Source: Escherichia coli (lineage in GTDB: Bacteria > Pseudomonadota > Gammaproteobacteria > Enterobacterales > Enterobacteriaceae). Taken from it: DNA of 64,000 nucleotides. The notes beneath the pieces are model-generated. The model did not search any database and had not been told where the DNA came from. It saw only the letters and a list, made by a program, of their open reading frames with translations. Location: assembly GCF_030013595.1 (NCBI RefSeq), contig NZ_CP122768.1; one strand, written 5' to 3'. Below, one piece after another: positions 1 to 64,000 of the stretch. The position numbers and the translations under genes were made by a program. The first letter of the stretch is position 1. Every line of letters begins with the position of its first letter.

Positions 1-1
1 A

Positions 2-232
2 GCGGCGGCAAAGTGGCAGCAGCTACAACGCGGAGCCGCAGCGTTCTCCATCACATTGGCACGTGGACGCGCAGAACTCTACCCCGAAATGCATGGCACG
101 GTAACAGGCTTTAAAAGCGAGATTGATAATCAGGACTGGATTATTGCGAAAGCCGAGCACACCATTGATAACAGCGGCTTTACCACGCAGCTTGAGCTTG
201 AGGCAAAAATCCCGGAATGGATAGCAGAATGA
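2..232 (+). CDS. Phage tail protein D (P2 gpD / late control D family), C-terminal 76 codons; 5' end lies outside the window
   Basis: Frame 2 is open from the window edge to TGA at 230-232. The translation ...KWQQLQRGAAAFSITLARGRAELYPEMHGTVTGFKSEIDNQDWIIAKAEHTIDNSGFTTQLELEAKIPEWIAE resembles the gpD C-terminus as I remember it. ogr lies downstream on the same strand, as in P2. Confidence 0.75.
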   Translation, partial: AAAKWQQLQRGAAAFSITLARGRAELYPEMHGTVTGFKSEIDNQDWIIAKAEHTIDNSGFTTQLELEAKIPEWIAE

Positions 233-396
233 GACTCTTAAATGTATTAGTCCAGACACGTACTAGCGGGCTAAACGGCACAGTCTTATCTGACCATCTG
301 CCCCTGACACAGAGCAGACGGTCCTTGATCTTACCCACTAATAATGGACGCGCGACTAATATAATTTATTGCTTTTTATTTATACCTCACTGAGAT

Positions 397-1032
397 TTAG
401 CGAGCTAATATATTCAAAGAATTTAACAATTGAGTGTCGAGTGTTTCAGTTGCAGGAATCGGTAATCCATTCGCAATGCGGTAATTTTTCACAGACAGCC
501 TTGTGGATGGCCCCATTATGCCGTCAATATTTCCGTTATAAAATCCCCTGTCCAGCAATGCGAACTGAACTCGCATAATCAATCGCTTACGTTTCTCTGC
601 ATCAGAAGCAAGCCCATTACTCGTACGGTTAACCTCTGAAGTTCCAACAGAACTCGTGTTAGTGGTTCTATTATTATCGTTAGAACGAAGTGCACGCACC
701 GAGGAAGAGGACGATGAGGAACTTGCACCTGAACTTGAAGAACCAGATGAACTTGGTGAGCTGTATGTTTTTGGATAATAGGGGGTACTTCCACCATAGT
801 ATCCACCACCTGATGAGGATCTATGAGAGCTATGGCTCCTATGAGAACTATGGCTTCGATGCCCTGCGATATAAAATGGGACTTCCGTGTTAAGTGGAGC
901 TATCACTAAATCATGCTCATTAAGAGTCATACCAGGTAAATCACTCGCTCCTGTAGATGAATCGCTTGCCCATACAGAATTGTTGAGAGCCAAAAATCCC
1001 GGAAGTAGAGCAGCAAAATTAAACTTTTTCAT
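397..1032 (-). CDS. hxsA: HxsA-like His-Xaa-Ser repeat protein: signal peptide, 5 HxS repeats, Ser/Gly/Tyr-rich linker, C-terminal peptidoglycan-binding domain (211 aa)
   Basis: Start ATG at 1032 overlaps the hxsC stop (ATGA). N-terminus MKKFNFAALLPGFLALNNSVWA-SD looks like a Sec signal peptide. HRSHSSHRSHSSHRS is encoded at 817-861. The C-terminal LIMRVQFALLDRGFYNGNIDGIMGPSTRLSVKNYRIANGLP looks like PG_binding_1. Confidence 0.75.
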   Translation of the reverse strand: MKKFNFAALLPGFLALNNSVWASDSSTGASDLPGMTLNEHDLVIAPLNTEVPFYIAGHRSHSSHRSHSSHRSSSGGGYYGGSTPYYPKTYSSPSSSGSSSSGASSSSSSSSVRALRSNDNNRTTNTSSVGTSEVNRTSNGLASDAEKRKRLIMRVQFALLDRGFYNGNIDGIMGPSTRLSVKNYRIANGLPIPATETLDTQLLNSLNILAR

Positions 1033-2141
1033 AAAATTGGTCTCGGTGATTGATGAAAACGGCCTTTTGAGGAACTGAAATAGCCAGCACAGGAAGGCTT
1101 CTGAGTACATTCATCACATTCTTTTGGATAGTAATTTTTCCAATCAGAGATCGACTGAACAGCAAGCTCCCTAGCCCTTTCAGGAAGATAACACAAAGGA
1201 TAATTAAAAATTGTCAGAGGTATGCCTGACCTGTATGCAGCGTCTATGGCAGAGATTATTTTCTCACTATAACTACTGTGATCAATGAAGATGGTGGACC
1301 AGTTTTTTCGTGCCCAACCGATAGGCTCCAACCCCATAAGGGAAATCTGATTGATGTTGGAGAACACACGGCCAGCGAATTCTACGATATCATCCAATTC
1401 GGTATAGTTAGCCAGTGTAGGAATAACTCTAAGTTCGATATTAATCCCCAAGTTTCCTGCATTGATTAACCCTTTAACCGTTTCATTAAATGCGCCATCA
1501 CTCCCTACCAGATGATCATGCACAAGTGGTCTTGATGAGTAGAGCGGGATACCAAAGGTGATTTTGATCTTTTTGCTTCGCTTTGCCATTTCCTGTGTAA
1601 AGTTGGTATCAGCAAATTTGCGTCCGTTTGTTAAAACATGTAAAGCAGTATCTGGTGAATTCTCGATGATAAAATCAATGAAGTGAAGGAAGTCATCCCC
1701 ATATAGCAAAGGTTCACCACCGCTGACCCCAACAACTCCGTTCAAGCCAAATGAAGCTATAGCAAGAGCTGATTGGGTAAGTAGCCAGTCATCATTTATT
1801 TTCTTTGGTGGCTGCGAACAAAACAGACACAAGTTATTGCAGCGTTCCGTAACTAAGACAGTATTATGATTGGCTTTGCGTGACAGAATAACGCGTATCA
1901 TATTGCCATTGTTGATTATCCCAATATCTCCATCTTCAATTGACTCAAATAATTCAGTGCTAATAACAGAGAAATCAAAGCATGGTGGAATGGCATCATT
2001 ATTGCCTTCAGCAACTACTAGCAAATTGGGCAAAAAGAATAAAGGGTTCACTGGTTTTTGTTTGCATAACCGATAGAACCCCGTGGGCACGTTCTCTGTA
2101 GAAGCAAAATGAAAGATATCGTTCCTGATAACCTCAGACAT
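1029..2141 (-). CDS. hxsC: HxsC-like radical SAM maturase (370 aa)
   Basis: CX3CX2C motif CNNLCLFC. Second radical-SAM enzyme in a four-gene hxs-type operon. Overlaps hxsB by 8 nt and hxsA by 4 nt. Confidence 0.8.
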   Translation of the reverse strand: MSEVIRNDIFHFASTENVPTGFYRLCKQKPVNPLFFLPNLLVVAEGNNDAIPPCFDFSVISTELFESIEDGDIGIINNGNMIRVILSRKANHNTVLVTERCNNLCLFCSQPPKKINDDWLLTQSALAIASFGLNGVVGVSGGEPLLYGDDFLHFIDFIIENSPDTALHVLTNGRKFADTNFTQEMAKRSKKIKITFGIPLYSSRPLVHDHLVGSDGAFNETVKGLINAGNLGINIELRVIPTLANYTELDDIVEFAGRVFSNINQISLMGLEPIGWARKNWSTIFIDHSSYSEKIISAIDAAYRSGIPLTIFNYPLCYLPERARELAVQSISDWKNYYPKECDECTQKPSCAGYFSSSKGRFHQSPRPIL

Positions 2142-3522
2142 ATGCCCATCCTTTTAGCATCTCAGCCTTCGAACCACCCTCTGAGATGCAGTTCATCAGA
2201 TACCTGAACATCCCCTTGTGATATTGACAAAACGTTGAACGACTCCTATCACCGACAGGCTCACCCTGTACACTTATGTTCTGGCATGGATCTGAACCAC
2301 AAAATGGTTGATATGCACATGTATCACAACCTGGCAGAGCAAAATTGAACGATGAACTCAATACTGCGTTATAGTAAGGACTATCAGAAAATGATAGCGT
2401 CTTAACTTCACCCGCACTGAACTCCGTTTCAGGATTCACCTTCTGCAACATACGGCTCTCATCGCTACCATATACTCGACCGTCATAATTGAAAAGAATA
2501 CTGTTAAGCACGACTCCACTTGGAGACTTTAAATCCGCATAACCACTAAAACCGGGATTGAAGATCCTTTTCAGATGAATGGAGGCCGAATGTTCCACAA
2601 CCCTTATCCCTTCATTATTAATCTTAAGGATTTCATCTATCAACGAGGCATAGAAGCTGAAGTATTCGTCCATAGAAAAGGTGAAAGAAGCTTTTTGTGC
2701 AAACCCATAGGGACTAACAGGTCGGATAAACATGTCCTTGAGACCAAGAGACAAGTGAGCCTGAACAATCGATTCAGGACGTCTGATAAGCTCTTTAGTA
2801 ACTGTAGTAACCGTTGCAACGCGGCCAGCACCTAAAGAGTGTTTGATAGCCTCTACCCCTGACACTGTTCTACTGTACGCAAGCCCACGACCAAGAATTC
2901 GATTACTGTTGTGAACAACTTCCTCACCATCAAGCGACACAGAGAACGTTATGTTCCGGTCTCTCGACCATTCAATCATATCCTCATTCAAGACAGACAG
3001 ACTTGATGCCACCACCATCTCAAAATTGGTTCTTCCCAGCGTTTCAGCACATTGATCATAGATGCTCTGAATTAAATCAAACCGCAAGAGAGGCTCCCCA
3101 CCCTGTATCTCTATTTTGTAAGGTGGCGTTGATAGTTTTTTAATAGCCGAAATAATATCGGGGATGAGCTCAGGATTTAGGTCGTAACCTGAGGCATTAA
3201 CAGAAGCTCTACTAACCTGGCAATACTTGCATGTATGGTCACAACGTAATGTGGGTACAATCATGAAAATTGGCCTGACAGCCAGTTCATTCATCAATCG
3301 TTTTGCAAAAGCAGAACTTAAAGCATAGGGAGTTATAGCAGATGAGCTTTCACTGGTTATGAAAAGCTTACTTTCTAGCACGTTTGATTGCTCCGAACTA
3401 ATTCGCTCATCAGAAAGATCAATAAGGTCTTGCTCACCAATGAAATGATGAAAACCTGCAAGGTTGCTTATAAACACCTGTCCATTAGGCAATCTGTCAA
3501 AATTAAATGGCATCAATTCCAT
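2134..3522 (-). CDS. hxsB: HxsB-like radical SAM / SPASM-domain maturase (462 aa)
   Basis: CX3CX2C motif CDHTCKYC. C-terminal Cys cluster PGCDTCAYQPFCGSDPCQN...FCQYH is typical of SPASM/twitch auxiliary-cluster domains. Its start overlaps the hxsD stop (TAATG). Confidence 0.8.
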   Translation of the reverse strand: MELMPFNFDRLPNGQVFISNLAGFHHFIGEQDLIDLSDERISSEQSNVLESKLFITSESSSAITPYALSSAFAKRLMNELAVRPIFMIVPTLRCDHTCKYCQVSRASVNASGYDLNPELIPDIISAIKKLSTPPYKIEIQGGEPLLRFDLIQSIYDQCAETLGRTNFEMVVASSLSVLNEDMIEWSRDRNITFSVSLDGEEVVHNSNRILGRGLAYSRTVSGVEAIKHSLGAGRVATVTTVTKELIRRPESIVQAHLSLGLKDMFIRPVSPYGFAQKASFTFSMDEYFSFYASLIDEILKINNEGIRVVEHSASIHLKRIFNPGFSGYADLKSPSGVVLNSILFNYDGRVYGSDESRMLQKVNPETEFSAGEVKTLSFSDSPYYNAVLSSSFNFALPGCDTCAYQPFCGSDPCQNISVQGEPVGDRSRSTFCQYHKGMFRYLMNCISEGGSKAEMLKGWAYV

Positions 3523-3836
3523 TATGAAAGCCTCTCATCAACACTGCGAAGCACTTTATGGACAATAGAGTCTCTCAACGCCCCTGTTTTATGCTGTAGC
3601 TTTTCTCGCAAAGAGTAATCATTAAGCAGCCTATCGAATTCATAAAGGAATTTGGGATTATCGTTTTCAAAAGAGATTATCCAGTGGGAAACGTCTTCAT
3701 GGAGTTTCCATCGAGTAAGCGGAGTCATCCAATATAGACTATTGCGTATAACCCATTCAGAATATAGTTCTTTCTCAAACACTCTTTCGCTCATTGCAAT
3801 TATCTTCCAATACAAATATTCATGATCAGCAACCAC
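3522..3836 (-). CDS. hxsD: HxsD-like protein (LLNDYxLRE family), 104 aa from GTG 3836 (alternative ATG at 3794)
   Basis: Contains FDRLLNDYSLREKL, which matches the LLNDYxLRE signature that names the HxsD family (TIGRFAMs, from memory). First gene of the operon. AGGAAAAA lies 11 nt upstream of the GTG. Confidence 0.75.
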   Translation of the reverse strand: MVADHEYLYWKIIAMSERVFEKELYSEWVIRNSLYWMTPLTRWKLHEDVSHWIISFENDNPKFLYEFDRLLNDYSLREKLQHKTGALRDSIVHKVLRSVDERLS

Positions 3837-3866
3837 TTTAAAGCGGATTTTTCCTATGGCAACAAT

Positions 3867-3892
3867 AATATAACATATCCATAGATATGTTA
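3867..3892 (-). promoter_or_regulatory. Candidate hxs promoter (-10 TATATT at 3867-3872) with a 9+9 bp perfect palindrome TAACATATC-cata-GATATGTTA (3871-3892) in the spacer
   Basis: Read directly from the hxsD-ogr intergenic region. The palindrome position is operator-like. The -35 element is weak. Confidence 0.35.
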
Positions 3893-4046
3893 CAGATGCC
3901 TTGTTTCCCGTTGACTAATACATCACAACGTTAGTAATGGCTATCACAATTGTGAACTTCCACTTTTCACACAAGACAAGCTGTTAATTGGAATCTGTAT
4001 CAGTACAACTTAGAATATCGGAAGCACCACAGTAAGGGAGGTCGCT

Positions 4047-4307
4047 ATGTTCCGTTGTCCGCTTTGTGGCGCATCCGCCCGAATCCGCACCAGTCGTCCG
4101 GAAAATGATTCAAACACCGTGCGGCAAAAGTATTACCAATGTAACAACCTAGAATGCGGCGTATGCTTCTCAACACTGGAAGCTTTCCATAAATTCACAT
4201 CAAAACACGCCTCCGGCGCTCACTCTTCAGAAGGTATCCCGTGGCATGAACTGCCAGCTTCACACAAAGGAAACAATCAGATGAGTTTGCCCTTACCTCA
4301 AAATTAA
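4047..4307 (+). CDS. ogr: Ogr/Delta-family zinc-finger late transcription activator (86 aa)
   Basis: MFRCPLCGASARIRTSR...YYQCNNLECG gives the CX2C-N22-CX4C Ogr zinc motif. Strong RBS AAGGGAGG. Lies downstream of gpD as in P2. Confidence 0.8.
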   Translation: MFRCPLCGASARIRTSRPENDSNTVRQKYYQCNNLECGVCFSTLEAFHKFTSKHASGAHSSEGIPWHELPASHKGNNQMSLPLPQN

Positions 4308-4497
4308 CAGGCAGAATTGCCGGAGTAACAAAAAAGAGATAGATTACGCGCGGGTGCCTTTCGGCTGATGGTCGGAGGGAATACCCGAAGGCCAGATGTG
4401 GAAAGGCCCCGGAAAACATTTCTGTTTAACCGAGGCCCTAACCGCATTACCTTGACAAGTGAAAGGTTAGCGCCTCTCCGGAAAAGGAGCAAGTGCT

Positions 4498-4638
4498 ATG
4501 TCGCAAAAATCGCTTACGGCCATCATGTTCTGCGTGACGGCAATCCTCATCATCTGGATGTTGCACGGTTCGCTGTGCGAAATACGGATGAGATTCTGGG
4601 GAGCGGAGTTTGCGGCGTTCTTACAGTGTAAGCAGTAA
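4498..4638 (+). CDS. hok: Hok/Gef-family type I toxin (46 aa)
   Basis: MSQKSLTAIMFCVTAILIIWMLHGSLCEIRMRFWGAEFAAFLQCKQ has one TM helix plus the Hok-family SLCEIR motif. AAGGAG RBS. Too short for the ORF track. The overlapping 87-aa frame 4368-4631 is positioned like mok. A GACGGGGGA-gcaa-TCCCCCGTC hairpin follows at about 4650-4671. Confidence 0.75.
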   Translation: MSQKSLTAIMFCVTAILIIWMLHGSLCEIRMRFWGAEFAAFLQCKQ

Positions 4639-4726
4639 GGAAACCGCGACGGGGGAGCAATCCCCCGTCAATCGGTTGCCAGGGTAAGGTCGATAAGGCA
4701 CCCTATCTCACAGACATGAACAACAA

Positions 4727-4759
4727 ACCCGCAACGTAAAAACTGCGGGTTTTCTTTTT
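4727..4759 (+). terminator. Rho-independent terminator closing the ogr/hok side
   Basis: Stem ACCCGCA/TGCGGGT followed by TTTTCTTTTT. Confidence 0.6.
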
Positions 4760-4901
4760 GGTGTCCTTACTGACTTGAAACGGTGATCAGACTATAAGAC
4801 AAAGCCCACAATGTAGCGGGCTTACTCCCCTCTCCCTCCACTGAATGTGGACACATGGTGGAACGAAGATATATAAAACATTATAAATCAATCGGTTACT
4901 G

Positions 4902-4928
4902 AAAGAAAAAAGGCCGCAGAGCGGCCTT
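4902..4928 (-). terminator. Rho-independent terminator downstream of the 4949-5164 gene
   Basis: Stem AGGCCGC-aga-GCGGCCT followed by a T-run on the minus strand (A-run 4904-4910 on plus). Confidence 0.7.
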
Positions 4929-4948
4929 TATGGTTTATTGACAATTGA

Positions 4949-5164
4949 TTAAGACGTGTGGCACTTATTGGCACACCAATAGCAACCATTCACCCGGGAA
5001 TATCCTTTGGCCTTTGCCTCTGTTACCGCCGAAGAACAATCACTATAGTAACCAAGGTAATCGCGGTTAGCTACAGCAGGAAGATATGAACATTCCTCAG
5101 CATGCACCTCATGATCGCCATTGCTCTGAGCATTTTTGTTCACGTAATAGTGTTTAAAAACCAT
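4949..5164 (-). CDS. Small Cys/His-rich protein of unknown function (71 aa); self-contained cargo gene (moron)
   Basis: MVFKHYYVNKNAQSNGDHEVHAEECSY...NGCYWCANKCHTS. Has its own RBS GGAG, an upstream TTGAAA-17-TGTAAT promoter-like sequence and its own terminator. Confidence 0.55.
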   Translation of the reverse strand: MVFKHYYVNKNAQSNGDHEVHAEECSYLPAVANRDYLGYYSDCSSAVTEAKAKGYSRVNGCYWCANKCHTS

Positions 5165-5287
5165 TGTATAACTCCATGTTGACGCTGATATTCAGCATTA
5201 ACATGCTATATCACCAATTACACAAACATAAGCTTGTTATTTCAATTAGTTGATAACGATCACCACTGAACTTTGGCCTTGCGAAAT

Positions 5288-5497
5288 TCAAATGTTTTTC
5301 TGACTATTATTGGGCCGATAAACAGATATTATTTGAGCGTTTTGGTTCATTACATAAGCAATATCTCCATCTTTCAGAATGACTTTCCCATCCTTTCCCG
5401 ATACGGCAATACTCCGCTGCTCAGGATGATAGCCAATGCTACGCCCGCAATGGATCTCTTCCCCACCATTTTGAGACATGACTTTTACAGTTAACAT
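5288..5497 (-). CDS. Hypothetical small protein (69 aa; start uncertain)
   Basis: ORF only; I recognise no motif. Confidence 0.3.
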   Translation of the reverse strand: MLTVKVMSQNGGEEIHCGRSIGYHPEQRSIAVSGKDGKVILKDGDIAYVMNQNAQIISVYRPNNSQKNI

Positions 5498-5584
5498 TTT
5501 TCTGCTCCTATTTAGATGCCCTTTCCATCCGGGCCACTGTTCAAAGTAAATTTAGATTCAACAATATTCTGCTCTTACAGGCGA

Positions 5585-5767
5585 TCAGTTCTGCATACAC
5601 TGCCGAACACCGTCGACAATTTCACAGACCTGAGAAGCTGTATCGAAAAGCTGGCGCGCCTTATCCAGGCTGACGCATCCCACCAGGAAAAAAGGCACCA
5701 GTATCGCTACCAGTGCCCATTTCGCCGCCGTTCGCGGCATTCTGTGTGTCCAGTGTTTTCGCTTCAT
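5585..5767 (-). CDS. Putative small lipoprotein (60 aa)
   Basis: MKRKHWTHRMPRTAAKWALVAILVPFFLVGC has a lipobox (LVGC) after a hydrophobic stretch. Confidence 0.4.
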   Translation of the reverse strand: MKRKHWTHRMPRTAAKWALVAILVPFFLVGCVSLDKARQLFDTASQVCEIVDGVRQCMQN

Positions 5768-5771
5768 CTCA

Positions 5772-5906
5772 CTATCCACCAATCAATCCGGATAAGCTCA
5801 ATACTCGCCAGGCGGTGGAAATGAAAATGGCAACCAACATTGCTGAAAATGAAAGGCCAACAACCACACAGAGAATTCGCGCCAGTTTTATAATGCTATC
5901 TGACAT
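5772..5906 (-). CDS. Putative single-TM peptide (44 aa)
   Basis: MSDSIIKLARILCVVVGLSFSAMLVAIFISTAW... Start chosen at an internal ATG. Weak call. Confidence 0.25.
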   Translation of the reverse strand: MSDSIIKLARILCVVVGLSFSAMLVAIFISTAWRVLSLSGLIGG

Positions 5907-5923
5907 ATTTACCCCTGCCCCAC

Positions 5924-6106
5924 TTACGATTTCACAGCAATGAGCAATTTTGCCATCCCATACAGCATCGGAGACACAGCGATACCGACCGCCACCCACT
6001 TAATGGCAAAAGCCACCGCTCTGCTGATGTCATCAGTTACAGGCGCTTTCAATTCAAGGCCGTTTTTCATAGTCAACCTCAACAGAATTAGTTTATACTT
6101 CCTCAT
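5924..6106 (-). CDS. Putative small membrane protein (60 aa)
   Basis: C-terminal hydrophobic segment AFAIKWVAVGIAVSPMLYGMAKLLIAV. Start uncertain (6127, 6106 or 6070). Confidence 0.25.
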   Translation of the reverse strand: MRKYKLILLRLTMKNGLELKAPVTDDISRAVAFAIKWVAVGIAVSPMLYGMAKLLIAVKS

Positions 6107-6138
6107 GTTCTCCTTTGCCTTACCCAAGGCCAGAAACA

Positions 6139-6173
6139 GAAAACCCCGGACTGTTACCGCAGCCGGGGTTTTT
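6139..6173. terminator. Bidirectional hairpin terminator immediately downstream of the endolysin gene
   Basis: AAAA-CCCCGG-N13-CCGGGG-TTTTT, with T-runs on both strands. Confidence 0.6.
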
Positions 6174-6266
6174 GCTATCTGATGCTATGCCCCTTACTTT
6201 CGCTCATCGTAGCCCCAGAAAAGAGCCTGCATGAGTTGAGGGTGTTCAGCACTTCAGTGTCAGTTT

Positions 6267-6812
6267 TTAAACCACCACGCGCTCTTTCATCCAGCCATAG
6301 ACAAACGACTCATTGGCCTCGCGTTTCTCTGCCAGCTCCAGATAACGCTCGCCCTGCGTACAGTTCAGGGCTTTCACCAGTACCAGTTCACCATCCCTGC
6401 TGCGATTTTTCAGATATGCCCGTAATGCATTAAGAGTACGCGGCCCGATGCGTCCATCAGCATCCATATCCGGATAGAGTTTCCCGCGCAGGTTGAAAAC
6501 GTTCAGCCAGCGCTGAAGCATTCTGGACGCCACAGTTGGCCCCATGTTCACGCCCGTATCGCACAACTCTGCGGCAATATCCGGAGACAGGTCCTCAACC
6601 TGGTCGAATCGTGGTCCGTACCAGTAGTCCGCCTCGAGTATTTCCAGCGCCTGCCCACGCGTCAGGTCACGCATATCGCCCTGATAACCGTGTGCACGGG
6701 CAACTTTTTCAGTGATGCCCCATTTAGTCGGACCACCTTTATCATCCGGGTGATTGACGTAACCGCCCTCTTTTCCCAGAATTTCGTCAAAAATTTCATC
6801 TTTCGACTTCAT
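6267..6812 (-). CDS. Endolysin, glycoside hydrolase family 108 N-terminal domain plus PG_binding_3-like C-terminal domain (181 aa)
   Basis: MKSKDEIFDEILGKEGGYVNHPDDKGGPTKWGIT is the GH108 signature as I remember it. Follows two holin-like genes. Confidence 0.8.
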   Translation of the reverse strand: MKSKDEIFDEILGKEGGYVNHPDDKGGPTKWGITEKVARAHGYQGDMRDLTRGQALEILEADYWYGPRFDQVEDLSPDIAAELCDTGVNMGPTVASRMLQRWLNVFNLRGKLYPDMDADGRIGPRTLNALRAYLKNRSRDGELVLVKALNCTQGERYLELAEKREANESFVYGWMKERVVV

Positions 6813-6813
6813 A

Positions 6814-7092
6814 TCAGCGCCTTCGTAATACAAGGATTTTTGATACGTTCCCGCGTGCTCGTATCACCAGCACGCAGAACACCAGGTTAATCAGGACGAC
6901 CAGCCAGTTACCGGGAGGAAAGCGACCACACAGATAACAAAGCGGCGCAAAGGCATAAAGCAGCATCAGCAGCCAGGCCAGCCACGACATCAGCGGTTTA
7001 TGTCTCGACTCACCACGACGATAAAAAAAGAGCGTCAGCACGATAACCGTGCTTAACACCACATTCAGTAATCCGGGAAGGTTACTTAACAT
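6814..7092 (-). CDS. Holin-like small membrane protein (92 aa)
   Basis: Three hydrophobic segments and a basic C-terminus (KILVLRRR). Lies in the lysis cassette immediately upstream of the endolysin. Confidence 0.6.
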   Translation of the reverse strand: MLSNLPGLLNVVLSTVIVLTLFFYRRGESRHKPLMSWLAWLLMLLYAFAPLCYLCGRFPPGNWLVVLINLVFCVLVIRARGNVSKILVLRRR

Positions 7093-7471
7093 TACCGCCT
7101 CCACCCCGCAGACGGGAGAACAGCCCGGATACCAGCGATGCGATATCCTGCTGGTGGATGAATGAGAGAATCTTCACCGACACCACCGATACCAGTACCG
7201 CACAAAGCGCGTCGAGAGATGTGCTGTGGAGATTCAATTTTTCGACCAGCCAGGACGCAAGGACATCCGCCCCCAGCACGCCAACAATGAACGACACCAG
7301 AAAATGCGCCGCCACACGCCAGACAGAAATCACCTGTGGCATCGTGGCCACAAACAACGCCCCGGCAAACGCGCCAAACACAATCCCGAAATCCGTCCCG
7401 GTAAACAGCCCGAATACCGTCGCCCCGCCGAGCGCCACAGCAGTGCTGGAACCGGATAAGGGTTCAGACAT
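7082..7471 (-). CDS. Phage holin-family membrane protein (129 aa)
   Basis: MSEPLSGSS... has four Gly/Ala-rich hydrophobic segments. First gene of the lysis cassette. Start chosen at the internal ATG 7471. Confidence 0.55.
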   Translation of the reverse strand: MSEPLSGSSTAVALGGATVFGLFTGTDFGIVFGAFAGALFVATMPQVISVWRVAAHFLVSFIVGVLGADVLASWLVEKLNLHSTSLDALCAVLVSVVSVKILSFIHQQDIASLVSGLFSRLRGGGGNVK

Positions 7472-7670
7472 ATTTATTCTCCTGTAAATAAAAAGGACCA
7501 TCAGCGGCCCCGTAACTGACATTTTATTAACGTTTGAAGATATGGATATTTATCAGGGTTTACCGTTTTCTGAACCCTGGATATGTTAAGCATTCAGCCC
7601 GCCAGTGGTGGGACGCTGGCTCATCATAGAGAAAGAGGGATGGCTGATTACCTCTGATCAGGGAAATCAC

Positions 7671-7940
7671 ATGCAGTTTTTACATAAAAGAATGCATTTA
7701 AATGCAGGAGATACGGTAGTGGTTGACTGCTCTCATCAGTGCAATATTTTGCTGATGACAGATACAAACTTTAATAACTACCGCAACGCAAGAAGCTTTC
7801 ATCATCACGGTGGTGGCGGTTTTTTTCAGAGATTACCGGCCCACCTTCATGTACCGCATTCAGGTTACTGGAATATTACAATTGATTTAGGAGGCGGAAG
7901 TGCAGCTATTCGGCACTCCATTTCCGTCATCCCAGCATAG
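7671..7940 (+). CDS. DUF1883-like protein (89 aa)
   Basis: MQFLHKRMHLNAGDTVVVDCSHQCNILLMTDTNFNNYRNARSFHHHGGGG... recalls the DUF1883 family found in lambdoid/Stx prophages (from memory). Opposite strand to the late operon. Confidence 0.55.
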   Translation: MQFLHKRMHLNAGDTVVVDCSHQCNILLMTDTNFNNYRNARSFHHHGGGGFFQRLPAHLHVPHSGYWNITIDLGGGSAAIRHSISVIPA

Positions 7941-8252
7941 CAACTCGCCTTTAGCCTGAGTAAATGCGTCCTCAAGGACGGCAACGAGTCGCAGTTGCGT
8001 GCCGTCCTTTACACAGCGTGTGCAGGCAATACCTTCAGAACTTTCATTATGCCGAGCTCATACAATTTCACCATTTTGTTCAACTACAACGCTCATAATT
8101 TTCTTACACTTTTTTAATAAACCACACCAATAACAACCATCACCGATACCTTTTGTATGCTGTTATTTTGCATTACGGTGTAACGGCAAGAGCCCCCTCC
8201 CCGCCCTGAAAGGCTCTGTGTTTTTGATGTGCGCCTGATGTGGCTCAGATAC

Positions 8253-8275
8253 AAAAAAGCTCGCAGTAGCGAGCT
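8253..8275 (-). terminator. Rho-independent terminator downstream of the 8299-8577 gene
   Basis: Stem GCTCGC-agta-GCGAGC with a T6 run on the minus strand. Confidence 0.6.
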
Positions 8276-8298
8276 AACAGAAAATATGAAGCATGTTT

Positions 8299-8577
8299 TT
8301 ATCCACGAAGTATGACGTTGAATTCATCCATACCGACACGGCTGGCTATCTCGTTGTATTCCTCAACAAGAGCCAGCAATTCTGAATTAGCAGCCATGAA
8401 CTCTTCAAAAACCTTATGGATGGCATCACTGTTTAATAAAACAATGTTCTTTCCTGAAAGGCGATCAGGGGTAGAAAATATAACTGTCAAACGACTAAAG
8501 GCCCTGGCTCGTTCAGCATTAACATCCTCAATACGCTGCAACAAGCTGGAGCACCTGGAAATATCATCAATATTCAC
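8299..8577 (-). CDS. Hypothetical protein (92 aa)
   Basis: ORF with its own terminator; no recognisable motif. Confidence 0.4.
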   Translation of the reverse strand: MNIDDISRCSSLLQRIEDVNAERARAFSRLTVIFSTPDRLSGKNIVLLNSDAIHKVFEEFMAANSELLALVEEYNEIASRVGMDEFNVILRG

Positions 8578-9095
8578 TCTACTCCTGCCATCTGGATGAT
8601 AATCATTTCACGGAGAGAAGCACTCAGAAGTACCACTGAAGTATAGCTGGTGACCAGCTACTTACACATCTATTGCCATCCTGCTGATGATAAGTCGACA
8701 TTAGCCCTTCTGTCTATAAACGAAACAAAGGATAAGTTCAGGTTTTAAACACACTGCCAGGATAAAGTATTGTATACAGTATAGAAGAGCGTTATTGAAT
8801 GACATAAAAAACCAGACCTAATCCCTTATCCGGAAGATATATCAAATAAACGGGGAAAATGTATTAAGATGGCGTTCCTATTCTCTCCATCCCTGATGTC
8901 CACGTAACTCGTTATAGAATCAGAACGCCATCTGAATACACACAAAAAAGCTGACTTCACACCCTCCAGATGTGTGAACGCAGTGCCCGACCACGTGCTT
9001 TCGCAACCAGCACAAATCATTTTAAAGCATCGAAAAACGATCAGAATATATCAGAACTTCCTAGCATCCTGCTTGGCTTAGATATTAATCGAGGA

Positions 9096-10181
9096 TTAGC
9101 TCCTGTTCTTATCTAATTGTGCATTTCGCAATTTATCGTTCAGCACCAATATTTCACCAACTGTTTGTTCAAAACGCCCGGACTCAAGTTCAACCCCAAT
9201 CGTGCGACGCCCCAATCCCATTGCTGCTTTTATTGTTGCCCCCGATCCCATAAAAAAATCCGCAACCACATCCCCCGGACGACTGCTGGCAGAAATTATC
9301 TGACGCAACATATCCGCCGGTTTTTCGCAGGGATGCTTACCCGGATAATACTGCACGGGCTTATGCGTCCAGACGTCCGTATAAGGAACGGCGGCCGATA
9401 CAGAAAAATAACGCCGCAGAGATTTGTATTCCTCAAGCAGACTGGCATATTGCCGGTTCAGTTCACTGTATGTGCTGACCAGTTGCTGGTGTGGCGTTGC
9501 CAGCTCCCCACGCTGGTGCTTTTCTTCTGCAACACACGCGAACAGCGCCTGCAGTTTTCTGTAATCAGCTTCGTTCGGTAACTGCCACTGACAGGTACCA
9601 AACCAGTGCGACACCATGTTTTTCTTTCCGGTGGCTTCCGCTATCTGTTTGGACGTTATCCCCAGTGATTCACGCGCATCACGGAAGTAAGAAATCAGCG
9701 GGGCCATGACGTGTTGTTTAAGCTCGCGCTCCTTTGCCGCATAGCCATCATTTTTTGGCTGGTATGGCCCCTGATAATGTTCGGCAAACAGAATGCGCTC
9801 TGTTGCCGGGAAATACGCCCGCAGGCTTTCTTTGTTGCACCCGTTCCAGCGTCCGGATGGCTTCGCCCAGATAATGTGGTTCAGCACATTAAAGCGCTCA
9901 CGCATCATGATTTCGGTGTCAGATGCCAGGCGATGACCACAGAACAGGTAGAGACTTCCGGCAGGTTTCAGTACCCGCCAGAACTGAGCCAGACACTGAT
10001 CCAGCCATTTCAGGTAATCATCGTCGCCCTTCCACTGGTTATCCCAGCCCTCGGGCTTCACTTTAAAGTATGGCGGGTCTGTGACTATCAGATCGACAGA
10101 GTTTTCCGGTAAGGTCTGGATAAATTCCAGGCAATCAGCGTTGATTAACTCACAACTGGATATTTTTACAGTATCAACCAT
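9096..10181 (-). CDS. DNA methyltransferase (N6-adenine/N4-cytosine type, beta class), orphan (361 aa)
   Basis: Motif IV DPPY (VTDPPYF) is near the N-terminus and motif I FFMGSGAT near the C-terminus. No adjacent restriction-endonuclease-like ORF. Confidence 0.85.
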   Translation of the reverse strand: MVDTVKISSCELINADCLEFIQTLPENSVDLIVTDPPYFKVKPEGWDNQWKGDDDYLKWLDQCLAQFWRVLKPAGSLYLFCGHRLASDTEIMMRERFNVLNHIIWAKPSGRWNGCNKESLRAYFPATERILFAEHYQGPYQPKNDGYAAKERELKQHVMAPLISYFRDARESLGITSKQIAEATGKKNMVSHWFGTCQWQLPNEADYRKLQALFACVAEEKHQRGELATPHQQLVSTYSELNRQYASLLEEYKSLRRYFSVSAAVPYTDVWTHKPVQYYPGKHPCEKPADMLRQIISASSRPGDVVADFFMGSGATIKAAMGLGRRTIGVELESGRFEQTVGEILVLNDKLRNAQLDKNRS

Positions 10182-10331
10182 AGATCAATAAGCACTTCTC
10201 TGATAGGCTCATACCGCTTTTGCGCAAAGCAGATGGGCCTGAGGTTTGCTTGTGACCCTAACGCATGAGCAGATGGCTGGCAGGTGCCGCTAACACCCAC
10301 CAGCCGCCCATTACCACAAATGAAAAAACCT

Positions 10332-10529
10332 TCACTGCGGAAGGCGTCTGTAACAACCGAACTGATAATCTGCCAGACCCGCCATAACAAGCTGGGTCAG
10401 TATTAACTGACAGCGTTCGCGTGAAAGGTAAGTATTCTGCGCAATTTCCCCAACTGTTGCCGGTTCAGTGACGCTTAATTCATTAAACACCACTCTGGCT
10501 GTTTCGGTCATATCCTGCTGTTTTAGCAT
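10332..10529 (-). CDS. Small hypothetical protein, possible winged-helix (65 aa)
   Basis: ORF immediately upstream of the methyltransferase in the same direction. Segment TVGEIAQNTYLSRERCQLILTQL is HTH-like. Confidence 0.4.
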   Translation of the reverse strand: MLKQQDMTETARVVFNELSVTEPATVGEIAQNTYLSRERCQLILTQLVMAGLADYQFGCYRRLPQ

Positions 10530-10702
10530 GTCTTTTTCTCTTTATTGGTTAACGTGACATACCAATAACTCTTGTCGAAAAAGCCAGCAAGCTGAAAGAC
10601 CGGTATTAATAACCACCTGCACATTTTATGTACCGAACCATTTTTCTGGCATAAAAAACCTCTCAATGGCGGGCGGTAAAAATCTTTGTTACTCAAGAAA
10701 TT

Positions 10703-11416
10703 TTAACGCACTCTGACTGTATTAATTTCAAAATCATTAATATTTCCGCTATTAAATATAACGAATTTCTTACCCCCACTCCTGTATGATTTCGATAACA
10801 CCAGACGATCATCATAACGCGCAATAATGTAATACCATACATTCTCATAGTGGATCGCCTGATATTCCCTCTTAAACTGTGGTTTGTACCAACCGGCAAT
10901 AAGAGAGAATGCCCAGAAATAAATCATAAACCCAGCCATCATGAACTCAATTCGGTGATGACGAATAAAAGACATTTCCGAAAAACATTTGACTGAAACA
11001 AGTCTTCTTCCAAACCTGACAAAAAGCGTGATTGTAAAGGCAGCAAGAATGCAGAAAATCAGTACATCTGGCTCAACATGCTGATGGATTACCGAAAACT
11101 CCAGAACAGGTGGAATAAAAAGCAGCAATATCGCGAGAAAAAGCCGGATAAAACTCAAATTTTGTATATTGCGCTTTTGTTTTATGCCCAAAAAGAAAAC
11201 AATACCAACTCCCCATCCAATAAGGAATATAACGATAACTGTCACAGCATAAAACAAACTTCGTGCTACATCATCGACACCAGCCCCGACAACCCACCAT
11301 GGAAAGCCATAGTAAAATGAAGTACCCCATCCATAGAAATAAGCGCTTCCCCATCCTAGACAGCCCATATAAGCAACAAAAAGTGAAGAGTTTCTGAGCA
11401 GAGCACTGTCATCCAT
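10703..11416 (-). CDS. AT-rich multi-TM membrane protein with a soluble C-terminal domain, unknown function (237 aa)
   Basis: About 5 hydrophobic segments, then a C-terminal beta-rich region (YENVWYYIIARYDDRLVLSKSY...). About 33-35% GC in spot counts. First ORF downstream of pR'/tR'. Confidence 0.55.
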   Translation of the reverse strand: MDDSALLRNSSLFVAYMGCLGWGSAYFYGWGTSFYYGFPWWVVGAGVDDVARSLFYAVTVIVIFLIGWGVGIVFFLGIKQKRNIQNLSFIRLFLAILLLFIPPVLEFSVIHQHVEPDVLIFCILAAFTITLFVRFGRRLVSVKCFSEMSFIRHHRIEFMMAGFMIYFWAFSLIAGWYKPQFKREYQAIHYENVWYYIIARYDDRLVLSKSYRSGGKKFVIFNSGNINDFEINTVRVR

Positions 11417-11553
11417 AGTAACACCATTAACAACTCAAAAATATCAACACATATTACATAACAAATTGGATTCCATGCAGTCAAGGGGCGTCATTGATGG
11501 AGAAAGTATTGGCACAATCATCATCACGTTTAATGTCTATGCCATTTTTTTGG

Positions 11554-11585
11554 GGATAAAAAAACCCGCTCGGTCACGGGTTTTA
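11554..11585 (-). terminator. tR'-like intrinsic terminator downstream of the late promoter
   Basis: Minus strand reads AAACCCG-tgaccgag-CGGGTTT followed by TTTTTTT. Confidence 0.65.
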
Positions 11586-11634
11586 CTAGCTTTGCCATCA
11601 CGTATAAAAACGGCAAAATATCAGATTCACACGA

Positions 11635-11663
11635 AATATATGCCTTTTTATCTACTTTTGCAA
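11635..11663 (-). promoter_or_regulatory. pR'-like late promoter (TTGCAA-17 nt-TATATT)
   Basis: Near-consensus sigma70 hexamers with a 17-nt spacer, immediately downstream of the Q-like gene and about 50-70 nt upstream of the terminator. Confidence 0.5.
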
Positions 11664-11670
11664 TACTTTG

Positions 11671-12342
11671 CTATGAAAATGCCGCCTTTTGTTTTGAACG
11701 TGTTCCCTCCACCAACAATAAAGCTTCACCATCCAGCCGATGAAAAATGTGTTTCATTGCAACCCAGTGACCAGTAAATGTCTTGGACCAGTTTTTGGTT
11801 GTTACTCCCACCAGTAACGCCAGTTCCTGGTATTCGTAACCTTCCCCACCAAAAAGCTCAGCTTTTACCGCCTGCGCCGCCAACCAGATCAACGTCTTCA
11901 GGCGCACCAGAGTTTTTCCTGCAATTTTTCTGGTACCGGATTGAGCATTAAATTCAGTCCACGCCCACTGCGTTATCGCGATCTGATGCTCCCAGCAAAT
12001 GCTACCGCTGTAACACCACAGCAGCCAGGCTTTATGATGTTCTTCAAGAGACAGAACGGCGCGTCGCCATGATGATGTCGAAAACTCAACCGGACTGACC
12101 AGGGCAATTGATGAACCTTTCACCAGCGATTGCTTTCCCGGGATCGGTGGATTATCCAGCGTTACTATTTTTCCAGTGACCTTATCGCGGTACCGGATTT
12201 TTTTACGTCTGTAACGCCCTGTATTGAACATGGCATTCTCCTGCCAGGCTTCAAGCTGACCTTTTGTTGCTCCACTCAAATCAGCGGTGGCGATCATGAG
12301 CTGCTCACGCACAAACTGTAAATACTGGTTATTCATGCGCAC
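11671..12342 (-). CDS. Probable late antiterminator (Q-like), 223 aa
   Basis: Mainly positional: directly after rusA (10-nt overlap) and directly before a promoter-plus-terminator unit. I do not recognise the sequence with certainty. Confidence 0.55.
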   Translation of the reverse strand: MRMNNQYLQFVREQLMIATADLSGATKGQLEAWQENAMFNTGRYRRKKIRYRDKVTGKIVTLDNPPIPGKQSLVKGSSIALVSPVEFSTSSWRRAVLSLEEHHKAWLLWCYSGSICWEHQIAITQWAWTEFNAQSGTRKIAGKTLVRLKTLIWLAAQAVKAELFGGEGYEYQELALLVGVTTKNWSKTFTGHWVAMKHIFHRLDGEALLLVEGTRSKQKAAFS

Positions 12343-12692
12343 TCCAGTTCTGTGATTTTTATCCCCAGCCGACCACCGGGAACAACCTGACCGCGCATAA
12401 TATTAACTTCATCAAACTGCTCATCGTCGATAAGCAGTCCCGCATGTGTCAGCGCATCCAGTGGTGCCTTCAGGATATTGTCCAGGTCGCGGCGGCGCTT
12501 ATCCGGTGGCTCTGCAATAATTTTTATTGCCAGCCTTCCGGACAGGTTTAATTTCAGTCGCTGCTGGCGAACAATAAGCGCCACATCACGGCGATAACGC
12601 TCACCGGCTTTTGATACAAAATATGTGCTGCCACGACGTCGCCAGTAGGTGTTCACCGTTGGCGGGTAAGGCAAAACAAATTCTATCCCCAT
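12333..12692 (-). CDS. rusA: Holliday junction resolvase RusA (119 aa)
   Basis: MGIEFVLPYPPTVNTYWRRRG...RRDLDNILKAPLDALTHAGLLIDDEQ matches the RusA family signature. Confidence 0.85.
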   Translation of the reverse strand: MGIEFVLPYPPTVNTYWRRRGSTYFVSKAGERYRRDVALIVRQQRLKLNLSGRLAIKIIAEPPDKRRRDLDNILKAPLDALTHAGLLIDDEQFDEVNIMRGQVVPGGRLGIKITELECA

Positions 12693-12704
12693 CAGTAACC
12701 TCTT

Positions 12705-13754
12705 TTATCCGAGTACGCCTGTTGCAAAGGCGTGATCAAGAAAACGAAAAATTAAATCAACCTGAGAACCATGTTTTTCTTCGAATGCCTGCGGATCCGC
12801 ATGAAGCTCGTTGTGATGCTCCCGACACAGCGGCAACGTAAAAATATCGTGGGCCTTTGTTCCCATCCCTCCCTGACCGTGACCAATCAGGTGATGGGGA
12901 TCGTCGGCTGGCTTACCACAACACGCACACGGCTGTGTCTTCACCCAGCGTGTGTATTTCTCATTTACCCAACGGCGACGTTTAGGTCGCTTCATGAAAG
13001 ATTCCGGAGACTCAGGATCAACGGCAATGCTGACCACCGTCTTTTCCTGTGGTGTGTTCTGTTGCTGGTGGACGTGAGGCAACGGCGCAAGATTTTTTGT
13101 GCGCTGCTTCAGTATGCTGGTGGCGGTCTGCTCTCCCGGTACGATGTCGCTTTCGCGGTAAACCGTGCGGATTTTTTCCGCACGTAATCCCAGAGAACGA
13201 CGTAATACTGCCTCCGGTAGCGCGTCCGCCACCTGATTGCAGACCGCCCACCAGGATAATTCAGCCAGCGATAATTCCCGTTCCTGTGCACCACTTATTG
13301 CGTGACGTATGACGTCAATCATCCAGGCTGTCAGATTTTGTTGAGCAAGCTGCCCGAGTGATTCGGATGTCTGGTCGCGCAGCTGGTTGTCGCAGTGCCA
13401 GCACAACAACATTGCGCCGGTACCGTAACGATGTATGACGGTTTCACTGTGGTGATAGTCTCCATGAGGCCACTGGCAGGATTTAACATGACGCAGGAGC
13501 CAGTCAGACAGTGCGCCAGCGCCGCCAGCAGCACGAATCACACGCTCATCGCTGAAAAACGGCAGCAATGTTTTATCTTCCGCCAGCGGCTGGCGAACGG
13601 CAGGAACGACTCCGGACGGCATACCGCGCATGTTTTTCGGTTCCGGCTCCACCAGCACCCTGCCGTTATGGAATACCTGCATGGATTCACGCCCCGGCTT
13701 AAGGACCACCAGCCCGAGTTCCGGTACCGGAACAGGTCGAAGTAATACCCGCAC
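12705..13754 (-). CDS. DUF968-family phage protein with C-terminal HNH-like zinc motif (349 aa)
   Basis: C-terminal CACCGKPADDPHHLIGHGQGGMGTKAHDIFTLPLCREHHNELH is characteristic of the DUF968 (YdfU-like) family as I remember it. Confidence 0.7.
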   Translation of the reverse strand: MRVLLRPVPVPELGLVVLKPGRESMQVFHNGRVLVEPEPKNMRGMPSGVVPAVRQPLAEDKTLLPFFSDERVIRAAGGAGALSDWLLRHVKSCQWPHGDYHHSETVIHRYGTGAMLLCWHCDNQLRDQTSESLGQLAQQNLTAWMIDVIRHAISGAQERELSLAELSWWAVCNQVADALPEAVLRRSLGLRAEKIRTVYRESDIVPGEQTATSILKQRTKNLAPLPHVHQQQNTPQEKTVVSIAVDPESPESFMKRPKRRRWVNEKYTRWVKTQPCACCGKPADDPHHLIGHGQGGMGTKAHDIFTLPLCREHHNELHADPQAFEEKHGSQVDLIFRFLDHAFATGVLG

Positions 13755-13755
13755 G

Positions 13756-14082
13756 TTACCTCCAGATGCGTTGCTGGAATGTGCGGGACGGACGCGGCGG
13801 GCGTTCGGAATAAGGGAGCCTGACGTAGATTATCCAGTGATGGTAGTCGAGGCTAAGGGCTTTCTTAAACTCATACCCACGTCTGCGGTAGTTATGAATC
13901 AGCCATTCGGCCTGTTCTTCAGTGCAGGGATCGTGCTGATACCAGTCATATTTGAATGTGTGAGAACACCGCCCTTGCCTGCTGGCAGGGGCGGTATCAG
14001 AATTGTGATGTTTGGTATTGTGCGCCATCGGTTTTCTCTGCTGGCGCAGCAGGTGCCAGTTGTTCAAGCTGGCGTGCGGCAA
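13756..14082 (-). CDS. Hypothetical nin-region protein (108 aa; start may be ATG 14028)
   Basis: ORF abutting the DUF968 gene; no motif recognised. Confidence 0.4.
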   Translation of the reverse strand: MPHASLNNWHLLRQQRKPMAHNTKHHNSDTAPASRQGRCSHTFKYDWYQHDPCTEEQAEWLIHNYRRRGYEFKKALSLDYHHWIIYVRLPYSERPPRPSRTFQQRIWR

Positions 14083-14163
14083 TATTGTCTCTGATTTCTG
14101 TTGTCGTCAACAGGCAACGTGCTATCATCGAATGGTGTTCTATCCTACTCCGTGAGGTTTACC

Positions 14164-14421
14164 ATGCGTACAACCCAACAATTCAGCATTACATTAACTA
14201 ACGAAATGGCTGACATGGTGCGCGCCCGTGTGGCTTCCGGTGCCTATGCTTCAGAAAGCGAGGTCATTCGTGAAGGGCTTCGCGCACTGAATGAGCGCGA
14301 TAAAGCAATCGAAGCGTGGTTAACGCATTCAGCCGCCCCCTCTCTTGATTCTATCCGCGAAACCCCAAACAACGGACGCTCCATTTCACAGGTTCGCGCC
14401 GCGATTCGATCCGGGAAGTAA
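14164..14421 (+). CDS. parD: ParD-family (ribbon-helix-helix) antitoxin (85 aa)
   Basis: MRTTQQFSITLTNEMADMVRARVASGAYASESEVIREGLRALNERD is typical of ParD/CopG antitoxins. Lies 5 nt upstream of the parE-like gene. Confidence 0.8.
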   Translation: MRTTQQFSITLTNEMADMVRARVASGAYASESEVIREGLRALNERDKAIEAWLTHSAAPSLDSIRETPNNGRSISQVRAAIRSGK

Positions 14422-14426
14422 TCTGC

Positions 14427-14726
14427 ATGACATATGAAGTCATCATTACTCCTGAGGCCGAACAACAAATAATCAACCTGCACAGGTATATAACGGAGAA
14501 AGCAGGGAACGTCATTGCTGACAATTATGCCAATGCGCTTCTTGATTATCTTGATGGGTTTTCTACATTCCCGCATCGGGGCAATAAACGCGATGATATT
14601 CGCCAGGGGATGCGGGTAACTCATTTCCGCCACAGAACGATTATTGCTTTTGCCGTTGATAGCAGAAAAGTCTTTATTGTCGGTATCTATCATGGTGGGC
14701 AAAGTTATGAAACCGATTTCTTATAA
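14427..14726 (+). CDS. parE: ParE/RelE-family toxin (99 aa)
   Basis: MTYEVIITPEAEQQIINLHRYI...FPHRGNKRDDIRQGMRV...IFIVGIYHGGQ shows the ParE fold signature. Paired with parD. Confidence 0.8.
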   Translation: MTYEVIITPEAEQQIINLHRYITEKAGNVIADNYANALLDYLDGFSTFPHRGNKRDDIRQGMRVTHFRHRTIIAFAVDSRKVFIVGIYHGGQSYETDFL

Positions 14727-14807
14727 ACTTTTACCCACATCATTCCGGTGTTAGAATTAACCGTCCGCCCCCTCTCTTACTGGCGGATTCGTAGGCTATA
14801 TAAATCA

Positions 14808-14843
14808 AAGATCCCGGCTCATGTTTGTGTCGGGATCTTTTTT
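14808..14843 (+). terminator. Rho-independent terminator after parE
   Basis: Stem AAGATCCCG/CGGGATCTT followed by TTTTT. Confidence 0.7.
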
Positions 14844-14850
14844 CGGCGAT

Positions 14851-14934
14851 TTATCCCCAGCGGCAAATCGAATACACCACCAGCGCCACCGCCATCGCAA
14901 TTCCTACCGTTGTGAATGCTTCAGGCCAGGTCAT
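14851..14934 (-). CDS. Possible 27-aa hydrophobic peptide
   Basis: [27 protein letters not shown]. Its ATG overlaps the stop of the upstream gene (ATGA at 14931-14934). Too short for the ORF track. Confidence 0.3.
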
Positions 14935-15275
14935 CGTAAAATATCCTCCACGCTTATCAGTCCGTTCCGCTCCAGATAACTCATCGCCTTATCCGGTAAT
15001 TTGCAGTCTGGCTTCGCTTTCCTCAGTTGCCAGGTTAACTGCTTTACCAGCATGGTTAACTCATCGACCAGACGCTGATATCCCACTGGTTTGTATTCAT
15101 GCAATTTACCGGCTGGCTCTGCTGCCAGCGATACCAGTGCGATTTCCAGAACAGCAATATCCATCTTATATGTGCGGATGATGTCATGGTCGATTGTGCC
15201 CGGTATGCACAGTCTCTGTGCTTCAATAGTCTCCTCTGCGTGAGCTATTAACTGCTCTCTGGTAAAAGTCGTCAT
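14931..15275 (-). CDS. Hypothetical nin-region protein (114 aa)
   Basis: ORF coupled to the HNH gene (4-nt overlap). Confidence 0.45.
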
Positions 15276-15637
15276 GCCGTAGCCCCTTCTTGATATTTTT
15301 CAAACCAGAACACAACTGGGTCAGATTTCATTTCAACCAATCCCATACGAACCAGCGCTTTGCCTTTCCCGGACGCAAGGAATTCACGACGACCATCACT
15401 GATAATTCGCCGATAATCTTCCAGACTACTGCAATGCTTGTGCAGATTGCATGGGTGGCATGCCGGAACCATGTTGGATATATCGTCACGTTCCTGGTGA
15501 AGCATATTTCCATCAAAACGAATGACCGGTTTTACATGGTCTGCATGCCACTTTTCGCCAAGTTCGCAGCCGCAATAAGCACAGCGACCGCCGAACTTCA
15601 TGCGCAGCTCTGCACGTTGTTTTTTCGTCAGTGCCAT
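15272..15637 (-). CDS. HNH endonuclease (121 aa)
   Basis: [20 protein letters not shown]...[14 protein letters not shown] is an HNH motif. Start at ATG 15637 with an AAGGAA RBS. Confidence 0.8.
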
Positions 15638-15638
15638 A

Positions 15639-15857
15639 TCAGCTTTCCTTATACGGATTAATTTTATTGTGCAGTGTGTTGAACGACGCCCACACCACGT
15701 CGTTATACAATTCAATAACTGGCTCAATTATTTTCACGATAAACCAGACCAGTAATAGCGGGGATATCGGTATCATCAACACGATAAATATAATGAGAAA
15801 CAAAAATTCTGTCGCTCTACTTTTTCTCGGATATTCTTTTCTGAATAATGTAGTCAT
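15639..15857 (-). CDS. Small AT-rich membrane protein (72 aa)
   Basis: Central hydrophobic stretch FLFLIIFIVLMIPISPLLLVWFIV. Confidence 0.4.
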   Translation of the reverse strand: MTTLFRKEYPRKSRATEFLFLIIFIVLMIPISPLLLVWFIVKIIEPVIELYNDVVWASFNTLHNKINPYKES

Positions 15858-15889
15858 TTCTTACCGCCCTTTCGGGCGGCCTCCTGACA

Positions 15890-16102
15890 TTAATCATTGT
15901 GATAACTCATAGTTTCATTTGCAGCATCAACTGGATCAACATCCCACCAGCAATAATTTTGGTCGAGTCCTTCAGGTGTCCACGGCTCTAATTCATTTTT
16001 TACCGCATTCTCGTCACCAGTAATTTTAAAAATCTGCTCAGAAAATTTCCTCACCCACTCGTTATATTTTTCCGCATTAATGGTTTTCTGTGTATTTAAC
16101 AT
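15890..16102 (-). CDS. Small acidic hypothetical protein (70 aa)
   Basis: ORF only. Confidence 0.4.
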   Translation of the reverse strand: MLNTQKTINAEKYNEWVRKFSEQIFKITGDENAVKNELEPWTPEGLDQNYCWWDVDPVDAANETMSYHND

Positions 16103-16152
16103 AGATATGCCTCCAGTTAAGGATTTGATTTTATTTACAGTGCTAAATTTAA

Positions 16153-16509
16153 TTATTCAGTTCTGGATTTTGTCGCCCTGCGTATCCGCGCTTTCGCGTT
16201 ACGCTCAATCTGAATTAACTTTTCTATATTTTTCCGTCTTTCCTGTTCCTCCTGGCGCAATAGCCTTACATCATCTGCCAGTCTGGTTTCTCTTTTCGCC
16301 ACAGAGAGCATCCAGTCAAACGGCTCCACAACTGCACCGCAGATTTTACAGCGGACCTGACGCTCTTTTTCGTCAACCCGAACAGAGGCGTGATGACAAT
16401 ATGCTCTTTCCGATGGCTCATAAAGAAAATTAACCTGATTACGTGGGTCATCCTCTTTTACCGGAAATAAAACGATATTGCTTAACTCATCTTCTGGTTT
16501 TATTTCCAT
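16153..16509 (-). CDS. Hypothetical protein, possible zinc-binding plus coiled coil (118 aa)
   Basis: YCHH...CKICG motif followed by a charged helical tail. Start chosen at ATG 16509. Confidence 0.45.
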   Translation of the reverse strand: MEIKPEDELSNIVLFPVKEDDPRNQVNFLYEPSERAYCHHASVRVDEKERQVRCKICGAVVEPFDWMLSVAKRETRLADDVRLLRQEEQERRKNIEKLIQIERNAKARIRRATKSRTE

Positions 16510-16566
16510 GCTCTTCTCCTTTGATGTGAATGCCAGCGGTAATTGAAGCCTGATAGCTAATTTCAT

Positions 16567-16989
16567 TCACAGTATCGCCTCCTGAAATTTACCCTGATAG
16601 AAAGCCAGTACACGCTGCATAGCTGCGCTCTTCCGGCACTCGCTACAGATTATGTTCTGACGCCTGTCGTAGCGGCGTATTTCTCCGTCTGGTAATGACC
16701 AGATAAGGTCCGGATCAACCACAGATGTTTTCTTCAGATTTGCCCTTGAGAGTTTTTTGCGGGCATTTTGCCAGTCCTTACGCGCCTGCGCTGACGGGAA
16801 TAACCCGTAACCAGAGTTGTATACATCGCCGCTGGCAACCAGCTCTCTTGCGAGAACGCTCATCAGATATCTTGTTGCCCCAGTTTTAGCTTCCAGTTGT
16901 CGTAACGTCTCTCGCCCGCTCTGGCGTACGAGATCAACAATCTGCCCTTTAATTTTTTCCCGCTCTTCCTGTGTAAATACTTTTGCCAT
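16567..16989 (-). CDS. Hypothetical nin-region protein (140 aa)
   Basis: Start at ATG 16989 preceded by GGGGAGGG. MAKVFTQEEREKIKGQIVDL... Confidence 0.5.
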   Translation of the reverse strand: MAKVFTQEEREKIKGQIVDLVRQSGRETLRQLEAKTGATRYLMSVLARELVASGDVYNSGYGLFPSAQARKDWQNARKKLSRANLKKTSVVDPDLIWSLPDGEIRRYDRRQNIICSECRKSAAMQRVLAFYQGKFQEAIL

Positions 16990-17005
16990 AAGCCCTCCCC
17001 TGGAA

Positions 17006-17731
17006 TCACTTTTCCGACACAATACGACTGGAGGAATCAACAATCTGTCGGACAATATCCCGGTGCTTGTTCAGCTCCCGCAGCGCGGCGCAGACTCGCT
17101 CCCACTTCTGGACATGACTTTTCGCCCGGCGCAGTTCGCGGTTTGCCATATGCAGCGATGGTAAAATCAGGCCATTCGCTCGCGTTTCAGTGAACGATGG
17201 CAGTGACTGCACAAGGTCCGCCACAGTTTCTGTTTTAATTTCCTCCTGTGTTGCCGCTTCCTGTACTGGTAACGCAACACCGGCTGGCTGAGGAAAGGCT
17301 TTACCAGATGTTTTCGCTACCGATACAACTTTCGGCTCTGCTGGTAAATTACCGTCCGGCAGGCAGTAACGAAATTTACCGTTCTGATTTACGCGAATCA
17401 GACGACCTTTGCTGATGGCCATAGCCAGCGATGAGTTCACCCTGCGGGAAGTAATTCTGAATATCAGTGCAAGTTCATCAGCCGCTTTAGGGCCATGCTG
17501 TTCAATCGCCTCGATCAGCATTTGCGCTGTCACTTTAGAAGCCTGTGCCACAGATGCGTTTTCGTCGGTTTGAGTCAACCACCACATCGGGCCCTTGTTA
17601 TCAGCTTCCCCGCGACGCTTCAGTTTCCACAGCTCGTTAATCGCCTCATCCCGGGTCATTCCCAGACGTGCTGCCACTTCCTGGGAAGAGGCTTTTCCCA
17701 TTGCTTTCAGTGCGTCAAAAACGGTCTCCAT
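17006..17731 (-). CDS. DUF1627-like phage protein (241 aa)
   Basis: METVFDALKAMGKASSQEVAARLGMTRDEAINELWKLKRRGE... has a wHTH-like N-terminus. It recalls the DUF1627 proteins of Stx/lambdoid prophages (from memory). Confidence 0.5.
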   Translation of the reverse strand: METVFDALKAMGKASSQEVAARLGMTRDEAINELWKLKRRGEADNKGPMWWLTQTDENASVAQASKVTAQMLIEAIEQHGPKAADELALIFRITSRRVNSSLAMAISKGRLIRVNQNGKFRYCLPDGNLPAEPKVVSVAKTSGKAFPQPAGVALPVQEAATQEEIKTETVADLVQSLPSFTETRANGLILPSLHMANRELRRAKSHVQKWERVCAALRELNKHRDIVRQIVDSSSRIVSEK

Positions 17732-17765
17732 TAAAATTTCCTCCCGGTAAAAATTACTTCTCAAC

Positions 17766-18431
17766 TCAAACAAAACCAGCCGCTTTCCGGCGTTCATATT
17801 CCTGTTTCAGCAACTCAATTGGCGTTGGTCCCGACGGGTGTTTGGGTGCCGCCAGTTGTCGCCGGACTGGCGGAATGCTCAGGCCATTACCAACATGCTT
17901 TGCCCATTTCGTCAGTTGCCATTCTGCAAGCCGTTTTAACTCCCCTTCGGTCATCTGGCGCTCAATCCCCTTTGAACGCATCTCGAGGCAAATGTGATAC
18001 AGCACAGGCTGAGACCACGGGTACTTATCACTTCCGTCGTATCGCCAGGACTCATTGCGCCAGCGGCGGTACTCCTCCATCACAGCATCCACCGTCAGAC
18101 CAAATGGATTGGCTCCGCTTTCCGAAATCAGCGCCACAAACTCAGCCAGGTCCGGAGGCCATGTTTCACCCGCCCGGCAGCGGTCCATGCACTGGCGGCA
18201 GACCTGCCGGATTTGCTGCTCAGTCATCGCGCCAATCTGTGCAATCCAGAGCTTCGAAGGTGCGGCCCCGTTCTTCTGGGTCCAGCGGTTCGAATAAACC
18301 TCCCCCATGAGTTCCCACAGCTTCCAGGCCGTTTCCGTCGCTGATAAATCCGTTTTCACGTTCCCACTGCTCACGTGCTGCCCGAATTTCCTGAACTGCT
18401 CGTGATGCGGTGCCACCTGGTGCTGCTGCAT
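17766..18431 (-). CDS. Replication protein P-like (helicase loader), 221 aa
   Basis: Aligns by eye with lambda P (..GAMTEQQIRQV../..PPDLAEFVALI../..YPW..HICLEMR..). Follows the O-like gene. Confidence 0.7.
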   Translation of the reverse strand: MQQHQVAPHHEQFRKFGQHVSSGNVKTDLSATETAWKLWELMGEVYSNRWTQKNGAAPSKLWIAQIGAMTEQQIRQVCRQCMDRCRAGETWPPDLAEFVALISESGANPFGLTVDAVMEEYRRWRNESWRYDGSDKYPWSQPVLYHICLEMRSKGIERQMTEGELKRLAEWQLTKWAKHVGNGLSIPPVRRQLAAPKHPSGPTPIELLKQEYERRKAAGFV

Positions 18432-19245
18432 GGTTTACCCCCTTGCTGACTGGTTTAACCTGCGCCCTGACGTGATTTACGTGACGGGCGAATTTCTGCT
18501 CCCACTGAATCTGCGTGAACACTTTCCCCTCCGCTGCCCAGTAGTCCCGGAAGGCTGCAAATTCAGCTGGTGTAAATTCCGGCTCAGGCAGAGCCACTCC
18601 CCACAGAGCAGCCCGTCGTCGAAAATCCGGCGACGGATGCCAGCCATCGGTCATCGGAAATTTCCCGATGGGTTCGCTCATGCCGTCCAGATATTCGGGC
18701 TCCGGTGTCTGCGATGGCGTACCGTTCGACTCACTGGTCGTAGCTCTCTCGCGCACGCGCGCGTTATGTGTGGGGTTTAATTCTTTATCTGTATCTTTAT
18801 CTGTCGTGACTCGTCGTGACATGTCGTGACATATGCGTGACTCGTCGTGACACCCCTCATTCTGTTTTCGTAATTTTTCCCTCTCGCGCTGCGCTCTCTT
18901 GCGCTCTGCCGGGGATTTCGCGGTTTGTGAAACGTTGCCATTGTCCTCTTTCAGTACCTGGCGTTTTTCCCATCCAGTGATTAAATCACCATCAAGTACC
19001 CGCCCCTGCATCGTCTGCAAAATTGAATCAATTACCTCTTCTGTCACGTCGAGCGCACTTGCCAAATCTTCTGTCGTGACATCAATGTGACCTCGCGTGA
19101 CATTTCGTGACGCGCTCACCAGGAGGTGGATATACACTGCCATCACTGTTGCAATTGGCTGCCCTGACACCCTGGCAATTGTTCGCCACTTAGGGTCATT
19201 TGGCATGTCATGCCATAATCTGAGCCAAGCGTTAGCCATACTCAC
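18220..19245 (-). CDS. Replication initiator (O-like function) containing the origin iterons (341 aa)
   Basis: N-terminal wHTH-like region (MANAWLRLWHDMPNDPKWRTIARVSG...). Two clusters of CGTGAC iterons lie inside the gene. Sits between the ydaT-like and P-like genes. Its 3' 212 nt overlap the P-like ORF. Confidence 0.65.
   Translation of the reverse strand: MSMANAWLRLWHDMPNDPKWRTIARVSGQPIATVMAVYIHLLVSASRNVTRGHIDVTTEDLASALDVTEEVIDSILQTMQGRVLDGDLITGWEKRQVLKEDNGNVSQTAKSPAERKRAQREREKLRKQNEGCHDESRICHDMSRRVTTDKDTDKELNPTHNARVRERATTSESNGTPSQTPEPEYLDGMSEPIGKFPMTDGWHPSPDFRRRAALWGVALPEPEFTPAEFAAFRDYWAAEGKVFTQIQWEQKFARHVNHVRAQVKPVSKGVNHAAAPGGTASRAVQEIRAAREQWERENGFISDGNGLEAVGTHGGGLFEPLDPEERGRTFEALDCTDWRDD
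18801..18851. repeat. Origin iteron cluster 1: five tandem ~10-bp repeats NN(G)TCGTGAC, preceded by an AT-rich tandem TCTTTATCTGT x2
   Basis: ctgtcgtgac tcgtcgtgac atgtcgtgac atatgcgtgac tcgtcgtgac, read directly. Confidence 0.65.
19071..19111. repeat. Origin iteron cluster 2: four ~10-bp repeats ending in GTGAC
   Basis: ctgtcgtgac atcaatgtgac ctcgcgtgac atttcgtgac, plus an inverted copy (gtcacg) near 19044. Confidence 0.55.
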
Positions 19246-19310
19246 CTCTTCTGATACCGAATCTTTTTACTCACGAGTTGCCGGAAGTGATTCGATATGG
19301 CTATTGTCAG

Positions 19311-19736
19311 TCAATGTACTGCCACAGCATTTCCTGCCGGGCCACCACGGTTCATCTGATTGAAACCGGCGATTGCCACTGCGACAAAATCATCAGCGTC
19401 TCTCACCAGTCGCTCCCGCGTCTCCACCAGCTCCCGAAAATAAGCTGAACTGTGGCTGCGCATTCTGGCCACCAGCAAAGGTGGCATTGCCTTTTCGATC
19501 GCTGGTAACAACGTCTGAATTTTTTCAACTGCATCAGGGGTGTCTTTCTCTACCCAGCGGAAAATTTTCTGGGTATTGCGAGCCAGGGCTTCCGGATGGC
19601 TATCGTCATACAGTTCAGGAAACGTCATACCCAACTCAAAATAAGCCTGGGTTATTCCAGCTGCTGGAACTTTTTCGCCATCAGGACGCGCCCAGGCATT
19701 CATCGCCATGCGGATGTGTTCATGCTTGATTTTCAT
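19311..19736 (-). CDS. ydaT: YdaT-family (CII-like) protein (141 aa)
   Basis: MKIKHEHIRMAMNAWARPDGEK... is as I remember Rac YdaT. Positioned directly after the cro-like gene. Confidence 0.7.
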   Translation of the reverse strand: MKIKHEHIRMAMNAWARPDGEKVPAAGITQAYFELGMTFPELYDDSHPEALARNTQKIFRWVEKDTPDAVEKIQTLLPAIEKAMPPLLVARMRSHSSAYFRELVETRERLVRDADDFVAVAIAGFNQMNRGGPAGNAVAVH

Positions 19737-19758
19737 GAATCATTTGCCTCTTGATGTT

Positions 19759-20055
19759 TCAGGTATGATCAAATGAGGATTTGTTACTGTCATTTAGTTG
19801 CTTCACTGACATATTCTGCGAACAACATGCCGAACGTCGTAAATATGACCAGTCAATATCAGGACGAAGTTCTTCGCACAGAACCTCACCTCTTGTTGCA
19901 CGTTCAATTGCTGGACATCTCTCGGCAGGCAATTGACGTACCCCTTTGATCCATTGATTTACGCTTGGAGGTGATACACCTAAAAGCCTAGCCATTGCTG
20001 ATTGCCCACCGACAACAGCACAAGCTTGCTTGAATGAATAGTTCTCTTTTTTCAT
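19759..20055 (-). CDS. ydaS: Cro-like HTH regulator, YdaS family (98 aa)
   Basis: MKKENYSFKQACAVVGGQSAMARLLGVSPPSVNQWIKG contains an HTH. Divergent from the repressor gene across an operator-rich 123-bp region. Confidence 0.75.
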   Translation of the reverse strand: MKKENYSFKQACAVVGGQSAMARLLGVSPPSVNQWIKGVRQLPAERCPAIERATRGEVLCEELRPDIDWSYLRRSACCSQNMSVKQLNDSNKSSFDHT

Positions 20056-20081
20056 CGAATGAACTCCAAAAACACACAGAA

Positions 20082-20150
20082 ATATTAGGCGACGCCTAAC
20101 ACAAATGTCAATAGGCTGTGCCTAATGCGATAAAGGTAGGAATTGCCTAA
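20082..20150. promoter_or_regulatory. OR-like region: three operators TTAGGC-N3-GCCTAA (20085-20099, 20111-20125, 20136-20150) overlapping a minus-strand pR (TTGACA 20106-20111, TAATAT 20082-20087)
   Basis: Palindromic half-sites read directly. The promoter hexamers are near-consensus with an 18-nt spacer. Confidence 0.65.
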
Positions 20151-20178
20151 TACAATGAGCATAGGAGAATATTAAGCA

Positions 20179-20655
20179 ATGCTTAGTGGTAAAGACTTAG
20201 GCCGAGCGATAGAGCAGGCCATTAACAAAAAAATCGCATCGGGATCCGTCAAATCAAAGGCGGAGGTCGCACGCCACTTCAAAGTCCAACCACCATCAAT
20301 TTATGACTGGATTAAGAAAGGCTCTATAAGTAAAGATAAACTTCCAGAATTATGGCGTTTCTTTTCTGATGTTGTTGGTCCAGAGCATTGGGGGCTTAAC
20401 GAATACCCCATACCAACCCCCACCAATTCAGATACAAAAAGTGAACTTTTAGATATAAACAACCTTTATCAAGCAGCCTCTGATGAAATAAGAGCGATTG
20501 TAGCTTTCCTGTTATCTGGAAATGCTACAGAACCAGATTGGGTTGACCACGATGTTCGCGCCTACATAGCAGCGATGGAAATGAAAGTGGGTAAGTATCT
20601 GAAAGCTCTAGAATCTGAACGGAAAAGCCAGAACATCACAAAAACTGGAACTTAA
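20179..20655 (+). CDS. Prophage repressor, RacR-like HTH protein without a recognisable S24 peptidase domain (158 aa)
   Basis: HTH segment KSKAEVARHFKVQPPSIYDWIKKG. Divergent from the cro-like gene. RBS AGGAGA. AT-rich. Confidence 0.7.
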   Translation: MLSGKDLGRAIEQAINKKIASGSVKSKAEVARHFKVQPPSIYDWIKKGSISKDKLPELWRFFSDVVGPEHWGLNEYPIPTPTNSDTKSELLDINNLYQAASDEIRAIVAFLLSGNATEPDWVDHDVRAYIAAMEMKVGKYLKALESERKSQNITKTGT

Positions 20656-20750
20656 ACTTATATGGTCTGACGGAAAACTCCTGGATTCCGTTATTTAACC
20701 CCCCATCACTTTCTGCTGTCGCCATCACCTATTAGGTTACGATCAAAACA

Positions 20751-20793
20751 TTAGGCATAGCCTATTGACAATCAATTAGGCATTACCTATAGT
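20751..20793 (+). promoter_or_regulatory. OL/pL-like region: consensus promoter TTGACA (20765-20770)-17 nt-TATAGT (20788-20793) overlapped by two TTAGGC-N3-(G/A)CCTAT operators (20751-20765, 20776-20790)
   Basis: Read directly. Same half-site as the OR operators. Confidence 0.65.
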
Positions 20794-20970
20794 TCCAGCA
20801 TACCACCCACCCCGCCCCACAGAACGCAGGGCAATACTTCGAGTTACCAGGCAGTGGTCAGGGGTTAAGTAGCCAGCCCGAGGCGTAAGAACATGACGGC
20901 AGGGTTCAACTTTAACTATGCAGCAGGTTTTTGTTCCGCCACCCCGGCGTTAAGGGGAAATGAGGTCAGC

Positions 20971-21126
20971 ATGGATACTATCGATCTTGGCAACAGCGAA
21001 TCTCTGGTATGTGGCGTGTTCCCCAACCAGGACGGCACGTTCACTGCGATGACGTATACCAAAAGCAAAACGTTTAAAACCGAATCTGGCGCGCGTCGCT
21101 GGCTGGAAAGAAACTCAGGTGAGTGA
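20971..21126 (+). CDS. Small early-left protein (51 aa), YdaF-like by size and position
   Basis: MDTIDLGNSESLVCGVFPNQDGTFTAMTYTKSKTFKTESGARRWLERNSGE. RBS GAGG. First ORF after pL. Confidence 0.5.
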   Translation: MDTIDLGNSESLVCGVFPNQDGTFTAMTYTKSKTFKTESGARRWLERNSGE

Positions 21127-21127
21127 T

Positions 21128-21256
21128 ATGGATTTCGACACAATCATGGAAAAGGCTTACGAAGAATACTTCGAAGGCCTTGCCGAAGGCGAAGAAGCTC
21201 TCAGCTTCAGTGAGTTTAAACAGGCGCTTTCCAGCTCGGCAAAATCTAACGGCTGA
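21128..21256 (+). CDS. Small acidic early-left protein (42 aa)
   Basis: MDFDTIMEKAYEEYFEGLAEGEEALSFSEFKQALSSSAKSNG. Its ATG lies 1 nt after the previous stop (TGATATG). Too short for the ORF track. Confidence 0.4.
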   Translation: MDFDTIMEKAYEEYFEGLAEGEEALSFSEFKQALSSSAKSNG

Positions 21257-21285
21257 TAAGCGAAGCAGCACCGCGAGGAATCAGT

Positions 21286-21504
21286 ATGCAGAAACGAGAA
21301 CCCGTCATCATCGCGCCAGACTATACCGATGATGAACTTTATGAGTGGATGCGCCAGAAAATTAATGCAGCGCAGGATCTGAAATGGGCCAATGAAGCCA
21401 GGGCTAAGCAGGCTGAAAATCTGTCCGCTCTGGAGCAGGATATCACCAGGCTGGAAAAAGCAGCGGCATTAAGCATTGCCAGAATGATTTCATACCCGCG
21501 TTAA
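21286..21504 (+). CDS. Hypothetical early-left protein (72 aa)
   Basis: ORF with a coiled-coil-like sequence. Confidence 0.5.
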   Translation: MQKREPVIIAPDYTDDELYEWMRQKINAAQDLKWANEARAKQAENLSALEQDITRLEKAAALSIARMISYPR

Positions 21505-21639
21505 TAGCTAACCAACGAAGCTAAGGTTGGTAATTAAGGAGTTCTCCACGGGTCAGGTGGAGTGCGTGCGCCGGACACGGGTGAGCATCCGGTACGTTCT
21601 TTAAAAATCTGGATAGTCCCAACTTATTTAAACGGTTAA

Positions 21640-22071
21640 TTATCTTGAGTTCATCCAGAACTTATTATTGCAAGCGAGGCAAAAAGTACGAAAATGAGCA
21701 TCAAAGCGCATTATTTCCATTGGCTGAAGTACAGATATTACCTTTTTTCCAAAACATTGTGGGCAAAGATACACAGTTATCTCAGTATCGCCTATAAATT
21801 GCTTCTTGGAATATACAAGGGTTCCAGAATCAAGCTTGTTAAGCTTGTAACCTTCCGCCTGTCGCTGAAAATCTTCTGTCTCTGCAATTTTTGCTTTGAG
21901 ATGCATTATCTCTTCATCACGAAAGCGGATCGCATCGCAAAGAGAGAAGCATTCCGCCTGAAGCGTGATTAGTTTGTTCTGAAGTTCAATAGTTGCGGCT
22001 TTAACTTCTGCATCCGTTTTTGCGTCATTAATAACCTTAGCGAGACCAGCTGTCTCCTTTATCGCAGCCAT
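21640..22071 (-). CDS. Coiled-coil plus C-terminal zinc-ribbon protein of unknown function (143 aa), antisense to the early-left operon at the sieB-equivalent position
   Basis: MAAIKETAGLAKVINDAKTDAEVKAATIELQNKLITLQAE...CPQC...CLAC. About 35% GC in a spot count. Own TATAAT promoter. Start chosen at ATG 22071. Confidence 0.55.
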   Translation of the reverse strand: MAAIKETAGLAKVINDAKTDAEVKAATIELQNKLITLQAECFSLCDAIRFRDEEIMHLKAKIAETEDFQRQAEGYKLNKLDSGTLVYSKKQFIGDTEITVYLCPQCFGKKVISVLQPMEIMRFDAHFRTFCLACNNKFWMNSR

Positions 22072-22111
22072 AGCCGCTGACAGTTCTGCTATCACGTTGA
22101 GTACTCTTCTC

Positions 22112-22156
22112 GTTGTTGGGGATATCCGGATTATACAAATTTCTTGTTGTTGGGGA
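22112..22156 (-). promoter_or_regulatory. Candidate promoter of the 21640-22071 gene: -10 TATAAT (22130-22135) bracketed by two perfect 11-nt direct repeats TCCCCAACAAC (22112-22122 and 22146-22156)
   Basis: Read directly. The repeats sit at about +1 and -35, like operators. Confidence 0.45.
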
Positions 22157-22286
22157 ATAACAGGAACCACCTCGCCTGACGTGGTTAAAAGCAGGCACAC
22201 AACGCGAAAGCGTACGGCGAGGTAGCTGGTTCATAGATAGCCTGTCGTTAAATTTTCGTCGACCGTGCACTTCCGGTTGTGGCAAT

Positions 22287-22457
22287 CCGCGAAATGGCGC
22301 GGCGGTAAGTATGGCTGGGTTATCCTTACCCCATTAGTGGCACCGGGTTGTCAGGTTGACCATACGCTTAAGTGACAACCCCGCTGCAACAACCCATGTT
22401 GATTACCTTTTGGCGGGTATCCGTTTTTTGTTTTCCCTTGTGATACCCGCCCTTTTT
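22287..22457 (+). ncRNA. Candidate structured non-coding RNA or cis-acting RNA element: three consecutive hairpins plus an intrinsic terminator
   Basis: Hairpins CCGCG/CGCGG (22287-22302), GGTAAG/CTTACC (22304-22330) and GGGTTGTCA/TGACAACCC (22345-22381), then a 30-nt A/U-rich linker and the terminator at 22412-22457. No credible ORF. No promoter identified. Confidence 0.3.
22412..22457 (+). terminator. Intrinsic terminator within the early-left transcription unit
   Basis: 10-bp stem GGCGGGTATC/GATACCCGCC (20-nt loop) followed by CTTTTT. Confidence 0.6.
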
Positions 22458-22461
22458 AAAG

Positions 22462-22623
22462 TGAATTTTGTGATGCGGTGAATGCGGCTCAGCGCACGCG
22501 GAACAGTTAAAAAGGCCAGTTGACTTCCGTATTGGTTCTTATGGGTGGGTTCTCTGTATCCGGCGTTAATTATTAACTGGTTAACGTCACCTGGAGGCAC
22601 CAGGCACCGCATCACAAAATTCA
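22462..22623. repeat. Perfect 19-bp inverted repeat TGAATTTTGTGATGCGGTG (22462-22480 / 22605-22623) enclosing 124 bp
   Basis: Read directly. The right arm ends 5 nt before the GAGGA RBS of the 22641 gene. The interior contains the palindrome GTTAATTATTAAC and a CCTGG-N5-CCAGG hairpin. Confidence 0.7.
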
Positions 22624-22640
22624 TTGTTGAGGATGCGATA

Positions 22641-22823
22641 ATGGAAACGTTATTACCAAACGTCAATACGTCTGAAGGTTGTTTTGAAATTGGTGTCAGA
22701 ATCAGTAACCCTGTATTTACTGAAGATGCCATTAATAAGAGAAAACACGAACGGGAGCTATTAAATCAAATATGCATTGTTTCAATGCTGGCCCGTTTAC
22801 GCCTGATGCAAAAAGGACGATGA
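22641..22823 (+). CDS. Small early-left protein (60 aa)
   Basis: METLLPNVNTSEGCFEIGVRISNPVFTEDAINKRKHERELLNQICIVSMLARLRLMQKGR. RBS GAGGA. Recalls a conserved lambdoid/Rac-type early ORF, but I cannot name it. Confidence 0.5.
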   Translation: METLLPNVNTSEGCFEIGVRISNPVFTEDAINKRKHERELLNQICIVSMLARLRLMQKGR

Positions 22824-22825
22824 CA

Positions 22826-23029
22826 ATGAATACAGTATTTGCACTCGTTCTGACGGTTTTTCTTAATACAGGCGAGCCAGTCGATCTTGTTATTGGTATA
22901 CATGACTCAATGAAAGAATGCATGGCTGCCGCAGCGGAACAGAAAATTCCCGGCAACTGTTATCCGGTTGATAAAGTTATTCGCATGGACAATAACGAAA
23001 TCCCGGCAGGACTTAAAACAGCACCGTAA
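22826..23029 (+). CDS. DUF1482-like small protein (67 aa)
   Basis: MNTVFALVLTVFLNTGEPVDLVIGIHDSMKECMAAAAEQKIPGNCYPVD. This family sits upstream of ExoVIII-like genes in Rac-type prophages (from memory). Confidence 0.55.
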   Translation: MNTVFALVLTVFLNTGEPVDLVIGIHDSMKECMAAAAEQKIPGNCYPVDKVIRMDNNEIPAGLKTAP

Positions 23030-23109
23030 TTAATATCCGGTTTCATTTTTATATGCCAGCAATGGCAGGGATTTGTTCACCCTTAAATCTGTAATGAGGT
23101 TAAAACAAA

Positions 23110-25581
23110 ATGAGTAAAGTCTTTATTTGCGCCGCCATTCCGGACGAACAGGCAATAAAGGAAGAAGGTGCAGTCGCTGTAGCCACTGCCATTGAAGCCG
23201 GCGACGAACGCCGCGCCCGAGCCAAATTTACCTGGCAATTCCTGGAGCAATATCCGGCTGCTCAGGACTGCGCTTATAAATTTCTTGTTTGCGAGGATAA
23301 ACCCGGCATGCCCCGCCCTGCCATCGACTCCTGGGATACCGAATATATGCAGGAAAACTGCTGGGATGAGGAATCCGCTTCCTTTATTCCGGTCGAACCA
23401 GAATCCGATCCGATGAACGTCAATTTTGACAAGCTGTCCCCTGAAGTACAGAACGCGGTCCTGGTTAAGTTCGACACATGTGAAAACATCACCGTTGATA
23501 TGGTTATTAGCGCACAGGAATTGTTGCAGGAAGACATGGCAACATTCGACGGACATATCGTTGAAGCGTTGATGAAAATGCCAGAAGTTAACGCCATGTA
23601 TCCGGAGCTTAAGTTGCACGCCATTGGGTGGGTTAAGCATAAATGTATTCCTGGTGCTAAATGGCCCGAAATTCAGGCAGAGATGCGCATCTGGAAAAAA
23701 CGTCGCGAAGGTGAACGCAAGGAAACCGGAAAATACACGTCTGTTGTTGATCTCGCCCGCGCCAGAGCCAATCAACAGTACACTGACAATTCAACAGGAA
23801 AAATCAGCCCGGTCATTGCTGCCACTCATCGCGAATACAAGCAGACATGGAAAACACTGGATGACGAACTGGCCTACGCTCTCTGGCCTGGTGATGTGGA
23901 TGCCGGAAACATTGACGGCAGCATCCATCGCTGGGCAAAAAATGAAGTTATCGACAACGACCGCGAAGACTGGAAGCGTATCTCGGCATCAATGCGCAAA
24001 CAGCCTGATGCCCTTCGCTACGACCGCCAGACTATTTTTGGCCTTGTCCGTGAACGTCCGATCGACATTCACAAAGACCCTGTGGCACTGAACAAATACA
24101 TTACTGAATACCTGACTACAAAGGGCGTGTTTGAAGATGAAGGAAGAAATCAGAGCGCAACTGATACTCTCTCGTCGCCAGTACCAGAAACTGATGCAGT
24201 GGAAACGGCAATTCCGGACAACGAAAAAACCGAATGCAAAGTGGAAGTCGAACCATCTGTAGAGCGTGAGGGGCCGTTCTACTTCCTCTTCACCGACAAG
24301 GATGGCGAAAAATATGGTCGCGCAAACAAACTTTCTGGTCTGAATAAGGCGCTGACTGCAGGGGCTACTGAAATCACGAAAGAAGAATATTTTGCCCGTA
24401 AAAACGGTACATACTCAGGTTCACAACAAAATACTGGTGCATCTGACACGACCGCACAACCAGAGCCGGTAAAAGTTACCGCTGACGAAGTAAACAAAAT
24501 TATGCAGGCAGCCAATATCAGCCAGCCTGACGCCGATAAGTTGCTTGCTGTATCACGTGGTGAATTTGTTGCAGGGATTAGCGACCCGAATGATCCGAAA
24601 TGGGTGAAGGGGATTGAAACCCGCGATTCAGTGAATCAGAACCAGCAAGAAACGGAACAGAACGACCAGAAAGCGGAACAAAACAGCCCAAATGCGTTAC
24701 AAAACGAGCCAGAAACGAAACAACCTGAGCCAGTAGCGCAACAGGAAGCGGAAAAAGTCTGCACCGCCTGCGGTCAGACCGGCGGCGGCAACTGCCCTGA
24801 TTGTGGTGCGGTGATGGGCGACGCAACATACCAGGAAACATTCGATGACAAGAACCAGGTTGAAGTTCAGGAAGACGATTCGGAGAAAATGGAAGGCGCT
24901 GAACATCCACACAAAGAGAATGCTGGCAGCGCTCAGGATCACGCCAGCGATAGTGAAACTGGCGAGACGGCAGATCCCTTAATTACGGTGAACGGTCATC
25001 ACGTTATCACATCCACCAGCAGGACGTGTGACCATCTAATGATCGACCTTGAAACCATGGGAAAAAATCCTGATGCCCCGATTATCTCAATAGGTGCAAT
25101 ATTTTTCGATCCGCAAACCGGAGATATGGGACCGGAATTTAGTAAGACTATCGATCTGGAAACTGCTGGCGGAGTCATTGATCGGGACACCATTAAATGG
25201 TGGCTTAAGCAATCACGCGAAGCGCAATCTGCCATTATGACCGATGAAATCCCGTTAGATGATGCACTGTTACAATTGCGGGAATTTATCGACGAAAACT
25301 CCGGTGAATTTTTTGTTCAGGTCTGGGGAAATGGAGCCAACTTCGACAACACGATTTTGCGCCGTTCATACGAACGGCAGGGGATCCCCTGCCCGTGGCG
25401 TTACTACAACGATCGCGATGTACGCACAATCGTTGAGCTGGGGAAAGCCATAGACTTCGATGCCAGAACGGCTATTCCATTCGAAGGTGAGCGCCATAAT
25501 GCACTTGATGACGCCCGTTACCAGGCAAAATACGTTTCAGCAATCTGGCAAAAACTGATCCCGAATCCGGTTGATTTTTAA
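23110..25581 (+). CDS. Exodeoxyribonuclease VIII-like protein with a C-terminal DEDDh 3'-5' exonuclease domain (823 aa)
   Basis: N-terminus MSKVFICAAIPDE... matches the prophage 'exodeoxyribonuclease 8' annotation class as I remember it. Acidic/Gln-rich linker. Zinc ribbon CTACGQTGGGNCPDCG. C-terminal DLET...NGANFD...H..LDDA exonuclease motifs. Confidence 0.75.
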   Translation: MSKVFICAAIPDEQAIKEEGAVAVATAIEAGDERRARAKFTWQFLEQYPAAQDCAYKFLVCEDKPGMPRPAIDSWDTEYMQENCWDEESASFIPVEPESDPMNVNFDKLSPEVQNAVLVKFDTCENITVDMVISAQELLQEDMATFDGHIVEALMKMPEVNAMYPELKLHAIGWVKHKCIPGAKWPEIQAEMRIWKKRREGERKETGKYTSVVDLARARANQQYTDNSTGKISPVIAATHREYKQTWKTLDDELAYALWPGDVDAGNIDGSIHRWAKNEVIDNDREDWKRISASMRKQPDALRYDRQTIFGLVRERPIDIHKDPVALNKYITEYLTTKGVFEDEGRNQSATDTLSSPVPETDAVETAIPDNEKTECKVEVEPSVEREGPFYFLFTDKDGEKYGRANKLSGLNKALTAGATEITKEEYFARKNGTYSGSQQNTGASDTTAQPEPVKVTADEVNKIMQAANISQPDADKLLAVSRGEFVAGISDPNDPKWVKGIETRDSVNQNQQETEQNDQKAEQNSPNALQNEPETKQPEPVAQQEAEKVCTACGQTGGGNCPDCGAVMGDATYQETFDDKNQVEVQEDDSEKMEGAEHPHKENAGSAQDHASDSETGETADPLITVNGHHVITSTSRTCDHLMIDLETMGKNPDAPIISIGAIFFDPQTGDMGPEFSKTIDLETAGGVIDRDTIKWWLKQSREAQSAIMTDEIPLDDALLQLREFIDENSGEFFVQVWGNGANFDNTILRRSYERQGIPCPWRYYNDRDVRTIVELGKAIDFDARTAIPFEGERHNALDDARYQAKYVSAIWQKLIPNPVDF

Positions 25582-25647
25582 TGTTCAACCCTGATCGCCG
25601 TCCCCGAATTATATTGGCGGCGGTCATGCTGTAAGGCACGTGACCAC

Positions 25648-25899
25648 ATGTACGAATTAACTCTATCGCCAGCAGAGATTCAAGAGATCACGAAATACGA
25701 GCGATACACAAAACAGCAACACCAGTTAAGGCTGCACGGTATCCCATTTGTAATCGGTCCTAAAAACGAACCAATAGTTCTTCGCAGGGATATTCCACAC
25801 GGACTGACTACGATGCCAAAAGCACCTGAACTGGTTTCCGCTGAACCCGATTTTGAGGCGCTGAACAATGGGAAGACCAAGAAAAAACAAAAAAGATAA
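25648..25899 (+). CDS. xis: Excisionase-like protein (83 aa)
   Basis: Small basic protein immediately upstream of int and overlapping it by 32 nt. The call is positional. Confidence 0.55.
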   Translation: MYELTLSPAEIQEITKYERYTKQQHQLRLHGIPFVIGPKNEPIVLRRDIPHGLTTMPKAPELVSAEPDFEALNNGKTKKKQKR

Positions 25900-26887
25900 T
25901 GCACTACCACCGCGTGTTAGATCGAATGGTTACAGTTACGTATGGAAACCCGAAGGAAGCACAAGAACTATAGGGCTCGGAAGAGTGCGGGAAACCAGCG
26001 TAGCTAAAGTCTGGCAAAATTATGAGCTGGAAAAAGCAAAACTCCACAACATAATGACAGTAGCTAAATTATGGCACATGTTTATGGACTCCCCTGCATT
26101 TACAGAACTGGCCCCCCGAACCCAAAAAGATTATCGGCAACATCAAAGGGCATTGTTGGCAGTATTCGGAAAAGTGCTTGCTGATAATGTAAAAATTGAA
26201 CAGGTAAGAATTTTCATGGATAAGCGAGGACTTGAGAGCAAGACCCAAGCAAACCATGAACTGGCAAGTCTGAGCCGTGTATACGGATGGGGATATGAGC
26301 GTGGGTATGTGAAAAATAATCCATGCAAAGGAGTCAGAAAATTCACACTTAAAGCCCGTACTGTTTACATCACCGATGAACAGTATGCTGCAATATATGC
26401 GGAAGCAATTCCACAGTTACGTATTGCAATGGAGATATCCTATCTTTGTGCGGCAAGGCTCGGTGATGTACTCGAGCTGAAATGGCAGGATATTATGGAG
26501 AAAGGGATTTACATTGAGCAAAACAAGACCGGCACTAAACAAATCAAGGAATGGTCTCCGCGATTACGTACGGCGATCCAGTTAGCCCGAAATGTATCTT
26601 CCGGCACATGCGAGTATGTGATCAACACAACCAAAGGCGGGAAGGTAATAGCCAAGACGCTGAACAACTGGTGGAATCAGGCTAAACGTGCAGCCGAGCA
26701 AAAAGCCGGCGTTCCGTTTGGGTGCAACTTCCATGACATAAAAGCCAAAGGGATTTCAGATTACGAAGGCAGCAGTCGCGACAAACAAATTTTCAGTGGA
26801 CACAAAACAGAAAATCAGGTGTTGATTTACGATCGTAAAACCAAAATAACACCAACACTGGATTTGCCGCTTGTGGTCAGTAAGTAG
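25868..26887 (+). CDS. int: Tyrosine-recombinase integrase (339 aa)
   Basis: Catalytic-domain landmarks ...CAARLGDVLELKW..., ...FHDIKAKG..., ...SGHKTENQVLIYDR. Its 3' end is 140 bp from the tRNA att fragment. Confidence 0.9.
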   Translation: MGRPRKNKKDNALPPRVRSNGYSYVWKPEGSTRTIGLGRVRETSVAKVWQNYELEKAKLHNIMTVAKLWHMFMDSPAFTELAPRTQKDYRQHQRALLAVFGKVLADNVKIEQVRIFMDKRGLESKTQANHELASLSRVYGWGYERGYVKNNPCKGVRKFTLKARTVYITDEQYAAIYAEAIPQLRIAMEISYLCAARLGDVLELKWQDIMEKGIYIEQNKTGTKQIKEWSPRLRTAIQLARNVSSGTCEYVINTTKGGKVIAKTLNNWWNQAKRAAEQKAGVPFGCNFHDIKAKGISDYEGSSRDKQIFSGHKTENQVLIYDRKTKITPTLDLPLVVSK

Positions 26888-26953
26888 GCAATACAGAAAA
26901 TTTTCTGGCAAAAAGACTTGGTATATTAACTCTGAATAACTCCCTAATATATT

Positions 26954-27029
26954 GATTTTTCTTGGTGTCAAGTCTGATTAACTTTTCGGATATTTTCCGT
27001 ATTATACTGATTTTTCTTTATTTTTCTTC
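26954..27029 (+). repeat. Three direct copies of (G)ATTTTTCTT between int and the att core; possible integrase arm-type sites
   Basis: GATTTTTCTT at 26954-26963 and 27009-27018; ATTTTTCTTC at 27020-27029. Confidence 0.3.
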
Positions 27030-27088
27030 GGTCTTGAAAACCGGCGACCCGAAAGGGTTCCAGAGTTCGAATCTCTGCGCTTCCGCCA
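27029..27088 (+). tRNA. serT: 3'-terminal 60 nt of tRNA-Ser(UGA) serT (anticodon loop to CCA). This is the att core at the prophage right junction and is not a complete gene.
   Basis: cggtcttgaaaaccggcgacccgaaagggttccagagttcgaatctctgcgcttccgcca matches serT from the anticodon stem onward (from memory). The 5' acceptor/D-arm portion is replaced by AT-rich phage DNA. Confidence 0.85.
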
Positions 27089-27098
27089 AATAAGATAA

Positions 27099-27130
27099 GG
27101 GGTTAGCTAAATGCTACCCCCTTTTTCTTT
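27099..27130 (+). terminator. serT terminator
   Basis: Stem GGGGT(T)AGC/GCTACCCC followed by TTTTTCTTTT. Confidence 0.7.
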
Positions 27131-27294
27131 TGCCTGTCGAAATTCTCAGGGCGTTATATTTGCTTAATGACCTGATAATCCGCTGTTAAACCTGTTCCAG
27201 ATCAAATGCGTAAAGATGGGTAAAACTTCTGGGTGCCCTTACGCATTATCATTATGCTGCTTAATTAATTACATCTGTCATAGAGAGTGACTCA

Positions 27295-27954
27295 ATGGAT
27301 CGTATTGTTAGTTCTTCACATGACCGTACATCGCTGCTTAGCACCCATAAGGTGCTGCGTAATACCTATTTTCTGCTGAGCCTGACGCTGGCCTTTTCTG
27401 CGATTACCGCAACTGCCAGTACGGTGCTGATGCTGCCATCTCCGGGTCTGATTCTGACGCTGGTGGGTATGTATGGTTTGATGTTCCTGACCTATAAAAC
27501 GGCGAATAAGCCGACCGGGATTATCTCCGCATTCGCCTTTACCGGTTTTCTGGGTTATATCCTCGGACCAATTCTGAATACCTATCTGTCTGCCGGAATG
27601 GGTGACGTAATCGCTATGGCACTGGGCGGAACGGCGTTAGTGTTCTTCTGCTGCTCTGCATATGTGCTGACCACCCGCAAAGATATGTCGTTCCTCGGCG
27701 GTATGCTGATGGCGGGTATTGTGGTGGTGCTGATTGGTATGGTTGCTAATATCTTCCTGCAACTGCCTGCTCTGCATCTGGCGATCAGCGCGGTCTTCAT
27801 TCTGATCTCCTCTGGCGCTATTTTGTTTGAAACCAGCAACATCATTCATGGCGGTGAAACGAACTATATTCGTGCCACGGTTAGCCTGTATGTTTCGCTG
27901 TACAACATCTTCGTCAGCCTGCTGAGCATTCTGGGCTTCGCCAGCCGCGATTAA
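27295..27954 (+). CDS. yccA: YccA, BI-1-family inner membrane protein / FtsH modulator (219 aa)
   Basis: [30 protein letters not shown]..., multi-TM. Lies 207 bp after serT, as in K-12. Confidence 0.95.
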
Positions 27955-28044
27955 TCTCGCCCAGGGTTACTTACCGAGCCTCGCTTTATGCGGGGCTTTG
28001 TTTTTTGTTACACTGCCGCCAGTCTGATTAAGGTAGTAATAATT

Positions 28045-28374
28045 ATGCTGATCTTCGAAGGTAAAGAGATAGAAACGGATACCGAAGGCTATCTCAAAGA
28101 AAGCAGCCAGTGGAGTGAGCCGCTGGCGGTGGTGATTGCAGAGAACGAAGGGATTACGCTGTCGCCAGAACACTGGGAAGTGGTGCGTTTTGTGCGTGAT
28201 TTCTATCTGGAATTCAATACTTCTCCGGCGATTCGTATGCTGGTAAAAGCGATGGCGAATAAATTTGGCGAAGAAAAAGGTAACAGCCGCTATTTATACC
28301 GACTGTTTCCGAAAGGTCCGGCTAAGCAAGCCACCAAAATTGCTGGCCTGCCAAAACCGGTAAAATGTATTTAA
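28045..28374 (+). CDS. tusE: Sulfurtransferase TusE (109 aa)
   Basis: [23 protein letters not shown]...KPVKCI. The upstream in-frame extension in the ORF track is rejected. Confidence 0.9.
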
Positions 28375-28649
28375 CGGATACGAAAATCGGTTAATTCCCC
28401 CGAGGGATGATGCGGCTCGCTGAGCACCCGTTCTACACGCGCAGAACGCGGGCCGCCACTCTTTAACCACTGCATTAATTTTTCTACCTGCCCTTCTTCA
28501 CCGCAGGCAACCACTTCCACGCTGCCATCGTCAAGATTTTTGGCGTACCCGGCTAATCCCAGTTTTTTCGCTTCGTACTGCGTGGTATAGCGAAATCCAA
28601 CGCCCTGAACTCGCCCGTAAACCCAGGCAATTATGCAGACTTTCGACAT
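28371..28649 (-). CDS. yccX: Acylphosphatase (92 aa)
   Basis: [23 protein letters not shown]... is the acylphosphatase signature. Start at ATG 28649. Confidence 0.9.
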
Positions 28650-28743
28650 TGCTGCTCTCCTTATCCTTAATGGACGCGTTGCAAATCCATGGAAAACTCC
28701 GGACAATGACGCCCATTTCTTTGCATCGACAGAAAAGTAAATT

Positions 28744-29934
28744 ATGAGTGTACGTTTAGTGTTAGCCAAAGGGCGCGAAAAATCATTACTTCGTCGCCAT
28801 CCGTGGATCTTTTCCGGGGCCGTTGCCCGCATGGAAGGTAAAGCCAGCCTCGGTGAAACCATCGATATTGTTGATCATCAGGGAAAATGGTTAGCACGCG
28901 GCGCTTATTCGCCAGCTTCGCAAATCCGGGCGCGCGTCTGGACGTTTGACCCGAATGAATCTATCGACATTGCTTTTTTTTCCCGCCGTTTGCAACAAGC
29001 ACAAAAATGGCGTGACTGGCTGGCGCAAAAAGATGGCCTCGACAGTTATCGTTTAATCGCCGGAGAATCTGATGGCCTGCCGGGTATTACTATCGATCGT
29101 TTCGGTAATTTTCTGGTGCTGCAACTACTGAGTGCTGGCGCAGAATATCAGCGCGCGGCATTAATTAGCGCCCTGCAAACGCTGTACCCGGAATGTGCGA
29201 TTTACGATCGCAGCGATGTTGCGGTACGTAAAAAAGAAGGGATGGAGCTGACCCAGGGCCCCGTCACCGGCGAGTTGCCGCCTGCCCTGCTGCCGATTGA
29301 AGAACACGGCATGAAGCTGCTGGTGGATATTCAACACGGACACAAAACGGGCTACTACTTGGATCAGCGTGATAGCCGCCTGGCTACCCGCCGCTACGTT
29401 GAAAATAAACGCGTACTGAACTGTTTCTCCTATACCGGTGGTTTCGCCGTATCGGCACTGATGGGCGGTTGCAGCCAGGTTGTCAGCGTTGATACCTCCC
29501 AGGAAGCCCTGGATATTGCACGGCAGAACGTTGAGCTGAACAAACTGGATCTGAGCAAGGCTGAGTTTGTCCGTGATGATGTCTTTAAATTGCTGCGTAC
29601 CTATCGCGATCGCGGTGAAAAATTTGACGTTATCGTGATGGACCCGCCGAAGTTTGTTGAGAATAAAAGCCAGTTGATGGGCGCGTGTCGTGGTTATAAA
29701 GACATCAACATGCTGGCGATTCAGTTGCTGAATGAAGGCGGTATTCTCCTGACTTTCTCCTGTTCCGGTCTGATGACCAGCGATTTATTTCAGAAAATCA
29801 TCGCGGATGCCGCAATTGATGCCGGTCGTGATGTACAATTTATAGAGCAGTTCCGTCAGGCAGCCGATCATCCGGTGATCGCTACCTATCCGGAAGGGCT
29901 ATATCTGAAAGGGTTTGCCTGTCGCGTCATGTAA
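28744..29934 (+). CDS. rlmI: 23S rRNA m5C1962 methyltransferase RlmI (396 aa)
   Basis: [27 protein letters not shown]...; K-12 synteny. Confidence 0.95.
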
Positions 29935-30309
<375 letters not shown>

Positions 30310-30320
30310 TCCCTGAACAA

Positions 30321-30355
30321 ATCCCCGGAAGGTTTTTGCCTTCCGGGGATTTTTT
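30321..30355. terminator. Bidirectional terminator between hspQ and yccU
   Basis: ATCCCCGGAAGG-tttttg-CCTTCCGGGGAT followed by TTTTT. Confidence 0.7.
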
Positions 30356-30767
30356 ATTTGGCCAGGCCCAGGCGAGGGATCTCAATAGCCGGGCAGCGAT
30401 CCATCACTACATTTAACCCGGCATCCCGTGCCAGTACTGCCGCTTGCTCATTAATCACCCCCAGTTGCATCCAGAGGGTTTTCGCGCCAATGGCAATAGC
30501 TTCCTGCGCTACGCCCCACGCCGCTTCTGAATTCCGGAAAACATCGACCATATCGACTTTTTCAGGAACTTCTGCCAGCGTGCCATACCCCTGCTGGCCC
30601 AGCAGTGTTTTGCCGGCAACTTTTGGCGAAACCGGAATGACGTGATACCCCTGGTCGAGTAGATATTTCATCACACGATAGCTGGGACGATCGGGTTTGT
30701 CGCTTGCCCCCACCAGCGCAATGGTGTGAGTGGACGTTAAAATGCCTGCAATATCGGTTTCTTTCAT
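30354..30767 (-). CDS. yccU: CoA-binding protein YccU (137 aa)
   Basis: [33 protein letters not shown]... Confidence 0.9.
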
Positions 30768-30939
30768 TATTTCCTCCAGACTGTTTAACAAAGTGTACGA
30801 CAAAGCCGACATGCCAACCATGCAGCTAATACGAATGAATGAGAGCAAAAGCGGGAAATATGTCTATATGTTAGTAAGTATGATTAAAGAAAAATTTTGA
30901 CACATTATTATTCGGGCGGTCTTTTGACAGGAGCTACCT

Positions 30940-31602
30940 ATGAAAACCGGCATCGTGACCACCTTGATTGCATTATGTTTGCCGGTATCCGTTTTTGCCA
31001 CCACGCTGCGGCTTTCAACCGATGTCGATCTTCTGGTACTCGACGGCAAGAAGGTTTCCAGCTCTCTGCTGCGCGGTGCGGACAGCATTGAACTGGATAA
31101 CGGACCGCATCAGTTAGTGTTTCGCGTTGAGAAGACGATTCATCTTTCCAATAGTGAAGAACGGCTGTATATCTCCCCACCGCTGGTGGTCAGTTTTAAT
31201 ACCCAGCTCATCAACCAGGTCAATTTTCGCCTGCCTCGCCTGGAGAATGAGCGGGAAGCTAACCATTTTGATGCCGCGCCGCGCCTTGAATTGTTGGATG
31301 GCGATGCGACGCCGATTCCGGTAAAGCTGGATATTCTCGCCATTACCTCAACGGCAAAAACGATTGATTATGAGGTCGAGGTTGAACGCTATAACAAATC
31401 CGCGAAACGCGCTTCACTACCGCAATTTGCCACGATGATGGCAGATGACAGTACGCTGCTTTCGGGTGTTTCCGAGCTGGATGCTATTCCACCGCAGTCT
31501 CAGGTGCTCACAGAACAACGGCTGAAGTATTGGTTTAAACTGGCTGACCCACAAACGCGAAATACTTTTCTGCAATGGGCGGAAAAACAACCATCTTCCT
31601 GA
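30940..31602 (+). CDS. yccT: Periplasmic protein YccT (220 aa)
   Basis: Signal peptide [20 protein letters not shown]; K-12 synteny. Confidence 0.9.
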
Positions 31603-31698
31603 GATTTTTGTGCCTGTGCGCAGGCTTTTTCGGTCTTTATCTTGCAGCGATAAGTGCTTACAGTAATCTGTAGGAAAGTTAACTACGGATGTAACATT

Positions 31699-32157
31699 AT
31701 GGAACTGACGACACGCACTTTACCTGCGCGGAAACATATTGCGCTGGTGGCACACGATCACTGCAAACAAATGCTGATGAGCTGGGTGGAACGACATCAA
31801 CCGTTACTGGAACAACACGTACTGTATGCAACAGGCACTACCGGTAACTTGATTTCCCGTGCAACCGGCATGAACGTCAACGCGATGTTGAGTGGCCCAA
31901 TGGGGGGTGACCAGCAGGTTGGCGCATTGATCTCAGAAGGGAAAATTGATGTATTGATTTTCTTCTGGGACCCACTAAATGCCGTTCCGCACGATCCTGA
32001 CGTGAAAGCCTTGCTGCGTCTGGCGACGGTATGGAACATTCCGGTTGCCACCAACGTGGCAACGGCAGACTTCATTATCCAGTCGCCGCATTTCAACGAC
32101 GCGGTCGATATTCTGATCCCCGATTATCAGCGTTATCTCGCGGACCGTCTGAAGTAA
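31699..32157 (+). CDS. mgsA: Methylglyoxal synthase (152 aa)
   Basis: [24 protein letters not shown]... Confidence 0.95.
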
Positions 32158-32163
32158 TATTGC

Positions 32164-32190
32164 ACAGGTGGCAAACGCCACCTGTTTCTT
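32164..32190. terminator. Bidirectional terminator between mgsA and helD
   Basis: ACAGGTGGC-aaac-GCCACCTGT followed by TTTCTT. Confidence 0.65.
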
Positions 32191-34243
32191 ACGGTTTTCT
32201 CGCCACCGGCACATCCAGATTTTTCAGTATTTCCACAAAGGGAGAGGGATTCTCTTTGTTAAACAGTGCCCATACCCGATGGCGTGCCCGGGTCAGCGCC
32301 ACGTACATTAACCGCCGTTCTTCAGCGTCCGGGAAATCCTCAACCGGTGGCAGTAGCGCCTCTTCCATAATCGACTCCCGCGCCGCAGCCGGAAAACCAT
32401 CACTCCCCTCCTGCAAGCCAACGATGATGACGTAATCCGCCTGTTGCCCTTTGCTGGCATGAATGGTCATAAAGTCGATTTGCAACTTCGGCCAGCGTGT
32501 TGCCGCTTTTTCCAGGCTGGCAGGCCTCATGTGATGGTAACGCGCCAGGATCAGAATGCGCTCTTCCGGTTTGGCATAACCAGAGAGCTTATCCAGCAAA
32601 GCGTCAAGATGGCTCTCATCCAATAACGTGACGGCTTTTTTGTCTCCATTGGTTAAGCTGTTTAGCGGCTTTTTCAGCTGGCCTGGGTTCTGCTGAATAA
32701 ACCGGTTTGCCACCTCACCGATACGACTGTTAAAACGGTAAGTCGTGTCTAAATCGCAGCGATCACCTTCACCAAAGTTTTCATGGAAAGCGGTGGTGAG
32801 CGACATTTGCGCACCGCTGAAGCGATAAATCGCCTGCCAGTCATCACCAACGGCGAACAACGTCGTCTGACTGTTTTGCTTGCGTAATGCCGCTAACAAC
32901 GCTGCGCGCTGCGGCGAGATATCCTGAAATTCATCAACCAGAATATGCTTCCACGGGCTGATAAAGCGACCTTTCTCCAGAATCACAATCGCCTGGTGAA
33001 TAAGGCCCGAAAAATCGACAGCGTTTTCTGCCTTCAGCGCACCTTTCCAGGCTTTTAATAACGGGGCCATCAACTTGATACGTTTACTGAACAGATCGCG
33101 AATCTCTTCGGGTGCACTGGCAATCATTTCTGCCTGTGCACCACCGTGCATCCGCATCAGACTTACCCAACGATCGAGGCGTGAGGCAAGACGACGCTGT
33201 AATTTTTCATCATCCCAGAAGTTACCTTCTGGCACTGACCACTGCATTTCTTCCGTCAGCCATTGCCGCCAGCCCTTCGCCTGCGCTTTCTTTTCGCTGC
33301 ATTGCTTGCGCCACTCAGCAATAAAGAGTTCATGACGGGCAGCGGTATCATTTTCCAGTTTGCTGACTATCGGAACTTTTTTGCTGCCCTGCTGAATAAT
33401 ATGCAGCGCCAGCGCATGAAACGTGCGTGCGGTAATGTCTTCGGTATGTAGCCGTTCGCGAATACGCTCGTCCATCTCTTCAGCGGCTTTGCGACCAAAC
33501 GCCAGCAATAAAATTTGCTCAGGGGACGCTTCACCACGCGCCAGCAACCAGCCTGCACGGGCCACCAGCACCGACGTTTTTCCGCTTCCTGCACCAGCCA
33601 GCACTAACAAAGAATGCTCGCCATTAACGACTGCCCGGGCCTGCGCCGGATTCAGCGGTGAAGACTCGACCTGGCGGAAAAAATCCGCATACTCGGTAAG
33701 CATGGCTTCGGTATACGCCTGATTATGCTGCAACCGAGCGCTTTCAATATCTTTCAACCAGGCCTGACATTTACGCCACGCCTCACGGCAGTTATCGAAT
33801 TCTTCCAGTCGGTTAACCGGCAACGGCAACGCCGACAAAGCCTGGCGGATTTGTTGCTGCACGCCAGAGGTTTGCTCACGCGTCAGCCATTTATTTTCTC
33901 CAGTACGCGTGGCAATCAAATCCAGTTGCTGGCGTAAAACACCAGACGCAATTTCGCTCATCTCGCCACTCCACCGCCGCCAGTGAGCATCAAGATGATG
34001 GTAAAAACGCTGCGTCTCGCCCCATTCGGTGCCGTGCAGACGCACCACTTTTTCGTCCGGCAGTACAAACTCCAGCTCGCCCCATACCAGACCGCGCTTA
34101 CAGTGAATCGCCAGTAATTGATTGAAAGGAATAAGGTATTCGTGGCGATCGCCGGAGACTTTAATCCCGGCATTGAGGATCACCGCCCGATCGTAAGGGT
34201 GCTGTGCCAGACGTTTTCCAAGCGTTGTCGCTTTCAGTTCCAT
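32189..34243 (-). CDS. helD: DNA helicase IV (684 aa)
   Basis: MELKATTLGKRLAQHPYDRAVILN...; Walker A AGAGSGKTS. Confidence 0.95.
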   Translation of the reverse strand: MELKATTLGKRLAQHPYDRAVILNAGIKVSGDRHEYLIPFNQLLAIHCKRGLVWGELEFVLPDEKVVRLHGTEWGETQRFYHHLDAHWRRWSGEMSEIASGVLRQQLDLIATRTGENKWLTREQTSGVQQQIRQALSALPLPVNRLEEFDNCREAWRKCQAWLKDIESARLQHNQAYTEAMLTEYADFFRQVESSPLNPAQARAVVNGEHSLLVLAGAGSGKTSVLVARAGWLLARGEASPEQILLLAFGRKAAEEMDERIRERLHTEDITARTFHALALHIIQQGSKKVPIVSKLENDTAARHELFIAEWRKQCSEKKAQAKGWRQWLTEEMQWSVPEGNFWDDEKLQRRLASRLDRWVSLMRMHGGAQAEMIASAPEEIRDLFSKRIKLMAPLLKAWKGALKAENAVDFSGLIHQAIVILEKGRFISPWKHILVDEFQDISPQRAALLAALRKQNSQTTLFAVGDDWQAIYRFSGAQMSLTTAFHENFGEGDRCDLDTTYRFNSRIGEVANRFIQQNPGQLKKPLNSLTNGDKKAVTLLDESHLDALLDKLSGYAKPEERILILARYHHMRPASLEKAATRWPKLQIDFMTIHASKGQQADYVIIVGLQEGSDGFPAAARESIMEEALLPPVEDFPDAEERRLMYVALTRARHRVWALFNKENPSPFVEILKNLDVPVARKP

Positions 34244-34365
34244 GACTCTGTAGATCCACACGAAATGATTTCTTATCAGTGTAACCGTCAGAGAAAACGT
34301 GCTCCAGCCCAAAAAAACGTTACAATTGCCGCCCATTACTGAAAACCACAGTAAAGCGAGGTTTT

Positions 34366-34812
34366 ATGCGTACCGTTTTGAACATTCTGAACTTTGTGCT
34401 TGGCGGATTTGCCACCACTCTGGGCTGGCTGTTGGCGACTCTGGTCAGTATTGTGCTGATTTTTACCTTACCGCTGACACGATCCTGCTGGGAGATCACT
34501 AAACTGTCTCTGGTGCCTTATGGCAATGAAGCTATTCATGTCGATGAACTGAACCCGGCTGGCAAAAATGTGCTGCTGAATACTGGCGGTACGGTATTGA
34601 ATATTTTCTGGCTGATTTTCTTTGGCTGGTGGTTATGCCTGATGCACATTGCAACGGGCATCGCACAATGTATTTCCATCATTGGCATTCCTGTCGGCAT
34701 TGCGAACTTTAAAATTGCCGCTATTGCACTATGGCCGGTCGGTCGTCGCGTGGTATCGGTAGAAACAGCGCAAGCTGCGCGTGAAGCCAATGCACGTCGT
34801 CGTTTTGAATAA
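34366..34812 (+). CDS. yccF: Inner membrane protein YccF (148 aa)
   Basis: MRTVLNILNFVLGGFATTLGWLLAT... Confidence 0.9.
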   Translation: MRTVLNILNFVLGGFATTLGWLLATLVSIVLIFTLPLTRSCWEITKLSLVPYGNEAIHVDELNPAGKNVLLNTGGTVLNIFWLIFFGWWLCLMHIATGIAQCISIIGIPVGIANFKIAAIALWPVGRRVVSVETAQAAREANARRRFE

Positions 34813-34830
34813 TCCACTAATATGGCCTTT

Positions 34831-36984
34831 ATGCTAAGTCCTTTGCTCAAACGCTATACCTGGAACAGCGCCTGGCTGTATTACGCGCGTATTTTTATTG
34901 CGCTTTGTGGAACCACAGCGTTTCCGTGGTGGCTGGGTGATGTAAAACTGACGATTCCGCTGACGCTGGGGATGGTGGCAGCGGCGCTGACCGATCTCGA
35001 TGACCGACTGGCGGGACGTTTGCGTAACCTCATCATTACGCTGTTCTGCTTTTTTATCGCCTCGGCCTCAGTAGAACTGCTGTTTCCCTGGCCCTGGCTA
35101 TTTGCGATTGGCTTAACGCTCTCAACCAGCGGCTTCATTTTGCTCGGCGGTCTGGGTCAACGCTATGCAACAATTGCCTTCGGTGCGTTACTGATCGCCA
35201 TTTACACTATGTTGGGGACGTCACTGTATGAGCACTGGTATCAGCAGCCGATGTATCTGCTGGCCGGTGCCGTCTGGTACAACGTCCTGACACTTATTGG
35301 TCATCTACTGTTCCCGGTCCGCCCGCTGCAGGACAACCTGGCGCGTTGCTATGAACAACTGGCGCGTTACCTTGAGCTCAAGTCGCGCATGTTTGATCCT
35401 GATATTGAAGATGAAAGCCAGGCACCGCTGTACGATTTGGCTCTCGCCAACGGTCAGCTGATGGCGACATTGAATCAGACGAAACTCTCGCTGCTGACCC
35501 GCTTACGTGGCGATCGTGGTCAACGGGGAACGCGTCGCACGCTGCATTATTACTTCGTCGCGCAGGATATTCACGAGCGTGCCAGCTCTTCTCATATTCA
35601 GTATCAAACATTGCGTGAACATTTTCGCCACAGCGACGTGCTGTTCCGTTTTCAGCGGCTGATGTCGATGCAGGGCCAGGCGTGCCAGCAACTGTCACGC
35701 TGTATTTTGTTGCGTCAGCCTTATCAACATGATCCGCATTTCGAGCGCGCTTTTACGCATATTGATGCTGCGCTGGAGCGGATGCGCGATAACGGCGCAC
35801 CTGCCGATTTACTCAAAACACTGGGATTTTTGCTGAACAATTTACGCGCCATTGATGCCCAACTGGCAACAATTGAATCAGAACAGGCCCAGGCACTGCC
35901 CCATAATAATGACGAAAATGAGCTCGCTGATGACAGCCCGCACGGATTGAGTGATATCTGGCTGCGTCTTAGCCGTCACTTCACGCCGGAATCCGCCCTC
36001 TTCCGTCATGCGGTAAGAATGTCGCTGGTGTTGTGCTTCGGCTACGCCATCATTCAGATAACCGGAATGCATCACGGGTATTGGATCTTGCTGACAAGTT
36101 TGTTTGTCTGCCAGCCAAACTATAACGCCACGCGCCACCGCCTGAAGTTAAGGATTATTGGTACGCTGGTAGGTATCGCCATTGGCATTCCTGTGCTGTG
36201 GTTTGTACCGTCACTGGAAGGGCAACTGGTGCTACTGGTTATTACCGGCGTGCTCTTTTTTGCCTTCCGTAACGTGCAATACGCCCATGCAACGATGTTC
36301 ATCACACTTTTGGTGCTACTTTGTTTTAACTTGCTGGGTGAAGGTTTTGAAGTGGCGTTACCTCGCGTAATCGATACGCTGATTGGTTGTGCCATTGCGT
36401 GGGCGGCGGTGAGCTACATCTGGCCTGACTGGAAGTTTCGCAATCTGCCGCGCATGCTCGAACGTGCCACCGAGGCCAACTGTCGCTATCTCGATGCCAT
36501 ACTGGAGCAATACCATCAGGGGCGTGATAACCGTCTGGCGTATCGTATTGCCCGCCGCGATGCACACAACCGTGATGCTGAACTGGCGTCGGTGGTATCA
36601 AATATGTCCAGCGAGCCGAACGTTACCCCGCAAATTCGCGAGGCCGCGTTTCGGTTGCTGTGCCTTAACCATACGTTTACCAGCTATATCTCAGCCCTCG
36701 GTGCTCACCGGGAGCAGTTAACTAATCCTGAAATTCTGGCGTTTCTTGATGACGCAGTTTGCTATGTTGATGACGCGCTACATCATCAACCTGCTGATGA
36801 AGAACGCGTCAATCAGGCATTAGCTGACCTGAAACAGCGGATGCAGCAACTTGAACCGCGGGCAGACAGCAAAGAACCTCTGGTCGTACAACAAGTCGGG
36901 TTATTGATTGCATTACTGCCAGAGATTGGTCGTCTGCAACGCCAGATTACTCAAGTTCCGCAGGAAACTCCTGTTTCGGCGTAA
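34831..36984 (+). CDS. yccS: Inner membrane protein YccS (717 aa; alternative ATG at 34822)
   Basis: MLSPLLKRYTWNSAWLYYARIF...; K-12 synteny. Confidence 0.9.
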   Translation: MLSPLLKRYTWNSAWLYYARIFIALCGTTAFPWWLGDVKLTIPLTLGMVAAALTDLDDRLAGRLRNLIITLFCFFIASASVELLFPWPWLFAIGLTLSTSGFILLGGLGQRYATIAFGALLIAIYTMLGTSLYEHWYQQPMYLLAGAVWYNVLTLIGHLLFPVRPLQDNLARCYEQLARYLELKSRMFDPDIEDESQAPLYDLALANGQLMATLNQTKLSLLTRLRGDRGQRGTRRTLHYYFVAQDIHERASSSHIQYQTLREHFRHSDVLFRFQRLMSMQGQACQQLSRCILLRQPYQHDPHFERAFTHIDAALERMRDNGAPADLLKTLGFLLNNLRAIDAQLATIESEQAQALPHNNDENELADDSPHGLSDIWLRLSRHFTPESALFRHAVRMSLVLCFGYAIIQITGMHHGYWILLTSLFVCQPNYNATRHRLKLRIIGTLVGIAIGIPVLWFVPSLEGQLVLLVITGVLFFAFRNVQYAHATMFITLLVLLCFNLLGEGFEVALPRVIDTLIGCAIAWAAVSYIWPDWKFRNLPRMLERATEANCRYLDAILEQYHQGRDNRLAYRIARRDAHNRDAELASVVSNMSSEPNVTPQIREAAFRLLCLNHTFTSYISALGAHREQLTNPEILAFLDDAVCYVDDALHHQPADEERVNQALADLKQRMQQLEPRADSKEPLVVQQVGLLIALLPEIGRLQRQITQVPQETPVSA

Positions 36985-37576
36985 GAGAGTCAGCCCATTC
37001 TGCAAGCTCCTGGCGGCGTGCCACCGGGAGCGCAGCTTCATGAATGCCGATAATGGCCCCTTCAAGCATAAACAGAATCTTTTCTGTCACCAGACTGTTT
37101 TGCTGCCGCAGTCGCAACCAACACATTTTTGCCCCAAGTATACGTAACGCCCGTACATCCTTAATCCCCACCTCCCCGAGAATCGCTTCCAGATGAAAAG
37201 ACATATTGGGCAAATCTTTCAGTCTTTCCCGGGTATTGCGCGTGCTTTTCTCTTTCAGCGCTGCATCGAGAGAATATTTCGACAGACGCACCAGCTTCAG
37301 TTGATTTCGCCATAGACTTTCATCAACCCGATAGTAATTGAGGGTAACGGATCGGCCACACTTTTTATATGTCAGCCAGACAGGCGGATGTTTTACACAG
37401 TACTGTGCACTTTGCTCACAAGCCCGAAGATACAACTCACCATCAGAAACCATCGCAAACACCGTGTCATCAACGGTCAGGCTGTAACTACCAAACAATG
37501 ATCGGTATTCAATTGTGCCCAACGTTGCCAGGTATTCTTGTGATTTATAGATCCGCTTATAGGAGAGGCTTTTCAT
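36947..37576 (-). CDS. sxy: Competence regulator Sxy/TfoX (209 aa)
   Basis: MKSLSYKRIYKSQEYLATLGTIEYRSLFGSY... Confidence 0.92.
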   Translation of the reverse strand: MKSLSYKRIYKSQEYLATLGTIEYRSLFGSYSLTVDDTVFAMVSDGELYLRACEQSAQYCVKHPPVWLTYKKCGRSVTLNYYRVDESLWRNQLKLVRLSKYSLDAALKEKSTRNTRERLKDLPNMSFHLEAILGEVGIKDVRALRILGAKMCWLRLRQQNSLVTEKILFMLEGAIIGIHEAALPVARRQELAEWADSLTPKQEFPAELE

Positions 37577-37752
37577 AAAATTCCTTTTAAAATCATAACA
37601 TAAAAGAATGATTCACATTAACGGATCCGTTAACTACGAAAATAGGCAACTTATTCTTAAGGGGCAAGATTAATTTATGTTTTCCCGTCACCAACGACAA
37701 AATTTGCGAGGCTCTTTCCGAAAATAGGGTTGATCTTTGTTGTCACTGGATG

Positions 37753-37772
37753 TACTGTACATCCATACAGTA
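37753..37772 (+). promoter_or_regulatory. LexA (SOS) box of sulA
   Basis: TACTGTACATCCATACAGTA fits the CTGT-N8-ACAG consensus, 23 nt upstream of the sulA start. Confidence 0.9.
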
Positions 37773-37794
37773 ACTCACAGGGGCTGGATTGATT

Positions 37795-38304
37795 ATGTAC
37801 ACTTCAGGCTATGCACATCGTTCTTCGTCGTTCTCATCCGCAGCAAGTAAAATTGCGCGTGTCTCTACGGAAAACACTACAGCCGGGCTTATCAGTGAAG
37901 TTGTCTATCGCGAAGATCAGCCCATGATGACGCAACTTCTACTGTTGCCATTGTTACAGCAACTCGGTCAGCAATCGCGCTGGCAACTCTGGTTAACACC
38001 GCAACAAAAACTGAGTCGCGAATGGGTTCAGGCATCTGGGCTACCCTTAACGAAAGTAATGCAGATTAGCCAGCTCTCCCCTTGCCACACCGTGGAGTCA
38101 ATGGTTCGCGCTTTACGCACGGGCAATTACAGCGTGGTGATCGGTTGGTTGGCAGATGATTTGACTGAAGAAGAGCATGCTGAACTTGTTGATGCGGCAA
38201 ATGAAGGTAACGCTATGGGGTTTATTATGCGTCCGGTAAGTGCATCCTCTCACGCCACGAGACAACTTTCCGGGCTAAAAATTCACTCTAATTTGTATCA
38301 TTAA
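37795..38304 (+). CDS. sulA: SOS cell division inhibitor SulA (169 aa)
   Basis: [38 protein letters not shown]... Confidence 0.95.
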
Positions 38305-38659
38305 GTAAATTTAGGATTAATCCTGGAACTTTTTTTGTCGCCCAGCCAATGCTTTCAGTCGTGACTAATTTTCCTTGCGGAGGCTTGTCTGAAGCGGTTT
38401 CCGCGATTTTCTTCTGTAAATTGTCGCTGACAAAAAAGATTAAACGTACCTTATACAAGACTTTTTTTTCATATGCCTGACGGAGTTCACACTTGTAAGT
38501 TTTCAACTACGTTGTAGACTTTACATCGCCAGGGGTGCTCGGCATAAGCCGAAGATATCGGTAGAGTTAATATTGAGCAGATCCCCGGTGAAGGATTTAA
38601 CCGTGTTATCTCGTTGGAGATATTCATGGCGTATTTTGGATGATAACGAGGCGCAAAAA

Positions 38660-39700
38660 ATGAAAAAGACAGCTATCGCGATTGCAGTGGCACTGGCTGG
38701 TTTCGCTACCGTAGCGCAGGCCGCTCCGAAAGATAACACCTGGTACACTGGTGCTAAACTGGGCTGGTCCCAGTACCATGACACTGGTTTCATCAACAAC
38801 AATGGTCCGACCCATGAAAACCAACTGGGCGCTGGTGCTTTTGGTGGTTACCAGGTTAACCCGTATGTTGGCTTTGAAATGGGTTATGACTGGTTAGGTC
38901 GTATGCCATACAAAGGCAGCGTTGAAAACGGTGCATATAAAGCTCAGGGCGTTCAGCTGACCGCTAAACTGGGTTACCCAATCACTGACGATCTGGACGT
39001 ATACACTCGTCTGGGTGGTATGGTATGGCGTGCAGACACTAAATCCAACTTTGATGGTAAAAACCACGATACCGGCGTTTCTCCGGTCTTCGCTGGCGGT
39101 GTTGAGTATGCGATCACTCCTGAAATCGCTACCCGTCTGGAATACCAGTGGACCAACAACATCGGTGACGCACACACCATCGGTACTCGTCCGGACAACG
39201 GCATGCTGAGCCTGGGTGTTTCCTACCGTTTCGGTCAGGGCGAAGCAGCTCCAGTAGTTGCTCCGGCTCCAGCTCCGGCACCGGAAGTACAGACCAAGCA
39301 CTTCACTCTGAAGTCTGACGTTCTGTTCACCTTCAACAAAGCAACCCTGAAACCGGAAGGTCAGGCTGCTCTGGATCAGCTGTACAGCCAGCTGAGCAAC
39401 CTGGATCCGAAAGACGGTTCCGTAGTTGTTCTGGGTTACACCGACCGCATCGGTTCTGACGCTTACAACCAGGGTCTGTCCGAGCGCCGTGCTCAGTCTG
39501 TTGTTGATTACCTGATCTCTAAAGGTATCCCGGCAGACAAAATCTCCGCACGTGGTATGGGCGAATCCAACCCGGTTACTGGCAACACCTGTGACAACGT
39601 GAAACAGCGTGCTGCACTGATCGACTGCCTGGCTCCGGATCGTCGCGTAGAGATCGAAGTTAAAGGTATCAAAGACGTTGTAACTCAGCCGCAGGCTTAA
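38660..39700 (+). CDS. ompA: Outer membrane protein A (346 aa)
   Basis: [36 protein letters not shown]...; [10 protein letters not shown] hinge; OmpA-like C-terminal domain. Confidence 0.97.
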
Positions 39701-39717
39701 GTTCTCGTCTGGTAAAA

Positions 39718-39743
39718 AACCCCGCAGCTGCGGGGTTTTTTTT
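39718..39743 (+). terminator. ompA terminator
   Basis: AACCCCGCAG/CTGCGGGGTT followed by a T-run. Confidence 0.85.
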
Positions 39744-39775
39744 CGCCTTTAGTAAATTGAAGTGACTTTTGACAG

Positions 39776-40228
39776 TTATTCCTTACCCAGCAATGCCTGC
39801 AGATCCTGCTTCAAAGAAGACATTTTATTCGCGTATTTCTCTTTGTTTTCCGCATCTTCAATCAGCTGAACAATCGTTTCAGAAAGCGTTTTACCGCGAC
39901 GCTGCGCAAGACCAGCCAGACGTTGCCAGACAATAAATTCCAGATCGATCGATTTTTTGCGCGTATGCTGGTGTTCCGCATTAAAATGGCGCTTCCGTCT
40001 GGCCCGAATGGTTTGCTTCATGCGATTGACCAGTTCCGGATTCATATGCTTGTCAATCCAGCCATTTACCAGCACGGGTTCATTTTCCAGCGAGAGCAAC
40101 ACATCGACGGCTTCCTGGGCGGCACTGGCTTCTATGTAACGGGTGATTAACTCCCCTTCGCGGTGCTTCTTCACCAGATACTTCCATTTCCAACCGCTTT
40201 CAAGATTTTCAAGTTGTTGATATTTCAT
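39776..40228 (-). CDS. matP: Ter macrodomain organizer MatP (150 aa)
   Basis: [33 protein letters not shown]... Confidence 0.93.
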
Positions 40229-40413
40229 AGCGATCTCAATGTTACCGTGTAACTCTTTACAGAATATCAGCTTTTTGGGCCAGTGAAGAAAAGAATCTCC
40301 ATCCTGTGAGCTTTAACGCCCATGCCAGGAGTATTGTCGGTGCTTTCTACGTGTGCTGTAGTGCCGGTTACGGTATAATCGCGGCTTTGACAACAGACTA
40401 AAAAACATCAACT

Positions 40414-42174
40414 TTGACCATTACGAAACTTGCATGGCGTGACCTGGTTCCTGATACCGATAGCTATCAGGAAATATTTGCTCAGCCACATTTGATTGAC
40501 GAAAACGATCCTTTATTCAGTGATACTCAACCGCGACTGCAATTTGCGCTGGAGCAGTTGCTGCATACGCGAGCATCCTCCTCTTTTATGCTGGCGAAGG
40601 CCCCGGAAGAGTCTGAGTATCTGAATCTTATTGCCGATGCCGCGCGTGCGCTACAAAGCGATGCAGGCCAACTGGTGGGCGGTCACTATGAGGTTTCCGG
40701 GCACACCATCCGCTTACGTAACGCAGTGAGTGCAGATGATAATTTTGCGACTTTAACGCAAGTTGTCGCTGCCGACTGGGTAGAAGCGGAACAACTCTTT
40801 GGCTGCCTGCGCCAGTTTAATGGCGACATTACCCTGCAGCCAGGTCTGGTGCATCAGGCAAATGGCGGTATTCTCATCATCTCTTTGCGTACACTGCTGG
40901 CGCAACCTCTGCTGTGGATGCGGCTGAAAAATATCGTTAACCGCGAGCGTTTTGACTGGGTTGCGTTTGATGAGTCGCGCCCTCTCCCCGTCTCTGTGCC
41001 TTCGATGCCATTGAAGCTGAAAGTCATTCTGGTAGGCGAACGCGAATCATTGGCTGATTTCCAGGAGATGGAGCCAGAGCTTTCAGAGCAGGCTATTTAT
41101 AGCGAATTTGAAGATACTCTGCAGATTGTCGATGCGGAGTCAGTAAGCCAGTGGTGTCGCTGGGTAACATTGACCGCCAGACATAATCACTTACCTGCAC
41201 CGGGAGCGGATGCCTGGCCGGTACTTATCCGCGAAGCAGCCCGCTACACCGGTGAACAAGAAACACTTCCGCTTAGCCCGCAGTGGATCCTCCGCCAGTG
41301 TAAAGAGGTCGCCTCCCTGTGCGATGGCGACACCTTCTCCGGCGAGCAGCTAAACTTAATGCTACAGCAGCGTGAATGGCGCGAAGGTTTCCTCGCTGAA
41401 CGCATGCAGGATGAGATTCTTCAGGAGCAAATCCTGATTGAAACCGAAGGCGAACGCATCGGGCAAATTAACGCCCTTTCGGTCATTGAATTTCCGGGTC
41501 ATCCACGCGCTTTTGGCGAACCTTCTCGCATTAGCTGCGTTGTGCATATTGGCGATGGTGAATTCACCGACATCGAACGCAAAGCGGAGCTTGGCGGCAA
41601 TATCCATGCGAAAGGGATGATGATCATGCAGGCGTTCCTGATGTCGGAACTACAGCTTGAGCAACAGATCCCCTTCTCAGCATCGCTGACATTTGAGCAG
41701 TCATACAGTGAAGTGGATGGCGATAGCGCCTCGATGGCTGAACTCTGCGCCCTGATAAGCGCCCTCGCCGATGTGCCGGTGAATCAGAGTATCGCTATCA
41801 CAGGTTCAGTCGATCAGTTCGGTCGTGCCCAGCCGGTCGGTGGTTTAAATGAGAAAATCGAAGGCTTCTTTGCTATTTGCCAGCAACGTGAGTTAACCGG
41901 GAAACAAGGTGTCATTATCCCCACTGCTAACATTCGCCATTTAAGTCTTCACAGTGAACTGGTGAAAGCGGTAGAAGAAGGCAAATTCACCATCTGGGCA
42001 GTAGACGATGTGACTGACGCACTGCCGTTATTATTAAATCTGGTGTGGGATGGCGAAGGCCAAACGACGCTGATGCAAACCATCCAGGAACGTATCGCGC
42101 AAGCATCGCAACAGGAAGGACGTCACCGTTTTCCATGGCCATTACGTTGGCTGAACTGGTTTATTCCGAACTGA
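40414..42174 (+). CDS. ycbZ: Lon-like protease homolog YcbZ (586 aa, TTG start)
   Basis: [22 protein letters not shown]...; C-terminal Lon protease-type domain (DGDSASMAE). Confidence 0.9.
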
Positions 42175-42242
42175 TCGGACTTGTTCAGCGTACACGTGTT
42201 AGCTATCCTGCGTGCTTCAATAAAATAAGGCTTACAGAGAAC

Positions 42243-42761
42243 ATGGTAGATAAACGCGAATCCTATACAAAAGAAGACCTTCTTGCCTCTGGTCGCGGTG
42301 AACTGTTTGGCGCTAAAGGCCCGCAATTGCCAGCACCGAACATGCTGATGATGGACCGTGTGGTCAAAATGACCGAAACGGGTGGTAACTTCGACAAAGG
42401 GTATGTTGAAGCAGAACTGGATATCAATCCGGATCTGTGGTTCTTCGGATGCCACTTCATTGGCGATCCGGTTATGCCAGGATGCCTGGGCCTGGACGCA
42501 ATGTGGCAGCTGGTAGGGTTCTACCTCGGCTGGCTGGGCGGCGAAGGTAAAGGCCGCGCGCTGGGCGTTGGCGAAGTGAAATTCACTGGTCAGGTACTGC
42601 CGACAGCGAAAAAAGTGACCTACCGTATTCACTTTAAACGCATTGTTAATCGTCGTCTGATTATGGGTCTGGCAGATGGCGAAGTGCTGGTTGATGGTCG
42701 TCTGATCTATACCGCCAGCGACCTGAAAGTCGGTCTGTTCCAGGATACGTCTGCCTTCTGA
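42243..42761 (+). CDS. fabA: 3-hydroxydecanoyl-ACP dehydratase/isomerase FabA (172 aa)
   Basis: [40 protein letters not shown]... The ORF-track extension to 42045 is read-through frame from ycbZ and is rejected. Confidence 0.97.
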
Positions 42762-42785
42762 TTATAATCAGACAGTGTATCAAAA

Positions 42786-42819
42786 GGCGAAACCTCCGCA
42801 ATGCGGAGGTTTCTTTTTA
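42786..42819. terminator. Bidirectional terminator between fabA and rmf
   Basis: AACCTCCGCA-atgc... read as AACCTCCGCAATGCGGAGGTT, flanked by an A-run and a T-run. Confidence 0.8.
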
Positions 42820-42830
42820 AAGAGACAGAA

Positions 42831-42998
42831 TCAGGCCATTACTACCCTGTCCGCCATGGCTTCTCGCCAGCCTCCCAGCCATTGTGACCTTTGATTCAGC
42901 GTCTGATAGGGACACATTTCTTTTGAGCGTCCGGCGATGCCGGCCTGATAACCACGTTGATGTGCCCGTTCCAGGCGATCTCGTTTTTGTCTCTTCAT
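42831..42998 (-). CDS. rmf: Ribosome modulation factor (55 aa)
   Basis: Minus-strand translation MKRQKRDRLERAHQRGYQAGIAGRSKEMCPYQTLNQRSQWLGGWREAMADRVVMA. Below the ORF-track length cutoff. Confidence 0.9.
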   Translation of the reverse strand: MKRQKRDRLERAHQRGYQAGIAGRSKEMCPYQTLNQRSQWLGGWREAMADRVVMA

Positions 42999-43253
42999 GC
43001 CTCGTTTCCCTCATACTGGTTTCTGGTGGAAAAGAAAACAGTGATTACTAAATGTGCAATCACAGTTAAGCAATACCGCGAATCATAACTGCCGTCAATG
43101 CGCAAAATTCACGCCACGGTCATATTTGTGAGCTACACGGGCATGTCGGTTGTACAAAAAATGTGAAGAGGAACAACTTTTTCCGCAAGTTAGAAACAAA
43201 AAAACCGCCTCAGGCAACATACCGGAGACGGTTATATTTACAAATCTTTATGA

Positions 43254-43817
43254 TTACGGTAGACGCTTTATCTCTTGCGCAATAGAAGCGGCTTCCTGAC
43301 TCCAGACACTGGCCAGCACTTTAACCATTTCATCGTAACCATCCTGAGTTTGCACCCCTTCCAGACGGAACGGACGTTTGATCAGTTGTCCCTGGTGGTT
43401 CAACAGCCACTCACCACTGACAATGACCTTGCCATCATATCGCCCGTTAAACTCCGTTACGGTAACATTGAGCGTGTCCTGGGCGCTTCCCAGAGGCTGG
43501 GATGCAACCACCCAGCCGGGCAGTTGCGTGCTCAGGTTGGCAACCAGAGTGTTGCGCAACTGTTGATCCAACGGGCTGGCCCACAAGTTGTTGTTGGCAA
43601 TCACATACTTCACATCACTGGTTTGATAAACCACACCATTTCCGGCCAGATAGTCAGGAACAGCGACCTGCTCTACCCATAACAGGCGATTACCCTGGCT
43701 GGCGGTACTTTGTGTACCGCTCTGCACCACAGGTAACTGGTAATAGTTTTTATTTATTTCGCCGGAGCTGCATCCGGCCAGCCACAGTGCTGCAATCGTC
43801 ACTAGCCACTTTTTCAT
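43254..43817 (-). CDS. pqiC: Lipoprotein PqiC (YmbA), 187 aa
   Basis: MKKWLVTIAALWLAGCSSG lipobox. Overlaps the pqiB stop by 4 nt. Confidence 0.92.
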   Translation of the reverse strand: MKKWLVTIAALWLAGCSSGEINKNYYQLPVVQSGTQSTASQGNRLLWVEQVAVPDYLAGNGVVYQTSDVKYVIANNNLWASPLDQQLRNTLVANLSTQLPGWVVASQPLGSAQDTLNVTVTEFNGRYDGKVIVSGEWLLNHQGQLIKRPFRLEGVQTQDGYDEMVKVLASVWSQEAASIAQEIKRLP

Positions 43818-45454
43818 TGTTTCGCCCTCTTCGGCTCTGGATCTTTTTTGTCCTTCGCTTCAAATACCAGCGCGTTACTCTTCTCATTGAGCGTTTTCAG
43901 CACCGGTTGCAGTTCTCGCAACACCTGATCAAGGCGCTGCATATCCGCCACCATCTTGTTGTAGGCTGCTGAGCCAGGCTGGAAGCCCTGCATACTGCGA
44001 TTCAATTCACGCAACGTTGACTGCATATCCGTCGGTAACTGCTGCATCGACTGGCTGGCGAGGATCTTGTTCATGCTATCCAGCGTCGTTTGCAGGTTTT
44101 TCATTGTGCGCTGACTTTCAGAAAGCGTACTGGTTGCCTGTTCAATCATCGGATTCAATGGCAGTTTGTTGATCTTATCCAACGCTTCCATCAGTCGTTG
44201 CTGGATTTGCGCCAGACCGCCGCTAACGGTCGGGATAATCTGATAACCATTAAATTCACGAATACCGGTTATTGCAGGCGTATTTGGATAGAAATCGAGA
44301 TCAACATACAGTGCGCCAGTGACCAGGTTTCCGGTTTTCAGCGATCCGCGTAAACCACGTTTCAACAATTCGCCAAGGTGCTCAACAACATCCGCATTTT
44401 CGCCAAGCTGCATTTTCAGCCGCTCTGGCTCGATACGAATCAGTACCGGAATACGGTAATCATCGTTAAATGTCTGACGCATATTCGGCGCAAAGAATGG
44501 CACTTTGCTTACGGTACCCAGGCGAATACCCCGGAATTCTACCGGAGCTCCCGGTTGCAGACCGCGTACCGAATCTTTAAAGAACATCAGATAATCAATG
44601 TGATCGGTGTACAACGAATCCTGAATGCTCTTCTGATCATCATACAAAACGAAAGCTGTTTTCGGTGCCACTGGCTGCCCTAAATCCAGACCTTCCGGCA
44701 CATCAAAGCTGACACCGCCACTAAGCAGCGTTGTCAATGAGCCCATCTCCACACGCATTCCCGCTGACGTCAAATCAACCGCAATGCCACTATCTTTCCA
44801 GAAGCGAACATTGCTGGTCACCAGACGGTCATAAGGTGCATTGATGAACAGTTGATAGCTGATATTGCGTTTTTGCGTATCGAAGGTGCTGGTTTCAACC
44901 GAACCTACCCGATAGCCACGGAACAGCACGGGATCTCCTGGCGAGAGCTGCCCGGCTTTTTTGCTATCGAGAATCACACGGATACCTTTCGCATCAGGCG
45001 GGGCCAACGGTGGCGAGTCCAGCAAATCGTATTTATCCATTTTGCTGCCTTTCGCGCCTGGCTGCAGTTCGATATAAACCCCAGACAGCAGCGTTCCCAG
45101 GCCGCTAATCCCTTCTCGACCAATCTGCGGTTTCACCACCCAAAAGACGGTATCTTTATGCAGCAATTTTTCCATACCGGAATTCAGCCGCGCTTTGATT
45201 TCAACGTGCGTCAAATCATCAGCCAGTGTGGCGCTTTCAACCACGCCGACGTCAACGCTACGGCTTTTAATGGTGGTTTTACCACCTTCTATTCCTTCCG
45301 CATTCGCGGTGATCAGGGTCACTTCCGGCCCCTGATGGCTGTAATGATAAAATAGAACCCAGGCCCCAATGAGCGCCGTGACGATAGGAAATATCCACAC
45401 GGGAGACCAGTTCTTCACTTTCTGGATTTTGGCTTCCCCATTATTAGATTCCAT
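43814..45454 (-). CDS. pqiB: MCE-domain intermembrane transport protein PqiB (546 aa)
   Basis: MESNNGEAKIQKVKNWSPVWIFPIVTALIGAW... Confidence 0.92.
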   Translation of the reverse strand: MESNNGEAKIQKVKNWSPVWIFPIVTALIGAWVLFYHYSHQGPEVTLITANAEGIEGGKTTIKSRSVDVGVVESATLADDLTHVEIKARLNSGMEKLLHKDTVFWVVKPQIGREGISGLGTLLSGVYIELQPGAKGSKMDKYDLLDSPPLAPPDAKGIRVILDSKKAGQLSPGDPVLFRGYRVGSVETSTFDTQKRNISYQLFINAPYDRLVTSNVRFWKDSGIAVDLTSAGMRVEMGSLTTLLSGGVSFDVPEGLDLGQPVAPKTAFVLYDDQKSIQDSLYTDHIDYLMFFKDSVRGLQPGAPVEFRGIRLGTVSKVPFFAPNMRQTFNDDYRIPVLIRIEPERLKMQLGENADVVEHLGELLKRGLRGSLKTGNLVTGALYVDLDFYPNTPAITGIREFNGYQIIPTVSGGLAQIQQRLMEALDKINKLPLNPMIEQATSTLSESQRTMKNLQTTLDSMNKILASQSMQQLPTDMQSTLRELNRSMQGFQPGSAAYNKMVADMQRLDQVLRELQPVLKTLNEKSNALVFEAKDKKDPEPKRAKQ

Positions 45455-45458
45455 ACTG

Positions 45459-46712
45459 TCAGGACTCCTCATGCTCTGATTCAGGTTGACGATCCCACGA
45501 CAAACGCGGGTCAAACGTCATAGCAGAAAACATTGTCATTATGACGACTAAAGCAAACATTAATGCACCCATTGCCGGATAAATACTCATTAAACCTCCC
45601 ATACGCACCAGCGCCGAGAGCACCGCGATAACGAAAACGTCAATCATCGACCAGCGGCCTACAAACTCAACAACTTCATAAATCAAATGCATTCTTTCAC
45701 TGTCGCGCTTGCCATGCCCTTTGGCATCCCAACACAGCCACGCGATGGCGATCATCTTTAACGTTGGCACCATAATACTGGCAAGAAAGATCACCGCAGC
45801 GACGGGATAAGAGCCTTCGCTCCATAACAGGATGACCCCAGCGAGAATCGTCGACGGCATCTTCGAGCCTAATAAATCCGTCACCATGATGGGCAAAATA
45901 TTAGCCGGAAGATACAGCATGATGGACGTAACAAGCAGCGCGAGTGTCCATTGCAGGCTGTTTCTACGTCGAACGTACCCTTTGGTACTACAGCGCGGGC
46001 ATACGGGTTCGTCAGCAGGAAGGATTGCCGTACAACAGGAGCACGAACGCAGCCCCTGACGTATCCCCGTGACGCCTGGTTTTAGCGGCTGGTGCAGTTC
46101 TGGCATCGGGGCGATATCGTCCCATAACCAGCGACGATCAACGCACTGAAAGGCGCGCAGTTGCAGGACACAAAATAAACACCAGGGGAGAAAGCTGCTG
46201 CCGACACCAATGCTGCCGTAGGCCATCAGTTTAACGAAACTGACCAGCACACCCGCGAGGAAAATCTCCGCCATTCCCCAGGTTTTGAGTTGAAAAAGCA
46301 CCCGTGCCAGTTGCTCTTTTAAACGGACCGGTAATTCCGCGCGATTCACCAGTAACAGAATGGTTATCAGACAAAACGCGGGAACCAGTTGCACAAACAA
46401 CAGGAAAAAGGTGCCGAGGCTGGCGTAGTCCTCAGAAAAAAGCACGCCGGGAATTTCCAGTAATGTAATTTCACTGGTGACTCCCGCAACGTTCATATTC
46501 ACAAAAGGAAACAAGTTGGACAGCAACAGCATGAACAGTGCAGCCAACGCATAGGCGGTGGGACGCTGCCGAGGGGCATCCCACGCCACGGTTAACGTTG
46601 TGCCACACCGGGGACATGCCGCTTTCTGACCATGCTCAAGGCGCGGTAACGCCACCAGCATGTCACACTGCGAGCACAGGATGTGCTTCGCGGCATGATG
46701 ATGTTCGCACAT
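45459..46712 (-). CDS. pqiA: Paraquat-inducible membrane protein PqiA (417 aa)
   Basis: MCEHHHAAKHILCSQCDMLVALPRLEHGQKAACPRCG... Confidence 0.92.
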   Translation of the reverse strand: MCEHHHAAKHILCSQCDMLVALPRLEHGQKAACPRCGTTLTVAWDAPRQRPTAYALAALFMLLLSNLFPFVNMNVAGVTSEITLLEIPGVLFSEDYASLGTFFLLFVQLVPAFCLITILLLVNRAELPVRLKEQLARVLFQLKTWGMAEIFLAGVLVSFVKLMAYGSIGVGSSFLPWCLFCVLQLRAFQCVDRRWLWDDIAPMPELHQPLKPGVTGIRQGLRSCSCCTAILPADEPVCPRCSTKGYVRRRNSLQWTLALLVTSIMLYLPANILPIMVTDLLGSKMPSTILAGVILLWSEGSYPVAAVIFLASIMVPTLKMIAIAWLCWDAKGHGKRDSERMHLIYEVVEFVGRWSMIDVFVIAVLSALVRMGGLMSIYPAMGALMFALVVIMTMFSAMTFDPRLSWDRQPESEHEES

Positions 46713-46841
46713 TGGTACTCCTTAATGATGCGCTATTTTACAGATGACGAACAAAGTGTTGGTTTTCATGCCTGATAAACCCAGTTCATCAGGCAATTTT
46801 ACCGTTGTCAGCTGTCTCTGTTTAAATCGACTATTTTGCGA

Positions 46842-48749
46842 TCAGCCACCATTTTTTAACGCTTCAAGATACTCCCAGCGTTCAAAGGCTTGCTCCAGCT
46901 CCTGCTCTGCAGCAGCCATATCGGCGAGCACTTTTTGCGTCTGCTCATGGGGCTGAGTGAAGAAGGAAGCATCCGCCACCTGCGTCTGTAGGGCTTCCAG
47001 CTTCGCCTCCAGATCTTCGAGCAATTGCGGTAGCTGCTCCAGTTCGCGCTGCAATTTATAGCTTAGTTTGCTACTGCTGCGTTTTACAGTTTCTGCTTTT
47101 GGCGCGGCGGCTTCTTCGATTTTTTTCACCGCAGGCTGTTTGAGCGCCACATACTGTTCTTGCTGACCACGGGCATCATGATAACCGCCGACATAACGAC
47201 CAATTTTTCCGCCGCCTTCGAAGATCCAGCATTCTGTAACGGTGTTATCGACAAACTGACGATCGTGGCTCACCAGCAATACCGTGCCCTGGTAGCTGTC
47301 GATCAGTTCTTCCAGCAGTTCCAGCGTTTCAACATCAAGATCGTTGGTCGGTTCGTCAAGAATCAATAAGTTGCTTGGTTTGAGGAACAAACGCGCCAAT
47401 AACAAGCGGTTACGCTCACCGCCAGAAAGCGCACGTACCGGCGTCATCGCCCGTTTCGGATGGAACAGGAAGTCCTGCAAATAGCCCAAAACATGGCGTG
47501 GCTTGCCGTTAACCATCACCTCTTGCTTACCTTCAGCAAGGTTATCCATCACCGTTTTATCGGGATCCAATTCCGCACGGTGCTGATCGAAATAAGCCAC
47601 TTCCAGTTTGGTGCCAACGTGAATACGCCCGCTGTCCGCCTGAAGCTGACCGAGCATCAGTTTCAGCAGCGTGGTTTTGCCGCATCCATTCGGACCAATC
47701 AGGGCAATTTTGTCGCCACGTAGAACCTGGGCAGAAAAATCTTTCACCAGTTGCTTACCGTCGACCTGGTAGCAAACGTCTTCCATTTCGAAAACGATCT
47801 TACCGGAGCGGCTGGCCTCTTCCACCTGCATCTTTGCGGTACCCATCACTTCGCGACGTTCGCCACGCTCGCGACGCATTGCTTTCAGGGCGCGTACGCG
47901 GCCTTCATTACGGGTACGGCGTGCTTTGATCCCCTGGCGGATCCACACCTCTTCCTGCGCCAGTTTGCGATCGAACTCGGCATTTTGTAGTTCTTCCACA
48001 CGCAGAGCTTCTTCTTTTTCCAGCAGGTACTGGTCGTAATTCCCTGGATAGGTCACAAGTTTGCCGCGATCGAGATCAACAATGCGCGTCGCCATATTGC
48101 GGATAAACGAACGGTCGTGGGAGATGAAAATTATCGTCCCATTGAAGGTTTTAAGGAATCCTTCCAGCCAGTCGATGGTTTCGATATCCAGGTGGTTAGT
48201 CGGTTCGTCGAGCAGCAATACGCGCGGATTGCTCACCAGCGCGCGTCCTAATGCCGCTTTACGCAACCAGCCGCCGGAAAGCGACGACAGCGCAACGTTA
48301 GGATCTAACCCCAGTTGCGCCAGCACTTCGTTAATGCGGTTTTCCAGCTGCCACAGGTTGTGGTGATCCAACTGTTCCTGAACCTTCGCCAGTTCGTTGA
48401 GATTTTTCTCGCTCGGGTCGTTCATCACCAGGCGCGAAATATCGTGATAGCGTTTCAGGTATTCCGCTTGTTCTTCAATGCCTTCGGCAACGAAATCATA
48501 AACACTCCCCTCAACGTTACGCGGCGGATCCTGTTGCAGACGAGCTACAATCAAATCTTGCTCGTAAATAATGCGACCGTCATCCAGCCCTTGTTCACGG
48601 TTGAGGATTTTCATTAACGTCGATTTGCCTGCGCCGTTGCGGCCCACCAGACAAACACGTTCGTTATCTTCGATATGCAGTTCTGCGTTATCGAGAAGCG
48701 GCGCGTCGCTGAACGACAGCCATGCGCCATGCATACTGATTAATGACAT
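46842..48749 (-). CDS. uup: ABC-F ATPase Uup (635 aa)
   Basis: MSLISMHGAWLSFSDAPLLDNAELHIEDNERVCLVGRNGAGKST. Two ABC cassettes plus a C-terminal coiled coil. Confidence 0.95.
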   Translation of the reverse strand: MSLISMHGAWLSFSDAPLLDNAELHIEDNERVCLVGRNGAGKSTLMKILNREQGLDDGRIIYEQDLIVARLQQDPPRNVEGSVYDFVAEGIEEQAEYLKRYHDISRLVMNDPSEKNLNELAKVQEQLDHHNLWQLENRINEVLAQLGLDPNVALSSLSGGWLRKAALGRALVSNPRVLLLDEPTNHLDIETIDWLEGFLKTFNGTIIFISHDRSFIRNMATRIVDLDRGKLVTYPGNYDQYLLEKEEALRVEELQNAEFDRKLAQEEVWIRQGIKARRTRNEGRVRALKAMRRERGERREVMGTAKMQVEEASRSGKIVFEMEDVCYQVDGKQLVKDFSAQVLRGDKIALIGPNGCGKTTLLKLMLGQLQADSGRIHVGTKLEVAYFDQHRAELDPDKTVMDNLAEGKQEVMVNGKPRHVLGYLQDFLFHPKRAMTPVRALSGGERNRLLLARLFLKPSNLLILDEPTNDLDVETLELLEELIDSYQGTVLLVSHDRQFVDNTVTECWIFEGGGKIGRYVGGYHDARGQQEQYVALKQPAVKKIEEAAAPKAETVKRSSSKLSYKLQRELEQLPQLLEDLEAKLEALQTQVADASFFTQPHEQTQKVLADMAAAEQELEQAFERWEYLEALKNGG

Positions 48750-48760
48750 TACTATTCCTT

Positions 48761-50869
48761 TCAGGCTGCGGTAATCAGCCAGCAGTTGTGGATCTGGCGG
48801 TTACGGGCGAAATCCTGGGAGAGCGTTTTTTGCGTAATTTCTTGTGCTTTCAGTCCCAGTTTTGCCAGGCCGTCGAGATCCATACGGAAGCCACGTTTGT
48901 TGTTCGAGAACATGATCGTCCCACCTGCACGCAGCAGACGTTTCAAATCTTTCATCAGCGCCAGATGATCGCGCTGAACATCAAACGCATCTTCCATTCG
49001 TTTTGAGTTAGAGAAGGTTGGCGGATCGATAAAGATCAGATCGAACTGTTCATTTGCCTCACGCAGCCACGCCAGGCAATCGGCTTGAATCAGGCGATGC
49101 GCACGCCCGGTTAGGCCATTCAGACGCAGGTTGCGTTCTGCCCACTCCAGATAAGTACGTGACATATCCACGGTGGTGGTGCTGCGTGCACCGCCTAATC
49201 CCGCATGCACGGTGGCGCTGCCGGTATAAGAGAACAGGTTGAGGAAATCTTTGCCTTTGCTCATCTGACCGAGCATACGACGGGCGATACGGTGATCGAG
49301 GAACAGACCGGTATCGAGGTAATCCGTCAGGTTCACCCACAAGTGAGCGTTATATTCGGTGACTTCGAGAAACTCGCCCTTCTCGCCCAGTTTCTGGTAC
49401 TGATTTTTGCCCTTCTGGCGTTCGCGGGTTTTCAGTACCAGTTTGTTTGGCGCAATCCCCAGTACCGAAATGGTTGCAGCGATAATATCGAACAGACGCT
49501 GACGCGCTTTGTGCGCATCAATAGTTTTTGGCGGCGCATACTCCTGCACCACCACCCAGTCGGCATAACGGTCAACTGCAACGTTGTATTCCGGTAGATC
49601 GGCGTCGTACAGGCGGTAGCATTCAATGCCTTCCTGACGCGCCCACTTCTCGAATTTTTTGAGGTTCTTACGCAGACGGTTGGCGTAGTCTTCTGCCACC
49701 ATTGCCGGTTTGCTGTCTGGTGTGCTTTCGGCAACGTGGTAATTTTTCTGCACGCAGTCTAATGGACCGTTTTTCGCTTTGTACTGTTTGTCTGCACGCA
49801 ACTGCAGGCAACTTAACAGATCCGGCGAGGCACTAAACAAAGAGAGATTCCAGCCACCGAACTGGTTTTTCATGATTCGGCCCAGCAGACTATGCAGCGC
49901 AATCAGCGCCGGTTCGCTGTCCAGACGTTCACCGTATGGCGGGTTGCTCAACACTGTACCGTACGGCCCTTTCGGCAGCGGATTGGTCAGTTGCGCGACA
50001 TCTTTCACCTCAAAGGTGATCAGTTCACCAATCCCCGCAAGACGGGCGTTAGTGCGCGCACGTTGAATCACCCGTGCGTCGCTGTCCGAACCGTAAAAAT
50101 GAGAGCTATACTCAGCCAGGCCTTTACGGGCGCGGGTTTGCGCTTCTGCTTTCACTTCCTGCCAGATGGCTTCATCATGCTGTGCCCAGCCGCTAAAGCC
50201 CCAACGTCCACGGTGCAAGCCTGGTGCGCGATCGGTCGCCAGCATCGCCGCTTCAATCAACAACGTACCGGAACCACACATCGGATCGAGCAGCGGTGTT
50301 CCTGGCTGCCAGCCGGATCGCATAACAATCGCGGCGGCCAGGGTTTCTTTGATCGGCGCAATACCAGCACGATCGCGATAGCCACGCAGATGTAAACCAT
50401 CACCACTGAGATCAAGGGCGATACTGGCGGTTTCTTTATGCAGCCAGACGTTAACGCGAATATCCGGCGCATCGCGATCAACATTTGGACGCGGCAGATT
50501 TTTCCGCGTGAAAGCATCGACAATCGCGTCTTTCACTTTCATCGCACCGTACTGACTGTTGCGGATGGTGTCATTCAAACCACTGAAGTGGACAGCGAAG
50601 GTCGCGCCAGGATTAAACATCTCTGTCCAGTTGATCGCCTGAACACCGAGATAGAGGTCTAAATCGCTGTAAACCTTACACTCGCCCAGCGGCAACATAA
50701 TACGCGAGGCCAGGCGGCTCCACATCAGGCTCTGGTAAACAAGCCGTGTGTCGCCCTTGAAATGGACCCCACCCTGAACCACCTGGCATTCAACGGCCTC
50801 CAGGTTTTCCAGTTCAGTTTTTAACAGCTCTTCCAGCCCACGGGCCGTACTGGCAAACAGAGAATTCAT
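48761..50869 (-). CDS. rlmL: Bifunctional 23S rRNA methyltransferase RlmKL (RlmL/YcbY), 702 aa
   Basis: [23 protein letters not shown]... Confidence 0.95.
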
Positions 50870-51112
50870 ATCGTCACTTTTACTCTAAGAGCCTACCGCA
50901 GTAGGCGTAATTGTTGCAGTCAGTCTGGACATGGACAGCGCGGAGAAACCGGAGCGTACACAAGTACGTGAGGATTTCGAGCACTTCCCTGGGCCAAACT
51001 GACAAATAAAATAGCCTAATGGGACAGGCGCTAAGAAAATTGTTGCGCATTATAGCTAATAAGCGCGTCATGTCATAAAGTTGAGGGCTTATTTTCATTT
51101 GAGGACCGCACC

Positions 51113-52222
51113 GTGGCGACATTAACCCGGCTTTTTATTCATCCTGTTAAATCGATGCGCGGCATTGGTCTTACACATGTTCTGGCAGATGTCAGTGGTC
51201 TGGCCTTCGATCGCATCTTTATGATCACGGAACCTGACGGTACGTTTATTACCGCTCGCCAGTTTCCCCAGATGGTACGGTTTACTCCTTCACCTGTGCA
51301 TGATGGCTTGCATCTCACCGCACCAGATGGCAGTAGCGCATATGTTCGTTTTGCTGATTTCGCCACACAAGACGCACCAACCGAAGTTTGGGGCACACAT
51401 TTTACCGCGCGAATTGCACCAGACGCGATCAACAAATGGCTAAGTGAATTTTTCTCCCGCGAAGTGCAGTTGCGCTGGGTGGGGCCACAAATGACGAGGC
51501 GCGTGAAACGCCACAACACTGTACCCCTGTCATTTGCTGATGGCTATCCTTACCTTCTTGCTAACGAAGCCTCGTTACGTGATCTCCAACAACGTTGTCC
51601 GGCCAGTGTAAAAATGGAGCAATTCCGCCCCAATCTGGTGGTTTCCGGCGCGTCAGCCTGGGAAGAAGATAGCTGGAAAGTGATTCGCATTGGTGATGTG
51701 GTATTTGATGTGGTTAAACCTTGTAGCCGCTGTATTTTCACCACCGTCAGCCCAGAAAAAGGGCAAAAACATCCGGCAGGCGAACCATTAAAAACATTGC
51801 AATCTTTCCGCACTGCCCAGGATAACGGCGATGTCGATTTTGGTCAGAATTTAATTGCCCGTAATAGCGGCGTAATTCGCGTTGGCGATGAGGTGGAAAT
51901 TCTGGCAACGGCTCCGGCTAAAATTTACGGCGCAGCCGCCGCTGATGATACCGTCAACATCACGCAACAACCGGACGCAAATGTAGATATTGACTGGCAG
52001 GGACAGGCATTTCGTGGAAATAACCAGCAGGTGTTGCTGGAGCAATTAGAAAATCAGGGAATTCGTATCCCTTATTCTTGCCGCGCGGGCATTTGTGGAA
52101 GTTGCCGTGTTCAGCTTTTAGAAGGCGAAGTCACGCCGCTGAAAAAATCAGCAATGGGCGATGATGGCACCATTCTTTGCTGTAGCTGTGTACCGAAGAC
52201 TGCGCTTAAGCTGACGCGTTAG
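51113..52222 (+). CDS. ycbX: MOSC-domain / 2Fe-2S ferredoxin protein YcbX (369 aa, GTG start)
   Basis: [20 protein letters not shown]...; C-terminal CRAGICGSC ferredoxin motif. Confidence 0.93.
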
Positions 52223-52761
52223 ACTGCCTGTTCGAGGCTGAAGCTGTCAACATTAACCTGCGGTTTCAGCCTGTCGTTCATGATTTTGATGGCGTCGCCC
52301 AGCTGCATCGCGCGACCCGCAATAACAACGCAGGGTTGTGCCAGCAGGCATAGTGCGGCATTTTCGCCAGATTCAACGACCAGCAAATTGACTTGCTCGT
52401 GAGTGTCGCTCAACCAAACGCAGGCCGCATCGCCCGGCATGGGCACCCACATTTCACCATGGGAAACAAAATGCCAGCTTTTCGGCATTTGCGGTTTGAG
52501 ATAACGAATTGCTACCAGCGCATTAAGCACCAGTTCGGCTTTTTGTTCTTTAGATAAATTAAAATCGCGGCATTTTTCTTCAAATGAGAAATAGAGCGCG
52601 GCGTCGTCAACGCAAAAGCCTGCGGGAGAAAAGGCATCTGGAGTCAACATTTTGCGCGCAAAACGTGAGCGAAATAGCATACCATTGGCTAAATCGAGCA
52701 TCATTCGATCGTGCTCTTCATCGTAATACCAACGCCAGTTATCGTCTGGTTTAATTCGCAT
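52219..52761 (-). CDS. zapC: Cell division protein ZapC (180 aa)
   Basis: [34 protein letters not shown]... Confidence 0.9.
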
Positions 52762-52880
52762 TTGCCTCCCCCCTACCCTATAAAACCGCAGCAACACAAT
52801 CCATTGTCGCTTCGCTTAATAACCTCAACAATAAAAGTACAAAATGTCTAAATAAGCAACAGCGATGAATATAAAACAAC

Positions 52881-52902
52881 CAGGGCTTAAAATAAAGCCC
52901 TG
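52881..52902 (-). terminator. pyrD terminator hairpin
   Basis: CAGGGCTT-aaaataa-AAGCCCTG, T-rich on the minus strand afterwards. Confidence 0.6.
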
Positions 52903-52934
52903 ATTATCTTATAAAGAGGAATTCGAAGAAATAA

Positions 52935-53945
52935 TTAGATATGGGTAACGATTTCTTTAATCAGCGGCGGACCTTTAAAAATAAAACCAGAATAAATTTG
53001 CACCAGTGAGGCCCCCGCAGCAATCTTTTCACGCGCAGCGATAACCGAGTCAATGCCGCCAACACCGATGATCGGTAAGCGACCGTTTAATTCCTGTGAC
53101 AAGCGGCGAATAATTTCTGTGCTTTTTAACTGAAGCGGACGACCACTTAAGCCACCGGTTTGATCACAATTTTTCATTCCCTGAACCAGAGAACGATCGA
53201 GCGTGGTATTGGTTGCAATAACGCCATCAATATTATGGCGAACTAAACTATCGGCAACCTGGATCAATTCTTCTTCAGAAAGATCCGGCGCGATCTTCAC
53301 TGCGATCGGCACATATTTATGGTGCATCGCTTGCAAATCATTTTGCTTATTTTTAATCGCGGTTAAGAGATCATCCAGCGCTTCGCCATATTGCAGTGTG
53401 CGTAGTCCTGGGGTATTCGGCGATGAAATATTGATGGCGATATATCCCGCATAAGCATAGATTTTTTCCATACAAATCAGATAGTCATCTTTACCCTGCT
53501 CCACCGGCGTATCTTTATTTTTGCCGATGTTAATACCCAGGACGCCATCATAATGGGCTTTTTTTACGTTCTCTACGAGGTTATCAACGCCAAGATTATT
53601 AAAGCCCATACGGTTGATCAAACCTTCGGCATCTACCAGACGAAAGAGACGCGGCTTGTCATTACCTGGCTGTGGACGTGGCGTGACGGTACCGATCTCG
53701 ATCGATCCAAATCCCATCGCGCCTAACGCGTCAATGCACTCCCCGTCTTTATCAAGACCGGCTGCCAGACCAAGCGGATTTTTAAACGTCAGGCCCATGC
53801 AGTTAACAGGTTTCGCAGGCACTTTCTGCCGCACCAGTGCTTCAAACGGCGTTCCTGTAATACGGCGTAATTGCTGAAAAGTAAACTCATGAGCACGCTC
53901 TGGATCGAGCTGGAAAAGGGCTTTACGAACGAAGGGGTAGTACAT
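52935..53945 (-). CDS. pyrD: Dihydroorotate dehydrogenase (quinone), 336 aa
   Basis: [34 protein letters not shown]... Confidence 0.95.
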
Positions 53946-54181
53946 GAACTCTCCTGGATTCCCGGTGTGCAAACCGGGGGCGTATTATGTGCGAGTTCGG
54001 ACCAAAAGGGAATTGACCTGTGGCAATAAATAGCAAACGTTTTCTTATTGCGCTTTTTTTATGCTTTTTTTGGCTTTTCTTCCTCAGATAAATCATTTCG
54101 ACTCGCGGACGCCCTCTGTCAGACTGACCGAATTGTTATCAATGTTAACAAAACAAGAACAATTGGTTATAAGGAGAGAGT

Positions 54182-54757
54182 ATGCGTGTCATCACCCTGG
54201 CGGGTAGTCCTCGCTTTCCTTCTCGTTCCAGCTCCTTGCTGGAATATGCGCGGGAAAAACTAAATGGCCTGGATGTAGAGGTTTATCACTGGAATCTGCA
54301 AAACTTCGCCCCGGAAGATCTACTTTATGCTCGTTTCGATAGTCCGGCACTCAAAACCTTCACCGAACAGCTGCAACAGGCCGATGGGCTGATTGTCGCC
54401 ACGCCTGTGTATAAAGCCGCCTATTCCGGTGCGCTGAAAACCCTGCTCGACCTACTGCCAGAACGTGCGTTGCAAGGCAAAGTGGTGCTACCGCTGGCGA
54501 CGGGCGGTACGGTGGCCCATCTGCTGGCGGTCGATTATGCCCTTAAGCCAGTTTTAAGTGCGCTGAAAGCCCAGGAGATCCTGCACGGCGTGTTTGCCGA
54601 TGACTCACAGGTGATTGATTACCACCACAAGCCGCAGTTCACGCCAAATCTGCAAACCCGTCTTGATACCGCGCTGGAAACTTTCTGGCAGGCGCTGCAC
54701 CGCCGCGATATTCAGGTTCCCGATCTTCTGTCTCTGCGAGGTAATGCCCATGCGTAA
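54182..54757 (+). CDS. ssuE: NADPH-dependent FMN reductase SsuE (191 aa)
   Basis: MRVITLAGSPRFPSRSSSLLEYAREKLNG... Confidence 0.93.
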   Translation: MRVITLAGSPRFPSRSSSLLEYAREKLNGLDVEVYHWNLQNFAPEDLLYARFDSPALKTFTEQLQQADGLIVATPVYKAAYSGALKTLLDLLPERALQGKVVLPLATGGTVAHLLAVDYALKPVLSALKAQEILHGVFADDSQVIDYHHKPQFTPNLQTRLDTALETFWQALHRRDIQVPDLLSLRGNAHA

Positions 54758-55708
54758 CATCATTCAACTGGCGCTGGCGGGATTACTTAGCGTCTCTACG
54801 ATTGCGGTTGCTGCAGAATCCTCTCCTGAAGCGTTACGTATAGGCTATCAGAAAGGCAGTATTGGTATGGTGCTGGCAAAAAGCCACCAGTTACTGGAAA
54901 AACGCTATCCGCAAACCAAAATCTCCTGGGTGGAGTTCCCGGCTGGCCCACAGATGCTGGAGGCGTTAAACGTTGGCAGTATTGATCTCGGCAGTACCGG
55001 GGATATTCCGCCAATCTTTGCCCAGGCTGCCGGGGCTGATTTGGTATACGTGGGCGTCGAGCCGCCGAAGCCCAAAGCCGAAGTGATTCTGGTGGCAGAT
55101 AACAGCCCGATCAAAACCGTAGCCGATCTTAAAGGTCACAAAGTTGCCTTTCAGAAAGGTTCCAGCTCGCACAATCTTTTACTACGCGCACTACGCCAGG
55201 CCGGGCTTAAATTCACGGATATCCAGCCCACTTACCTGACACCTGCCGATGCCCGCGCCGCGTTCCAGCAAGGTAACGTCGACGCCTGGGCTATCTGGGA
55301 TCCCTACTACTCCGCTGCATTATTACAGGGCGGCGTGCGGGTGCTAAAAGACGGCACCGATCTCAATCAGACCGGATCGTTTTATCTGGCTGCCCGTCCG
55401 TATGCAGAAAAAACGGCGCATTTATTCAGCGTGTGCTGGCAACCTTTAGTGAAGCCGATGCGTTAACCCGCAGCCAGCGCGAGCAAAGCATCGCTTTACT
55501 GGCAAAAACAATGGGCTTACCGGCACCGGTGATTGCCTCTTACTTAGATCATCGCCCTCCTACCACCATCAAACCGGTTAACGCCGAGGTTGCCGCCTTA
55601 CAGCAGCAAACGGCAGATCTGTTTTATGAAAACCGTCTGGTGCCGAAAAAAGTCGATATTCGCCAGCGCATCTGGCAGCCCACTCAACTGGAAGGAAAAC
55701 AATTATGA
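54750..55708 (+). pseudogene. ssuA: ssuA (aliphatic sulfonate periplasmic binding protein) interrupted by a -1 frameshift in an A-run at 55408-55413
   Basis: The N-terminal part (MRNIIQLALAGLL...AARPYAEK) is in one frame and ends at a premature stop at 55464-55466. The C-terminal part (..LATFSEADALTRSQ...EGKQL) continues in another frame to 55708. The total is 959 nt where 960 is expected. GAAAAAACGG has 6 A where restoring the frame needs 7. Confidence 0.85.
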
Positions 55709-56850
55709 GTCTGAATATGTTCTGGTTTTTACCGACCCACGGTGACGGGCACTATCTGGGAACGGAAGAAGGTTCACGTCCGGTTGATCACGGTTATCTG
55801 CAACAAATTGCGCAAGCGGCGGATCGTCTGGGCTATACCGGTGTGCTGATCCCAACGGGGCGATCGTGTGAAGATGCGTGGCTGGTGGCGGCGTCGATGA
55901 TCCCGGTGACGCAGCGGCTGAAGTTTCTTGTCGCCCTGCGCCCCAGCGTAACCTCACCTACCGTTGCCGCTCGCCAGGCCGCCACGCTTGACCGTCTCTC
56001 AAATGGTCGTGCGTTGTTTAATCTGGTCACAGGCAGCGATCCACAAGAGCTGGCAGGCGACGGCGTGTTCCTTGATCATAGCGAGCGCTACGAAGCCTCG
56101 GCGGAATTTACCCAGGTCTGGCGGCGCTTATTGCTGGGGGAAACCGTCGATTTCAACGGTAAACATATTCATGTGCGGGGAGCCAAACTGCTCTTCCCGC
56201 CGATTCAACAGCCGTATCCTCCGCTTTACTTTGGCGGATCGTCAGACGTCGCCCAGGAGCTGGCGGCAGAACAAGTTGATCTCTACCTCACCTGGGGCGA
56301 ACCGCCGGAACTGGTTAAAGAGAAAATCGAACAAGTGCGGGCGAAAGCTGCCGCGCATGGACGCAAAATTCGTTTCGGTATTCGCCTGCATGTGATTGTT
56401 CGTGAAACTAACGACGAAGCGTGGCAGGCCGCCGAGCGGTTAATCTCGCATCTTGATGATGAGACTATCGCCAAAGCACAGGCCGCATTCGCCCGGACGG
56501 ATTCCGTAGGACAACAGCGGATGGCGGCGTTACATAACGGCAAGCGCGACAATCTGGAGATTAGCCCCAATTTATGGGCGGGCGTTGGCTTAGTGCGCGG
56601 CGGTGCCGGGACGGCGCTGGTGGGCGATGGTCCGACGGTCGCCGCGCGAATCAACGAATACGCTGCACTTGGCATCGACAGTTTTGTGCTTTCGGGCTAC
56701 CCGCATCTGGAAGAAGCGTATCGGGTTGGCGAGTTGCTGTTTCCGCATCTGGATGTTGCCATCCCGGAAATACCCCAGCCACAACCGCTGAATCCGCAAG
56801 GCGAAGCGGTGGCGAATGATTTTATCCCCCGTAAGGTCGCGCAAAGCTAA
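55705..56850 (+). CDS. ssuD: FMNH2-dependent alkanesulfonate monooxygenase SsuD (381 aa)
   Basis: [40 protein letters not shown]... Confidence 0.95.
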
Positions 56851-56860
56851 GGAAGAAATA

Positions 56861-57652
56861 ATGGCAACGCCAGTGAAGAAGTGGTTATTGCGCGTTGCCC
56901 CCTGGTTTTTACCGGTGGGCATCGTGACGGTGTGGCAACTAGCCTCCTCAGTTGGCTGGCTGTCGACGCGTATTTTGCCCTCTCCGGAAGGAGTGGTGAC
57001 GGCGTTCTGGACGCTCTCCGCCAGCGGCGAATTGTGGCAGCATCTGGCGATCAGCTCCTGGCGGGCGTTGATTGGCTTTTCAATTGGCGGATCGCTGGGC
57101 TTGATTTTGGGACTGATTAGCGGGCTATCTCGCTGGGGAGAACGGCTGCTGGATACCTCCATTCAAATGTTGCGCAACGTGCCGCATCTGGCGCTGATCC
57201 CGCTGGTGATTTTGTGGTTTGGCATTGATGAATCCGCAAAAATCTTTCTGGTGGCGCTCGGCACGCTATTCCCCATTTATATCAACACCTGGCACGGCAT
57301 CCGTAATATCGATCGCGGTCTGGTGGAAATGGCGCGTAGCTATGGATTATCCGGCATACCGCTGTTTATCCATGTGATCCTGCCTGGTGCCCTGCCCTCC
57401 ATTATGGTCGGCGTGCGTTTTGCGTTGGGCCTGATGTGGCTGACGCTGATTGTTGCCGAAACCATTTCTGCCAATTCCGGCATTGGTTATCTGGCGATGA
57501 ATGCGCGGGAGTTTCTGCAAACGGACGTGGTGGTGGTCGCCATTATTCTTTACGCCCTGCTCGGCAAACTGGCTGACGTCAGCGCACAGCTGTTAGAGCG
57601 CCTCTGGTTGCGCTGGAACCCGGCTTATCATTTGAAGGAGGCCACGGTATGA
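56861..57652 (+). CDS. ssuC: Sulfonate ABC transporter permease SsuC (263 aa)
   Basis: [27 protein letters not shown]... Confidence 0.93.
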
Positions 57653-58416
57653 ATACTGCTCGTCTGAACCAGGGCACGCCATTGTTGCTCAATGCAGTAA
57701 GCAAACATTACGCGGAAAATATCGTTCTGAACCAACTGGATTTACATATTCCGGCTGGTCAGTTTGTGGCGGTGGTGGGCCGCAGCGGTGGTGGCAAAAG
57801 TACCCTGCTGCGCCTGCTGGCAGGTCTGGAAACGCCAACCGCTGGCGATGTGTTAGCGGGTTCCACACCGCTGGCTCAGATTCAGGAAGACACGCGAATG
57901 ATGTTTCAGGATGCGCGTCTGCTGCCGTGGAAATCGGTGATTGATAACGTTGGGTTAGGCCTTAAAGGCCAGTGGCGCGATGCCGCGCGTCGGGCGTTGG
58001 CTGCAGTAGGACTGGAGAATCGCGCAGGGGAATGGCCTGCCGCACTTTCAGGCGGGCAGAAACAGCGAGTGGCGCTGGCAAGAGCGTTGATTCATCGACC
58101 GGGTTTATTGTTGCTTGATGAACCGCTCGGGGCGCTGGACGCCTTAACGCGACTCGAGATGCAGGATTTGATTGTGTCACTTTGGCAGGAGCACGGCTTT
58201 ACCGTACTGTTGGTGACGCATGATGTTAGCGAAGCGGTGGCAATGGCTGACCGGGTGTTGTTAATTGAAGAGGGAAAAATTGGTCTGGATTTGACGGTGG
58301 ATATCCCCCGTCCGCGCCGGTTAGGGTCGGTGCGATTAGCGGAGCTGGAAGCGGAAGTGTTGCAACGGGTGATGCAGCGTGGTGAATCTGAAACTCGCCT
58401 GAGAAAACAGGGGTAA
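57649..58416 (+). CDS. ssuB: Sulfonate ABC transporter ATPase SsuB (255 aa)
   Basis: Walker [10 protein letters not shown]; signature LSGGQKQRV. Confidence 0.95.
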
Positions 58417-58420
58417 ATTC

Positions 58421-58458
58421 CCGAATGGCGGCGCTATTGCCGCCATTCGGTTATTTTT
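58421..58458. terminator. Bidirectional terminator between ssuB and pepN
   Basis: CCGAATGGCGGC-gctatt-GCCGCCATTCGG followed by TTATTTTTT. Confidence 0.8.
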
Positions 58459-61070
58459 TAAGCCAGTGCTTTGGTGATCTTCTCGTACAGATCGCCAGAG
58501 AGATTTTCCAGCCCTTTCAACTGCTCCAGCGCCGCGCGCATTTTCTCCTGACGTTTGGCATCGTAACGTTTCAGGCGAATCAGCGGTTCAATCAGACGTG
58601 AAGCCACCTGCGGGTTACGGCTGTTGAGGTCGGTAAGCATTTCCACCAGGAACTGGTAACCGCTGCCATCTTCAGCATGAAACGCTGCCGGGTTGCTGCC
58701 CGCAAATGCGCCAATCAACGAACGAATACGGTTCGGGTTGCTCATGGTAAATGAGCGATGCTGCAACAGGCCGCGCACCGTCTCCAGCACATTCGCCGCC
58801 GGGCTGGTGGCTTGCAGGATAAACCATTTATCCATCACCAGACCGTCCTGATGCCACTTGTCGTCGTACTCCTGCATCAGCGCGTCACGGCAAGGCAGCT
58901 GTGCGGCAACCGCCGCAGAAAGCGCCGCCAGCGCATCAGTCATATTGTTTGCTTCGTGGAACTGCTTGCTCACCAGCACATCAGCCAGATGCGTTTCACC
59001 AAAAGCGAGGAAGCGCAGGCAGGCATTTCGCAGAGTGCGTTTTGCAATATCGTCATGCTCAACACGGTACTCGCTCTGGTAATTCGCGTTGTAAATAGCC
59101 AGTAGCTCATCCGCCAGTTCAGTCGCCAGAGTACGAGTGAGTGCTTCGCGTACTTCAGCAATAGCAATCGGGTCGATGATATCGAACAGTTCTGCCATTT
59201 CATTGACGGAAGGCAGCGTCAGGATTTCTGCCGCCAGTGCCGGATCAATCTTCTCATCAAGCAGTACCGCGCGGAAAGCATCAGCCACATGCACCGGCAG
59301 AGACAGCGGCTGACCTTGCTGATGACGCGCGACGTTCAGCTTGATGTAGGTTGCCTGCAGGCTTTGCGCCGCATCCCAGCGGGAGAAATCATTACGCGCA
59401 TGGCGCATCAGGAAGGTCAGTTGCTGATCGCTCCACTTATATTCCAGTTTCACTGGCGCAGAGAATTCGCACAGCAGCGCAGGCACCGGCTGGAAGTAGA
59501 CATTATCAAAGACAAAGGTCTGTTCCGCCTGGGTGACGTTCAGCACCGAATTCACCGGGTGACCGCCTTTCTGCAACGGGATCACTTTGCCTTCGTTATC
59601 ATACAGTTCGATGGCAAACGGAATATGCAGCGGCTGTTTTTCTGCCTGATCCGGCGTAGCAGGCGTACGCTGGCTGATGGTCAGGGTGTACTGCTCGGTT
59701 TCCGGATTGTAGTCATCTTTGACGGTCACAACCGGCGTACCGGACTGGCTGTACCAACGGCGGAAATGGGAGAGATCGACATTTGACGCATCTTCCATTG
59801 CCTGAACAAAATCGTCGCAGGTTGCCGCGCTGCCATCATGGCGCTCGAAATAAAGCTGCATCCCTTTCTGGAAGTTTTCTTCGCCCAGCAGGGTGTGGAT
59901 CATGCGAATCACTTCCGCGCCCTTCTCGTAAACGGTCAGGGTGTAGAAGTTGTTCATCTCAATGACCATATCCGGGCGGATCGGGTGCGCCATCGGGCTG
60001 GCGTCTTCCGCAAACTGCAATCCGCGCATGGTGCGCACGTTGTTGATACGGTTTACCGCGCGGGAACCAAGGTCAGAGCTGAATTCCTGATCGCGGAAGA
60101 CGGTTAAACCTTCTTTCAGGCTGAGCTGGAACCAGTCGCGGCAGGTCACACGGTTACCGGTCCAGTTGTGGAAATATTCGTGACCAATAACACGCTCAAT
60201 ATCGAGGTAATCTTTATCGGTGGCGGTGTCGGTACGGGCCAGCACATATTTGGAGTTAAAGATATTCAGACCTTTATTCTCCATTGCGCCCATATTAAAG
60301 AAATCCACCGCGACGATCATATAGATGTCGAGGTCATACTCCAGGCCGAAGCGTTCTTCATCCCATTTCATGGAGTTTTTCAGCGAGGTCATCGCCCACG
60401 GCGCACGATCAAGGTTGCCGCGATCGACGTACAGCTCCAGCGCAACTTCGCGACCAGAACGCGTGGTGAAGGTGTCGCGCAGCACGTCGAAGTCGCCTGC
60501 CACCAGCGCAAACAGGTAGCACGGTTTAGGGAACGGGTCCTGCCACTGTACCCAGTGACGTCCGTTTTCCAGTTCGCCTTGCGCAACGCGGTTACCGTTG
60601 GAAAGAAGGAAGGGATATTTGGTTTTATCGGCAATAATTTTGGTGGTAAAACGCGCCAGCACGTCCGGGCGGTCGAGATAATACGTAATATGGCGGAAAC
60701 CTTCGGCTTCACACTGGGTGCAAAGCGCATCGCCTGACTGATAAAGCCCTTCCAGCGCGGTATTCGTCGCCGGGCTAATTTCATTAACGATCTTAAGCGT
60801 AAAACGCTCCGGCAAATTACTGATGACCAGTGCGCCCTCTTCTTCTTTCCAGGCGGTCCACGGCTCATCATTAATATGAACAGAAACCAGTTTAAGATCT
60901 TCGCCATCAAGACGAAGCGGAGCATCTGATGCACCATGACGGACAGCCTGGCTGACCGCGGTAACGACCGTCTTTTGCGCGTCCAGGTCAAAGGTCAAGT
61001 CAATATCAGTAATCTGGTAATCCGGCGCACGATAATCGTGACGGTATTTGGCTTGTGGCTGTTGAGTCAT
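58458..61070 (-). CDS. pepN: Aminopeptidase N (870 aa)
   Basis: MTQQPQAKYRHDYRAPDYQITDIDL...; zinc motif HEYFHNWTGNRVTCRDWFQLSLKEG. Confidence 0.97.
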   Translation of the reverse strand: MTQQPQAKYRHDYRAPDYQITDIDLTFDLDAQKTVVTAVSQAVRHGASDAPLRLDGEDLKLVSVHINDEPWTAWKEEEGALVISNLPERFTLKIVNEISPATNTALEGLYQSGDALCTQCEAEGFRHITYYLDRPDVLARFTTKIIADKTKYPFLLSNGNRVAQGELENGRHWVQWQDPFPKPCYLFALVAGDFDVLRDTFTTRSGREVALELYVDRGNLDRAPWAMTSLKNSMKWDEERFGLEYDLDIYMIVAVDFFNMGAMENKGLNIFNSKYVLARTDTATDKDYLDIERVIGHEYFHNWTGNRVTCRDWFQLSLKEGLTVFRDQEFSSDLGSRAVNRINNVRTMRGLQFAEDASPMAHPIRPDMVIEMNNFYTLTVYEKGAEVIRMIHTLLGEENFQKGMQLYFERHDGSAATCDDFVQAMEDASNVDLSHFRRWYSQSGTPVVTVKDDYNPETEQYTLTISQRTPATPDQAEKQPLHIPFAIELYDNEGKVIPLQKGGHPVNSVLNVTQAEQTFVFDNVYFQPVPALLCEFSAPVKLEYKWSDQQLTFLMRHARNDFSRWDAAQSLQATYIKLNVARHQQGQPLSLPVHVADAFRAVLLDEKIDPALAAEILTLPSVNEMAELFDIIDPIAIAEVREALTRTLATELADELLAIYNANYQSEYRVEHDDIAKRTLRNACLRFLAFGETHLADVLVSKQFHEANNMTDALAALSAAVAAQLPCRDALMQEYDDKWHQDGLVMDKWFILQATSPAANVLETVRGLLQHRSFTMSNPNRIRSLIGAFAGSNPAAFHAEDGSGYQFLVEMLTDLNSRNPQVASRLIEPLIRLKRYDAKRQEKMRAALEQLKGLENLSGDLYEKITKALA

Positions 61071-61335
61071 AAATAACCTTTAGCATCTTTTATAGAGTCT
61101 GGTGTTCAGTCTATTCCTGTTGCGTAAATCGCGCTATGCAGAATCTTCATCTTTTCAGGTACAAACGCCTTTATTGCTACATTTTTATAACATACACCGC
61201 GTAATGCCATCGACCAGAAAGGTGGCATATGGTGTGATCGGGGTTCAATAAATTGCGAAACAAGGTATACTCCAGCAGTTCCTGAAGATGTTTATTGTAC
61301 TAAACGCTCCTGTACGAGGACGCTACTGCGCACCT

Positions 61336-62538
61336 ATGACACAATTCGCTTCTCCTGTTCTGCACTCGTTGCTGGATACAGATGCTTATAAGTTGCATAT
61401 GCAGCAAGCCGTGTTTCATCACTATTACGATGTGCATGTCGCGGCGGAGTTTCGTTGCCGAGGTGACGATCTGCTGGGTATTTATGCCGATGCTATTCGT
61501 GAACAGGTTCAGGCGATGCAGCACCTGCGCCTGCAGGATGATGAATATCAATGGCTCTCAGCCCTGCCTTTCTTTAAGGCCGACTATCTTAACTGGCTAC
61601 GCGAGTTCCGCTTTAACCCGGAACAAGTCACCGTGTCCAACGATAATGGCAAGCTGGATATTCGTTTAAGCGGCCCGTGGCGTGAAGTCATCCTCTGGGA
61701 AGTTCCTTTGCTGGCGGTTATCAGTGAAATGGTACATCGCTATCGCTCACCGCAGGCCGACGTTGCGCAAGCCCTCGACACGCTGGAAAGCAAATTAGCC
61801 GATTTCTCGGCATTAACCGCCGGTCTTGATATGTCGCGCTTCCATCTGATGGATTTTGGCACCCGCCGACGTTTTTCTCGTGAAGTACAAGAAACCATCG
61901 TGAAACGTCTCCAACAGGAATCCTGGTTCGTGGGCACCAGCAACTACGATCTGGCGCGTCGGCTTTCCCTCACGCCGATGGGAACACAGGCACACGAATG
62001 GTTCCAGGCGCATCAGCAAATCAGCCCGGATCTAGCCAACAGCCAGCGAGCTGCACTTGCTGCCTGGCTGGAAGAATATCCCGACCAACTTGGCATTGCA
62101 TTAACCGACTGCATCACTATGGATGCTTTCCTGCGTGATTTCGGTATCGAGTTCGCCAGTCGCTATCAGGGCCTGCGTCATGACTCCGGCGACCCGGTTG
62201 AATGGGGTGAAAAAGCCATTGCACATTATGAGAAGCTGGGAATTGATCCACAGAGTAAAACGCTGGTTTTCTCTGACAATCTGGATTTACGCAAAGCGGT
62301 TGAGCTATACCGCCATTTCTCTTCCCGCGTGCAATTAAGTTTTGGTATTGGGACTCGCCTGACCTGCGATATCCCCCAGGTAAAACCCCTGAATATTGTC
62401 ATTAAGTTGGTTGAGTGTAACGGTAAACCGGTGGCGAAACTTTCTGACAGCCCTGGCAAAACTATCTGCCACGATAAAGCGTTTGTTCGGGCGCTGCGTA
62501 AAGCGTTCGACCTTCCGCATATTAAAAAAGCCAGTTAA
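61336..62538 (+). CDS. pncB: Nicotinate phosphoribosyltransferase (400 aa)
   Basis: [32 protein letters not shown]... Confidence 0.95.
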
Positions 62539-62546
62539 TATCATCA

Positions 62547-62571
62547 GGGAGCTAATCGGCTCCCTTTTTTT
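62547..62571 (+). terminator. pncB terminator
   Basis: GGGAGC-taatcg-GCTCCC followed by TTTTTTT. Confidence 0.8.
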
Positions 62572-62707
62572 ACCTTTAATTCCGAAATCTTTCGCTGCAT
62601 TTGCGAATTCTGCTTGTCTGATTGCAGATGCCAGGTAACATAGGTATCCCCCCCATTTACGGGTGGACAAGTGTTTATTTTTTCCGACTATTAACAGAGA
62701 GAATATT

Positions 62708-64000
62708 ATGAGCGTTGTGCCTGTAGCCGACGTACTCCAGGGCCGCGTAGCCGTTGACAGCGAAGTCACCGTACGCGGATGGGTACGTACCCGCCGAGAT
62801 TCAAAAGCTGGCATCTCCTTCCTCGCCGTTTATGACGGTTCCTGCTTTGATCCTGTACAGGCTGTCATCAATAATTCTCTGCCCAATTACAATGAAGACG
62901 TCTTGCGTCTGACCACCGGTTGCTCGGTCATTGTGACGGGTAAAGTCGTGGCATCGCCGGGCCAGGGGCAACAATTTGAAATTCAGGCCAGCAAGGTTGA
63001 AGTTGCTGGTTGGGTTGAAGATCCAGACACTTACCCGATGGCGGCAAAACGCCACAGCATTGAGTATCTGCGTGAAGTCGCTCACCTGCGTCCGCGCACA
63101 AACCTGATTGGTGCCGTCGCGCGCGTTCGCCATACGCTGGCGCAGGCGCTGCATCGCTTCTTTAACGAGCAGGGATTCTTCTGGGTTTCAACGCCACTGA
63201 TTACTGCGTCTGATACCGAAGGGGCTGGCGAAATGTTCCGCGTTTCTACGCTGGATCTGGAAAACCTGCCGCGTAACGATCAGGGCAAAGTGGATTTCGA
63301 CAAAGACTTCTTTGGTAAAGAGTCTTTCCTGACCGTATCTGGCCAGTTGAACGGCGAAACCTACGCTTGCGCATTGTCCAAAATTTATACCTTCGGCCCG
63401 ACTTTCCGTGCTGAAAACTCCAACACCAGCCGTCACCTGGCGGAATTCTGGATGCTGGAGCCGGAAGTGGCGTTTGCTAACCTGAACGATATCGCGGGTC
63501 TGGCTGAAGCCATGCTGAAATATGTCTTCAAAGCGGTTCTCGAAGAACGCGCTGACGACATGAAATTCTTCGCTGAACGCGTAGATAAAGATGCCGTTTC
63601 ACGTCTGGAACGCTTCATTGAAGCCGATTTTGCGCAGGTGGATTACACCGACGCAGTGACTATTCTCGAAAACTGCGGCAGGAAGTTTGAAAACCCAGTT
63701 TACTGGGGCGTTGATCTCTCTTCTGAGCATGAGCGTTATCTGGCGGAAGAACACTTTAAAGCACCGGTAGTGGTTAAAAACTATCCGAAAGATATTAAAG
63801 CGTTCTATATGCGCCTTAACGAAGACGGTAAAACCGTTGCGGCTATGGACGTTCTGGCTCCGGGCATCGGTGAGATCATTGGTGGCTCCCAGCGTGAAGA
63901 ACGTCTGGACGTGCTGGACGAGCGTATGCTGGAAATGGGCCTGAATAAAGAAGATTACTGGTGGTATCGCGATCTGCGTCGCTACGGTACTGTTCCGCAT
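62708..64000 (+). CDS. asnS: Asparaginyl-tRNA synthetase, first 431 codons (3' end beyond the window)
   Basis: [45 protein letters not shown]... is open to the window edge. It is absent from the ORF track because it has no stop codon in the window. Confidence 0.95.

Follow-up and report, generated by a model that had tools for sequence, protein, structure and literature searches.

Prophages may carry single genes that act against other phages, and two such systems are closest to the locus described here. The first is Rip1 (ring interacting pore 1), a prophage-encoded defense which, according to a 2026 review (PMC13434031) of the work of Patel et al. (Nature 651:1060), consists of a single protein that is non-toxic when present alone. 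In this account, a dodecameric pore is triggered by oligomeric rings of the small terminase or the portal protein, and infected cells that harbor Rip1 lyse prematurely. [quoted passage not shown] The same account describes Rip1 homologues as common across proteobacterial prophages, and Rip1 is portrayed likewise in a meeting report and in a preprint. Characterized members are of the types HK446 gp37 (similar to HK620 p16; PDB 9oox) and, from a Casadabanvirus of Pseudomonas, JBD30 gp30. The latter was listed earlier as a phage-blocking moron that "blocks phage genome injection", a description that differs from the pore model.

The second system is SieB of phages P22 and lambda, a membrane protein with the PF14163 domain, which is encoded antisense within the early-left operon and which, like Rip1, is the product of an abortive-infection-type prophage gene. 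P22 sieB also has a second product, Esc, made from an internal start. As reviews of the work of Ranade & Poteete (1993) describe it, an antisense RNA called sas pairs with the sieB mRNA and switches its translation, and P22 thereby avoids its own exclusion; the sequence of P22 sas was published in a 2026 small-RNA study (PMC13397905).

Two further systems are relevant for comparison. Tab of the Pseudomonas phage JBD26 is a self-promoted defense gene on the minus strand, found in the slot between the terminase genes where JBD30 carries Rip1, and, like Rip1, it is directed against a late structural protein. Tab belongs, however, to another protein family, blocks tail assembly without forming a pore, and relies on a protein, anti-Tab, for self-protection (only JBD26 and JBD24 carry Tab, according to the Tab paper). 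DicF (RF00039), finally, is a small RNA that is processed from the transcript of the dicB operon of prophage Qin, i.e., from the same kind of precursor transcript that would cross the locus considered below.

Here, we describe a gene at positions 21640..22095 (minus strand) of a 64,000-nucleotide stretch of E. coli DNA, referred to below as the window. We consider it probable, at roughly 0.75, that this gene encodes a Rip1-family, single-protein abortive-infection defense that is expressed from a sieB-type promoter and is subject to a sas-like shut-off.

Location and extent of the gene

The segment of the window between 18 and 26 kb belongs to a lambdoid, Qin-like prophage, of which it contains the immunity and early-left region. 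Genes similar to cro, cII and O are found on its minus strand. On the plus strand, a gene for a cI/DicA-like repressor is followed by a near-consensus promoter at 20765..20793 (TTGACA-17-TATAGT, 11 of 12 matches in a promoter scan), i.e., the early-left or dicB-operon promoter-like site, and then by ydfA/B-like small genes, ydfC (21286..21504, from the RefSeq annotation of a 99.9% identical locus), the DicF slot, dicB (about 22641..22823, from the same type of annotation and the open reading frame), a DUF1482 gene and the gene of an 823-aa RecE-like exonuclease. The rip1-like open reading frame is antisense to this operon and is found between its upstream neighbor ydfC and the DicF slot, with dicB as the downstream neighbor; the original prediction had correctly placed it antisense to the pL operon, between the small early genes and the exonuclease. 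Transcripts that start at 20765..20793 would cross the gene and its upstream cassette in the antisense direction.

In phage Tritos, ydfC, DicF and dicB follow each other without interruption. A pairwise alignment with this phage delimits an insert of about 600 bp in the window (21596..22200, to which no strand is assigned), composed of an expression cassette and its cargo gene, which replaces about 43 bp of the Tritos sequence between the 3' hairpin of ydfC and the DicF precursor region. A 1-kb query from the locus is present in full in 58 of 5426 complete E. coli genomes, while some part of it matches in 4569 of the 5426. Judged from the phage matches, this widely shared part would be mainly the downstream flank (22141-22500).

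The cassette resides about 200 nt upstream of the DicF slot, which in the window is occupied by a divergent hairpin-terminator sequence. DicF itself was not detected with the RF00039 covariance model, either in 22060-22640, where matches up to E 10 were considered, or in 19000-26000, where the limit was E 1. The sole Rfam match was to STnc100; it was below threshold and located downstream of the leader.

The reading frame on the minus strand ends at 21640 and, when started at the GTG codon at 22095, it encodes 151 aa followed by a stop codon. It had been proposed to encode 143 aa, which corresponds to a start at the ATG at 22071, i.e., the internal codon 9 (Met9); the frame was identified correctly, while the length was not. 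Because 26 homologues begin with MIAELSAAM or a close variant that matches the GTG at 22095, and because PGAP uses the same GTG in the 99.9% identical E. coli locus (WP_046788612.1), a protein of 151 aa is the most likely product. Variant N-termini are MITELSAA, found in three homologues, and MVDISAAF in one (P0006), where it begins one alignment column later. The GC content of the reading frame is 41.2% (37.6% in its 3' half and 44.7% in its 5' half) and not about 35% as estimated earlier by a spot count. Compared to the upstream flank (51.5%), the downstream flank (45.3%) and the whole window (49.4%), the gene is AT-rich.

Family assignment and predicted structure

The decisive result for the assignment is a sequence search of the PDB. 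With the single sequence of the window protein (phmmer), chain L of entry 9oox, "ring interacting pore 1 (Rip1)", was matched at E 1.8e-12 over residues 5-146, and with a profile of 42 family members the same chain was matched at E 9.8e-21; entry 9oox is a cryo-EM structure of the HK446 Rip1 bound to a phage protein. The protein had originally been described as belonging to no recognizable family, a statement that is superseded by this match to a family published in 2026. BLASTP alignments run end to end over about 95% of the length, both to HK446 gp37 (E 1e-17) and to JBD30 gp30 (E 3e-18), with 28% identity in each case and with the same CxxC...CxxC pattern. Consistent results were obtained with tblastn against phage genomes, where full-length, 28%-identical matches were found to HK446 gp37 and to gene 30 of Mu-like Pseudomonas phages, which include JBD30 and DMS3.

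The residues C111, C114, C139 and C142 (CPQC...CLAC) are invariant in the 42 family members and are also found in the HK446 and JBD30 proteins. In an AlphaFold2 model (pLDDT 91.4), helices span residues 2-24 and 28-80 and are followed by a β-rich domain at residues 84-150, with a confident prediction through the last strand. This predicted arrangement of a long N-terminal helix and a C-terminal β-rich domain agrees with the solved Rip1 structure, and it bears out what had been read from the sequence beforehand, i.e., a long N-terminal helix, then described as a coiled coil, and a C-terminal zinc ribbon. The N-terminal helix is only moderately amphipathic, with a maximum hydrophobic moment of 0.34.

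The window protein thus shares with the characterized Rip1 proteins full-length homology, the helix and zinc-ribbon fold, the four cysteines and a similar length (151 aa compared to 164 aa), but it belongs to a separate, enterobacterial subfamily with the N-terminus MIAELSAAM... and an extra invariant cysteine, Cys49, in the helix. Within this subfamily, pairs of sequences share on average 64% identity over the N-terminal 95 residues but 41% over the C-terminal part, a contrast that is consistent with a conserved effector linked to a variable sensor. A database search returned about 150 close relatives in Enterobacterales, all of which are annotated as hypothetical proteins. With a cutoff of E≤1e-3, an exhaustive profile search yielded 2654 cluster representatives, and the 150 top-ranked of these are, with few exceptions, 120-210 aa long.

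Other resources were less informative. Searches with the window protein returned only coiled-coil noise in Pfam and no match or model in NCBIfam or in PADLOC, one of the checks initially suggested. In PHROGs the protein is assigned to phrog_1244, "unknown function", and a Foldseek search of BFVD gave one weak match to an unnamed entry. An identity with SieB was rejected, as the protein has neither a PF14163 match above noise nor transmembrane segments; Zip and Tab of JBD26 are, according to the literature, different proteins. Taken together, the sequence comparisons identify the window gene as a divergent new member of the Rip1 family, which resides in a prophage slot that is new for Rip1.

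Promoter and direct repeats

Conservation is higher in the approximately 110 nt that precede the start codon than in the coding sequence itself. This leader recurs upstream of homologues in very different prophages, including that of the HK446 Rip1 (a protein of no more than 28% identity), and the same leader precedes sieB in lambda and in P22. In the 5' to 3' direction of the sense strand, a near-invariant 32-nt element (GCCTG.CTTTT.ACCAC.TCAGGC..GGTGG) is followed by repeat 1. A gap of about 10 nt separates repeat 1 from a -10-like hexamer, and another of about 7 nt separates this hexamer from repeat 2, after which come a Shine-Dalgarno (SD) sequence and the start codon.

The RefSeq record of P22 annotates a sieB promoter and a "sieB RNA start site" on the homologous sequence. 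There, repeat 1 is found at the upstream edge of the promoter, at about -35, the -10 hexamer is located between the repeats, and the RNA starts just before repeat 2. The window leader aligns with those of P22, lambda and HK446, and all features of the sieB-type cassette are present: the hexamer TATAAT at 22130..22135, which aligns with the -10 of the annotated P22 promoter; repeat 1 (TCCCCAACAAC) at 22146..22156, about -35 and homologous to repeat 1 of P22; and an exact second copy, repeat 2 (TCCCCAACAAC), at 22112..22122, at the predicted 5' end of the mRNA, all on the minus strand. The predicted transcription start is the A at 22123, 7 nt after the -10 hexamer, by homology with the annotated start 29727 of P22, which is located one base before the equivalent of repeat 2. 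By this alignment, the window promoter and the sieB promoters of P22 and lambda are homologous, and the window promoter uses TATAAT as the -10 and starts near 22123.

In this part the original prediction fared well. The perfect TATAAT between two exact 11-nt repeats was verified in the sequence, the proposed positions of the repeats at about -35 and +1 coincide with the annotated P22 promoter and RNA start, and the suggestion that the gene has a regulated promoter of its own gains support from the homology to the sieB promoter. The locus had also been called equivalent in position to sieB. This description holds in a literal sense, as the alignments identify the same expression cassette with another cargo, and as the HK446 homologue is found in the sieB slot of lambda; the position is, however, not that of sieB in Rac, but an insert in a Qin-type dicB operon. 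Apart from the cassette and the antisense placement in the early-left operon, the similarity to the sieB locus ends at the cargo, i.e., the window protein is unrelated to SieB. The upstream region of JBD30 gp30 contains no equivalent of the enterobacterial cassette.

The 64 kb contain no further exact copy of TCCCCAACAAC. Repeat pairs with a spacing of 33-34 nt are found in about 60 unique homologous leaders, in five sequence types (CCCCAACAAC, CCCCTACAG, TTCCACAGTCAA, CCCCAATGCAA and CCCCCACAA), and the two copies within a locus are mostly identical. Because the pairs recur at a constant spacing, with copies that mostly match within a locus, the repeat pair is not a chance occurrence.

An obvious interpretation of such pairs is that they are DNA operators for a sequence-specific regulator, either the zinc-ribbon protein itself or a host factor, rather than elements that act at the RNA level. 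The positions at about -35 and +1 are classic for operators, the fixed spacing of 33-34 bp corresponds to about three helical turns, and the two copies change together between the five sequence types. Yet, this concerted change is not strict, as the copies are non-identical in two leaders (L009 and L029), and the sequence types do not follow the protein encoded downstream: CCCCTACAG precedes both SieB and the HK446 Rip1, while CCCCAACAAC, the type found in the window, precedes Rip1 as well as several unrelated reading frames. Because the same repeats accompany unrelated cargo proteins, autoregulation by the cargo is unlikely. Furthermore, the complement of repeat 1 is part of a covarying, G-U-rich antisense hairpin (see below), which a protein operator would not need. 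On balance, we consider operators an unlikely explanation of the repeats.

Genomic contexts and integrity of the gene

In addition to the window, genes of the Rip1 family were found in other Qin-like prophages, between xis and an S24 repressor gene, between yfdP and cI, next to N (HK446) and between terminase genes (JBD30). In every context examined, the gene is oriented opposite to its neighbors. In the other Qin-like prophages the same slot between ydfC and dicB is used, and the protein found there is only 53% identical to that of the window. The HK446 Rip1 occupies exactly the sieB slot of lambda, i.e., it adjoins N, is oriented the opposite way and runs antisense to pL. The window gene therefore resembles the characterized Rip1 genes in being a prophage-borne single gene opposite to its neighbors, and it shares the upstream cassette with the HK446 gene (in which the repeat is CCCCTACAG), but it differs from them in its slot, which is within the dicB operon rather than next to N or between terminase genes. 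Placement on the opposite strand is typical of a moron, and the window gene is predicted to be a single prophage gene with its own promoter, independent of the lytic operons.

The residence of the gene in a cryptic prophage raises the question of whether this Rip1 homologue has decayed or has been repurposed, such that it would provide no defense or would sense something other than terminase or portal rings. In nearly identical E. coli strains, the prophage is partly decayed, with frameshifts in the exonuclease and integrase genes. All other members of the subfamily are longer than the window protein, in which a C-terminal tail found in most relatives is missing, and the C-terminal sensor half is highly divergent. 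These observations are offset by the state of the gene itself: the reading frame is intact and retains all invariant residues of the family, the structural model is confident to the last strand, the -10 hexamer is perfect, and copies that are 97-99% identical are found in eight viral contigs and in the 58 E. coli genomes. The chance that the gene has lost or changed its function in this manner is, in our view, small, and a functional Rip1 homologue is the preferred reading.

A sas-like RNA on the opposite strand

The 127-nt P22 sas is the exact reverse complement of a sequence that comprises the sieB start codon, repeat 2, the -10 hexamer, repeat 1 and the 32-nt element. By alignment with this RNA (PMC13397905), a sas-like antisense RNA is predicted at 22086..22213 on the plus strand of the window, where the ends are taken from those of sas. 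It would span the rip1 start codon, the 5' untranslated region (UTR), the promoter and the conserved 3' element.

Within this segment, a hairpin with 11 base pairs, UUCUUGUUGUU-GGGG-AAUAACAGGAA, is found at 22141..22166 on the plus strand, supported by folding energies and covariation; the complement of repeat 1 makes up its 5' arm and its GGGG loop. For the 46-nt hairpin segment of the window, the minimum free energy is -10.1 kcal/mol on the plus strand compared to -2.2 kcal/mol on the minus strand. The same asymmetry is seen across the leaders: of 57 unique type B leaders, 53 have the more stable fold on the antisense strand (Wilcoxon p 3e-10), as do 32 of the 40 type A leaders, which lack the repeats (p 0.004), and in type B the number of G-U pairs is 92 on the antisense strand compared to 41 on the sense strand. 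In an alignment of 25 leaders that includes those of P22 and lambda, 7 of the 11 pairs change on both sides, and the hairpin is paired in 89.8% of the cells compared to about 40% when the partner column is slid. The annotated P22 start of the sense transcript, downstream of the structured part, together with the strand asymmetry and the covariation, indicates that the conserved structure belongs to the antisense (plus) strand. The repeat may be duplicated so that the 5' end of the mRNA, which is rich in C, finds another complement in the GGGG loop.

We rejected as very improbable the converse interpretation, in which the leader acts on the sense strand, as a 5' UTR that controls translation of the cargo through a riboswitch-like pseudoknot and a hairpin that sequesters the SD sequence: the interleaved stems with a few compensatory changes and the variable hairpin of type A, with a 3' arm that extends into the SD sequence, would fit such a leader, but the annotated P22 start is downstream of the element and of the 5' arm of the hairpin, such that both are outside the sieB mRNA, the antisense strand folds more stably with twice the G-U pairs, no conserved promoter is found upstream of the 32-nt element in the leader alignment (information ≤0.4 bits per position), and no Rfam riboswitch matches.

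The 32-nt element, at 22165..22196 on the plus strand, is conserved in all contexts. It contains two interleaved stems, CCAC at 22167-22170 with GUGG at 22181-22184 and GCCUG at 22174-22178 with CAGGC at 22192-22196, which may form an H-type pseudoknot at the 3' end of the antisense RNA. Compensatory changes in these stems are few (CCGC/GCGG in two lineages and GCCUU/AAGGC in one), and scans for pseudoknot covariation with one stem left free have little power with stems that are almost invariant, so the pairing is put forward here as a proposal that covariation is unable to confirm. Rfam contains no family for the leader or the antisense RNA, and the 116-nt plus-strand segment as a whole folds no better than shuffled sequences (z = -0.2).

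The promoter scan found no plus-strand promoter beside the sas-like RNA, which implies that this RNA would depend on read-through and processing. Met9 (ATG 22071) is common, but not invariant, among the homologues and is not preceded by an SD sequence, and no internal product equivalent to Esc of P22 is evident in the window.

The cassette beyond Rip1

A pattern scan of viral contigs for the 32-nt element found it in at least 120 contigs, and 121 sites were listed. Only 12 of the 121 listed sites have a Rip1-like gene downstream. The downstream reading frames cluster into at least 31 unrelated families of small proteins from enterobacterial prophages, of which one is Rip1-like and one is true SieB (PF14163, 79.5 bits); for the other cargo, tests of the ten largest or longest families gave no significant assignment in Pfam or PADLOC. 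The cassettes mostly oppose both neighboring genes. In type A leaders a variable hairpin with many compensatory changes directly precedes the SD sequence, and a candidate σ70 promoter (TT[A/C]ACC, 16 nt, TGgTATNCT) is plausible inside the element. No description of the shared cassette was found in the literature searched, the coverage of which was incomplete.

From the above discussion, we tentatively propose, as a possibility somewhat short of even odds, that the sieB promoter and sas together constitute a portable, two-stranded cassette, in which a constitutive promoter on one strand and, on the other, a structured antisense RNA that ends in the near-invariant, pseudoknot-like element would keep any inserted cargo gene on in the lysogen and off during lytic growth of the phage that carries it.

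Proposed mechanism and implications

In the lysogen, where the early-left (dicB) operon would be repressed, the sieB-type promoter would transcribe rip1 and the protein would be harmless alone. Upon late gene expression by an incoming phage, the small terminase (or the portal protein) would form a ring, around which the variable C-terminal zinc-ribbon domains of approximately 12 Rip1 molecules would dock. Through this docking, the conserved N-terminal helices would be bundled to form a pore in the membrane, with permeabilization of the cell before progeny mature. The trigger, the arrangement of 12 molecules around an 11-mer ring, the pore formation and the lack of toxicity of the protein alone are here adopted from the literature on the relatives. 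That the 28%-identical window member would act as do the characterized Rip1 proteins, as well as the phages that it would sense and the sas-like shut-off, we infer by analogy.

Upon derepression of the prophage, transcription from 20765-20793 would proceed through ydfC and, in the antisense direction, across rip1 to yield the structured sas-like RNA at about 22086-22213. As this RNA would cover the rip1 promoter, the 5' UTR and the start codon, it would probably stop synthesis of Rip1 and thereby limit self-targeting. The proposal, made from the sequence, of an anti-phage or exclusion gene that is expressed in the lysogen is supported by the homology to the Rip1 prophage defenses and to the sieB promoter.

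With this assignment, a "hypothetical protein" of 58 complete E. coli genomes, many of which are of swine ETEC, becomes a candidate Rip1-type abortive-infection defense, and Rip1 has entered a third kind of prophage slot, i.e., inside the operon that encodes the cell-division inhibitor DicB. The most interesting point is the regulation, where one cassette of promoter and antisense RNA is common to Rip1, SieB and dozens of uncharacterized small genes. SieB and Rip1, the only known proteins among the cassette cargo, are both abortive-infection defenses, and the cassette could therefore be used as a sequence tag in the search for many undiscovered prophage defense genes. In P22, protection of the phage against its own exclusion gene is a known function of the cassette. 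If the proposed role of the cassette is correct, it could represent a general, RNA-based form of prophage self-immunity, by which suicide genes that are triggered by late phage proteins would spare their carrier on induction.

Leader Cassette and Cargo Genes

In enterobacterial prophage contigs, the 32-nt element and the sieB-type leader precede genes of at least 31 unrelated small-protein families. The survey encompassed loci L120−L273 from IMG/VR contigs as well as phages lambda (L240) and P22 (L241); the element is found at 22165−22196 in the window, and element and leader at 495−606 of L240 and 2652−2760 of L241. In most cases the cassette is oriented antisense to both flanking genes. True SieB is one of the cargo families, i.e., those encoded downstream of the cassette. 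Rip1-like cargo is found at only 12 of 121 sites among the matches listed in a first pattern scan. For none of the other cargo families tested was a significant assignment found in Pfam or PADLOC. One cargo protein behind the same cassette, c84 (136 aa, from about 4043 in locus L180), is composed of a coiled coil followed by CPNC...CSFC. It is possibly a highly diverged Rip1-like protein, although BLAST yielded no link between c84 and the Rip1 family.

A second form of the leader (type A; loci L120, L124, L131, L140 and L199 among others) lacks the direct repeats and harbors, in the sequence immediately 3′ of GGTGGTA, a single hairpin that ends at the SD. At least eight differing stem sequences were found, complementary in every case, and the loops are CA-rich (CTCACACA, CACCACAG). 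A possible extended −10 element, TGgTATNCT, overlaps the 5′ arm of this hairpin.

DicF Slot and Upstream Region of dicB

The DicF slot of the window (22396−22462, plus strand) has a different sequence, composed of GGCGGGTATC, a 20-nt U-rich loop, GATACCCGCC and a T-run, and is flanked on both sides by sequence conserved in Qin and phage Tritos. DicF was not found there by Rfam. Of 5426 E. coli genomes, 131 carry this allele, O121 and O55:H7 strains among them; no feature is annotated at this position in the 8 best matches listed. Between the slot and dicB (22464−22618, plus strand), Rfam gave a sub-threshold match to the Salmonella sRNA STnc100. It scored 33.5 bits, whereas the gathering score is 47, and its E value in the small scan was 1.4e-5.

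Variation in the Rip1 Subfamily and Its Cassette

The window protein has a fifth cysteine, residue 49, within the long helix (QAECFSL; codon at about 21949−21951, minus strand), which is invariant across the enterobacterial subfamily. In contrast, the characterized relatives HK446 Rip1 and JBD30 gp30 both lack this cysteine.

Compared to window 21596−22200, the “empty” site of Tritos (L002, about 3095−3140) retains ~43 nt. Part of this stretch, CCCTGAAAAGTCAGAC, bears a loose resemblance to the complement of the 32-nt element and may be a scar of cassette loss. At two loci of the Rip1 subfamily, L075 and L082, the 32-nt element is absent upstream of the Rip1-like genes and one repeat copy is kept adjoining the SD, which shows that the cassette can be replaced in part.
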